Below, piece by piece: positions 1 to 64,000 of a stretch of DNA of 64,000 bases. This DNA is from Eledone cirrhosa (taxonomy: Eukaryota): contig OZ024749.1 of the NCBI GenBank assembly GCA_964016885.1, positions 2,976,001 to 3,040,000 of the forward strand. The letters run 5' to 3'. The first letter of the stretch is position 1, and every line of letters begins with the position of its first letter. Both the position numbers and the translations under genes were made by a program. The notes beneath the pieces are model-generated. The model had not been told where the DNA came from. It worked only from the letters and a program-made list of their open reading frames with translations, and did not search any database.

Positions 1-555
1 TCTCCAGTTAATTCAGCACGAGAAAAATCCCTTGAATCAAGGTTTCCGTTAAAGTTACACGTATTAAAACTAGAACGTTCTTCGTCGGTAGTGTCAGAAT
101 CCTGACACACAGGCATACAACGTAGTTAGTGTCCGAGCAGCCAATCCTGATAATACATTTTCAGCACACTATTGACGTTATTCTTATTATAGAAATATAT
201 TCGATTATATTAATAACTTATACCTTATATCTATGTAGATGTTAATCTTCCCACAACAAATAAATGCCCCAATGAATGCACAATTGCTTTTTCTCCCCCA
301 TTTACCTCTAACATTATATCTTTATATTTCATCATGTTGTCTTCTGGTGTAGAAATAATCCCTGGAGACATAAAATTACTCTCCCGGCTATATCAAGTGT
401 TAGACTAACATATTACCTTATTGTACTGTGTTATTTGTTTAGCTGCTTCTTCACTTTGTAGACCTACATACATACATTTATACATATGAACATACACACA
501 TCTATTTAAGTTGCATTACTAACTTGTTGTTTGTTTCCTTTCCCTTGTTTTCTTC

Positions 556-659
556 TGTCCCGATAACTTAATTTAGTTATCACTCGCACTCATTTTAGGT
601 ATCTAGTCTTTAATGCGAAGAAATACCAACGTTAATCAGCAGACTACTGATGAAGGACA
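556..659 (+). ncRNA. Putative non-circularly permuted hammerhead-like ribozyme, copy 1 (all core elements intact)
   Basis: GGTA-TC-TAGTCT (598-609) ... TGCGA-A-GAAA-TACC (614-627) ... AGACTA-CTGATGA-A-GGACA (641-659); TGTCC (556-560) pairs with GGACA; homologous to 24414-24518 and 40580-40681 with compensatory changes. Confidence 0.7.
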
Positions 660-698
660 TTCCTGTTTGTTGGTTTATTTTTATTCATATATATATAG

Positions 699-842
<144 letters not shown>

Positions 843-865
843 GAATAAAAATAGACTAAGAAACA

Positions 866-928
<63 letters not shown>

Positions 929-1070
929 TATATATGTATATGTATATATATATGAATAAAAATAGACTAAGAAACAAGAATATATATATATATATATAGA
1001 ACGGGTAAAATTCCCGAGATCCATGGACGAGTTCTCTCCAGCGGTCATAACCATAAATAGTATACTTAAT

Positions 1071-1132
<62 letters not shown>

Positions 1133-1386
1133 TATGTATATTCAGCCTTAATAAAATCATTATTAAAACTCAGCCTCGGTTTTGAGAACTCCATTCTCTC
1201 ATCCGTCAATCATATACAGAATATGTATATATATTTAACATGTAAACGAATCTTCCTTGCTTTTCTATTATACACACACACACACACACACGTATATATA
1301 TATATATATATATGTATATACGGGTAGAACACTGGAAGGTGATATCCGTAGTGTGTAGAGCACTCAGTCTATGGGACGAGTTAGTT

Positions 1387-1462
1387 AGAAGTGGTAATAC
1401 AAGAGTTAGTTCACCATACTGAGAACAGTATGGTGAACTAACTGTTGTGTTACCACTTCTAT
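1387..1462. repeat. Short fold-back hairpin at the end of a PLE-derived fragment
   Basis: AGAAGTGGTAA..AGTTAGTTCACCATACTG / CAGTATGGTGAACTAACT..TTACCACTTCT; upstream AGAGCACTCAGTC also occurs at ~37217 at the end of a PLE. Confidence 0.6.
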
Positions 1463-1863
1463 ATATATATATATAATAATTTTATATATGTATATATATA
1501 TGTGTCTATTATTGGAGTTCACATGCAACAATATTGGTTTAATTCATGCAGGTAATTTGCGATGAAATATTCAAATTCTATTCCCAATATATATATATAT
1601 AATTCTCGCTGAATTCATATTTTTATATATATATATATTTATATATTTATATATATATATACTAGTGTCAAGGAGACTATTTATGGTTATGTATATACTA
1701 AAATCTTTTATAGTTATATATATTTTAAACCCTAAATAGTGAAAGACAGTAATTTATTACTATCTTATTTTAATAAATATTTGCTCTAGCGTTCTTATAT
1801 ATTTGATATATATTTATTCTTATCGAGCCCTCTTTGGATTTTAGTCTTCAAATTTATTATTAT

Positions 1864-1935
<72 letters not shown>

Positions 1936-1940
<5 letters not shown>

Positions 1941-2307
1941 TTCAATATATTAATAAATATAGACATTCAACGTAATCAAAATATATTTTATTATATAGAT
2001 TTCGTAGGTTCTGTGCTGTTTTTTTCAGTACATCAGTCCTGATTATTCAATTCCAGTCTTGCCAAGACTGGAATTGAACCATCAATTTATATATTTTATC
2101 TGATGAGGACGTACTGATAAAACAGCACAGTTCCTCCGAAATATATATAATAAAATATATTTTGATTACGTTGAATGTCTATATTTATTAATATTTTGAA
2201 TTAATATTAATAACTCCAGAAAACTTCAACTGTTGAGTGCTTCTAATCTGTTGTAAAACAATATTCATTGATTAATCAATGAACCTTGTTTAACTTTTGG
2301 TTATGTA
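1936..2307 (+). mobile_element. Fold-back PLE 3'-end element (inverted arms, centre ~2062, plus tail) between (TA)n
   Basis: Arms ~1936-2060 and ~2063-2207 are reverse complements; the right arm carries a hammerhead; TA flanks. Confidence 0.75.
2091..2158 (+). ncRNA. Minimal type I hammerhead ribozyme
   Basis: ATATTTTAT-CTGATGA-stem II-GAAA-TATATA-TA-ATAAAATAT. Confidence 0.75.
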
Positions 2308-2348
2308 TATATATATGAGTTATTTATATATATATATTTATATATATA

Positions 2349-2383
<35 letters not shown>

Positions 2384-2386
<3 letters not shown>

Positions 2387-2898
2387 GATAAATCTACCAA
2401 GAGTTTACGGTAGTGTCCAATCCGTATGAAGAACTCAATGTATTCCGGATATCATGGAAAGAAGAGATGCAATGAAAATCCACTTTCGGTGAAAGACAAA
2501 CGGTATACAGAGTCAAGATAAAATATTAAACAAATAATGAATAAACAATTCCTTATATTAAACAAAAAAATTCATTATTTAACGATCGTTTCTAGGGTAT
2601 ATATGTGTTATAATTGGTATGCATATTCAACAGATCTATGTACAAAATTATACAAAATTATACAAATTATCAAGATTAAATATACATACCTAACACATAT
2701 ATATTATTTCTGAAGACGGCGTATATATGTGTTAGGTATGTATATTTAATCTTGATAATTTGTATAATTTTGTATAATTTTGTACATAGATCTGTTGAAT
2801 ATGCATACCAATTATAACACATATATACCCTAGAAACGATCGTTAAATAATGAATTTTTTTGTTTAATATAAGGAATTGTTTATTCATTATTTGTTTA

Positions 2899-2907
<9 letters not shown>
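2384..2907. mobile_element. Short fold-back copy of the 28927-36131 element (tail plus two inverted arms)
   Basis: 2384-2517 is the reverse complement of tail 35998-36131; arms 2518-2702 and ~2721-2907 match the outer ends of the large element. Confidence 0.9.
2703..2851 (+). ncRNA. Type I hammerhead ribozyme with long stem II insertion
   Basis: ATTATTT-CTGAAGA-..GTATATATGTGTTA...TAACACATATATAC..-GAAA-CGATCG-TT-AAATAAT. Confidence 0.7.
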
Positions 2908-2957
<50 letters not shown>

Positions 2958-3131
2958 CTCATATATATATATATATATACATAACCAAAAGTTAAACAAT
3001 ATTCATTGATTAATCAATGAATATTGTTTTACAATAGATTAGAAGCACTCAACAGTTGAAGTTTCCTGGAGTTATTAATATTAATTCAGTAATATAGGTA
3101 CTCAATACATAGTAGAGTATAACAGTTTTAA

Positions 3132-3235
3132 TATAGAAGAGCTTCTACAGGATTAGATCTTTTTAATTCGTGAGAAATCATTAGCTCCCTGATGATTTCT
3201 CTCTAAAGAAACAACTCTAGTCCTGTAGAAGCTCT

Positions 3236-3241
<6 letters not shown>
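3132..3241. repeat. Imperfect fold-back hairpin containing CTGATGA (degenerate PLE end)
   Basis: TATAGAAGAGCTTCTACAGGA...TCCTGTAGAAGCTCTTCTATA. Confidence 0.55.
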
Positions 3242-3281
<40 letters not shown>

Positions 3282-4031
3282 TATGTGGCGTTTATTCAAT
3301 TTCTTTCGGAGGTTAAAACCAAAATATTCATATATATGTGTTTGTATTTTTGTGTCTGCTTGTATGTGTGTTTCTGCGCCTACATACATATGATATATAG
3401 ATGCAAATATATACAAATATACATCTATACCTACATACACAACCGCACACACGTACTCCACCCATATAAATATATACATAAATATATCAATGTGATTAGT
3501 GTAAATATGTATTCTATAATATTCCGTTACACAATGATAAACAATTTGGGCTCATTTGAATACCCCTACTAAGGAATTATTTACGAAGAAACCTTTAATA
3601 GATATCATAGATGTCTGTTAATGTTTGTTACCCTTGGTCAATCTGACTTAATAACAGGTTTTCTGCCATATGACACGCAATTTCTATGTGCATCATATGA
3701 GATAATTTAATTACATTAGATTAGACGAAATGTGTTAAGGATTATAGAAAGCTGTGTAAATAGACTTTATCTGTGTCAATAAAATATCTAAATAAATTTT
3801 CTAGTTTAATTAACACTTCGCATTTAATTCCTTGTATCATGATATTTACGTCATGTGTCATACAGAAATTCTGTTATTTTATCGTGTTTTTCATTTCTTA
3901 ATCTTTCTATGATAATGTTATTTTTCACGCAAAATTAAATACGTGTATGTATAAACATAGTAATAAGACACACACATATATATATATATATATATGACTT
4001 TACCCCTCTCTTTTCTCTGTCTTCCTATATG

Positions 4032-4097
<66 letters not shown>

Positions 4098-4127
4098 TAT
4101 TAAATTACATCTGCCCATACATACATT

Positions 4128-4478
<351 letters not shown>

Positions 4479-4517
4479 CATTGGAATTGGTGCTCTGAAA
4501 TACCGATATATATATAT

Positions 4518-4839
4518 GAATATATATACAGTGTATTTTGCAATACACTGTATGCTTAATTAAAAGTAATCCAGTAATCATTTTCAATTTTGGCTGGACC
4601 AGCATCCGCTCTGTATAATCTGTTCCTGATTATTACTGGAATTCTATAAGAATCTAACATTCGTAATTTTCAGCAAGCAAAGGGAGTACTAACAGTACGA
4701 AACAGAGATCTGTCAGCTTATCTCCCTTTGTTTGCTGAAAAAAGAAGTGATATAGTCACTACTTTAAAACATTAGTGTAAGGTCTTCAAAATGCTTTTAA
4801 TTAAGCATACAGTGTATTGCAAAATACACTAAATATACA

Positions 4840-4843
<4 letters not shown>
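4518..4843. mobile_element. Inverted-repeat element between (TA)n with a degenerate hammerhead-like core
   Basis: ~50-bp terminal inverted repeats (4518-4570 / 4790-4843); internal CTGATTA-TTACTG...CAGTAC-GAAA-CAGAGATCTG-TC. Confidence 0.5.
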
Positions 4844-4902
<59 letters not shown>

Positions 4903-4905
<3 letters not shown>

Positions 4906-5302
4906 GTAGGAGGTGAGTTTTATTGTAGTACAATAAAGCAATGCAGATATCGGATAAGAAGCACTCTACAGTTTGTAGGACTGGAGTATACATAATATAT
5001 AAGATCAAAAGATGGTTAAAGGAGTTCCATGTATTTTATTATGCGCATTTCAACAACAAACATCATCATGCAATAATATTTGTGTTTTCATCAGATAAAA
5101 CAGGAGAACATGATATGAAGGCTAAAAAACACTTGTGGATAGATATGTTGATTTAAAACTGCACTATCCACAAGTGTTTTTTAGCCTTCATATCATGTTC
5201 TCCTGTTTTATCTGATGAAAACACAAATATTATTGCATGATGATGTTTGTTTTTGAAATGCGCATAATAAAATACATGGAACGCCTTTAACCATCTTTTG
5301 AT

Positions 5303-5305
<3 letters not shown>
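4903..5305. mobile_element. Fold-back PLE 3'-end element with a hammerhead on each arm
   Basis: Arms ~4997-5150 and ~5165-5305 are near-perfect reverse complements; tail 4903-4996; TA flanks. Confidence 0.8.
5206..5272 (+). ncRNA. Minimal type I hammerhead ribozyme (mirror copy on minus strand 5034-5100)
   Basis: TTTTAT-CTGATGA-AAACACAAATAT...ATGTTTGTTTTT-GAAA-TGCGCA-TA-ATAAAA. Confidence 0.8.
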
Positions 5306-5348
<43 letters not shown>

Positions 5349-6119
5349 TAATAAAAGGGTTTGTACTATTAGACATTACTCTGAGTCTAAAGAAACATTA
5401 ATCAATAAAATATAGGACTTCATGTGGGTAATGATATTAGAATATCAAACATACACGATGCATTAGTTTCTGCACTCCTAAGAAAAATAAGTCCAAAATA
5501 ACTACTACAATACTTTTGTAATATCAGCAGGCATTACATCATTACGATCGGAATGTTTCGTCAGCGCTTTGCAGCCTCCCATGAATGGTAAATCTTGTTT
5601 GCTTCCCGAAAAGATATAAAGGAGGAATGACAGAAAAAAGGTAGTAATATTTATTTGGAAAACCAGTTTGCACCGAATGCTGGTCTGAAACAATTCGCTG
5701 AAACTAATTGATAGTCGAAGCAATTTTACATTGGAAGTGAAAACATCAATTATTTTTACCGCAGAAATGCATTTTTTTCTTTTCAAAATTTCCGGATAAT
5801 CTTTATGGACGGTCGACATCATTTTCCCTCAAACAGCAAAATATTGTATGTGAAAAATATGAAGACGTAGGCGTGAATTGGACATTTTTGCAGTGCCAGA
5901 GATGATAACGAGATTATAACGCCTTCAGTTTAATAGGTGGTTGTTGGTGATTGAAATTCAGGTAAGCCACTGCACCAATACATGGGAAGCATGCGCATAT
6001 CCTACATCCATGTAATTATACAGACAAATACACCCACCGAGACACACACACATATAGATGGATATAAATATATAAATATATAGATGTATACATACACACA
6101 GATGCATATATGTATATAA

Positions 6120-6187
<68 letters not shown>

Positions 6188-6387
6188 TTATATATAAGTA
6201 TACACACGCATATACACACACACACATACACACACACACACACAGATATATATATATATATATATATAAATATATATATATATACATACATACAGATATT
6301 CATATATATATACACGCATGTTTAAATACATATTGCGTTGTGTCGGTATATGTATATATCTATAAACTGATCCCTATATATATATAT

Positions 6388-6547
6388 AGGAACGAGTAGG
6401 ACCCCGACGGCTGAGCTCAAGCCGTTTCGACGGCTTGAGCTCAGCCGTCGGGGTCCTACTCGTTCCTATTACCCACTCTACTACCCTAAGTATTGAGTAC
6501 TTTGGTGCGTTATGTCCATCTGGTTCCTTACCACATTTCCTTCGTTA
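6388..6547 (+). mobile_element. Fold-back repeat family A (other copies 13693-13890, 19030-19222, 24568-24725)
   Basis: ~80-bp palindrome followed by shared tail TTACCCACTCTACTACCCTAAG...CATTTCCTTCGTT; contains the hammerhead 3' half (GAAA)CGGCTTGAGCTCAGCCGTC. Confidence 0.8.
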
Positions 6548-6892
6548 TATATATATATATACATATATATTTAATGAATAAAATAACAGGAGGGTGGACT
6601 GGTGTAAATCTTTGAAAAGTTTATTATAGTATGATCATTTCAATGACCTTGTTCCGTATGAATCCGGTGATATTATCAGGTATTCGAAATATAACAAAGG
6701 AATATATAAAAATCTATGGGTCCAAAAATCAGAGACAGAGAGACGCTGACGAATTACCTGTTTTCACCTCGGTCAGTCGCCCCCATTTGAGGTCGACTGG
6801 CCAAGGTGAAAACAGCTAGTTGGTCAGTCGTTCTGATTATCTCTGATTTTCGGACCCATGGATTTTTTATATAATCCTTTGTTATATTTCGA

Positions 6893-6950
6893 ATACCTGA
6901 TGATATCACCGGATTCATACGGAATCCGGTCATTGAAATGATCATAGTAT
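6893..6950 (+). ncRNA. Minimal type I hammerhead ribozyme
   Basis: ATAC-CTGATGA-TATC-ACCGGATTC-ATAC-GGAATCCGGT-CATT-GAAA-TGATCA-TA-GTAT; the mirror arm has a mutated core (CTGATAA). Confidence 0.85.
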
Positions 6951-7077
6951 AATAAACTTTCCAAGGATTTACACCAGTCCAGCCCCCGTAATTTTATTCA
7001 TAATAATTAACTCCGCATTCGCACCACCAACTACACAAACGAAGACGGGTGAACTGCACGACGTTGAGTACTTTCCA

Positions 7078-7183
7078 TAATTGTTTCTACTTTAGGCACA
7101 AGGCCAGCAAATTACCCAGTGCATTACTGGTACTTTATTTTATCGACCCCGTAAGGATGAAAGGCAAAGTTAACCTCGGCGGA
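7078..7183 (-). mobile_element. Octopus-type SINE, 3' half
   Basis: Reverse complement of CCGCCGAGGTTAACTTTGCCTTTCATCC...GGCCTTGTGCCTAAAGTAGAAAC, as in 13060-13252. Confidence 0.8.
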
Positions 7184-7245
7184 TTGCATCAAGATTGAGA
7201 ATACGGAATGACCAATTCTATCCGGTGGTGAACCAACAAACCTAA

Positions 7246-7282
<37 letters not shown>

Positions 7283-7304
7283 TATACACATATATATATA
7301 TATA

Positions 7305-7335
<31 letters not shown>

Positions 7336-7348
7336 TTAAGTTTGTTGG

Positions 7349-7856
<508 letters not shown>

Positions 7857-8339
7857 GTACATAAAAAAACACCATATCTGTTTGGGGATCGCAACTGGTA
7901 GTGCACAAACAGAAGATATTTATTGCTACATTGTTCAGCTAGTTTCACATAGCATGCGTGGAATTTATGAGCAAAAGAGAAAAGTCAATTTGATGCAACT
8001 GGTAGAAGGAAAAATGACAGAATTTCAAAAGCGATTCTTCTGAATCACGTTTTTCTTTATATCTGCGTCTACAAAAACAGTTTATTTCTTTTCTTTTGCA
8101 ATTCACCAAACACACACACACAGACACACACCCATACACATACATACACAAACACACACACATAGATATACATACAGACACACACACACACATTTATATA
8201 TATGTATATACATGTAAGTAGGTGGGCGTGTATGTTAGAATGTATCCATCCTTATATATATTCTTTCTGTATCTCTTTCTCTCATACATCCCTCTCCCAC
8301 CCTCTCTCTCTCTCTCACCCTCCATCTCTCTCTCTCTCT

Positions 8340-8403
<64 letters not shown>

Positions 8404-8613
8404 CTTTGCGCTACATTCTTACTTTTTCTATTCTCATGTTATATATAGGGAGAACGAGGTTCTTCTTTCCACAGCTTTCTTACCCCCTCCCCCCCCCCCC
8501 GTATCCCCTATAGCTGTAACGATACCATCGAAGGTAAGTTAACAGCGAATACCAAAAGCCTAAAGAAAGAATCACGAAATCGTGCTAACGTGTTTTCTTT
8601 CTATCCTTTAATC

Positions 8614-8651
<38 letters not shown>

Positions 8652-8737
8652 GCAGTAATAATAATAATAACGACAACAATAACATAATAATAGACTAAAT
8701 CAAACAGCGATATATCCATCCTGACAAAAATATACCT

Positions 8738-8739
<2 letters not shown>

Positions 8740-8813
<74 letters not shown>

Positions 8814-8872
8814 GTATGTATATATATATATATGTATGTATATATATATATGTATGTATATATATATGTATG

Positions 8873-8905
<33 letters not shown>

Positions 8906-8957
8906 GTATGTATATATATATGTATATATATATATATACATATGTATATATATATAT

Positions 8958-8998
<41 letters not shown>

Positions 8999-9162
8999 AA
9001 TATATATATGTATATATGTATATAAATATATATAGGTATATATGTATATATGTATATAAATATATATAGGTATATATGTATATATGTATATAAATATATA
9101 TAGGTATATATGTATATATGTATATATATATATAGGTATATATGTATATAGGTATATATGTA

Positions 9163-9208
<46 letters not shown>

Positions 9209-9540
9209 TATATATGTATATATATATATATAGGTATATATGTATATATATATAAATATATATAGGTATATATGTATATATGTATATATATATATATATA
9301 AATATATATAGGTATATATGTATATATGTATATATATATATAAATATATATAGGTATATAGGTATATATGTATATATGTATATATATATATAAATATATA
9401 TAGGTATATATGTATATATATATATATATATATAGGTATATATGTATATATATATATATATATAGGTATATATGTATATATGTATATATATATAAATATA
9501 TATAGGTATATATGTATATATATATAAATATATATAGGTA

Positions 9541-9600
<60 letters not shown>
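8740..9600. repeat. Compound (TA)n array with TATG/TAGG/TAAA higher-order units
   Basis: Direct inspection. Confidence 0.9.
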
Positions 9601-9613
<13 letters not shown>

Positions 9614-10147
9614 ATATATATATGTGCGTGTGTCTGTGAGTGTGTGTGTGTGTGTGTATGTGTATGAATAATGAGGGAGAGACGGAAGGAGAGAGATTTA
9701 GGTATACGTATATACGTATGTTGGTGTATATATATGCGTTTACGTATGTGACTGTAAATATATGGTTCGCTATAGATTAAAAACTTCACAAATATACATA
9801 AAAAGAACAACATTCTCCAACAAACAACAGCAATAAGCAAACACCAAACCAGATGTGCTTGTCAAAATAATGTCATTGATGTCGGATCGCTAGAATTGTG
9901 ATGTCTCTTTAAGCTAGTTGCTGAATGGAAAGGCAATGACTGTAATGATATATATAATATTAGATATCAGAAAACAACTATTCATTGGCATAATATTTTT
10001 ACAATCCGGCAGTAGTTTTTTTCTAAAAGAATTTTCAGTAATCAGTGAAAAAAGAATTGCTGGGTATGATTATATGTTTCCTCTTCCTGATTGTTAAAGC
10101 ATGTGTATATGTGTGATCAAGTCATGTGGTGTACATGTGTAAGTGTA

Positions 10148-10256
<109 letters not shown>

Positions 10257-11017
10257 GTATATATATACACACTAACACACACACATATATATATATGTAC
10301 ATGTATGTATGCATATATATATATATATATATATATGCAGATGTATGATAACATTCAAAATGGTATATATATATATACCGGAAAATTTAACGAGCAAATA
10401 TCTATACCATTATAAAAATATTGCAAGCCACTTAGTACATTAGAAAAAGTGTAATGTAGAATATAGCGTATGACAATTGAAGACTGGCATTTCAAATAAA
10501 GACAGGAAAATGCAAACAACTTGCGAAAACGTGACATGAAATATGTGAAATAATGAAGGAGATCTAATGTAGATATGAAAACATACCTCAGTTTACACAC
10601 AACTTTCCTCGAGGCAAAATAATCCTTAATCTTCTTAACTACATTCACCTCTCTAAATCTCTTGGATAAACACGAACTAATATATCCATAATCGCTTTGA
10701 AGCGAACTAAAACTGGAAACACCAACTAGGTACCTTAGCACTCTCGCATTTAAACCGGCCTCATGCGGCCAGAATCCTCACCTCATTCTGTCAAAACTAG
10801 CCGTATATGGCCACTCATACTGATGTTAAGAGATTGCACTTAAAGTAAATGACATCAAAATCTCGAAGATTCGATATTATGTGAAATAATTGTGTAAGAT
10901 AAAGCCTTTACTAAAAAAAATACAATAGTATATATAGAATAATATAAATGCTGAAGTGTTAAACCCAGATCTTGATATCAGCTTGACATTTAAAAAGAAA
11001 ATGGTTACATTATCTCT

Positions 11018-11203
11018 GGTGGATTGGCTATCGGTAGAGGGTCGGACGCCATGCTTTGCAACAAAGAGTTACGGCCCTTTATGGTCTGAGTTCAAATCCC
11101 GCCGAGGTTAACTTTGCTTTTCATCCTTACGGGGGTCGAAAAAATAAAGCACCAGTAACGTACTGGGATAATTGCTGGCCTTGTGCCAAAAGTAGAAATA
11201 ATT
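11018..11203 (+). mobile_element. Octopus-type tRNA-derived SINE, near full length
   Basis: A-box-like TGGCTATCGGTAGA, B-box GAGTTCAAATCC, core GCCGAGGTTAACTTTGC..TCATCC..GGGGTCGA, tail GGCCTTGTGCCAAAAGTAGAAA. Confidence 0.85.
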
Positions 11204-11739
11204 ATCTCTGTTAATCTTATTCACATTAGTGAATTTAATAAATGAAGATACATGGCCACGTCTTTAACCGGTTAGAACAACTGAAGATGTTTAGAGAAAT
11301 TTAGGTCCAATCAATCCCCTCACACATTAACATTAACCATTGGAATCCTACACACATAATGTCTAAAATTAAATCTGTGTCGTTATGGATGGAAATAGTT
11401 TTATCATGGTCCTCCCGACATAACAACTACTAATCCTTCTTTGAAACAATACTCACTACAGTTTTAACTTCATTAATCCAACATGGCGACAGGAAGGACG
11501 TGTTGTGTTTTCAACCCATTTCGGTCGTATCTAATTAATGTTATATCCTCTCATCTTATCTCCACAATAGGTGAGGATATTCACCCACAACCAGAAGTCA
11601 ACCAACTCCTTTTAAGAGAAATATAACACAAAATCTGTGTGGAATCCGTGGTGTAGAATATTAGGAAACTCAATTTGTCACTCGGCTGAACACAACAAAC
11701 GACGGCGACCGATTCTTATAAAACCTAAAAGATAACAAT

Positions 11740-12480
11740 ATTAGGATATCTATGAATGGTATTTTATATTATCAGCATTGAAAGAATTGAAAAATAATTT
11801 GAATTCGGTGTAATGCCAACGCACATGTTAGAGAGTTAATATAAATACCGCAAGGCATTACGTTCTATGCTCTACCGATCTCCACCCGTGGGAATTACTA
11901 TATAATATCAACCGAAAAATGGGCGGTCAATTAGTAGCATTCCTTCCGGTGATATTACCTCTCAGCCCAAATACCGTAAACCTTCTGGAGACGATAACTA
12001 AAGCACCAATCAAATATTGGGTTCGATATAATCGACTTTCCATCAAAATTGCTGCTGCTGGGCCTAAACTTTGAACAGTCATCAATCAGTAAAGAATAAA
12101 ATGAAAATTAGATCTCAGTCGGATTGAATTCAGAAGATTGAGAGCAGAACTTACCGCAAAACATTTTTTTTTCGTTCTAAGCACTAACGATATTTCGAAA
12201 CATCCCCCACGATTACTAGTTAGTATTCTATATCCATAAAGTTTTAATGGCAACGTTCACCTCAGTGTTGTAGAGAGAGCAATAAAATACCCAAGACATT
12301 TTGATCTAGAAACTGAAGGTCCATAAATACAATACCTGTAATCATATCACGGTAGCAGAGTCGTTTGAAAGTCAGATAAAATCTTTTGTGACGTACACTC
12401 CGAATCTATGCGAGATTAAACTTGTTTTTTATACTTTCACTGGTGATCATATAGTACCAGTCCAATGCTGGGGTCGATTA
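11740..12480. mobile_element. Cluster of old degenerate SINE fragments in both orientations
   Basis: Patches resembling SINE segments (GGGTTCGATATAATCGACT, TACCGCAAGGCATT, CTGGGGTCGATT). Confidence 0.45.
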
Positions 12481-12873
12481 CTTTCTATATCTCTTTCTCA
12501 CGTCCTCTCTATTACTCACTCTATTTTTTTCATGGAGGAAATCGGTGGTGTTTAAGTAAGGAGATGTGCTCCACCAGATTTCAGAAGTACCCTACACAAT
12601 TTATGTCAAGACGTCACCCCTATGACCTCATCATATTTTACCAGTCCATCCCCACTCATTCTAAGGCATTATGGTTTTTGTTTTTGTTTTCTGAGGGGAC
12701 ATTTATAACATGCCCTTAACAGATACTCGGAGGAAATGTCCATGTTGCCACCCAAAAAAGTGCTACCACGATGTCTCTGATATAAACTCATTTTACACGT
12801 GACGGATTTGTCGATTTGAATGACATTAGCATTTGCAGAAAGAGTACAATTATTATTATTATTTGTAGCTTAT

Positions 12874-13048
12874 GGGCGGTGGATTGGCTGTATTGTTAGA
12901 GAGTCTGACACCATGCTTTGCAGCATAGAGTTACGGCCCTTTATGGTCTATAATACAAATTACCAATAACGTACTGGAATCGATTTAGTCGACTTCACCC
13001 GACTCCCCCAAGTTACTGGCCTTGTATTTCTACAATAATTCATTATTA
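12874..13048 (+). mobile_element. Octopus-type SINE with internal deletion
   Basis: GGGCGGTGGATTGGC head, GAGTTACGGCCCTTTATGGTCT, TCGATTTAGTCGACT, CTGGCCTTGT. Confidence 0.7.
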
Positions 13049-13059
13049 TACGCATCTAA

Positions 13060-13252
13060 GGGCGGTGAATTGGCAGTATCGGTAGAGGGTCGGACGCCAT
13101 GCTTTGACGTATAGAGTTACGGCCCTTGCTATTCTGATTTCAAATCCCGCCGAGGTTAACTTTGCCTTTCATCCTTATGGGGTCGATAAAATAAAGTACC
13201 AGTAATCTACTGAGTAATTGCTGGCCTTGTGCCAAAAGTAGAAACAATTATT
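13060..13252 (+). mobile_element. Octopus-type tRNA-derived SINE, full length
   Basis: Close homolog of 11018-11203; ends in an ATT tail. Confidence 0.85.
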
Positions 13253-13692
13253 ATACGTATCTTAATCAGTAAAAAAAACATAACATAACATTTCTGCTTC
13301 TACAAAACTGATAAATATTTTGGTAGAAGCATTATCAGGGGAGTTGTTTACAGCTATGCCGTGCTTAGTTAAACAGTACAAGTTATGTTTCTACAAGTAT
13401 GGACTTCCAATGAAATGCATACATACATACCTCTATACACACCCCTCCACACACACACACATTCCTTTGGAATTACGTAACATATATATATGGTTCGTAA
13501 TTCTAAAGGGAAAAGAGAGTGCTCTATGTATAGAACAGAGCTATTTAATTAGAGAGTTAAGAACACAAAATATAACTACTCCATTACCAAAGGTTTCTGG
13601 ATTACAGACGATAATAATATATAACATTTCTATCTGACCACGATCCAGACGAATATATTCTGTAATCCTGAAACCATTTGTATATATATATA

Positions 13693-13890
13693 TAACGAAG
13701 GAACTATGGTAAGGAACTAGGTGGACCATAACGCACCAGAGTAGTCGATACTTTGGGTAGTAGAGTGGGTAATAGGAAAAGGTTCAAGACCGCGTCGGCA
13801 GAGCTCAAGCCGTTTCGACGGCTATTTCAGTCCAGAAATATCCATCGAAATAGCTTCAGATCTGCCGCACCCGAATCCTGAACGTTTTCC
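13693..13890 (-). mobile_element. Fold-back repeat family A, diverged copy
   Basis: Reverse complement of the family A tail plus GAGCTCAAGCCGTTTCGACGGCTATTTCAGTCCAGAAATA. Confidence 0.7.
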
Positions 13891-13898
13891 TATATACA

Positions 13899-13942
<44 letters not shown>

Positions 13943-14791
13943 ATGCTTTGGGAGGGTCATGTTGCCAATAAGAAACACACGCACCAGTTCTTTCACCCCA
14001 ATTTATTATAAATTAAATTTATAAATTTAAGAATTTATAAATTTCCGGTTGGTTGGTTCCACAACCGGACGGTTGTCCATATATTGTTAAAGTTCTTTCG
14101 TCACACATTCTGTGACCTCTTCATTGAATGGGGATTCTTCTCTTTGTTTTTTGCATCTCCTTTGTTCTGTCCTACGCCATCTTGTTTGTGTGTGTGTTGT
14201 GTGCTTAGTTTGCACATGTGTTTCATCCGGGTGTCTGTGTGTGTTTATATTTGTTTGTTTATTTACACGTTACTGGTTGGTTGTTTGTTCTATGTGTGTG
14301 TTTTCATTTTGTCCTTAATTGTAAGTTGTGATGTTGCTATTCCATTCATGTTTTCTATTTTCTATTTAAAAGCATAACAATATCGGTTTCAACACACGTT
14401 TTCAGATAAAGAATCTTGCTAAACAAATTCAGAAACGAAATATATATATATATTTGCTTATTCCTATATTTATTTAATTATTTCTACATTACTTCATCTA
14501 CTTTTATATTTTCGCCTCTATTTCTATTATTTATGAGGATGCAAAATATGTTACAATCCAATAATAATATATTACACTATCACATGTTTCAGCCGACAGG
14601 CTGAGGCCATGCTGGGGCACCTCCATTAAAATGATTTACACATCCCTTGCAGGAAATTGAACCCAGTCTCCCAGTGATTGCCGGGGATACTTACGACGCC
14701 ACTAACGCTAGTTTATGGCTTTGCTGTTTTAAGTACACAATGCATTCAACGATGAAACAACTCCATACTAATACTAGCGAAAAGGTATATA

Positions 14792-14884
14792 TCTTCTTCT
14801 TCTTCTTCTTCTTCTTCTTCTTCTTCTTCTTCTTCTTCTTCTTCTTCTTCTTCTTCTTCTTCTCCCACTTCTTCTCCTTCTCCC

Positions 14885-14915
<31 letters not shown>

Positions 14916-15013
14916 CTTCTTCTTCTTCTTCTTCTTCTTCTTCTTCTTCTTCTTCTCCCACTTCTTCTTCTTCTCCCACTTCTTCTTCTTCTCCCACTTC
15001 TTCTCCTTCTCCC

Positions 15014-15044
<31 letters not shown>

Positions 15045-15056
15045 CTTCTTCTTCTC
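14792..15056. repeat. (CTT)n microsatellite with CTCCCA interruptions
   Basis: Direct inspection. Confidence 0.95.
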
Positions 15057-16523
15057 CGCTATTCGCTAACCACTTATTTAAGCCATAACATATTGTCAAT
15101 GGGTCACCTGACATCACACCAATGAATACGACGTAATTACACATCACTTTCCTCCCAACGACTTTCCTTCTCCATCTTGTTTCAAAATTCCCCACTCACA
15201 GTCTTCTTTTCCCACATATTTCTCCACAAAATATATAACTACATCCACAGGCACGCGCACACGCAGACACGAAGACACATACAAACCGGCATACACCCAC
15301 GCACACTTTCATGTATCAACTCAGAGAAGTGGATAGCCGTTGTGTTTGTTACTGTATTGATTCAAGTGACAACGTGCAGGTGTCTAACCAATCAGCAGGC
15401 ACAGCTACAGTTTGGACAGTTCCCATGGAGATTTACTGTCACATATGTTGTCTCTTTCAATTACAAATACAACTCATTTTTTGCCGGCTGAGTTGCCTTG
15501 AGAATCGTGAAATATCTTCATCTTTGCTTCGTTTAATAGGCAGATGTATAAGATTGTGATATTAGAACTTATACTCCACTGTATTAAGGACGTTGATTTC
15601 CGCGATCATTGTTCCAGATATTTCTTCAACAGAATTTACCTTCACATTTAATTCGCTATGTGTTATGTTGGTACATATATCTCTTATCAACATTTTCAAA
15701 CTTTTTCATTGTCCGGCGATATGAGATGGTCAGTTTACTTAGTTATATATTCTCATTGGCTATGTATTTCACTTACATCTGTTCTTTCAGCAGAATATCC
15801 GAATTATCGGACGGATTCAGTGAAAGACTCTGTGTGCGATATGGCTTTCCTTTGAATTTCAATTATAATTTACGTGTTAATGGTAATGTCACACCTGTTT
15901 ATTTTATCTATACAAAACGAGGGTAAAACCAAAGCGTTCACCAGACATAATTCCGAACTACCAACGAGATACTCCACCGAGAGACTAAGTACAAGCACTC
16001 TATCTGAGAGTTCACTTTAGTTATTATTTATAGAGATTTCGTCAAGTCCACTTTTAAATATGCAGGGTTTTTCAGGGTTTTTCCCTACAACCATTTATAT
16101 GACAAGCTTCCAGTCCTTTTTTGACGACCGAATACTATTAACTAGACTTGCGTCGATACAAGAATGTGCTACAAGATACTTGTTACAGATATCATGTAGT
16201 TGGATCTAACCAATAACCTCATTATGTTGATGCAAACTCCATAACCCCACAGGCATGGAGTGTCCAAATATATACATTTATTCTACTAAATAATGACCGA
16301 CAGCTACAGAGAGAAATCTAATATTCGTATTTTTATATGTTATATATCATATCATTCAGTTTTTGATTGTGTAAATCAAATTCCTACAGCTTGTATATAT
16401 ACGCCATTGCAATAATTGAATAGTGAATGACAACGAATAATTTATTTTTACATATCCATCTAAGTATTCCTCATTTAATCTATCTATGTGTCTTTCTATC
16501 GCTCACTATATATGTACACACCC

Positions 16524-16608
<85 letters not shown>

Positions 16609-16687
16609 CTTATCTTTATCTCTATCACTCTCTTTTTTTCTCTACCCATTTATTTATCGATCTATCTATCCATCAATCTATCTATCT

Positions 16688-18058
16688 CACCACCTCATGG
16701 AAAGACATCGAAAATGTCGTCAGTTTTGAAAACACGATGTCGGACGTTGATTGTAACATGAACACTAACACAAACACCAATAACATGCAAAATATAAACA
16801 ACACCAAACAGAACAACAACAACAAAAATAATGACAACAATAACAACAATAGCAACAATGATAACAACAACACCACCAACAACAACAACAATGATAACAA
16901 CAACACCACCAACAACAGCAGCAACACGAACAACTCCACGAACAAGGAAAATATTTCTTTTGCTCAAACCGTCCAAAAGACGGAACTGTTCACATACCTT
17001 AACATTTCCAACGCTAGGGAAATGTTAAGCGATGCAAAACAGTACGTAACCTTTGGTGAGAGTGATGCTTTCAGCATCACTTCTCATCAACAGTTACGCA
17101 GAGAAACTGTTCTAAAAAGCAGTAATTTTTAGGACGGTTTCAAATGTGTCGAAAAAACCAATTCAGTTATCCCAAAACGATATTGAACTGGCTCTAAAGA
17201 ATTCCATGAAGGATATTCCCTTCATCCAAAAAGGGAAACTTTTGGAAGCGTTTCGGTGTTGTTGAAAGACCAATTGACAGCACAAAAATATTCTGTATCG
17301 CCGATTGTGTCCACCCTTTACATTTTTCCCCATATATATGGGAAAAAGAACTCAAAAAATAAAAGTTTCGAACATTGCACCAAATGTAAACGTCTGGTGG
17401 ATTTTAACTGGCTTCATCGACTTCGATGAAGACACCATCATTTCGGTGGGAAAGTCCTCCAGAGGCACATTCAATGGCACAAGCATGGAAGTTCTGGTCC
17501 AAATGAGGCCAGAACGGATAGCTAAAATACCCCAACGTGTGCCTCTGGATGGAATTTCACACATACACATTTCTCTTGTGGGTAGGCGGCCTTCATGTTA
17601 CCACTGTTTAAGCAGTGGTCATCTGAAGGCTTACTGTCCTCAGTTAACTAAAAAAAAAAAAGCGACACTACTACCAACACCCAAAATACCTTTAGGTACC
17701 ACTTTAGAAGGAGAATCAGTGGAGAGAGAGGCACTGCAGCCCAGTAAATTTACTGAAAGCTGGGTGAATGTAGCAAAAATGGCCCGAGTGATTGGGCCTT
17801 CTCTGTATATAAGCCTCTAGGTTGAAGATGAGAGCAAAAGGACGAAAGGAGAACTTGCACAACACGCTCCTGGAATTGAGGGTTGTTCTATCTACGGGGT
17901 ATTAAACAACCCATTTGTAACGCCTCCCCCTATTGGGGATTTCGATTGTTGAAATTGTGTGTTTAAAAATTGTTTTACACGATTGTATGTAAAATCCCCG
18001 ACATATGTCCTTGTCTTGTGCCCTTTTCTTGTGTGCCCTTATGGCAAATAAAGAAATA
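16688..18058 (+). mobile_element. Non-LTR ORF1/gag-like remnant with CCHC zinc knuckle, no ORF2, embedded in (TATC)n
   Basis: ORF 17305-17820 contains GRRPSCYHCLSSGHLKAYCP (CX2CX4HX4C); upstream Asn-rich broken frame; AATAAA at ~18047; (TATC)n on both sides. Confidence 0.65.
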
Positions 18059-18607
18059 TATCTATCTATCTATCCATATATTATCTATCTATATGTTAAT
18101 ATATCTGCTTATGTTTGGAGTTTATATGCAAACAAAGGGAAAACATTAGAATGCGAAACGCAACAACCTCAAAATGAGGATGCCAATGAAACAAACTAGT
18201 GCAACATAACACTGTGGATATGGGAACCATAAACCCCTGCAACTGACAAGAATGGTAGACTATCAGTGAAATAATTATAGATAATTAATAGTAATGTCAC
18301 ATTGGCAATAAACATAACAGCGGAAACCGGATTATTAGAATCTGCGCGAAAAATATGTTTCATAAACATGAGCTCTTCTGTAAATATGAAGGCTTATTTC
18401 CAGAAATATCAACGGTCTTCCGTTGGGTTCGACGAGGTGTGTCTTCCAGTCCTTTGATCTGTAAATATTCAGTTACATATGTAATCATTATCTGTATTTT
18501 AATATCGTTTTCCATATTTTCTCTATGCATACATATATATATATACATCATATATATATATATACAAATATAAGTTTAGTAAAATCAAAGTATTGGCTGT
18601 GGCAAAG

Positions 18608-18698
<91 letters not shown>

Positions 18699-18740
18699 AG
18701 GATAACAAGATATCGTTATAGGTAATCCAATTAGAGGATA

Positions 18741-18770
<30 letters not shown>

Positions 18771-18773
<3 letters not shown>

Positions 18774-18952
18774 TAATAAGAGGAATTCCAACTTTGTCTG
18801 ATTTACTCGTTTTATTTACAATCCTTTAAAATTTATAATGGTATTATAATGATATCATACTATTTCATTATAATACCATTATAAATTTTAAATATTGTAA
18901 ATAAAATGAGTAAATCAGACAAAGTTGGAATTCCTTTTATTAATATAATCTT
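18771..18952. mobile_element. Fold-back derived from the 3' end of the PLE at 52222-54610
   Basis: Both arms match 54500-54580 (TACCATTATAAATTTTAAA...TTGGAATTCCTTTTATTAATA). Confidence 0.85.
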
Positions 18953-18982
18953 ATATATATATATATATACGTATATATATAT

Positions 18983-19017
<35 letters not shown>

Positions 19018-19029
19018 TATATATATATA

Positions 19030-19222
19030 TAACGAAGGAAATGTGGTAAGAAACCAGGTGGACCGTAACGCACCAAAGTACTCAATACTTAGCGTAGTAG
19101 AGTGGGTAATAGGAACGAGTAGGACCCCGACGGCTGAGCTCAAGCCGTTTCGACGGCTAATTCAGTCCAGAATTAGCCGTCGAAACGGCTTGAGCTCAGC
19201 CGTCGGGGTCCTACTCGTTTCT
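19030..19222 (-). mobile_element. Fold-back repeat family A
   Basis: Palindrome ~19114-19219 centred on GACGGCTAATTC-AGTCCA-GAATTAGCCGTC; tail 19030-19110. Confidence 0.85.
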
Positions 19223-19241
19223 ATATATATATATATTATAT

Positions 19242-19550
19242 AATCACAGAAAAAAGAGACGCAGTGTTGCGACGAGTGGAATTTATTCGACATATTACAT
19301 TCGTTTCTCTGGCGACCAGCTCGAGCCACGATCGATGGAATGTTCGAATCTGACTCTGAAAATCGCAAATGTCCTCCGGCGAAGGATATCGATGTAAAAG
19401 GACATAGGATTATCTTGCTTCGTAGAATCAAGACGTATATGAGGACCTTGCGATTTTCATAGTCAGGTTCGACCATCACATCGATCGTGCCTCGAGCTGG
19501 TCGCCAGAGAAACGAATGTAATACGGACGCTTTCAGCAACCAACACCAAT
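19242..19550. mobile_element. Inverted-repeat element between (TA)n
   Basis: TACATTCGTTTCTCTGGCGACCAGCTCGAG.. (19296-19338) mirrored at 19479-19523. Confidence 0.6.
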
Positions 19551-19555
19551 TATAT

Positions 19556-19707
<152 letters not shown>

Positions 19708-19732
19708 ATACATAATTATATATATATATATA

Positions 19733-20193
19733 TATTAAAATACAAATATTAATAAAATAGATGGTCTTTTGATCAATTAAATTGTATTATACATATTTCA
19801 GAGGTACAACAGTATGTCCTCATCAGACAAGATATAATCAACGTTTTTCTTACTCATACATCCTCTATTGAATTTATTACGTTTTCCCATTTCTCATTAT
19901 TAGTGTATACATGTTGAGTTTTCTCTTAGGTTAATCACTACCTTGATTAAATCTTAACCATTTAACATCTCAGGCTATGTCATGTATCATTATATTTTGT
20001 CTGATGAGGACGTAGTGGTGTACCTCTGAAATATGTATAATGAAATTTTAATGATCAAAAGAGCATCTATTTTATTAATATTTGTATTTTAATATTAAAA
20101 GATCTTGAGAAAATATTTTTTAACTGTAGAGTGCTTCACATCTACTGTAAAAGTCATTCTTTGATGTACTCATCGATTCTTGTTTAACTCTTT

Positions 20194-20195
<2 letters not shown>
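19733..20195 (+). mobile_element. Inverted-arm PLE 3'-end element with hammerheads at 19994-20046 (+) and ~19783-19835 (-)
   Basis: Arms ~19733-19838 / ~19989-20093; ATTTTGT-CTGATGA...GAAA-TATGTA-TA-ATGAAAT; tail resembles that of 1936-2307. Confidence 0.75.
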
Positions 20196-20233
<38 letters not shown>

Positions 20234-20320
20234 CAAAAGTATACGGGAACAAAACAGAGAGGCAGACGAATAAAGGTTTATTAGGTTCACGCTTTTGAGA
20301 GCGGGGATGGTCGTATATAT

Positions 20321-21660
<1,340 letters not shown>

Positions 21661-22492
21661 ACAGTATTTTCCGTAGTGTTGTAATATAAATATTACACAC
21701 AGTAGATGGACAGCTCACGTAGAGTTTCCTCTACGGTTCCAGTTGTAGTTCCAAAAGTAATCCGGAGAAAAATAGAAGGATTTTAATGGATACAGTTTAG
21801 TTAAAATGAATTTATTGACACGTGTTTCTATAACAGTTACATGACCTGAAAACAGCTGCTATCTACAAAGTATTAGTTATGCAGACATTCAATGTTTCAA
21901 TGTTATTATCAACTGTCATTTCATCGGAATAATTTTACTGGGGACCTGTTTGTTTTTTATAGAGAATATTAGGAGGGAGGGGTGAAGTTGTTAGAAGAAT
22001 AGTTGTGGGAGTGGCTTTTTGATAGCAGTGAGAATTTTTGGTGGCAGTGAGTAATTAGATTCCCATCTGTTGTTTTGACATTTTTATAGAATATATTATT
22101 GGTTATTTTTCTAAATTGGTTATTTTTCTGAATAACAGGATTGAACGAACATTATTCTGGCGTCACCGAACTAAAACCCTTTTTTCCCACTACAAGCTGA
22201 ATATTACATAAAAGAGGGACATCCCCCCAACTATATAAACCTCAATCTAGTTATAAAAATATAAAAATAATCTCTTCTCAACATATATATGTATATTAAT
22301 AACCTTAAATTACCACACTAATAATGGAAAGATATGCTGATGAGAATAGTTGCAAATATGCTATAATGAATGTGTCTGAAAGCGACCATAAGTATGTATA
22401 TATATGGGAAAAATGTATATAAATAAGTAAATATATATATATGTTTGATGTGTATAGTTAGATGTAAGTGCATTCATGTACTAAAGTGTTTA

Positions 22493-22549
<57 letters not shown>

Positions 22550-23241
22550 TATATATACACATAGACTGGAGTATGTGTGTATATATGTGTGTGTCTATAC
22601 GTGTGTATATAAAGATAAGTTGAGTATGAAAATGTATACACATGAACGCGTATGTATGTACATGTATATATGTGTATATATATATATGTATGCATGTGTA
22701 TATGTATGTAAGTATGAGCATGTAAGTATGTGTATGTGAGTATATGTATTTTGTAGAAGTGTGCATATATGTTTGTGTGTGAATGCGTGGGCCAAAGGAT
22801 ACGTACACTTGAAAGAAAAATTTAATTCTGAATGTTAATTAAGTGCAAACACAAAACCAACCACGCATATCTATACTATCTCTAATCCTTCTATAGATTT
22901 AGAAAAATAACCAATAATATATTCTATAAAAATGTCAAAACAACTGATGGGAATCTAATTACTCACTGCCACCAAAAATTCTCACTGCTATCAAAAAACC
23001 ACTCCCTCAACTATTCTCCTAACAACTTCACCCTCCCTCCTAATATTCTCTATAAAATCCAAACAGGTCCTCAGTAAAATTATTCCGATGAAATGACAGT
23101 TGATAATAACATTAAAATATTGAATGTCTGCATAACTAATACTTTGTAGATAGCAGCTGTTTTCAGGTTATGTAACTGTTATAGAAACACGTGTCAATAA
23201 ATTCCTTTTAACTAAACTGTATCCATTAAAATCCTTCTATA
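21661..23241. mobile_element. Non-coding PLE-type element with ~345-bp inverted arms (21772-22115 / 22897-23241), ~780-bp spacer and tail 21661-21771
   Basis: Arms are reverse complements with scattered substitutions; each has a hammerhead; TA flanks. Confidence 0.85.
23080..23200 (+). ncRNA. Type I hammerhead with CCGAUGA core and extended stem II (mirror copy 21812-21932, minus)
   Basis: TTATT-CCGATGA-A-ATGACAGTT...AACTGTTAT-A-GAAA-CACGTG-TC-AATAA. Confidence 0.8.
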
Positions 23242-23248
23242 TATAAAT

Positions 23249-23346
<98 letters not shown>

Positions 23347-23886
23347 CAGACACTGTAACTGAATGAGTGATTCAAGTCACTTCATGAGACATATGTCGAA
23401 ATGATGAAGGTAAACCTTTTCATTTTATAGAAATTCATATTTCTCTCAAGATTAATTATATCTGAACGATACTAATATATTCTTGTAGGAATTCAATTGA
23501 TGTGTTAAATCGCGATTTTATATTTTATGTTGTTGTTTTTGTTGCTGACTAGACAATTCTTTTAACGTTTTCCGTTAGAATTTCCAAGCATCAAAGAATC
23601 ATACAATTTGGGATATATAATTTGCCAACCATTAAGAATGTTTCGATATCAGGATGAAGCTCTTATATAGAATCTGCGGTGGTAATATATTCATTATACA
23701 AAATGTCTAAGAGTATTTTGGGTTTCAGGCAATGGTACTAAAATACATATTATCAATAATCTAGTTGAATGAAATGAAAAAAAATGAAACATAATAAGCA
23801 GTCTTCTAAGAAGGTATTCCGAATAAGGAAGCTATGCAGTTAGACTTCTACACGAGATGGTGCCTACATTCATTTCTTCGAATTTG

Positions 23887-23942
<56 letters not shown>

Positions 23943-23974
23943 ATATATATATATATGTATATATATATAGAGAG

Positions 23975-24555
23975 AGAGAGAGCGAAAAGACACGTCTTAG
24001 CTGTAGCAGTGTTAGCGAGAAAAGAGGTTGCGTACAGCGGTGGACGAGGGAGGTAGTGAGCCAGCGAGGAGAGAGGATGACTAACAGAGAGAGAGAGTGA
24101 GTGAAAGTAAGAGGGAGCGAGAAAGAGATAGCTATAGTGGGAGGCTAGCCGAGAGGTGACTAGCAGAGGAGTTGTGCGGAAGTAAGAGGGAGAAAGAGAG
24201 AGAAGGCGTAGAGAGGGAGGGTAGCAGTAAAGCAGCCTCTTTTCTCGCTAACACTGCTACGGCTAAGACGTGTCTTTTCTCTCTCGTCAACATTCTCCCG
24301 TTCTTATGTTCGACATGAGTTGTTGACTTGATAATTTTCCTAATTTTCCTCTCTACGTTGCTCACCCTTCGTGTCTGTTAACATGTCCCCCCCCAACCCC
24401 AACCCCTTCCTTTTATCCCAATAACTTATTTTAGTTACTGTTTCGCCCTAGGCTGAGGTATATTGTCTCTAACGCGAAGAAATACCAATGATTCCTAGGA
24501 GACTACTGATTTCGGATACTCCTCTCTTTCGCCCGTAACTTTTATTTTTGATTAT
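23975..24555 (+). mobile_element. Element with 5' inverted segment (23975-24031 / 24232-24285) ending in the permuted hammerhead motif
   Basis: AAAAGACACGTCTTAGCTGTAGCAGTGTTAGCGAGAAAAGAGG mirrored; TA flank on the right. Confidence 0.6.
24414..24518 (+). ncRNA. Permuted hammerhead-like motif, copy 2 (core decayed to CTGATTT)
   Basis: TATCC..TTCGC-CCTAGG..GGTA-TA-TTGTCTC..GCGAA-GAAA-TACC..CCTAGG-AGACTA-CTGATTT-C-GGATA. Confidence 0.65.
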
Positions 24556-24567
24556 ATATATATATAT

Positions 24568-24725
24568 AGGAAGCCGTTTCGACTCAGTCCAGAAATAGCC
24601 CTCGAAACGGCTCGAGCTCTGTCGTCGGGGTTAAACATTTTCCTATTACCCACTCTACTACCCTAAGTATTGAGCACTCTGGTGCATTATGGCCCATCTG
24701 GTTCCTTACCACATTTCCTTCGTTT
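24568..24725 (+). mobile_element. Fold-back repeat family A, diverged copy
   Basis: GCCGTTTCGA..TCGAAACGGCTCGAGCTCTGTCGTCGGGG plus the shared tail. Confidence 0.75.
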
Positions 24726-24744
24726 TATATATATATATATATAT

Positions 24745-24960
24745 AAATAATTAATATATCTAGTAACATATATATACACAGATGCATACTTATGCTAGCA
24801 AATATATAGGTTTTGTCTTAGTAACTTTGTGGTTCAATGCATGGGGATGCAGAACAATAATATGAGAGACGTAAAATAAGAAAATTATAAAATTAACTTA
24901 CTTACTAAAATTTTAGTAAGTAAGTTAATTTTATAATTTTCTTATTGTACGTCCCTCATA
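24745..24960. mobile_element. Fold-back related to the 38412-39417 family
   Basis: GTGGTTCAATGCA..GATGCAGAACAATAATAT shared; palindrome centred ~24908. Confidence 0.7.
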
Positions 24961-25381
24961 TATATATATCGGATTTTGGTCTACGGAATTATTATCACTA
25001 TATATATAGTAGGAGAATAAACAACCAAATTCTCGAAATAATATTTATATATTTACAAATGTTTCTGAGGACAACATCCCAATTCGATCTATAATATTGA
25101 GATTTATCAATATATGAATCAATAGGTCTACGTGATATTAACATCGAAATATAGTCGGACCTCAACTGCAGAACGTGAAAAAAAAACAAATTTCAATAAT
25201 ACATGTGACTTATGGAGGAAACTAGGAAAGATATGAAAGACGTACCAGACCCCTTCACACTAGAAGAACCAAGTCGAAGGAAGCGTTATTGAGCTCTGTA
25301 CTCACACCCTATAACGCGAATGTAAACCTAAATATATATACACACACACACACATACACACGCACGCACGCACACACACAT

Positions 25382-25462
<81 letters not shown>

Positions 25463-25465
<3 letters not shown>

Positions 25466-25730
25466 TAAAATAACAGATTAAAGTTTAAGCAGAGAATCGC
25501 TGCTTTCACACTTAACGGGATCTTCTGAAACTAACCTTAGTTACTAACTAAGTTACTAACTAGGGTTAGTTTCAGAAGATCCCGTTAAGGGTTAAAGCAG
25601 CGATTCTTTGCTTAAACTTTAATCTGTTATTTAATAAATATTTGCTCTACGGTTCTTATATATTTGATATATATTTTCCTTATCGAGCCCTCTTTGGATT
25701 TTAGTCTTCAATTTTATTATTATTACTATA
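25463..25730 (+). mobile_element. Fold-back repeat family B (other copies ~1770-1868 + and 54683-54840 -)
   Basis: Arms 25463-25545 / 25558-25638; shared tail TTTGCTCTACGGTTCTTATATATTTGATAT...CTCTTTGGATTTT..TCAAATTTATTATTATTACT. Confidence 0.8.
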
Positions 25731-25837
25731 TATATATATATATACACATGCATATGAACGCCATATCGACATACAAACATATGTACATATATACACATCA
25801 AATACGCACAAATATATAAATAAATATATATGCCTAC

Positions 25838-26025
25838 ACACGAGAGGATTGCAGCGTCTGAAGAGACGATTGCCGTCTCTTATTGATTCTTCGATATCAT
25901 CCCATCTGTGTTCATGACTTGGTAGCTGACTGTGTAGTCCAGCTGTAGATCTGCATGGTTTACGACACAGGTAACAGAAGAGTGTTGTGCTTTCCACAGG
26001 ACTGCTGGCGTCACCCTCTGGGGCA
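25838..26025 (-). mobile_element. RTE-type LINE 3' end fragment
   Basis: Translates as FCYLCRKPCRSTAGLHSQLPSH, resembling the C-terminal Cys/His finger of RTE ORF2. Confidence 0.5.
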
Positions 26026-26439
26026 CACATACATCATATATACATATATGAATATGAATGTAGAAATTCATATGCGTGCATACTGTGGGTGGGAGGGTGT
26101 GTGTTTACTGTCGTGGGGGAGGATTGTACGTGATAGTGGTGGTGATGCTGGTCGTGACGGCCGTGGTGGCAATGAGTAATGAATATAAAGCGATGTATAT
26201 TAAAATTAAAGAATTAACTATAATATAATTATAGATGATGATGATGTTGGCGGCGACGGGGTAGTGTAGGTGTTAGGTACATAGAAGGTATAAAGTATGA
26301 AGAAAAAGGAAGTAAGGAAAAAACGAAAAAGCTGAAAATAAAATGAAAAATGGAGCAGGGGAAATCGAAAATGGCATCTCATGCCCCGTCAGTTGTAGGC
26401 TTTCACCTTTGCCACAATATTCCATTTGATGGTGTGGGT

Positions 26440-27430
26440 TAGTCACCCTACTGTCTTTCAATTGCCAAATACATTTTGACAGAGAGGCTGAAGTCTGTAT
26501 TCATCTGTTATTAAATGTATATAGGTGTGGAGAGTGTGGGATTTAAATATATTTTCGGGCAATCCAATGGAGATTTTCTCCTGTAATTCTGCTTTATATA
26601 TGAGCTCCTTGAAAAGGCATTTATTCTCCTGTGGACCTCGAGTTTGCAATTATATTCCAGCGATGTCTGAGTCACGTACATTTATTATTCTATATTATTG
26701 AGGTAGCTATAGCTTACCATAACAGTATTCTTGTTGAAGATTCTATAGTAGCGTTGCATGGGGTAAAGATGTCTTTTTATAAGGGAAAGAAAATGTCCGG
26801 CTATATTGATAGGTACATTGAGTCTGTAGGGAGAGTTATTCCAGATGATTCTCCTGGCTCCGTGTGTTCTGTTGGTGCGAGGGGGTTTCAATATAAGTTA
26901 TATTCTCAGAAAAAAATATTTTTTTAATACGAGGGCATAGTAGGGGTATGGGTTGGCTGCGTCGATTATCTGTCTGTTAGAAGATGGGGTTGATATCCGC
27001 CTTCTCACAACCATTGCTATTTGGCGCGTAATGTTGGGTGGGTGAGTGTTTGAAGCCTTTGCTGATGTTGCTGCAGTCTCCTTTTGGCTTGTGAAATGCT
27101 TGGTAGAGGCCCGTGTTTAGATCCAGGGTTATATCCGGGAAATCTGCAATTTTTAGGTTGGATCACACCGCACGAGTTAGGAACTTTTCTCAAATTATCT
27201 TTATCATGCCCGTACTATATATGCCGAATCCATCGGCCCTGTATTGTCGAAGTTCAACACCTGGGTGCTTGTTCTTCAGAGTGTGTAAGAATCACCCATT
27301 GCGAAGTCGAAAATTTCATCAACGTGCTTGTTAAAGAATCAACATTGCAGAGCAATGTCTTTTGTGCATTTAGCATTTAGTATAATTGTTATGTCATTGT
27401 ATGATATAACGATGCAGGTTTGTTTCCGAA
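26440..27430 (-). pseudogene. Degenerate PLE RT C-terminus, linker and partial endonuclease (Hydra-clade-like)
   Basis: Minus-strand pieces DFAMGDSY, YRADG, SNTHPPNITRQI..RRIS, RRIIWNNSPYRLNVPINIAGHFLSLIKRHL..RIFNKNTVMVSYS. Confidence 0.75.
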
Positions 27431-28110
27431 CAGTTGAAGCTGAAACTACTGAGCTGAACAATCTCCACTCAGTCTCAAAGTTCTTACCTTGCTGGTGTCT
27501 TCCCTGTATTTGAATGCAATATTATCATCATACATGACGATGGCTTTTATATCCACGAACGCTTCTCTGGACCTGCCAGTTTTGTAGGTTTCTCTGGCTT
27601 TAATCAGTCTCAAGTTGCAGATAAATAGATGGTGATCAGTTGACAACTCATTGCCTCTCTTAACTCGAACATTTAGTACATACTCGAAAAGATCAGAGTC
27701 AATAATAAAATCAATTAATGATCTCTGTCCTTGATCCACTTATAAGATGTATATTTATGGGTGTCTTTGAGTTGGATGAAGGTGCTCATAATCGAGAGTC
27801 CATTGCTAGACCAGATGTCTAATATGGCCTATCCATACTTATTTAGATCTGGTTCGCCATTTCTTCCAATCACTCCTTTCTATGTCAGGTGGTAATTGCC
27901 AACATGTGCATTGAAATCTCCCATCAGGATATATGACCCAGTCATAACTACACCTATGGGTGCAGTGACTTTATGAAGGGCGGTAATGCATTTTGACTCC
28001 TCATTTAGTGTATAAACTTGCACCACCCACAGAGGCCTATACTACAACTTCAAGTATCAAATCCTCACTACTAGCGTAACCCAGTCCATAACACACTCAG
28101 ACAGCCGTGA
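27430..28110 (-). pseudogene. AP-endonuclease fragment of an RTE-like LINE
   Basis: Minus strand LMGDFNAHVG (~27900-27930) and QRSLIDFI..RVKRGNELSTDHHL. Confidence 0.8.
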
Positions 28111-28812
28111 GTTCTAAGCTGTCATTTATAGCGTCACATTGGAAGAATGGAGATCTTATCCACCAATCCAAATCTACCGTACCGGAGCCACTGAGGTTTG
28201 TAGCTCCTTACATGTAAAGTTTGCGATGTTCCAAGTTCCAATTGTTAAGGTCTGCTCTGTTCCGAACTCTCTTTGGGATCTGAGGATACACAATCTTTGT
28301 GTGTCCATCTCATGTCTCCCATTTAAACACTACCTTTTTTCTTTATTTACTAGGATTTACCATAAGCTCATGATTCCTTTCAGACCAGAGAAGCGTTTGA
28401 GTCAGTTAACTGATGATGAGATTAGCGGGGATATTAAATTGATGTATAAAATAGAAAAAGCAAAGAAGATCGAACAAGACAATCAACGAAAAAGAGAAGA
28501 GTTACTTATACCGACTAACAGACAATGAGGCATACCGAACATAACTATACAAAGAGATACACATAGATACATATAAATATATACATAAATATACATATAA
28601 ACGCACACGCACACATATATACATATATATACATATATATACATATATATATACATATAAACCTATAAATATATACATATATATATATACATATACACGC
28701 ACTACACACACATAGATACATATAAATATATACATATACATATATATACACACGCGCACGAACAAAAATATATACACACACACACACATTTATATATATA
28801 TATATATTATTT

Positions 28813-28854
<42 letters not shown>

Positions 28855-28855
28855 T

Positions 28856-28901
<46 letters not shown>

Positions 28902-28983
28902 TAGGTATATATATATATATATATATATAAAATATTAAACAAATAATGAACAAACAATTCCTTATATTAAACAAAAAAAGTTC

Positions 28984-29132
28984 ACTATTTAACGATCGTT
29001 TCTAGGGTATATATGTGTTATAATTGGTATGCATATTTAACAGATCTATGTACAAAATTATACAAAATTATACAAATTATCAAGATTAAATATACATACC
29101 TAACTCATATATACGCCGTCTTCAGAAATAAT
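28984..29132 (-). ncRNA. Type I hammerhead, left arm (same sense as the endonuclease ORF)
   Basis: Reverse complement of 35792-35940. Confidence 0.7.
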
Positions 29133-29905
29133 GAAGTATATTTATTGATAATAACAACAATTCAAAATATCAGTTCAAAATTGACCAATGAAAACACAAA
29201 GGGTTAAAAAGCAGTTTGGTGTGTGTATATACATGTAAAAACCTTACATATATTTTACAATAATGTGTGTATAATTTGTATGTGCATACTAAAAAGATGG
29301 ATGCAAATACAAAATTTCAAGGTTAATATCTCTGTAAGCTTAATGCGCTGATAAGATACGCAATGATACTTATGGAGTCAAGCATATAAATATATTTTTT
29401 TCATACTCACACATATCAGTATAATCACACATACATGTGCGTATATGTATAAATATACACATAACCACAAACATACAAACACACACACTCCCCCACTCAC
29501 ATTTATATATGTGGATATAAAATCATAAGCAAATAGAAATTAAGTCACTCACATAAAAACACTGGTACACACATTTCAAGATCAAGATACAGAAATTAGG
29601 TGGGAGGGGGGGGGGAGGGGTCAGTATTAGATTGTCAGACCAGACAGCCTAATATAAATGTATCTATAAATTAAGAAAAATAAAAAAATAAAAACAATAA
29701 AATATAATACATATAATATAATGTACATACGCATACAGATATACATACACATACATACATGTACGCGCACATAGAGATATCTACACATACATACATACAC
29801 ACATACCTATACTGTCATACACACACATACATTTACACGAACATACACATACACATATAAAAAGATATAAATACACACACACACACGCGCAACACATACA
29901 CACAT

Positions 29906-29942
<37 letters not shown>

Positions 29943-30296
29943 TATACACACACACATAGACTCATATATATATACATACATATACATACACATATACAAA
30001 CATATATATCCCCACACTCATACCACCATAAAAACACATACAAACACCCAGATGTATATATATATATATATATATATACATATATCAACATACACACACG
30101 TACACATATATGTATATATACATACATATATACACACATACACATATATATATACACACACACATAAAATACAGACATGCACATATATATATATATATAT
30201 ATATTTCATTACTCTTATATATACACATAGTATATATACATACACAACCTCACTTATACACATATACACATAAGTTATATTACAATAATAATAAAG

Positions 30297-30343
<47 letters not shown>

Positions 30344-30470
30344 TACACATATACATACATATATATACATACACATACATACATACACATACATACATAC
30401 ACCTAAATATATACATATATAAATACACACATACGAATAAAGACATATATTCACACATAGACACCTATAT

Positions 30471-30506
<36 letters not shown>

Positions 30507-32336
30507 ATATACACACACATACACATATATACACATATATATATATACACACATACACACACACACACACACACAGACACACATACACACTCACACATAT
30601 ATATATATATATATATGTGTATGTGAGTGTGCGCAAATACATATATATATACACACACACATACAAACACACACAAACACATACATATGCATACGTGCAC
30701 ACACACACACATATATCACATAGATACGAAGATAAACATATAAATAGAGAGACATACAAATATATACAGAACCCATATACACATACATACAAACACGCAT
30801 ATACATATATATACATATATACACATATATATATTCCTATATACAAGCATACACATACACACACATATATACATATACATACACATATACATACCACACA
30901 TTCACATACACATACATATATAATACATATATATACATATATATACATACATATGTATGTACAATCATATATACACACTCAATCTTACATTCATATTTAC
31001 ATGCTCATATATGTATTTTTATATTTAGAAATAAATACCAAAACCTATATAGACACCCATCTACACATATATTCATACATATACGCTTACAAAAACAGAT
31101 GATAATAGTATGGGGGAAAGGGGGGGTTTGGAGAAGGGGATCAAAGTAAATATATGTTTCAAGAAACATATAATATTTTCCATATCTTAATTCAATGTAT
31201 GTTCTTACATATTTTCAGTGCTAGGAAATACGAAATCTATGCATCACAAAATAAAAAAGTATACCATTAATCATATGTTAACTAAACCAAAGATAGTCAA
31301 CATATTGATTTCCAAGGTGTAAATTAGTTAGGTTTATAATATTTGAAGCAGAATTATGAAGTCAAACAGTAGTAGATTATTAATTACATTATAACTAAAT
31401 TAAAGTTAATAACGTTATGGTATCAATATTAGAAGATGAATTTAGTAATAGGGAAAAGAAACCCAAATAAAAATAAAATAAAGTATTACATCGGTAGTAG
31501 CATATAAATTATATGTTAACTAAATTAAAAATTATATATTTATTTCAATAGTATACGTTAATTAGTATATGTTAATTAGGTATACAATACATAAAGCAGA
31601 TATTGTATTTCATCAATAGCATAATATAATTATATGCAAATAAAAATCAAAATTAATACGCATACATATACATATACATACACATACACATACATATACA
31701 TATACATACACATATATATATATATATATACATATATATACACATACATACATATATAGTCACATAAATATACATACAGATACACATACAACACACACAT
31801 ATACATATACATATAGATATACATATCTTTTTCAAAAAATTGCACAGAATATATTAACTAGGTATATATCCAAAACACCTCCCATTCTATGATTACATGA
31901 CATTCTGCAATTCGTCTGTACAAGGATACTAATTTTAAGCAAATTAAAATTAAAGTTTTAGGTTGATTAAAACTAAAACCAAATAATAAATATATTTCCA
32001 AAATGTATATTAATTAGGTCTATAATACTAAAAATTCTTTCTCCGTCATAGGATACATGATATTATTTTGTTATATTTTATCTGTAAAAGAATTATAATA
32101 AAAAAAAAAAAAAAATTATAATAAAAGGTTAAACTAAATTAAAAAATTATAATAAAAGGTTAAAATAAGTTAAAATTAATCTATAAATTAAATTACTGAA
32201 TATATATTAGTAATATTTAAAGGTTTTTCAAAATTTATGATTACATAATATTTTCTCATCTGTAATAAAATATTAATTAAATTAAATTTATAGGTTAACT
32301 AACATTTAAATTAAATTAAATTCTAGAATAATGTTA

Positions 32337-33290
32337 TTAATTAGGTTTATAATATTTAAATGTTTTTTTTAGTTTATGATTACACGATATAATTAATTCC
32401 TGTCTTTTATTTAATAAGATATCCCTAGACTTCATTATTTCAAATAGTTCTTGGGAACATAATCTACATTCCTTTCTATTATTTTGATAAGGGGTGGCTC
32501 TTTTGAGCACACTCCAGGTCAAATCATATTTTATATTTTTATTTTTATAACTATTGATTTTTTCTGCTAGAGATGTTGTATTAGCCAGTGCGGCATTTTT
32601 AAAGCTATGTTTGTGGGTATTATACCTTGTCTTAAAATTGTTAGAGGTAGCTCCTATATATGAGCAAATAGAATCTTTAGTTTTAACATTACATTTATAG
32701 ACTATGTTGTTAACAAGACAATTCCCTTTTAATGGGCAGTTTGTTTTGTTTCTACAGTTACATCCTTTCGTTAATTCTGTATTTGAGGAGATATTATTGT
32801 TAATTTGATGTACTGGTGGTATACTTATGGTTTTCTTACATTTATATGCATTATATGCACTTATATTTTGTTTTATGTTATTTGTTGTAGAGTATGAGAA
32901 TTTAACTGTAGACCTATTTAAGATTTGATGGTATTTGTGGTTTGGCGGGAAGTTTTTCTCAAGGATATAAAAAAATTTTTTAGCAATATTATCCTTAACT
33001 TGTAAATTAAAAGGAGCATTATACCAAGTAACTCGTCTATTACGGTTTCTATGTTGTTTATTATTTTTATTATTTTTATATGTTGTATCATGATTTTTAC
33101 TAGGAGGAATAATGTTAATGATCTCACCACAACTATTTTTAGTTATATTTGTAGATTTAGGTGTTTTATCTTTTTTATTAGGAGTTTTATTATTAATATT
33201 TATTATAGTCGTATGATGAGTAGTTTTTTGAGGGTTACTATACTTTATATTAGAAGATTTGTGCGTATTAATTTTGATTTTTATTTGCAT
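32337..33290 (-). CDS. PLE linker plus GIY-YIG endonuclease without RT (Hydra-clade-like), uninterrupted 317-aa frame
   Basis: RRVTWYNAPF..FPPNHKYHQILNRSTVKFSYS linker, CNCRNKTNCPL, IVYKC...YIGAT, RYNTHKHSF, CRLC, LLNKRQELIISCNH; the start codon lies in the inverted arm, so expression is unproven. Confidence 0.8.
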   Translation of the reverse strand: MQIKIKINTHKSSNIKYSNPQKTTHHTTIININNKTPNKKDKTPKSTNITKNSCGEIINIIPPSKNHDTTYKNNKNNKQHRNRNRRVTWYNAPFNLQVKDNIAKKFFYILEKNFPPNHKYHQILNRSTVKFSYSTTNNIKQNISAYNAYKCKKTISIPPVHQINNNISSNTELTKGCNCRNKTNCPLKGNCLVNNIVYKCNVKTKDSICSYIGATSNNFKTRYNTHKHSFKNAALANTTSLAEKINSYKNKNIKYDLTWSVLKRATPYQNNRKECRLCSQELFEIMKSRDILLNKRQELIISCNHKLKKTFKYYKPN

Positions 33291-34417
33291 ATAATTATAT
33301 TATGCTATTGATGAAATACAATATCTGCTTTATGTATTGTATACCTAATTAACATATACTAATTAACGTATACTATTGAAATAAATATATAATTTTTAAT
33401 TTAGTTAACATATAATTTATATGCTACTACCGATGTAATACTTTATTTTATTTTTATTTGGGTTTCTTTTCCCTATTACTAAATTCATCTTCTAATATTG
33501 ATACCATAACGTTATTAACTTTAATTTAGTTATAATGTAATTAATAATCTACTACTGTTTGACTTCATAATTCTGCTTCAAATATTATAAACCTAACTAA
33601 TTTACACCTTGGAAATCAATATGTTGACTATCTTTGGTTTAGTTAACATATGATTAATGGTATACTTTTTTATTTTGTGATGCATAGATTTCGTATTTCC
33701 TAGCACTGAAAATATGTAAGAACATACATTGAATTAAGATATGGAAAATATTATATGTTTCTTGAAACATATATTTACTTTGATCCCCTTCTCCAACCCC
33801 CCCCTTTCCCCCATACTATTATCATCTGTTTTTGTAAGCGTATATGTATGAATATATGTGTAGATGGGTGTCTATATAGGTTTTGGTATTTATTTCTAAA
33901 TATAAAAATACATATATGAGCATGTAAATATGAATGTAAGATTGAGTGTGTATATATGATTGTACATACATATGTATGTATATATATGTATATATATGTA
34001 TTATATATGTATGTGTATGTGAATGTGTGGTATGTATATGTGTATGTATATGTATATATGTGTGTGTATGTGTATGCTTGTATATAGGAATATATATATG
34101 TGTATATATGTATATATATGTATATGCGTGTTTGTATGTATGTGTATATGGGTTCTGTATATATTTGTATGTCTCTCTATTTATATGTTTATCTTCGTAT
34201 CTATGTGATATATGTGTGTGTGTGTGCACGTATGCATATGTATGTGTTTGTGTGTGTTTGTATGTGTGTGTGTATATATATATGTATTTGCGCACACTCA
34301 CATACACATATATATATATATATATGTGTGAGTGTGTATGTGTGTCTGTGTGTGTGTGTGTGTGTGTATGTGTGTATATATATATATGTGTATATATGTG
34401 TATGTGTGTGTATATAG

Positions 34418-34449
<32 letters not shown>

Positions 34450-34576
34450 ATATAGGTGTCTATGTGTGAATATATGTCTTTATTCGTATGTGTGTATTTA
34501 TATATGTATATATTTAGGTGTATGTATGTATGTGTATGTATGTATGTGTATGTATATATATGTATGTATATGTGTA

Positions 34577-34625
<49 letters not shown>

Positions 34626-34979
34626 CTTTATTATTATTGTAATATAACTTATGTGTATATGTGTATAAGTGAGGTTGTGTATGTATATATACTATGTGTA
34701 TATATAAGAGTAATGAAATATATATATATATATATATATGTGCATGTCTGTATTTTATGTGTGTGTGTATATATATATGTGTATGTGTGTATATATGTAT
34801 GTATATATACATATATGTGTACGTGTGTGTATGTTGATATATGTATATATATATATATATATATATACATCTGGGTGTTTGTATGTGTTTTTATGGTGGT
34901 ATGAGTGTGGGGATATATATGTTTGTATATGTGTATGTATATGTATGTATATATATATGAGTCTATGTGTGTGTGTATA

Positions 34980-35020
<41 letters not shown>

Positions 35021-35791
35021 ATGTGTGTATGTGTTGCGCGTGTGTGTGTGTGTATTTATATCTTTTTATATGTGTATGTGTATGTTCGTGTAAATGTATG
35101 TGTGTGTATGACAGTATAGGTATGTGTGTATGTATGTATGTGTAGATATCTCTATGTGCGCGTACATGTATGTATGTGTATGTATATCTGTATGCGTATG
35201 TACATTATATTATATGTATTATATTTTATTGTTTTTATTTTTTTATTTTTCTTAATTTATAGATACATTTATATTAGGCTGTCTGGTCTGACAATCTAAT
35301 ACTGACCCCCCCCCCCCCTCCCACCTAATTTCTGTATCTTGATCTTGAAATGTGTGTACCAGTGTTTTTATGTGAGTGACTTAATTTCTATTTGCTTATG
35401 ATTTTATATCCACATATATAAATGTGAGTGGGGGAGTGTGTGTGTTTGTATGTTTGTGGTTATGTGTATATTTATACATATACGCACATGTATGTGTGAT
35501 TATACTGATATGTGTGAGTATGAAAAAAATATATTTATATGCTTGACTCCATAAGTATCATTGCGTATCTTATCAGCGCATTAAGCTTACAGAGATATTA
35601 ACCTTGAAATTTTGTATTTGCATCCATCTTTTTAGTATGCACATACAAATTATACACACATTATTGTAAAATATATGTAAGGTTTTTACATGTATATACA
35701 CACACCAAACTGCTTTTTAACCCTTTGTGTTTTCATTGGTCAATTTTGAACTGATATTTTGAATTGTTGTTATTATCAATAAATATACTTC

Positions 35792-35940
35792 ATTATTTCT
35801 GAAGACGGCGTATATATGAGTTAGGTATGTATATTTAATCTTGATAATTTGTATAATTTTGTATAATTTTGTACATAGATCTGTTAAATATGCATACCAA
35901 TTATAACACATATATACCCTAGAAACGATCGTTAAATAGT
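35792..35940 (+). ncRNA. Type I hammerhead with long stem II, right arm
   Basis: ATTATTT-CTGAAGA...CCTA-GAAA-CGATCG-TT-AAATAGT. Confidence 0.7.
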
Positions 35941-36701
35941 GAACTTTTTTTGTTTAATATAAGGAATTGTTTGTTCATTATTTGTTTAATATTTTATCTT
36001 GACTCTGTATACCGTTTATCTTTCACCGAAATTGGATTTTCATTACATCTCTTCTTTCCATGATATCCGGAATACATTGAGTTCTTCATACGGATTGGAC
36101 ACTACCGTAAACTCTTGGTAGATTTATCTACATATATATATATATATATATTTACCTAAATCATATATATATATATAGATATATATATATATATACTCTG
36201 TCGTATCGAGTGAGTGGAATAGACATATATTTAATTGCAAGAAACTTCCAAGAATCTACGCTGTAATGAATAGTTTGGAAACACAGGTTTTTGTGAGCGC
36301 TATAAAAATGAAGGTTATATACACTAAAAGGAAAGCGTGAAATAAAATTATATGAAGGAATCTTAAAACTACGTTCTGGACAGATAGTTATTTTTCTTTC
36401 GTGTGTGTAGTATTTAGTGATGCTTTTACTTATTTTATTTAGAGAGTTTTTAGTTTTATTATTTAATTTTCTTTTTGCTCTGGTTACGTGATTTATGTGG
36501 GTTTTGTGGTTTTGTGGTTTTGTGGTTTTGGTTTACAGTTAAGGTGGCTAAGTTTTCCAAGTTTTATGTCCTGCTAGTGGAGTACGTGGTGCAGATTTAT
36601 ATAGTAAAACGGCTGCAGTGAAAGAATTGGAGAGAAAATTAACTAAAATTGATGATGGTACACATACATGAAAGAAATGTTACGAGATTTCTATCTAAAC
36701 G

Positions 36702-36737
<36 letters not shown>

Positions 36738-36859
36738 TACATTTATATATACATATATATATATATGTATATGTATATATATATATATGTATATACACAT
36801 ACATATATATATATGTATATATATATGTGTATATATACATACACCCCCACCCCCCAATA

Positions 36860-36904
<45 letters not shown>

Positions 36905-37169
36905 AGATATAGAGAGGGAGAGAGAGAGAGTCACAGATATATATATATAGGGTGAAGTTAAAGGTGTAATTAGAAAGAGAGAAATATGTGTGGTAGCAAG
37001 CAGGGGAAGCTAAATGAAGCGTGGAATTTATGGTTGTATATTATACTATGGCCTCGCTGGTGTTGGTATTGTCTGTAAAATATATCTTAATTATTTAACG
37101 ATTGTTGAATAAACCTACTAGCAGATGACTGGAACAGGTAAATGAGTAAAAGAATTATATATATATATA

Positions 37170-38345
37170 CTGAAGTAAAATTTAAGTGGAAATTTAAGTG
37201 GAAATATCCAATAATAAGAGCACTCAGTCAATAGAACGAGTTTAGTATAAGTAATTAGAACAGTGGCATAAACAGGTACTCAAGTTTCGTTTGGTTCTGG
37301 GCCCCAATTTCTTCACCCTGTAATGAGAAAAGTAAAAAACAAAGATGACCGCCTATGGTTGATTGTGCTTTCCCTGTGGGGATATAACAAAAAGAGTTCA
37401 TGCAGGGGCAGGTAATTTAGAAAAAGTATAGAAAAAAGCGGTTATTATTAAAAAATAAGTAAGGTAACTCTTGAGAGACCACAGTCAATTGAGAATAGAA
37501 ATAGAAGCACAATACTTTCTTCCAGAAGACTCCAGGGATCACATTTCACTGAAATATAAAATAGTCAGTAACTCGAAAGATACTTCTGGACCTGTTAGTC
37601 AGGCTTAAGCCATTTATCCCAAATATATTTTTTTTACCTGGGGGCAACCGCCAAAGCAATAGAGTCGGACATACCAACATATGACCAGGCTTCAATTTGG
37701 TGGTTCTGGTTGGTGAAGGTAACCTCTGTTTGGTATATCACTGCCTAAGTGTTGCACTGTTGGTCTAGTGGACATGTTTCAGGTCTTTAACAAGAGCATC
37801 CGTACGTTGGAGGGCTTTTATGTTTGCCAGTGATATAGGTTTTTACATTGTTGGTGCAAGAGTATCCTATTTTTACTGTATGGCGATTAAATATCTTTCG
37901 GTATTTATGGCCAACAGGGAAATGAAGATCTATGAAGCTTAAGGATATTTTGCCTACATTCGTCTTCACATTAAGTGAGAAAGGTGGTGCGAACCATATG
38001 TTACCAGTCTGCTGATATACAAATCAAGCTGATCAGTGGATCTGCTAATATGCAGATCTGACTGATCAGCCAGTCTGCTCATATGCAAATCAGGCCGATC
38101 AGTCACAGTATATTTTTGAATATAGCATATATTTTCACTAGCTCTGATAGTTTGGCAGGTGAACAGTGAGCTGTACTGATGAAGGGTGATACCCAGAAAC
38201 ATTAGTGTCTGCAGTTCTGTTCGCATGACAACACAAGAGCAAGAATGAAGGGTTCATTCTACTGACATGGCTTTAAAATTGAGGCATGTCTGCATGTTTG
38301 CAAACGAATCGAATGTTATCATTAATATTCGAAAAACTCAGATTA
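37170..38345 (-). pseudogene. Degenerate Hydra-clade-like PLE (linker, GIY-YIG, 3' end with decayed hammerhead 37273-37320)
   Basis: KTNVGK..HFPVGHKYRKIFNRHTVKIGYSC, GCSC*RPETCPL..VIY..YVG; CAGG-GTGAAGA..GAAA-CTTGAG-TA-CCTG; three ~33-bp tandem repeats at ~38006-38104. Confidence 0.75.
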
Positions 38346-38346
38346 C

Positions 38347-38411
<65 letters not shown>

Positions 38412-38417
<6 letters not shown>

Positions 38418-39417
38418 TAATTTAATATATCAACTAACATAAGCGCACAGATGCACGCCCATGCCAGCAAATACACAGGTTATGTCATAGTACCTAGGTG
38501 GTTCAATGCAGGAGAATGCAGAACAATAATATAAAGGACGTAAAATAAGAAAATATTTTTTTAAAAAAATTTAAAAAAAATTTTTTTCTTACTTAAATTT
38601 TCACTCCAACTAATTAGTTTCTGCAATGGGATAAAGACAGTTACGTAATCCAACTGTCGAGAATTCATTGCGTCATCAGGAAGTCTATTCTCAGTTAAGT
38701 CTCCAGGCAATGCGCGGACACTGGCGGCTCATATAAAAATAATAATAATTCGGTAGATCGAACAGCTTGCGAGGACTGGATTCTATGTACCGAAATTCTC
38801 ACTGCTTCAAGTCAAATGGCCGATTCTAAAGAATCAATCACGTGACACAGAGGCTAGTTAGAAGGAATGGGATGGTAAGATGACTGACGCCTACTAACAC
38901 CCCAAAAAAAATTTTTTTTTTTTTTAGAAGTGGTTTTGACAAGTTTGCTCGACAAATCAGTGATTTGGAGATAAATATAGATAATTTAATATATCAACTA
39001 ACATAAGCGCACAGATGCACGCCCATGCCAGCAAATACACAGGTTATGTCATAGTACCTAGGTGGTTCAATGCAGGAGAATGCAGAACAATAATATAAAG
39101 GACGTAAAATAAGAAAATATTTTTTTAAAAAAATTTAAAAAAAATTTTTTTCTTACTTAAATTTTCACTCCAACTAATTAGTTTCTGCAATGGGATAAAG
39201 ACAGTTACGTAATCCAACTGTCGAGAATTCATTGCGTCATCAGGAAGTCTATTCTCAGTTAAGTCTCCTGATGACGCAATGAATTCTCGACAGTTGGATT
39301 ACGTAACTGTCTTTATCCCATTGCAGAAACTAATTAGTTGGAGTGAAAATTTAAGTAAGAAAAAAATTTTTTTTAAATTTTTTTAAAAAAATATTTTCTT
39401 ATTTTACGTCCTTTATA
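38412..39417 (-). mobile_element. Retrozyme-like/pLTR tandem: direct repeats 38412-38704 and 38976-39268 (period 564 bp) plus inverted copy 39267-39417; three hammerheads
   Basis: Hammerheads at 38603-38684 (-), 39167-39248 (-), 39263-39344 (+): ACTTC-CTGATGA-CGCAATG...CATTGCA-GAAA-CTAATTAG-TT-GGAGT. Confidence 0.85.
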
Positions 39418-39489
39418 TATATATATATATATATATATGGTGGGTAAAATTCCCGAGATCCATGGACGAGTTCTCTACACCGGTCTATG

Positions 39490-39895
39490 TCCTTCATTAT
39501 CGCTGCTATGTCCTGTGTCTCCAACAGACCAGTGTCTGTCCATAGGGCATCAACATACGTTAACCTTGGTCATCTTCTTCCAGTGTGTCCATGTAGGGGA
39601 TCCCACAGGAGCACTGAGTGCAATGCCAACTCTGGATGCCGGTGAGCATGTCCAGCTAGCCTCAGTCTCCTCTGTGTCACTTTTGAGCTGACTTTTGGGA
39701 GGCTCCCATACAGCCCTGAGTTTTTCATTCTCAGTGTATACTAAATAATGTTCAGAGCCATCCTCAGCATAATTGTGTAGCACCCATCCACCATCTGAGT
39801 GAGTTTCTTGGTCAGTGTCCAAGTCTCAAACCCGTACAGCAATGAAGAAGCGGATTTTCAGGGTTTTACGAAGGTCCGACTTCCACACCGATCTC
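39490..39895 (-). pseudogene. RTE-like LINE RT C-terminal fragment
   Basis: Minus strand LLYGFETWTLTKKLTQMVDGCYTIMLRMALNI. Confidence 0.7.
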
Positions 39896-39919
39896 ATATA
39901 TGTATATTATATGTATATG

Positions 39920-40023
<104 letters not shown>

Positions 40024-40579
40024 TATGTCATTTATGTCATTTATCTTTTTCTGACCTGTTTAGCTTGACTTGTTTTTTTGTGGTTAGGTGGTTAATGGCT
40101 TCTTGACTGCCTTCTCAGTTTGTATGGCCTTTATAACCTTTGTTTATTGCTCTGGTCTTTTTTAGCCCATGTAGCGCTTGCTGGCATGGCTCAGAATTTG
40201 CGTTACGTTTCGCTTTTTCTACCCGTCGAAATGCGATTCTCGCTGAATTTATACTTGTATATATAAATATATATATATATGAAAAATGGCGTGCTCCGTT
40301 GTTGTAAATGGAGTACATATGAATAACATTAGTCCTTCACAATTTCACTCACTCTCTCTCTCTGCTACTCCCCCTCTCTCACTTCCTCCCTTTTGACCTG
40401 TGTGAAATCATTTTCTCGCTCGCATCTCACCCAGTTCGGATGATTTGTATCTCTCCTCTATGTTTTCACCGAACTTAAGTTCACAGATATCACGGACTTG
40501 TTTTTCCTCTTCCTCTCTTTACGTTGCATTACCATCTCTGTTTGTTTACATGTCTCGCTCGCTTCACCCTATTTTACGT

Positions 40580-40681
40580 GTCCCAATAACTTTCTTTAGT
40601 TACTGCTCGCACCAACCAGACGTATATGATCTTTAATGTGAAGTAATACCAATGACGGTTGGAAGATCACTGATGAAGGAC
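40580..40681 (+). ncRNA. Permuted hammerhead-like motif, copy 3 (GAAA decayed to GTAA)
   Basis: GTCC..TCGCA-CCAACC..CGTA-TA-TGATCTT..TGTGA-A-GTAA-TACC..GGTTGG-AAGATCA-CTGATGA-A-GGAC. Confidence 0.65.
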
Positions 40682-40737
<56 letters not shown>

Positions 40738-40739
<2 letters not shown>

Positions 40740-43612
40740 GGGTAACAAATTATTGTTATATGTAGTCCACTTAGGTGTAGTCCAGTTATGGTACTCCGGG
40801 TAGTGGTTGATATCAACAAGTCGTTTCCATAGTGATGCTGCGAGTACGCTGTAATCCCTATGTTATAAACACTTGGAGTAATTATAAATTAGGAAAGAAG
40901 AGTGACACGGTTTGCTATACAAAAAAGGTTTTTAATCTCATTGCTGACAATTGTTTCTCTGAACTGGTAGGTCTAGAGATCCCTATCCGCTTATTTTCAC
41001 GTTACTCGATCGCCAATACAAAGTTATAACCAGTCAGTTCATCGGAGCTTGCGAGAATGAAAAGAATATACAGGCATGAAAAGAATATACAGGCTACTAT
41101 ATGTAGTAGTAATGGCATTCGGTCAGAACAATAACAACAATATCAACAATGCTAGCAATAAATTATTTGAAATAATCACAACATCAATCTAGGTGGGAAG
41201 TATAGTATATCTATGATTTTAGCGTGTAAAACTAGCTGAGATGAGGCAGATGTATAAAATTGACATGTAAAAACTGTCGTAGGGTGTATTATATCAAGTG
41301 TAAAGATAAGCTGGTGTTTTTAAACAATGTAGGTCAGGTGGCCGTAATAGTCGGTTTTTATCTGACCTATGAAGGATTTATCACTGTAGTGGAATGTGTG
41401 TGGTCTATATAAATGAGAGGGCTGTCTAGCTTACTCATCATCAATAACATACATGTATAAGACAACATTAACAAAGAAGTTAAATAATGGGCAAGTTAAT
41501 ACAGAAGTTAAGGAGGCAATATATATATATATATATACATACACACATACACACAAACATATATATATATATACACATACACATACATACATACATACAT
41601 ACATACAAAGAGAAAACATTCTGACTATAATTATAGTAGGAGGAAGGTAAAGTTCTGTTGTAGTAGTATTTTGAAATGTTCTTGGATTTAGGATCAAGTG
41701 CTGACAGCAGCTGAGAAGAGATAAGTTTATGGGTTAATGAGGTACTTACAGACATTAGTGTGGTATATAACTAAGAAGGCTAGAATGTACTTAATCATTA
41801 TATTTCTGTGGTGATCCGTGCAGAGTAGTGGGTATCCTAGTTGAAAGCTATGTCACGTCGGTTCGATTCACGGAGGTTTAAATCTTATGAATTTAGTGGC
41901 AATTTTGTGTCTGCAGAAGATAGATCTTTCTAACTTGTTGTTAAGTAGCCTTGTTACATTTCTAAGGATATACAGTAGTTCTAGATCACATAGCCTACAG
42001 TGGGACATACCTGTACTGTAGGCTTTAGCAGCCGACAACCTCAGCCAGTTGATACTGTAGCTAGTGTTGCTGTCTTTCAGTTCCCATATTTTTTTGGCGA
42101 GGGTTGTAGAACCCAACAACAAATTGCAAAATGACATCAATACACTACTAAAAAAACTAAAAGACACTAACGATATCATAGTAAAAGCAGACAAAACATC
42201 AAACGTATACTCTATGGACCTTAACACATACACTAATTTTATCCAGCGTGAACTACATAAAAAATATAAAAAAAACAAATGAATTTACACTCACCAGCAT
42301 TAACGTGGAGGGCCTCAGGATAGTAAATATACTCGGAATTCCCGATAGGACCGAGCCTCTAACCCCATGCAACCCCACATTTAACCTGAAGGACCACAAA
42401 AAAAATGTTGAAACAAACCCTACTATTAGATTAATATGCCCATCCAAGTCAGACATAGGCAAAATAAGAAAGAACATTCTAGATAGGGTAATCGCACAAA
42501 TAAAGGGTAAACTAGAAATCAATTTATGGGGTAACACTAACGAGGCAATTGAATGGTTCAATAAAATACAAAATAGGGAGACGGGTAACTTAATACAATT
42601 TGATATAGACGAATACTATGCATCCATATCCCCAGCCACCCTAGATAAAGCGCTTATATTTGCCCCAAATAACTCCGATTTGTGACCTACATTCCGCGGG
42701 CTCACATACATTCTCTGTGCGTGATTTGGCTCAGCTCAGCCAATCAGCGCCAGTAGAAGAGGATGTATCCCTACGCGTTCTGAGGGAGAAATAGCCCGCA
42801 AAGATTTGAGGACGCTATGACTCGCAGCTGGACCATGCTAAAGTAAACACCGCTTGTTCTTTTGCTCCATAAGCACAAACAATATGTAACGACAAAACAT
42901 TATCTACGAGCCTGGCCAAACGCCTTCAGCCAGTCGCCCGTATTTTCTCTTGTAATCTTAATTGAATTGTTTCATTTCTCTTGGCATGCCAGCTTAATTC
43001 CCTTCTCAACCTTTGTTAATAAATAATGTAAAAACAAGCTAAAAGTCGTTGTCGATATACGCTATCATATCTTTCTACCAAACCTGGTTCCTCGTGGCAA
43101 CTTTACAACAACTTCTAAAATATACTTCTCCGCTAAATCTGGTGACAACACTCTATCTACCAAATTGGTGACTTATATTCAACAAAGAGAAACATACCTT
43201 TCCTTTACACCCTACGACAGTTTTTACATGTCAATTTTATACATCTGCCTCATCTCAGCTAGTTTTACACGCTAAAATCATAGATATACTATACTTCTCA
43301 CCTAGATTGATGTTGTGATTATTTCAAATAATTTATTGCTAGCATTGTTGATATTGTTGTTATTGTTCTGACTGAATGCCATTACTATTACATATAGTAG
43401 CCTGTATGTTATTTTCATGCCTGTATATTCTTTTCATTCTCGAAAGCTCCGATGAACTGACTGGTTATAACTTTCTATTGGCGATCGAGTAACGTGAAAA
43501 TAAGCGGATAGCGATCTCTAGACCTACCAGTTCAGAGAAACAATTGTCAGCAATGAGATTAAAAACCATTTTGGTATAGCAAACCGTGTCACTTTTCTTT
43601 CCTGATTTATTA
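40738..43612. mobile_element. Rearranged Hydra-clade-like PLE: ~400-bp inverted arms (40882-41288 / 43206-43610), EN C-terminus on minus, RT N-terminus on plus
   Basis: 41868-42105 (-): TTLAKKIWELKD..CRLCDLE..LLNNKLERSIFCRH; 42107-42685 (+): IVKADKTSNVY, LKDHK..PTIRLICPSKSDIGKI, FDIDEYYASI. Confidence 0.85.
43446..43551 (+). ncRNA. Type I hammerhead with CCGAUGA core (mirror copy 40943-41048, minus)
   Basis: GCT-CCGATGA-A-CTGACTGGT...ACCAGTTCAG-A-GAAA-CAATTG-TC-AGC. Confidence 0.7.
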
Positions 43613-44186
43613 CATATATATATATATATATATGTTATCTTGATTGATATTCATATAGACGTGTGTGTCCCTGTTTGTATGTGTAAGTGTGTGTATGTGT
43701 GTGTATTTAACGAATAATTACCAATTCTTAAGCATCAGTGTTGGCGGAAGGTGATAAGTCAACATAGAGTATTACATTTTAATGTAATAGATAGATGAAG
43801 TTATTTTAAGTCAATGCACGATCAGCCGCGTTCTTTACATGTGTTAACGATATGTGCTTCCGTAGATGCAAGAAACCAGTTGCTATTTCAAGAATAAGTT
43901 AAATTAATATACATATATGTGTATGTATGTGTGTATTATGCATGTATATACGTACGTATGTATGTTTGTATGTATTATGTATGTATGTTTGTATGTAGTA
44001 TGTATGCATGTACGTATGTATGTATGTATGTATGTATGTTTGTATGTAACTATGTATGCCTGTATGTGTGCATGTATCTATGTGTGTATGTATATATGTA
44101 TGTTTGTATGAACATATGGATGCACGTATGTATATGTATATATATATATATACACACACACATATATATATACACACATATATATA

Positions 44187-44258
<72 letters not shown>

Positions 44259-44313
44259 CCATCTCCGTTTGTATCTTCGTATGTATGTATATGCATGTAT
44301 ACACGTATGTATA

Positions 44314-44349
<36 letters not shown>

Positions 44350-45501
44350 CGTGTACAAGTGTTCTTGTGTGTGTATGTGTGTATGTCTCTGTCTGTGTGT
44401 GAATGTGCATATACGTATATACATTTATGTGCACTCACATTTTTTCCTAAGAGGTTAGTTGCGTGTCTTAGTCACTGGTTTTGACCAATCATATTTAATA
44501 TTCTCCATCACTGGGAATATCCTGTATGATGTATAAGCTTGACACATACAAATAACCATACCTTTCCATTATTTCTTTAATGTGTGAATAAATTTCTCTG
44601 TCATATCCTGAACATTTGTAACAAATGATTTAATTTGTTAATTTTTAATAATATTTTCATAAAGCACATAACCTTGTTTATGTGCTTTAGTTGAGACCAA
44701 TCTGTTGGAAACTTTCGGATATCCAAGTCTCCAGTTCGAAGCTAGAATACTTCCAATCCGGCATCATTGGTACAGAGCCCATGAAAGTGTTTAGTGTACT
44801 GCCCTTCATTCGCAGTAATCAATAAACGAAACACAATAAGCTATTTTATTATTTCATCCCACGTATAGTCTTAAGAAAACCTAGCAAGACAGTTTACAGT
44901 GTAAAACGAACTGAAGTTTGGATATTAAAACTCGGTATCTAAGAATCCATGCATAGGCCTTTACCTCCATATTGAATTGCAGGGTGGCGTTAGGACATAC
45001 GGTGTGTCTTCAGCTCTGGGGGTTACCTATCTCATTTCTTCCAGATACACACACACACGCACGCACACGCAGATAGACAGAAAAGATAAGGTATACATTG
45101 AAAAAGAAAAACAACCAGAAGAGTTGACAACGGGAATGTAATGTAAGTTATTTATGGAGGTGGTATGTATAAAGGATGAATTAGAAATAGGTGCAGAGAT
45201 ACCAATACAAAGCCTTTACAGAACACTGACACGATATATAGATACGTGGGGAAGAGAGTGTGACAGGAAAAATCTTACTTCAGTCAGTAATATTAGAGAT
45301 TCACTAATAGGGTGAATGAAGGTCTGGGGATAGAAAACAGGACGGGCATAACATATTCTAATCTGTTATTATCTTGTTTCAACCTTATAGATTTCCGCCA
45401 TACTGGGACACGACATGTAAAGGATTTCGTTGAGCATATATGATTCTCAACAAACGTAAACACAAACACACTTACACCCTTACACACAGAGTCGCATGCA
45501 A

Positions 45502-45638
<137 letters not shown>

Positions 45639-45641
45639 TAG

Positions 45642-45692
<51 letters not shown>

Positions 45693-45695
45693 TAG

Positions 45696-45731
<36 letters not shown>

Positions 45732-46691
45732 ACACGAAAATAATCTCCGCAGTTTCAACGTAGACAATTCTTGTAGTACAAATATAAACGAAACTGGCGA
45801 GTCAAACTCTTTAACAATAGAGATCTGCATATATCTATATAAACGGAATCCTTTAATAATGTACGTTGTATCATATTTGTGGTTGTGGAATACCAAAATC
45901 GTTGGAGCATCGGGCGAAAAACGTTCCGATGTCTGCCTTTGAAGTCAATTTTATATTCGTGGGAGTGGATGAACTAATATACCAGCCCTCTACATTCGCT
46001 AAACCCGCGGTCCCAAATGCTGTCCTTGTGCCCGAAATAGATACTATTCTATAACACTATTTTGGCTTCTCTTTAATGGAAATATAGAGAGTGGTTTTCT
46101 AATGGTCAGTTCGTGGATAGCTGCCCTATACACACTTCTAGTTCAAAGCTTCAAAATTCCATCCATTGTCGATATATTAACATAATGCATTTTCTATTAG
46201 ACTATATGAATATAGTACCTAGAGAAAGATATATTACTAACAAATACACTAATGGACAGAAATGTTTAAAGTATTAATTTTATTAAATACCATTAAGACA
46301 AAAACAGACATTTATTCTACTTTAATATTGCAATACTTAATGGATTATAGATCTACAGTAGTCTCTCTTATATTCTTAATAATTACCAGTAACTCACTAT
46401 TAGTGTGAGCAATTATAACGATGCAACAGGCAAATACATGCACTGAATCTCGTTTTAAGTCGGAAATCCGCTTACACAGCACATATTTCATTCTTTCTAG
46501 ACATTAGATAGGAAATTTATGGCATTTATAGAAGAAGGTTAGTACAATATATACGTACACTCGTATGTGGGTGTGTATGTGGGTGTGTATGTACCTATGT
46601 AAGCTTGAATGTATATATCTTCATATATGTTTAGACATATATACATAGACACACGTATACACACCCATCTATATATATATGTATTTATATA

Positions 46692-46811
<120 letters not shown>

Positions 46812-46834
46812 TGTGTGTGTGTGTGTGTACATAT

Positions 46835-47232
46835 ATAAAATAATTTGATGTTTGAAAGCCACGGCAATACAAGTTTGGACGGAGAATGTTTAAATCGTAA
46901 GAAACAGGGCTTGTTTTTTTTTATCTTAATTTATTCATATGTCCTGTATTTCGAGATTAATATCTCTTCTTCCCTGGAAAATAAAGGAACTATTCCAGTT
47001 CCTGATTTAGGTTGCTATACCATGCTGGCCGGAAGTGGCATAGCATGGTATAACATGTCACATCAGGCACTGGAATAGTTCCTTTATTTTCCTCGGAAGA
47101 AGAGATATTAATCTCGAAATACAAGGACATATGAATAAATTAAGATAAAAAAAAGCCCTGTTTCTTACGATTTATTTATTCTCCGTCCAAATCTGCAGTA
47201 TTGTGGCTTCCAAACTTCAAATTCTTTATACT
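46835..47232. mobile_element. Fold-back related to the 3' end of the PLE at 59634-61880
   Basis: Arms ~46835-47003 / ~47062-47232; CCT-CGGAAGA-AGAGATATTAATCTC-GAAA resembles the minus strand of 59727-59770. Confidence 0.75.
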
Positions 47233-47292
47233 GTATACAATACTTCTATTAAACTACACATTTCTTCACACACATATATATATATATATATA

Positions 47293-49588
47293 TAATCAAA
47301 CCGGCGGACAAGGGAGGCGCCGTGGTGGTGTGGCACGCGGACCTCTACACGGCCGAAGCCCTCAGGCAGCCCCGTAACCCCCTCTTCTACCGCCCTCTAC
47401 CCTCCCATCCCACACCCCTCTACCAACAACAAATTTCCTCCACCATCCAACACCTTGTCTCCTCCTCCCCCCAACGCTTCCCACCTCATTGGCCGCACCC
47501 CCCGCACCCCCCGCACCCCCACCATCTACTTCCTCCCCAAACTCCACAAACCCGACAACCCCGGCCGCCTCATCGTCTCCGCTTGCAACTGCCCCACCGA
47601 ACTCATCTCCGCGTTTTTGACTCCATCCTCGCCCCCTTCTCACCACCCTCCCCTCCCATATCTCCGACACCAACCACGCCCTGCGCCTCTTCGACCCCTT
47701 CACATACCCACCCGGACCACAGCCCTTCCCATTCACCCTAGACATCAAGTCTCTCTATACCGTCATCCCCCACGCCAACGGCCTACGCGCCCTCAAGCAC
47801 TACCTCGACCTTCGCCCCTCCGACATCCCTTCCACCCCACCCTCCTTCACCTCGCCGAGCTGGTCCTCACCATCAACTGTTACTCCTTCTCGGGTGAGTT
47901 TTATCAACAGGTCACGGGGGTAGCCATGGGTACAAGAATGGGCCCAAACTATGCCAACCTTTTTGTTGGCCATGTTGTGGCCCAAATCTTTGCCCAGTAC
48001 ACCGGCCCCACGCCCGAACTGTACTGTTGTTACATCGACCACTGTATCGGACCCACGACCCTCACCCGAGAACAGCTCGACTCCTTTCTCTCCTTCTTCT
48101 GCTCCTTCCACCCCTCCCTCCATTTCGGACAGACGGAACGTCACCTGGCGGACCGGTTTACTGAACACATCCGATATATTCGTCTCGGTGGTAGTTCCCC
48201 CATCGCCCCCTAATTTGGTACCCATGGACATTCCGCACTCCACCTCACAGTCTGTGGCCTACTCCAATGCCACGGAACACCCGCCACTCTCCTCAGGGTC
48301 GAACAACGAACCATCTTCACCCTACAGACCCACACTTCCCCCTGCCTGAACTCCCCACCCTTATTCCTTTAGCCTTCGACCACCCCCTCCCCCACATATA
48401 TCCCCCAGTAACACCACTAAGACCTCCACGGCACACAAGACCACCCTTCCCCAACTAACACCCACTAACACCCCCCTTACCACACACCCACTCATCCAAA
48501 CACGCACACACACACCAGTACACTACACTCCCTCCACCGGCCCACACTCCCTTCTCTCCCCGCTCCACCCACACCCTTTCTCACACACACACACACATCC
48601 CACTAACACCTCTACTAACACACACACCCTCCTCACTCCAACTTTCACACCTACCCATCCTCTCCCCTGTTCTCCGCACCTCCGCACACACTGACACACC
48701 GACTTTCTTCACTTACCATTCTACCCGACTGCTGCTATGCCCTTATCTCTGACCACCTCCCCGCACACACAGACACACAACCTTCCTTCTGCCTTGACCC
48801 TCTGACCACTGCGTGTTGCGCGCGCACCCCACATCTCCCATCTTCTGACAAATCTCTTCACGGATTACACATAGGTGAACATCGATCCCTAGAATCCACC
48901 ACATCCCAAGGATATTACCCAGCATTCCACCACATCCTCTACGGAACTACCTTAAGGACTCACCCACTGACATACACTCAAACATTTTTTTCCCACACGC
49001 CCCCTACATCCACAACACGCATAAACACCACACACGTGCATACCACCACATATTTACACACACAGCCTCCGGAATCCTCTCCCCCACCCCTCTGACCCAT
49101 CCCCATCCACACACGCACACACACTCCGACCTACACCCCACCCACACACACCTCTTCCTGAACATGCAATCCCGTTCTTCCCCTAACTCTTACTTTCACA
49201 TACACACACACACACACGTACACCTACACACACCACCTTCAGCCCTCCCCGCTCGGACACTCCGCCTGCCTCTCCACACTCCACCCGCCCCCACCCCCAC
49301 CCGCCCCACATTATTCCACCACCTATTTTACTTCATGTTTATTTCATATTTATCATGCTTTTATATTTAATTTCATTTGTACCGTTTCCTCTCACCCCCT
49401 TTTTTCTATATGTCTCTCCACCACTCCCCAACACACCCTTGGAACTCTCTTCCCACACACTTTTCACCTGAAGAAGGGCTTATGCCCCAAACGTCGTTCC
49501 CCACCACCACCCCACTCTCAAGAGCGTGAAACTAATAAACCTTTATTCGTACTGCCTCTCTGTTTTGTTCCCGTTCAATTTTTTACTA
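47293..49588 (+). mobile_element. C-rich PLE (Neptune-like), 5'-truncated and frameshifted, with a deletion from RT into EN; long C/A-rich 3' UTR
   Basis: [80 protein letters not shown]; decayed hammerhead CTGAAGA-AGGGCTTATGCCC-CAAA-CGTC at 49468-49495. Confidence 0.9.
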
Positions 49589-49604
49589 GATATATATATA
49601 TATA

Positions 49605-49860
49605 TAGTGAAAGAATGAAGAATATCATGTTCGGCTGTACGACAAGGGTATTTTATTGTTGTACAGCCAAACATGTTATTCTCATTTTTTCACTATTATT
49701 ACTCCAAGTATAACCTACACGGGGATTCTCGCGAACTCTCTGCCTAATTATGGAAACATCTTGTTGAGTCAATCAAAGCCGTACCTTAAAACTATCCACA
49801 ATACAGAGTACTCACAACCTTTAACTGGATTACCTATAACGATAACTTGTTACCCCATAT
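49605..49860 (+). mobile_element. Fold-back element with tail; tail end also occurs inverted at ~18694-18738
   Basis: Hairpin 49605-49694; CTGGATTACCTATAACGATAACTTGTTA shared. Confidence 0.6.
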
Positions 49861-50183
49861 ATATCTATATATTAATTTCAACAATGTCAGTATTCCGTGT
49901 GTCATAATTCTCGATTATCATTGGTTCATAGGTTTCAAACGCATCCAATAAAGTCATGAAGTATACGTCTAAGACAGGAGCTTACACTGGATCGATGGAG
50001 GTGTAAGCATAGTAAAGGTGTATATCAAAACATGTATAAACATATATGATACGTGCATATATAAAAAACATATGGGTAGTCTTGCTCGCTGTCTTAACGC
50101 TACCGCCAATTAAAAATAATCAGCCAAAGTTTTCAAATGCAAATGAGCAATTCCATCAAAAGTCCATCACTCAAAATACTATA

Positions 50184-50455
50184 TCTATATATCTAAAATA
50201 AAGACTGCCTGTCTGTCTAACTCCCTAAAACTCGAGAACCACCCAACCGATTTTTTTCAAACTTTACACATGTAATACTTATGGTCGTGTGAATATTTCA
50301 AATGGTCAATGCCTTAGGCACCGCATTAGCGACCGTTTAGCGATCTCTCTATCTTTCTTAGTCTGTCTTTTTAGATAGATACATAGCTAGAATGTCACGC
50401 CCTTATAATATCTGTCTGTATGTCTGGCTGTCTGCATTACGACATTGACTTCGCT

Positions 50456-50526
<71 letters not shown>

Positions 50527-50681
50527 GTGTATGTGTGTGAGTATATATATATATATATAGGGTGTGTAAGGTTTTGCGAAATATTTACTTCTGCGTACAC
50601 AGATTGATTTTTTTTAGTTTCAGAAGACCCCATTAAGCATGAAAGCAACGATTATTCGCTAAATTTTAATCTGTAATCTGA

Positions 50682-50780
<99 letters not shown>

Positions 50781-51088
50781 ATATATATATAATTATATAT
50801 TCGTGTACAGATATTTTTGCATACTCAATAACAAAACATAAACAAACGTATTTATTTCACGAGGCTCGACACCAGCAAAAACAACAACAAAAAAAGAGAG
50901 GGAACGCAATTACATGTTTTTGAAAAATCTTCATTGAAAATTATTTCCCTATTCGCCCAAAGCGACTTCACTTTTTATTAGGACTTCTGCATCAATTGGT
51001 GAACATACGACGAAACTGTTTCAGAAAGGAGGGATAAATATGCTAATCTATGTTTAGAATCCCGAGCAGTGCCGGGCCATTCTGCTAG
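50184..51088 (+). mobile_element. Non-autonomous Helitron
   Basis: 5' TCTATATATCTAAAA, 3' hairpin CCCGAGCAGTGCCGGG followed by CTAG, inserted between A and T without TSD. Confidence 0.75.
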
Positions 51089-51422
51089 TTGACTAAATTT
51101 CATTTCATGTCAGAATGTTTTGAGTGATTGTCGCTTGTGAAAAATTAACACATCTAGAAAGAGCGCAGTCTCAACTTTTTGGAAGATAATGGCAACTCTG
51201 TGATATATTCTCCGTTGAGAAAAATTTAAATTATATTCGTTTCGTTTTGTATATTGTATATAAATGTTTTATATTGTATTTATATGTTTTATATGTATAA
51301 ACTTGTTTTCAAATATACTTGTATTGTGATAGAACATTGCCTTAGAACTACCTGCAATTAAATACATATATGTATACATGAGGAACATTTTAAAAACACA
51401 CCCTCTCCATCTCTCATCCTCG

Positions 51423-51466
<44 letters not shown>

Positions 51467-51678
51467 CGATATCATATTCTGCTCTATGAGAGCATCGAGT
51501 GCTAATGCGGCTTACATCATACGGACGCTTCAAGCATCCAACACCAATTATATATATATAGATATGATTCCAGTTCCTTAGTGAAATAACAACCCAGCCA
51601 GGAACTGGGCATATCAGAGTATTGACAAAATTATACACCTCAACAACATATGTACTTGTCTATACCACACTAATTCGG

Positions 51679-51733
51679 ACTGCCTGAAGAGGTCACAGCC
51701 AAAGATGGCTGTCACCGAAATATATATAGCAGT
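51679..51733 (+). ncRNA. Minimal type I hammerhead at the end of a short element (~51465-51780)
   Basis: ACTGC-CTGAAGA-GGTC-ACAGCCA-AAGA-TGGCTGT-CACC-GAAA-TATATA-TA-GCAGT. Confidence 0.85.
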
Positions 51734-51774
51734 AATAAAGGAAGCTACATTTTAAACATTTGACTTTATTTGAC

Positions 51775-51846
<72 letters not shown>

Positions 51847-52074
51847 AAAATAGAGCAAACATCACGAGCGCTCTATCTCAAAATTTTTTTTGAAAAGCAT
51901 TAGAAATGCGTAACGGGTAAACACTTAAAACTAAAACTGAATACTAACCAATACTTATTACTAATTCATACTTATTCCTAATTAAACTATTTTTCACCGG
52001 GAAAAACTTGTCAGCATTTTCTTTTCCTTTTACTAATATATCACAACTCGTGTGTTACACCTCGATTTTTTTAA

Positions 52075-52161
<87 letters not shown>

Positions 52162-52221
52162 CATTTATATATATATACATATATATATATAAATGTATAT
52201 ATATATATATATATATACGTA

Positions 52222-54610
52222 TATAAAATGATAAAACAATAATAATTAAACAAGCAGATAAAGGGGGTGCAGTTGTTATATTGGATGCTGAATACTACAA
52301 GGATTTGGTTGAGGTACAACTGAAAGATACAACATTCTATCATGAAATACCGTCAAATATAGACCACAACATCATGAAGAACATCAACAACCTGGCTTCA
52401 AAATACCACAACTCACTTACTTATAAGGAAAGAGACTACATCCCCAATTTTGAGCCGAAACCCAGCAACCTGTATGGCCTACCGAAAGTTCATAAGTCAA
52501 AAGAAATACAACTGGCAGTAAGAGAACAAAACAGTGAGTACATTAAATTACTACACCCAAAAGACTGACATCTTAGACCTATTATAGCTGGTCCAACATG
52601 CCCCACCCATCGTCTAGGCAATTTCGTTGACATTATTTTGAAACCACTATGTATTCACATACCCAGTTTCATCCGGGATGATATTGACTTCCTGTCCCAT
52701 CTTCCCCAAACCACGGAAACTAATTCACTTCTACTTAGTTTTGATGTGGTAAGCTTTTACACCAACATTACCCATGATTTAGGAATAAAGGCGGTTAAAT
52801 ACTGGGTGGAAAAACATAGAGAAGTGATTCCCATCAGATTCACAGCGCCATTTATATTAGACACAGTTAAACTTATTCTGGAAAACAACACTTTTTTCTT
52901 CAATGGAAAGAATTACATCCAAATTAGAGGCACAGCGATGGGAACGAAGTTTGCTCCCGTTTACGCGAACTCTGTAATGGGATACTTAGAACAACAACTC
53001 TACCAAGAAATGGAGGAAAAATATAGTATTAACTTTAGAAAGTACATTGAAAAATCTTGGAAGAGATACCTTGACGACTGTTTCATCATCTGGACAGAAT
53101 CTCTAGATACTCTGGATGAGTTCAATATCCTCCTGAATAACCTACACCCATCTCTCCAATTCACAAAAGAGATGAGTAGTACCAAATTACCATTCCTAGA
53201 TATAATGATAATCAAAAACGACACCACCATTACGACGGATATATATTATAAACACACAGACACCCATCAATATCTGAATTTTAAGTCGTGCCATCCACCT
53301 CATACAAAACGCAACATCCCATACTGTCTAGCCGGAAGAATTGGTACCATTGTAGAATATACGAATACCAGGTACAAACGCCTAAGAGAATGTTTGCTCA
53401 AACAAAAATACCCATCTCTACTTATAGAAAATGGCATACAGCGGGCTATAAAAATACCTATACAACAACTTAGGACAACCCAAGGAAGAAGAAACCAAGA
53501 ACTGGTCATACCATTTAAAATGACACACAACTCATGTCACCAGAATATCTTCAACACTGCCAGAGCAAACCTACCGATCATTGCTCAAAGTAATGAATTA
53601 AAAGGCTTAATCACAGATAGATCTTTGACTCTTAGTAAAAGACAGCCGAAAAATTTGAAGCAATTACTAACAAAAGCAAAGTTTGACCTTAACAACAAAG
53701 ACCAATTATTCACTGTATCTAAATGCAATAATAGTCGATGTGGCACATGTCAATCCATACACGCCGGTCAATATATGTAAACAAAAACTGGAAAAATATT
53801 CCCAAATGCAAATATCAACTGCAAAAGTAGAAATTTAATTTACTGCATTAAATGCCCGAATTGTGAAGAACTATAGGTCAAACTGGAAATGCACTATCGG
53901 AACGTGCACAGGTACACCGACAGCAAGTCAGATACCCCTAAGTAACCATCTAGTAACATGTGGTCAGGGAATATATATAATATTCCCATTCTACAAATTA
54001 CACAGCCCAATTGAAATCAAGAGAAAAATCAAAGAAAATAATTTTATTGATTAATTCAAACCCATGTTAAATGAACATATAATGGGATGTAATCCAACTA
54101 TGACTATGACTACGACCACTAACAACAACAACAATATTAATAATACAAGTGATGTTGATGGTGATGATTACTAGAAAATGCTATTGTCATCATTTCTAAA
54201 AATAGCAAAACAATTGATGCTTTGGATAGGGTCAATTAGTAGTCGTTAGACATGCTCAACCAACAGTGACGCCTAAACCAATCAGCTTTAGTAATCCAGT
54301 GAAACTACACACCGATTGGTCGAAATACATTTTGCATAAATTAGCATTCTTTAGCCACTTTTCACTGTATATAAGGCACAAAATTTACCCACCCCATTAC
54401 AGTTGAAAATTGCAAACTTGACTGTTACTACACAGTATGAACCTGAAGATTGCGAAAGCATGAAAGTACTTGTTCAATTAACACTTAACATTTAATATTC
54501 TACCATTATAAATTTTAAAGGATTGTAAATAAAACGAGTAAATCAGACAAAGTTGGAATTCCTTTTATTAATATAATCTTCTATACACAATCATACACAC
54601 CCGTGTATAC
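52222..54610 (+). mobile_element. PLE (Neptune-like) with nearly complete RT and degenerate GIY-YIG, 3' UTR and hammerhead
   Basis: [105 protein letters not shown]; stops and frameshifts. Confidence 0.92.
54438..54476 (+). ncRNA. Very small type I hammerhead (39 nt)
   Basis: TGAAC-CTGAAGA-T-TGC-GAAA-GCA-T-GAAA-GTAC-TT-GTTCA. Confidence 0.7.
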
Positions 54611-54617
54611 TTATCTA

Positions 54618-54682
<65 letters not shown>

Positions 54683-54686
<4 letters not shown>

Positions 54687-55050
54687 ATAATAATAAATTT
54701 GAAAAATAAAATCCAAAGAGCGCTCGATAAGGATAAATATATATCAAATATATAAGAACCGTAGAGCAAATATTTATTAAAATTACAGATTAAATTTAAG
54801 CAAAGAATCGCTGCTTTCACCGTTAACGGGATCTTCTGAAATTAAAAAAATTCAATCTGTGAACGCAGAAGTAAATATTTCCAAAAACGTTGCAACCGAA
54901 GGAAGACAGGGAGGCGATACTTTGGTGCGTGTAACCGTTCCCTGGCAAAGAACGAAAAAAAAACGAATATAATGCGTCATTATTTGGAGCGGTGAAAACA
55001 ATTACACGCAAAGACAAAACCACGTTTATGGTATAAATGAAGTTGTAGAC
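54683..55050 (-). mobile_element. Longer, non-folded copy of repeat family B
   Basis: 54683-54840 is the reverse complement of ~25568-25730; right boundary uncertain. Confidence 0.65.
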
Positions 55051-55755
55051 TAAAATTCTATTTAGGAAACCGAATGATTCTCGGCTTCAGAGTTAAGAAT
55101 AATGTAAATACATTTACATTATTCTTCATATATGTATATACATGAAGTACACACATATATGCGTACGTGCATCTATATGTAACTGCAGATGTGTTTAGAG
55201 ACGAATTCCTATAACACTTATACGAAATCCTCCAAAACTCCTAATAGGTATGCAGTAAAGAAAAGCAGCATTGTCAAGATATTGGAATATCTTTTTCTCA
55301 CATGAATCTAAAACCACGGAAATGTAGAATAATGAAAGAGAATGTTAGCAAATATATATTTTCTTTATAAATCATTCCTGATTTACCTTAGGGATGGGTA
55401 AATTAATATATAATTATTAATGATACACATATATCATACCTGCAAGTCTACTACTTAGTATTAATTAAAATTCATTAGTCATTATATTTTTATCTATCTC
55501 CTTACAACGGGCTAGCAAACACAAATGCACTGAAAAAATATAAAATTTAATATTCAGAGAAAGTTTGTGTTCATACAGACAAACAAGCACGGACAGACAG
55601 ACACAGATAGACCCAGACACACACAGTGACACAGGCACACACAAACACACACCTACAGACACAATAGACACCGGCACAGACACACATAGATAAACACAGT
55701 GACAGATGCACACGCACACACACTCACATACACCGGCGCACAGACACACACACAC

Positions 55756-55843
<88 letters not shown>

Positions 55844-55967
55844 GTAAATATGTTTATACATACGTGTATTTATATATATATATGATAAATACTTATATAC
55901 AGAAGACACCTATACATTAATACTAACACACACACATACATACACATGCATACACACATATATAAAT

Positions 55968-56010
<43 letters not shown>

Positions 56011-56520
56011 AAGCAAATGAAATATAGCTATGATATTTTTTTATTTCATAACATTCTAACGAAGCTAATGAGATATTCCAACACCCTCCAGGAGAAACAC
56101 TGCGAAAGACAACATGAAATTTCTATATTATATATCATGTTTATTGTTGGTTATTTAACATATATATGCTTGCAGCATAAATGACATATGAAATAGTCAC
56201 TTTCCTTCCCATAATAGAGAATACAACAATTATTATTCTATCTATTCTTACTAATTCATAGAGCTAACATTTTGTATTTACATGTGAATTAATGTTGGGA
56301 AAATTTGACGCCATCGAAATGTAATTTCGATAAAACACTCCTTGCGTGCTGATAAATAGACACACGAACACAACTTACATATATAGAGAGATAGAAAACA
56401 TCATACACCATCACACTTGAGCAAACCGTCATCTTTATATGAAATAAATATACGTATATACAAACATAGAGGAATATATGCATGAATATATTAGATTATA
56501 TGTGTATATATATATATATA

Positions 56521-56860
56521 TGCAAAAGTTATATTTAAAGTTGTTGGGATACAACAAGTAAATATTTTTATAACTGATATAAAGCACTCGACACATTTTT
56601 GGAGTAGATATACGATATTAATAAATGGAAACTATATTTATAAAACCATATTTATTTCATTATACATATTTCAGGGATACCACATTAAATTAAAGTAATG
56701 GTTGTATTTTAAAGGGTACGTCAAACCTATTTGTAAAACTGTTATATATTGTATTTTGTCTGATGAAGGCATACCATAATTTAATGTGGTATCCCTGAAA
56801 TATGTATAATGAAATAAATATGGTTTTATAAATATAGTTTCCATTTATTAATATCGTATA
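56521..56860. mobile_element. Inverted-arm PLE 3'-end element with hammerhead 56752-56816 (+)
   Basis: Arms 56607-56692 / ~56776-56860; TATTTTGT-CTGATGA-AGGCATACCATA..TGTGGTATCCCT-GAAA-TATGTA-TA-ATGAAATA. Confidence 0.8.
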
Positions 56861-56869
56861 TATATATAT

Positions 56870-56911
56870 ATCCAGAAACGTTTAATTCGTATGATATCAT
56901 TCGTATGAACG

Positions 56912-56943
<32 letters not shown>

Positions 56944-56957
56944 CATACATACATATA

Positions 56958-56995
<38 letters not shown>

Positions 56996-57010
56996 GATAT
57001 ATGTATGTAC

Positions 57011-57065
<55 letters not shown>

Positions 57066-57081
57066 CATACATGCATATATC

Positions 57082-57147
<66 letters not shown>

Positions 57148-57160
57148 GATATATGTATGC

Positions 57161-57230
<70 letters not shown>

Positions 57231-57272
57231 GTACATACGAATGATATCATACGAATTAAACGTTTCTGGATA
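56870..57272. repeat. ~38-bp inverted repeats flanking a TA array
   Basis: ATCCAGAAACGTTTAATTCGTATGATATCATTCGTATG and its reverse complement at ~57234-57271. Confidence 0.8.
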
Positions 57273-57492
57273 TGCAGAATTCATGTCTATATATAATAAA
57301 GATACCAACGTACTGAGTTCATTTTGTGACTGTGGTTATTTCACCACACACTCAGAAATCTAACATTTTTTAAACATATATACATTTGTGTATATATCTA
57401 TATTTATATATAGAGAGCGATATCAAATGTTACTGTTAGAATCGTCTAACTTCATGAAACGTCGGGTACTGGAATAATTACATTGTGTTGTT

Positions 57493-57565
<73 letters not shown>

Positions 57566-57624
57566 TATATATATATATATATAAAAATATATATATATAT
57601 ATATAAAAATATATATATATAAAA

Positions 57625-57658
<34 letters not shown>

Positions 57659-57670
57659 ATATATATAAAA

Positions 57671-57704
<34 letters not shown>

Positions 57705-57784
57705 ATATATAAAAATATATATATATATATATATAAAAATATATATATATAAAAATATATATATATATATATTTATATATAGAT

Positions 57785-58238
57785 TTATATCCTTCGATTT
57801 TAACATTAGCATTAATCTTTAATAACATCAAATGTTCGTGTACCTTTCACCGACTTGACCTCTTTTCATCCCCAAAGTAATCTTTTCATTCAAAATACTC
57901 ATTCCATTCAAAACTGAAGTCTGGACTCCTCTACCCCTAAATTAAATTTCTACTACTACTATTCTATCAACTTGATCACTTACTACTTTTCTATTGGTCA
58001 ATTCAAAACATGTTCCCAAACAGACCAATTATGTTAAATTTTGTTGTTTTTTTTCAATAAACAAATATCATTATTTCTCAAGACAGCATATATATGTGAA
58101 GGTATGTATATTTCCTCTGATAGTTTCTAAATTTTTACATAGATCTATATGACATACATACAAACACGATACCTAGAAACGATCGTAAAATGATGAATTT
58201 TTTAATATAAGGAACTTGTTCTTTGTTTTTATTCGTTG

Positions 58239-58242
<4 letters not shown>
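57785..58242 (+). mobile_element. Diverged relative of the 28927-36131 family 3' end with decayed hammerhead (58070-58194)
   Basis: ATTATTT-CTCAAGA...CCTA-GAAA-CGATCG-TA-AAATGAT; downstream TTAATATAAGGAA shared. Confidence 0.7.
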
Positions 58243-58325
<83 letters not shown>

Positions 58326-58359
58326 TTATATAAATATATATATATATAAGTATATATAT

Positions 58360-58470
<111 letters not shown>

Positions 58471-58482
58471 TATATAAATATA

Positions 58483-58587
<105 letters not shown>

Positions 58588-58589
58588 CA

Positions 58590-58646
58590 ATGTAAGTATG
58601 TATGTATACGTACATACATATATGTATACAGACGTACAGTAGCATG

Positions 58647-58704
<58 letters not shown>

Positions 58705-59357
58705 TATACATACAGGTACACATACATATATGTACGCATCAGTTTAGCGGACGCTTATTATAGCGCCCGCTTTGTTCGTTTGTAAACAAACTGAACAGCC
58801 TGAATTTATGCCGCCCGGTGTTAAGGCAACCACGTCACCTTTTTGTTCAACACTGGCACAGTAACGATGTACTAGTTTCAAGCTTGTTAGCTATCATCAG
58901 CACCGTATACCCATCTGCCAGATAGTTGAACGTTCGAAAGTATATACTTTCCATATGAAAATTAACGGCTGAGCAGCCTAATTTGCATATCGAGTGAGTT
59001 AAATCGGTCAGGCGCACCGAAAACGATGAGTTGTAATAAAATGAAAACTAAATTTCATTTCTCACTCTTAGCGCGGCACTTACTTAAATGTAAGTATGTA
59101 TGTATACGGACATACATATATGTATACAGACGTACAGTAGCATGCACACATATATATATATATATACATATATATACATACAGGTACACATACATATATG
59201 TACGCATCAGTTTAGCGGACGCTTATTATAGCGCTCGCTTTGTTCATTTGTAAACAAACTGAACAGCCTGAATTTATGCCGCACGGTGTTAAGGCAACCA
59301 CGTCACCTTTTTGTTCAACACTGGCGCAGGAACGATGTACTAGTTTCATGCTTGTTA
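58590..59357 (-). mobile_element. Retrozyme-like tandem: direct repeats ~58590-58889 and ~59089-59357, period ~468 bp, hammerhead 58865-58905 (-)
   Basis: Minus strand CGGTG-CTGATGA-TAGCT-AACA-AGCTT-GAAA-CTAG-TA-CATCG; the second copy is cut inside stem II by (TA)n. Confidence 0.8.
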
Positions 59358-59380
59358 TATATATATACTTATATATATAA

Positions 59381-59422
<42 letters not shown>

Positions 59423-59433
59423 GTATTTATATA

Positions 59434-59612
<179 letters not shown>

Positions 59613-59633
59613 ATGTTTGAATATGTATAATAA

Positions 59634-61880
59634 AGCCAAAACAATGCAGGTATGGACATAGAATAAAGAATGCAAATGCAAAAGTTATTGTTGATAAGTT
59701 ATCTTTTACTTTAGATTTATTTAAATGTCCTTAATTTTCGAGATAATATCTCTTCTTCGGAGGGAAGTAAAGTGGCTAAACCATTGTTCTAAATAGCATG
59801 CCAAGTCATGCTGACAGGAAATGGTATAGAGTATCTGTTCTATCTCTAATGACAAAGAGTTAAGGTTAGGTGGATAAAGATTAGTCTTCCTTTAAAAGGT
59901 TTTTTTTTGTGCATGCATGTTTAAGTGTGTGGGAGAATGTGTGAGGTTTAAGTATGTGTGTGTGTGTGTGTGAGTAGTGAGAATATATGTCTATACGTAT
60001 ATGTGGGGGATAGTTTTTTTCTCGTGTTAGAACTGGTCTTTGTGTGTGTATGTGTGTGTGCGACAGAGAATAAGTGGAGGTGTGTGTGTGTGCGTGTGTG
60101 TGGGAGGGGGGGCGTAAATATGGGGCTAGATGCCATATCAAGTTATAAATTGGGTGTTGAGTTCTAGTCTATTATTGATTGGTGGTTGTGTTTTGTCTAT
60201 AATTAGTGCTTCCTTAATTCTAAGATTGCCGAGGTTTATTTCCTTTGTTTCTATCCTAACTGTTATGGTTTTGTCGGTGTTTTAGCATTAAACTAGATGT
60301 TTCTTAAATGAGGAAGCGTTAGTATTGAGGTGTTCTTTTATTCTTATGTGGAGTGGTCTGGTGGTGCTACCTACGTAGAAGTTGTTGCATTTGTCGCACT
60401 CTAGTCTGTATAGACGTAAGCCTGGTGGCATAGGTCTGTGTCGTTGATGGGTCAGTTGGCTAGCCTGCAGCGGTTGTCATGTCTGGTGGAGTGTCTTTTG
60501 GTTAGCTGTCCGCGTAGAGAAGGACCTGAGTGGGCCAGTTGGTTATCTAGTCCCTCTCGTCTGATAGCTCTGCGGATGGCTGTTGTTGTTTTGTCACTGA
60601 AGTGTGGGAGCTTCAGGAAGCAAGTGTTAGTGCCTCAGGTGTGGTGTCCTCTGTTCTTTCTGGCACGGTTTGTGGTGTTTGTCGTGTATCCGTTCAGTTT
60701 GAGTACTTCCAGGAAATGTATGGTGTGTGTGTCTCGGTCTCTAGCGTCGGTGCATTTGTTTCGGATACGTGTAGTTCGTTCCTTATGTATCCGTAGTTAG
60801 CGCTGGCTGGGAGGGCCGATCTGAAATGTACGAAAATGTCCCTGCTGGTGGCTTTTTTTACAGAAGCAAGTGTGGATGTTGCCTTCCTCTGTTACCCTGA
60901 GTTGGAAGTCCAGTAGGGATAGGGATCCGCGGTCATCGGGTGTTCCATTTAAACTTTATACTGGCGTCCATGCTGGAGAAAGTTGTGTATATTTTATCCG
61001 CCTCCTCACGGGATGATGTAAGGATGAGTATCTCATCTACATATCGGGTGAAGAAGGTATGGGAATGGCAGGTGTTGAGGGCTCGGCATTCTATCTGGTT
61101 CATATAGGTGATGGCCAGCAGGCCCGATAGGCTGGATACCATGGGTAATCCTGTTGTCTGTCTGTATGTGTGGTGGTGGAAGGTGAAGTACGTGTTGTCC
61201 ACAGTGAAGGACAAAAGCTGGTGTATGTCCGTCGGAAGGAGGCCGTAGCAGTGGATGTCCTCTGCGACCACGCAGACCTTCAATAAATCGACAGCTGGAT
61301 GAGCGGGAACTGTAGTGTAGAGGGAGACAACGTCGAGGCTAAAGCGTATCTATTCAGTTTAAGTTGTTCTGGCTGGAGTTGGTGTAGTCTACGTATAACT
61401 TCGTCGGAGCTACTGACATGCCCGGGAAAGGTGGAGAGTAGAGGCTTTAGGACCTGGGAGAGAGGCCAGGAAATTGTGTATAGGGGTCCTTTTATGCTAG
61501 AAACGATGGGTCTTATTTGTGTCTTAGTACTATTCTTGTGGGTCTTGATGAGGTGGTAGAAAGTGGGCAGTCTGTTATTTCTAGTGGTGTAGTTGGGCTT
61601 AACTTTATTTGGGAGTTGTCTTCTCTTACAGATGTCGATCGAACCAGATAGAGTTGGTCTGTTTTTCGATCTGGGCTGCAGTCATGTCCGGGATCTCTGT
61701 ATATAATTCATGTCGCTAAGGTGTTCAAAGGATAGGTTGTTGTATGTGGCTTGAGAGATGACGCAAAACTCTTTACCTTTGTCGGATGGTAAGTATATAA
61801 GTTCCCTATTCCGTAGGTTCTTCAGAGAGAGTTGTTGTGTCCTGGAGAGGTTTGGGGCTATCTTCTTCTGTATTTAATAT
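59634..61880 (-). mobile_element. PLE (Penelope/Poseidon-like) RT plus GIY-YIG pseudogene with 3' UTR
   Basis: Minus strand YLPSDKGKEF, LPTFYHLIKTHK..IRPIVSS, SLDVVSLYT, YRQTTGLPMVSSLS, TRYVDEI, VYRLECDKCNNFYVGSTTRPLHIRIKEH, LRIKEALII. Confidence 0.9.
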
Positions 61881-61915
61881 CTTACGCAAACAGAAGAAGA
61901 TAGCCCCAAACCTCT

Positions 61916-61986
61916 ATAGATAGCGATAACATAGGGGATGAACTAACCGGTAGACACAACCCGGGAGGGACACCTGATCCAACATA

Positions 61987-62052
<66 letters not shown>

Positions 62053-62925
62053 ACACAGACGACAGAATAGGACAAGGTCTAAGACAATTCCGTGGTTTAA
62101 CGCGTCGTATTCGAAGCATGTATGCAACAACGTTCCAGGCCTCTTCTTCGGAGCGTTGGACGAGTGCTTCCCGCCATCGAACAGATACCACAGGATAATC
62201 AACCGCCACACAGTGAAGTCCTCCTTCTCCTTGGCCAAAACCAATTCGGTGAAGTTGGGGAAACTCGACCGCCAACTGCGGCAGACACCTGGAGGCCCAC
62301 TTGGAGACAGGGCTTTCAACTATGGTCCGGTCCCCACAATGGCCGGCACACCTGTGGAAGACGCAGTAATCGGCTACCAGGTGGAACTAAATGACGGAGG
62401 GAAGCATACCGGACCGACAGAACAACACCCAGAGAATCGCGGGAACGCCGTAATACGGCCAGGACGCAGCGTAAGGAATGAGCAACATAACGACGGAGAA
62501 TGCAACAGTCCGCACACAATGCCCTCTGCAGGGAAGATGCCTAACGAAGGGCGTAGTTTATAAATGTGTGGTTAGCACGCACAACACCAAGCGCAACTAC
62601 ATCGGCGCAGCATCGACGACCTTTAAACCGGGGATGTACAATCACACAAACTCTTTCAAGGACAGGAGCAAGAGACACTCCACTAGGCTGGTTGACCTAA
62701 TATGTGACTTGAAGGACACCAGCACCCCGTATGATCTCAACCGGAAAATCGTTCAACATGCCAGTGCATATTCGGCCGGCGAGAGGAAGTGCAGGCTATG
62801 CCTCTCCGAGGCCATGGAGATAGTGTGATTAAAGGATGACGCAGTCAACCTGAAATCGGAGATTATCATGACATGCAGACACCAGAGAAGGTGCACATTC
62901 TCCGAATAGGCACCACCGGAGGGCC
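61916..62925 (+). pseudogene. Hydra-clade-like PLE linker plus GIY-YIG without RT, preceded by (ACT)n
   Basis: KTIPWFNASYS..FPPSNRYHRIINRHTVKSSFS; QCPLQGRCLTKGVVYKC..YIGAAS..CRLCLSE..NLKSEIIMTCRH; frameshift and stop. Confidence 0.85.
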
Positions 62926-63109
62926 CAAACTGAAGACATAGGGGAAGCGGACGTTAGTCGGGGTGGCGTCGCGGGTCCAAGAGAACCGACACCATTGATG
63001 ACTATGTATGCCCTGTGGGGTAGGTCGACACAATCAATGCTGCCCATCAGACTCTGCACCTCATCTTAAACAGCGACGTCATATTTCATCAAAATTTGCC
63101 ACTTTTAAA

Positions 63110-63670
63110 CTTGACATCACGGGTGTGAATAACTAATGAACGTTTGGTAGACGCCATGATCCGACGGATGTGGCGGCTTTCCCGATTGAACGCCAGGCGC
63201 TCGGGTCGATCAGCCTTCCTAGAGCGCTTGGAAAAATAAATTTCCCCTTCTTTCGGTAAACGAAAATACACGGAACGGCTGTTTCACCCTAGGGCCTTGT
63301 CACAGCTTGGAATCCAACGTGCCACCGCTTATTGACCGCCAAACAGTAATTTTAAATTCTAAGCTTAATCATAACTTTAAATGTTATCATGCCTCCTTCT
63401 ACTAGCACTTTAACTAAATCGCCCACCAGTGTGAATAACTAATAATCGTTTGGTATATACGGTAACCAACCGGCGGTGGCGGACTTCCCGCTAGCTACTC
63501 CGACGCTTAAGTCAGTTAACATTCCTGGAGTGCTCGGAAAAATAAATTTCCCTTTCTTTCTCTAGACGAAAATACTCGGAACGAATGACACGCCATTGGG
63601 CACCGGGTGGATCTGGAATCCGAAGCGTCGCTGGTTACTGTCGGATAAGCATGGGTTTAAACTTTACTTT
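63110..63670 (+). repeat. Two diverged direct repeats (period ~307 bp) downstream of the endonuclease
   Basis: GTGTGAATAACTAAT..CGTTTGGTA and GGAAAAATAAATTTCCC..ACGAAAATAC.CGGAACG at ~63123/63231 and ~63429/63536. Confidence 0.7.
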
Positions 63671-64000
63671 ATATTCTACCATGAAACTTTATCGTGGCCA
63701 ATACACTTAACCTTTTCATAAACGCCTCCTTCTGTAAATTATTTAAATAAATCTCCCAACTTTAAACCTAAATCTTACTTTTTTAATCTAATCTTAAATG
63801 ACATCTTTTAATTCTAATCATAAATTTTACATTTCTAATTGTTACTCGTAATTTCCGACCCTACAATATACTGTGCTGACGCCCACTATATATTAATATA
63901 TATAGCTTTGTTAAAGATATATGTTTTTTGAAAAAAATATATTTCGTACCACTTACTAGCACCACTGACCAGCTTGATGTAACCTGATCCTACCCCTGGC

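Follow-up and report, generated by a model that had tools for sequence, protein, structure and literature searches.

The window (the whole 64-kb stretch of DNA that was analysed) contains three copies of a hammerhead motif, all on the plus strand, each carried by a truncated insertion of a repeat family and each with inverted companions. The core is built from three blocks that follow one another in the order S-G-C, and the 5' strand of stem II is separated from block C. Core positions (A9, 10.1, 11.1, H17) follow conventional hammerhead numbering. The features are as follows.

556..659, plus strand: copy 1 of the split-stem-II S-G-C hammerhead motif, with complete core letters; predicted cleavage at 603/604
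556-560/655-659, plus strand: copy 1 closing helix, adjoining A9 as an inserted helix
562-581, plus strand: copy 1 hairpin, the other inserted helix beside A9 (5' segment 556..581)
584-588/614-618, plus strand: copy 1 stem II, TCGCA/TGCGA, with its 5' strand displaced
589-594/634-639, plus strand: copy 1 tying (extra) helix between stems I and II, directly 3' of the stem II 5' strand, with one C-C mismatch
598..609, plus strand: copy 1 block S (stem III 3' strand, UH at 602-603, stem I 3' strand)
598-602/623-627, plus strand: copy 1 stem III
604-609/641-646, plus strand: copy 1 stem I
614..627, plus strand: copy 1 block G (stem II 3' strand, position 11.1 at 619, GAAA at 620-623, stem III 5' strand)
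641..654, plus strand: copy 1 block C (stem I 5' strand, CTGATGA at 647-653, one extra base at 654)
505..688, plus strand: copy 1 insertion, 5'-truncated, of a ~550-nt family, ending in (TA)n; 92-93% identity to a natural monomer (locus L008)
841..869, minus strand: inverted tail fragment of the copy 1 family (monomer positions 57-85)
952..980, minus strand: another inverted tail fragment of the copy 1 family
24414..24518, plus strand: copy 2 of the motif, CTGATGA changed to CTGATTT; predicted site 24462/24463
24230..24556, plus strand: copy 2 insertion, 5'-truncated, of a ~585-nt family; 85-86% identity to a monomer (locus L154)
23978..24226, minus strand: inverted body segment 5' of the copy 2 insertion (Penelope-type inversion)
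40580..40681, plus strand: copy 3 of the motif, GAAA changed to GTAA, and the first pair of stem III broken; predicted site 40626/40627
40337..40690, plus strand: copy 3 insertion, 5'-truncated, of a ~520-nt family, ending in (TA)n; 86-90% identity to a monomer (locus L363)
40265..40337, minus strand: inverted ribozyme-end and tail fragment 5' of the copy 3 insertion

The coordinates and block order of the three copies, together with every helix named in the original prediction, are present in the sequence. Copy 1 retains all core residues (CTGATGA, GAAA and UH) and 33 of its 34 pairs, its tying helix being imperfect through the C-C mismatch, both as predicted; 64 copies of its family were aligned. 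The families of copies 2 and 3 retain a complete core, and the core changes in these two copies are therefore decay of single copies. Runs of (TA)n start ~28, 36 and 7 nt after copies 1, 2 and 3, respectively. A covariance model of the motif found exactly three matches in the window (E<1e-31), all three of them among its training rows. The comparison with Rfam suggested together with the original prediction gave, among the best 150 of 384 matches in the window, only repeat-driven microRNA matches and no hammerhead family, and seven clean copies compared at E<=10 yielded three snoRNA matches far under threshold and likewise no hammerhead family.

Core fold and covariation

The linker between stem I and stem II is 4-5 nt long, and a six-pair helix joins the far ends of these two stems. 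The 5' strand of stem II lies ~70 nt upstream of CUGANGA; the chain exits the core after A9 and one further base into the closing helix and the hairpin, with a four-way junction at the foot of stem II, and a 3-nt join connects the old 3' end to block S. Stem II had been thought to be replaced by a multi-helix junction. The junction exists, but the TCGC/GCGA helix is stem II itself with its 5' strand moved upstream. By analogy with the SGC mutants described in the available part of PMC10085705, the tying helix may fill the role of the loop contact that links stem I to stem II.

Majority sequences of 17 families were derived from 314 aligned near-full copies (14 clusters of at least three copies plus three groups picked by the motif). 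CUGANGA, GAAA and UH are intact in all 17 majorities and in 245 of the 314 copies, and H17 is only ever C or A in the 17 families. Pairing across these families extends to 102/102 cells in stem I, 85/85 in stem III, 100/102 in the six-pair tying helix and 67/68 in the four inner pairs of the TCGC/GCGA helix. Among the 660 cells of 20 natural copies chosen as representatives, 95.3% are paired, and changes on both sides occur in 20 of the 33 pairs; these counts represent non-independent events because the families are related, with the changes lying on different branches of the family tree. Two-sided changes affect 5/6 pairs of stem I, 2/5 of stem III, 2/4 of stem II, 5/6 of the tying helix, 4/7 of the hairpin and 1/4 of the closing helix. 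Shuffles gave 83.4% paired cells and 12.0 two-sided pairs, with 0/500 reaching the observed values, and controls with slid partners reached at most 48.5% paired. The G-U intermediates favour the plus strand. Folding free of pseudoknots recovers parts of the model and gives competing folds. Between five families the ribozyme is 68-88% identical, compared with 51-70% for the monomer body. We conclude that the hammerhead fold is real, strongly covarying and under selection, and that the non-circular order originally proposed holds, with the core present in every family majority and covariation in all six helices.

The motif is abundant in the 3.0-Gb genome to which the window belongs. First-look candidates numbered 1,148 for copy 1, 1,014 for copy 2 and 2,610 for copy 3. 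Of two exact 13-mers that run from stem II through GAAA into stem III, one has 8,408 occurrences and the other 3,215, compared with 7 and 17 when the strings are reversed as controls. All 29 distinct matches to the more frequent 13-mer in the first 30 loci are the motif, two of them 5'-truncated. A relaxed pattern detected further families, with 2,197 matches against 128 in the control, some of which are unrelated; two such matches in loci L444-L446 were discarded as unrelated on inspection. A structural descriptor of the S-G-C layout returned 189 matches in 1.64 Mb of loci (both strands), all of those shown being the motif, and none in 0.37 Mb of shuffled sequence. Pattern scans of metagenome and viral contigs produced at least 120 and 3 stretches, respectively, with block S in place in 0 of 123.

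The corner of the core around positions 9, 10.1 and 11.1 varies. Position 11.1 and the base after A9 form a standard pair in 12 of 17 families, with four pair types represented, and are A-A or C-A in five, including all three window families; G-C at 11.1 occurs in a single family. The G10.1-C11.1 pair is thus mostly lost. The helix that precedes GAAA has 4-5 pairs, covaries in two of four and has its partner strand upstream. In an old genomic copy (L448), 36 of 37 positions pair, including a G10.1-C11.1 pair supplied by the upstream strand. One family, represented at L415, L416, L428, L430, L433, L436, L438 and L443, has C before GAAA and G directly after A9; to judge from these letters it could form G10.1-C11.1 plus a second pair, which makes it the foremost candidate for rapid cleavage.

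Penelope hammerheads usually have an additional base between positions 9 and 10.1, and the insertion may for that reason have entered at a tolerant corner; G10.1-C11.1 itself is described as highly conserved in Penelope hammerheads. According to the parts of the sources available, cleavage occurs in natural hammerheads whose stem II has a single pair or begins with U-U (Perreault 2011, PMC3088659), and weak-stem-II hammerheads of some fungal viruses cleave slowly (PMC13725137). In these, and in Hydra-clade hammerheads (Craig File S2), a weak or non-G-C first pair of stem II is tolerated as it may be here, although all of them are circular types lacking a four-way junction, whereas the present motif is non-circular and has one. 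Given the A-A or C-A in place of G10.1-C11.1, cleavage in the three window families is probably slow or protein-assisted.

Relation to described hammerheads

Hammerhead types I-III in Rfam share the cyclic order C-G-S, which the S-G-C order of the motif does not match. The first non-circular permutations of a natural RNA were reported by Eckert 2023 (PMC10085705), and what follows on that work refers to its available parts. They stem from environmental sequence of unknown organisms, namely metatranscriptomes, metagenomes and one weak bacterial candidate, with type SGC confined to metatranscriptomes; the validated SGC ribozymes cleave. None is given from any animal, contrary to the original prediction, in which non-circular hammerheads were taken to have been reported in animals already. 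Within the full-text literature the term 'type-SGC' appears only in that paper, and the same literature, which largely excludes subscription journals, describes neither a split stem II nor non-circular hammerheads, whether in animal genomes, Naiads or retrozymes. The accessible portion of PMC10162972 has nothing on non-circular hammerheads, and those of PMC7229834, PMC4209133, PMC11167929 and Li et al. 2026 (10.64898/2026.07.22.740005) describe type I motifs. As far as these sources extend, animals are a host class where non-circular hammerheads were unknown.

Type SGC resembles the present motif in its S-G-C order, short linker between stems I and II, helix between these stems, with strands that run on from the 5' strand of each, and extra base after A9. 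In SGC-1, as judged from the oligonucleotides in the supplement of PMC10085705, a strand of the tying helix comes after the 5' strand of stem II, and the partner strand precedes stem I; the connectivity of the motif is the same if TCGC(A) is taken as the 5' strand of stem II. The two differ in that stem II of type SGC comes directly after CUGANGA, with at most 1-2 inserted bases, and starts with G-C, whereas the motif has the strand upstream and two inserted helices. The list of six layouts in the same paper assumes that CUGANGA and its stem II strand stay together, leaving block C uninterrupted. Being SGC-like but failing this requirement of an unbroken block C, the motif represents a new variant wiring. 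It also could not have been found by the published patterns, since these require CUGAUGA(U)G with stem II and CGAAA. Comparison with published permuted hammerheads, which had been recommended alongside the original prediction, therefore matches the order to type SGC, but the wiring differs through the interruption of block C. Type CSG, known in PMC10085705 from two similar metagenomic sequences, has the same cyclic block order as the motif; its stem II is contiguous and its chain is opened at another place.

Carrier repeats and Penelope-like elements

The motif occurs once per monomer in pyrimidine-rich non-coding repeats. Fifty distinct natural monomers, measured from site to site, are 445-679 nt long, and the longest Met-started frame in five representative monomers spans 46-134 codons. 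Monomers form head-to-tail arrays of up to at least four units; within an array they diverge by 2-7%, about as much as loci diverge from one another. The inserts are 5'-truncated, often with an inverted copy on the 5' side, and end in (TA)n. Membership in a retroelement family, as first proposed, is supported by the tandem repeats, the insertion at (TA)n and the thousands of genomic copies.

In 198 of 302 cases the alignment's 3' end falls downstream of the predicted site by 62-134 nt, mostly at TA-like letters, a rough count that includes ends caused by divergence. Their position suggests a template in which the site was uncut or re-joined and on which reverse transcription started inside, and internal initiation has been shown for the Penelope-like element PAc. 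The 5' ends are scattered, 1 of the 39 between -16 and +11 falling exactly at the predicted site, which argues that a cleaved linear monomer is not the usual template. Full-length 5' ends were also considered as marks of the cleavage site and were rejected, there being no pile-up at the site.

An internal anchor ~200 nt into the monomer occurs 53 times in one family. A motif fragment precedes it in 13 of these cases, and 12 of the 13 fragments stop precisely at the predicted scissile bond, the two sides of the joint having no letters in common. This is the only recurrent break between -100 and +20. The site-ending fragment and the 5'-shortened monomer joined to it have been amplified together as one longer unit; the rearranged subfamily was seen at loci L071, L072, L075-L077, L083, L087, L123, L130, L134 and L359. 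Upstream marks common to the copies indicate a single founding event, and the rearrangement is therefore counted once; the tree is compatible with one origin, and a single event is probable. The joint is what a template jump or a ligation onto a cleaved 3' end would leave.

Reverse-transcriptase or endonuclease remnants occur near motifs; in the loci inspected for this (L310, L407, L447, L448 and L451-L453), none of them is joined to the motif. Neither a frame with N-terminal GIY-YIG and reverse transcriptase joined to the motif in the loci examined nor an autonomous element carrying the motif in this genome was found. The 5.2-kb spacing of three copies at L407, tried as an autonomous unit, proved to be a local duplication.

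The window also holds part of a young autonomous Penelope-like element (29722-36900, frame at 32337-33299 on the minus strand; see also loci L394 and L395). It has an 830-codon frame with the endonuclease at the C-terminus, ~6,054-bp tandem units and a 3.5-kb repeat-rich non-coding part, and 149 of the 150 matches listed are identical over 237 residues. Its hammerhead is an ordinary type I with a long stem II and a C-A first pair (L394, 6346-6500), and the element was rejected as the carrier of the motif on this ground. Other repeat families of the window have minimal type I hammerhead candidates at 2096-2153, 5208-5270, 5036-5098 (minus strand), 19997-20043, 51680-51732 and 56756-56812, one pair of them inverted. 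Further remnants of Penelope-like elements lie at 47253-48213, 52569-53780 (with a reverse transcriptase match at 52569-53777), 42185-42685 and 61904-62563. Near-perfect short inverted repeats beside (TA)n at 6387-6468, 24569-24640, 25489-25610 and 1389-1457 recur in many loci and are probably fold-back ends of other Penelope-type inserts.

The available part of Craig et al. 2021 (PMC8557442) states that canonical hammerheads are absent from Naiads, in which only 'HHR_core' or 'HHR_half_core' strings are flagged. Passages of the 54 Naiad consensus sequences in File S5 of that paper were compared with the motif by eye, a procedure that misses strings split at line ends. The same split layout, with the canonical G10.1-C11.1 and one extra base after A9, was recognized in this way in the Naiads of Octopus bimaculoides and O. 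vulgaris. It was also recognized with G10.1-C11.1 in three near-identical Acropora Naiads, whose linker letters are those seen here, in one consensus that is Clytia by file order, in two from Morbakka or Pomphorhynchus, and in one from Paralithodes or Darwinula, probably the crab. The layout appeared less clean in Beroe (short stem I) and Euprymna Naiads, and some arthropod motifs were difficult to read. Where seen, the motif sits near the 3' ends of the consensus sequences. Six other consensuses, three of them Nippostrongylus, appeared by eye to have type CSG with an unbroken stem II. In the passages inspected, the motif was not seen in bivalve, hemichordate or fish Naiads; at the place that the hammerhead occupies in other Naiads, the bivalve and hemichordate 3' ends have another conserved stretch, richer in G+C.

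The repeats share with Naiads the targeting of (TA)n, the tandem and inverted inserts and, by eye, the ribozyme layout, but Naiads are autonomous (PMC8557442, available part), whereas the repeats encode no enzyme and most have lost G10.1-C11.1. The (TA)n targets and the tandem and inverted inserts are shared with other Penelope-like clades and are therefore not diagnostic of Naiad; the same source describes a tandem, 5'-truncated and 5'-inverted insert arrangement for Penelope-like elements, and such an arrangement is on record for animal non-LTR retrozymes as well. The genome has 7 occurrences of a 14-base piece taken from the Octopus Naiad motif, against 11 for the control; of five loci inspected, three hold decayed true motifs and two are chance matches, and no Naiad reading frame was found beside the Octopus-like decayed copies. 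The pair on one contig (G000:C286, L452) lies in a degenerate minisatellite with units of roughly 50-90 nt that is unrelated to the motif. With the ribozyme layouts compared by eye, a link between the motif and the Naiad clade is likely.

Animal non-LTR retrozymes, as described in the parts available of Cervera and de la Pena 2020 (PMC7229834) and of Li et al. 2026, are similarly non-coding head-to-tail repeats with one hammerhead per monomer, and have been proposed to be non-autonomous derivatives of Penelope-like elements. They differ in being of type I and mostly 150-450 nt long, compared with the non-circular type and 445-679 nt found here; type I descriptors would miss the present repeats.

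Proposed mechanism and its alternatives

We favour, with a probability of about three in four, the interpretation that the motif is a self-cleaving S-G-C hammerhead with a split stem II, that each monomer of the non-autonomous, retrozyme-like repeats bears one copy of it, and that a Penelope-like element, most likely Naiad, mobilises these repeats. Head-to-tail transcripts would be cut once per monomer after UH, and the predicted products, with 2',3'-cyclic-phosphate and 5'-OH ends, would be able to close into circles. The reverse transcriptase of the element, a Penelope-type enzyme and probably that of Naiad, would start inside the RNA 60-135 nt downstream of the uncut or re-joined site, at a (TA)n nick, and copying for up to several rounds would give rise to tandem, truncated and inverted inserts.

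It is extremely improbable that short motifs of an AT-rich repeat came together by chance into an apparent core. The component motifs are short, and all 123 pattern matches in the metagenome and viral collections (at least 120 and 3) are unrelated chance occurrences, but covariation in all six helices refutes such an assembly for the motif, the descriptor finds nothing in shuffled sequence, and the same layout is seen by eye with unrelated letters in the Naiads of several phyla. The fold could be kept mainly as a binding or positioning signal for a Penelope-type reverse transcriptase/endonuclease, being derived from a hammerhead and having negligible self-cleavage, or none in families without G10.1-C11.1. 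In favour of such a signal, inserts nearly always carry an uncut motif and end downstream of it; in PAc, hammerhead cleavage needed protein, in vitro insertion could do without it, and none of the RNA reads had its end at the site. Cleavage by minimal Penelope hammerheads is poor, in vitro cleavage was lacking for 8 of 9 predicted frog retrozymes, and position 11.1 and the base after A9 vary freely among the present families. A role limited to binding nevertheless appears unlikely to us, since the catalytic letters, UH included, are invariant in 17/17 families while helices and monomer bodies drift, one amplified rearrangement has its break exactly at the predicted scissile bond, and the validated ribozymes of type SGC do cleave (PMC10085705, available part).

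A further possibility, somewhat doubtful but deserving more weight than a pure binding signal, is that the repeats are cut but never circularise, the arrays arising from linear read-through transcripts and template jumps. It would account for monomers within an array being about as divergent as monomers at different loci, and the rearrangement at the exact site is what a jump onto a free 3' end is expected to produce. Related animal retrozymes, however, accumulate as circles, and a circular template would be expected to give inserts longer than one unit whose 5' ends are scattered.

If cleavage by the split-stem-II hammerhead and its mobilisation through a Penelope-like element are taken together with the Naiad comparison, we consider it fairly probable that Naiads, which are dominant in many invertebrate genomes, are the main natural home of non-circular hammerheads. 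They would carry CSG in nematodes and, in cnidarians, crustaceans and cephalopods, an undescribed split-stem-II layout in which the chain is opened inside block C and the core has a four-way junction, and they would have given rise to a large derived family of circular-RNA retrozymes. There would then be a layout beyond the six permutations thought possible, with tens of thousands of genomic examples; the assumption of an unbroken block C is violated in >11,000 copies of one animal genome, and the natural variation is enough to map the tolerance of the core at the 9/10.1/11.1 corner. The repeats would also constitute a class of animal retrozymes overlooked by type I descriptors. If the cleavage is real, the published puzzle of Naiads thriving without hammerheads would be overturned, and the question of what the ribozyme does in Penelope-type transposition would become a sharper one.
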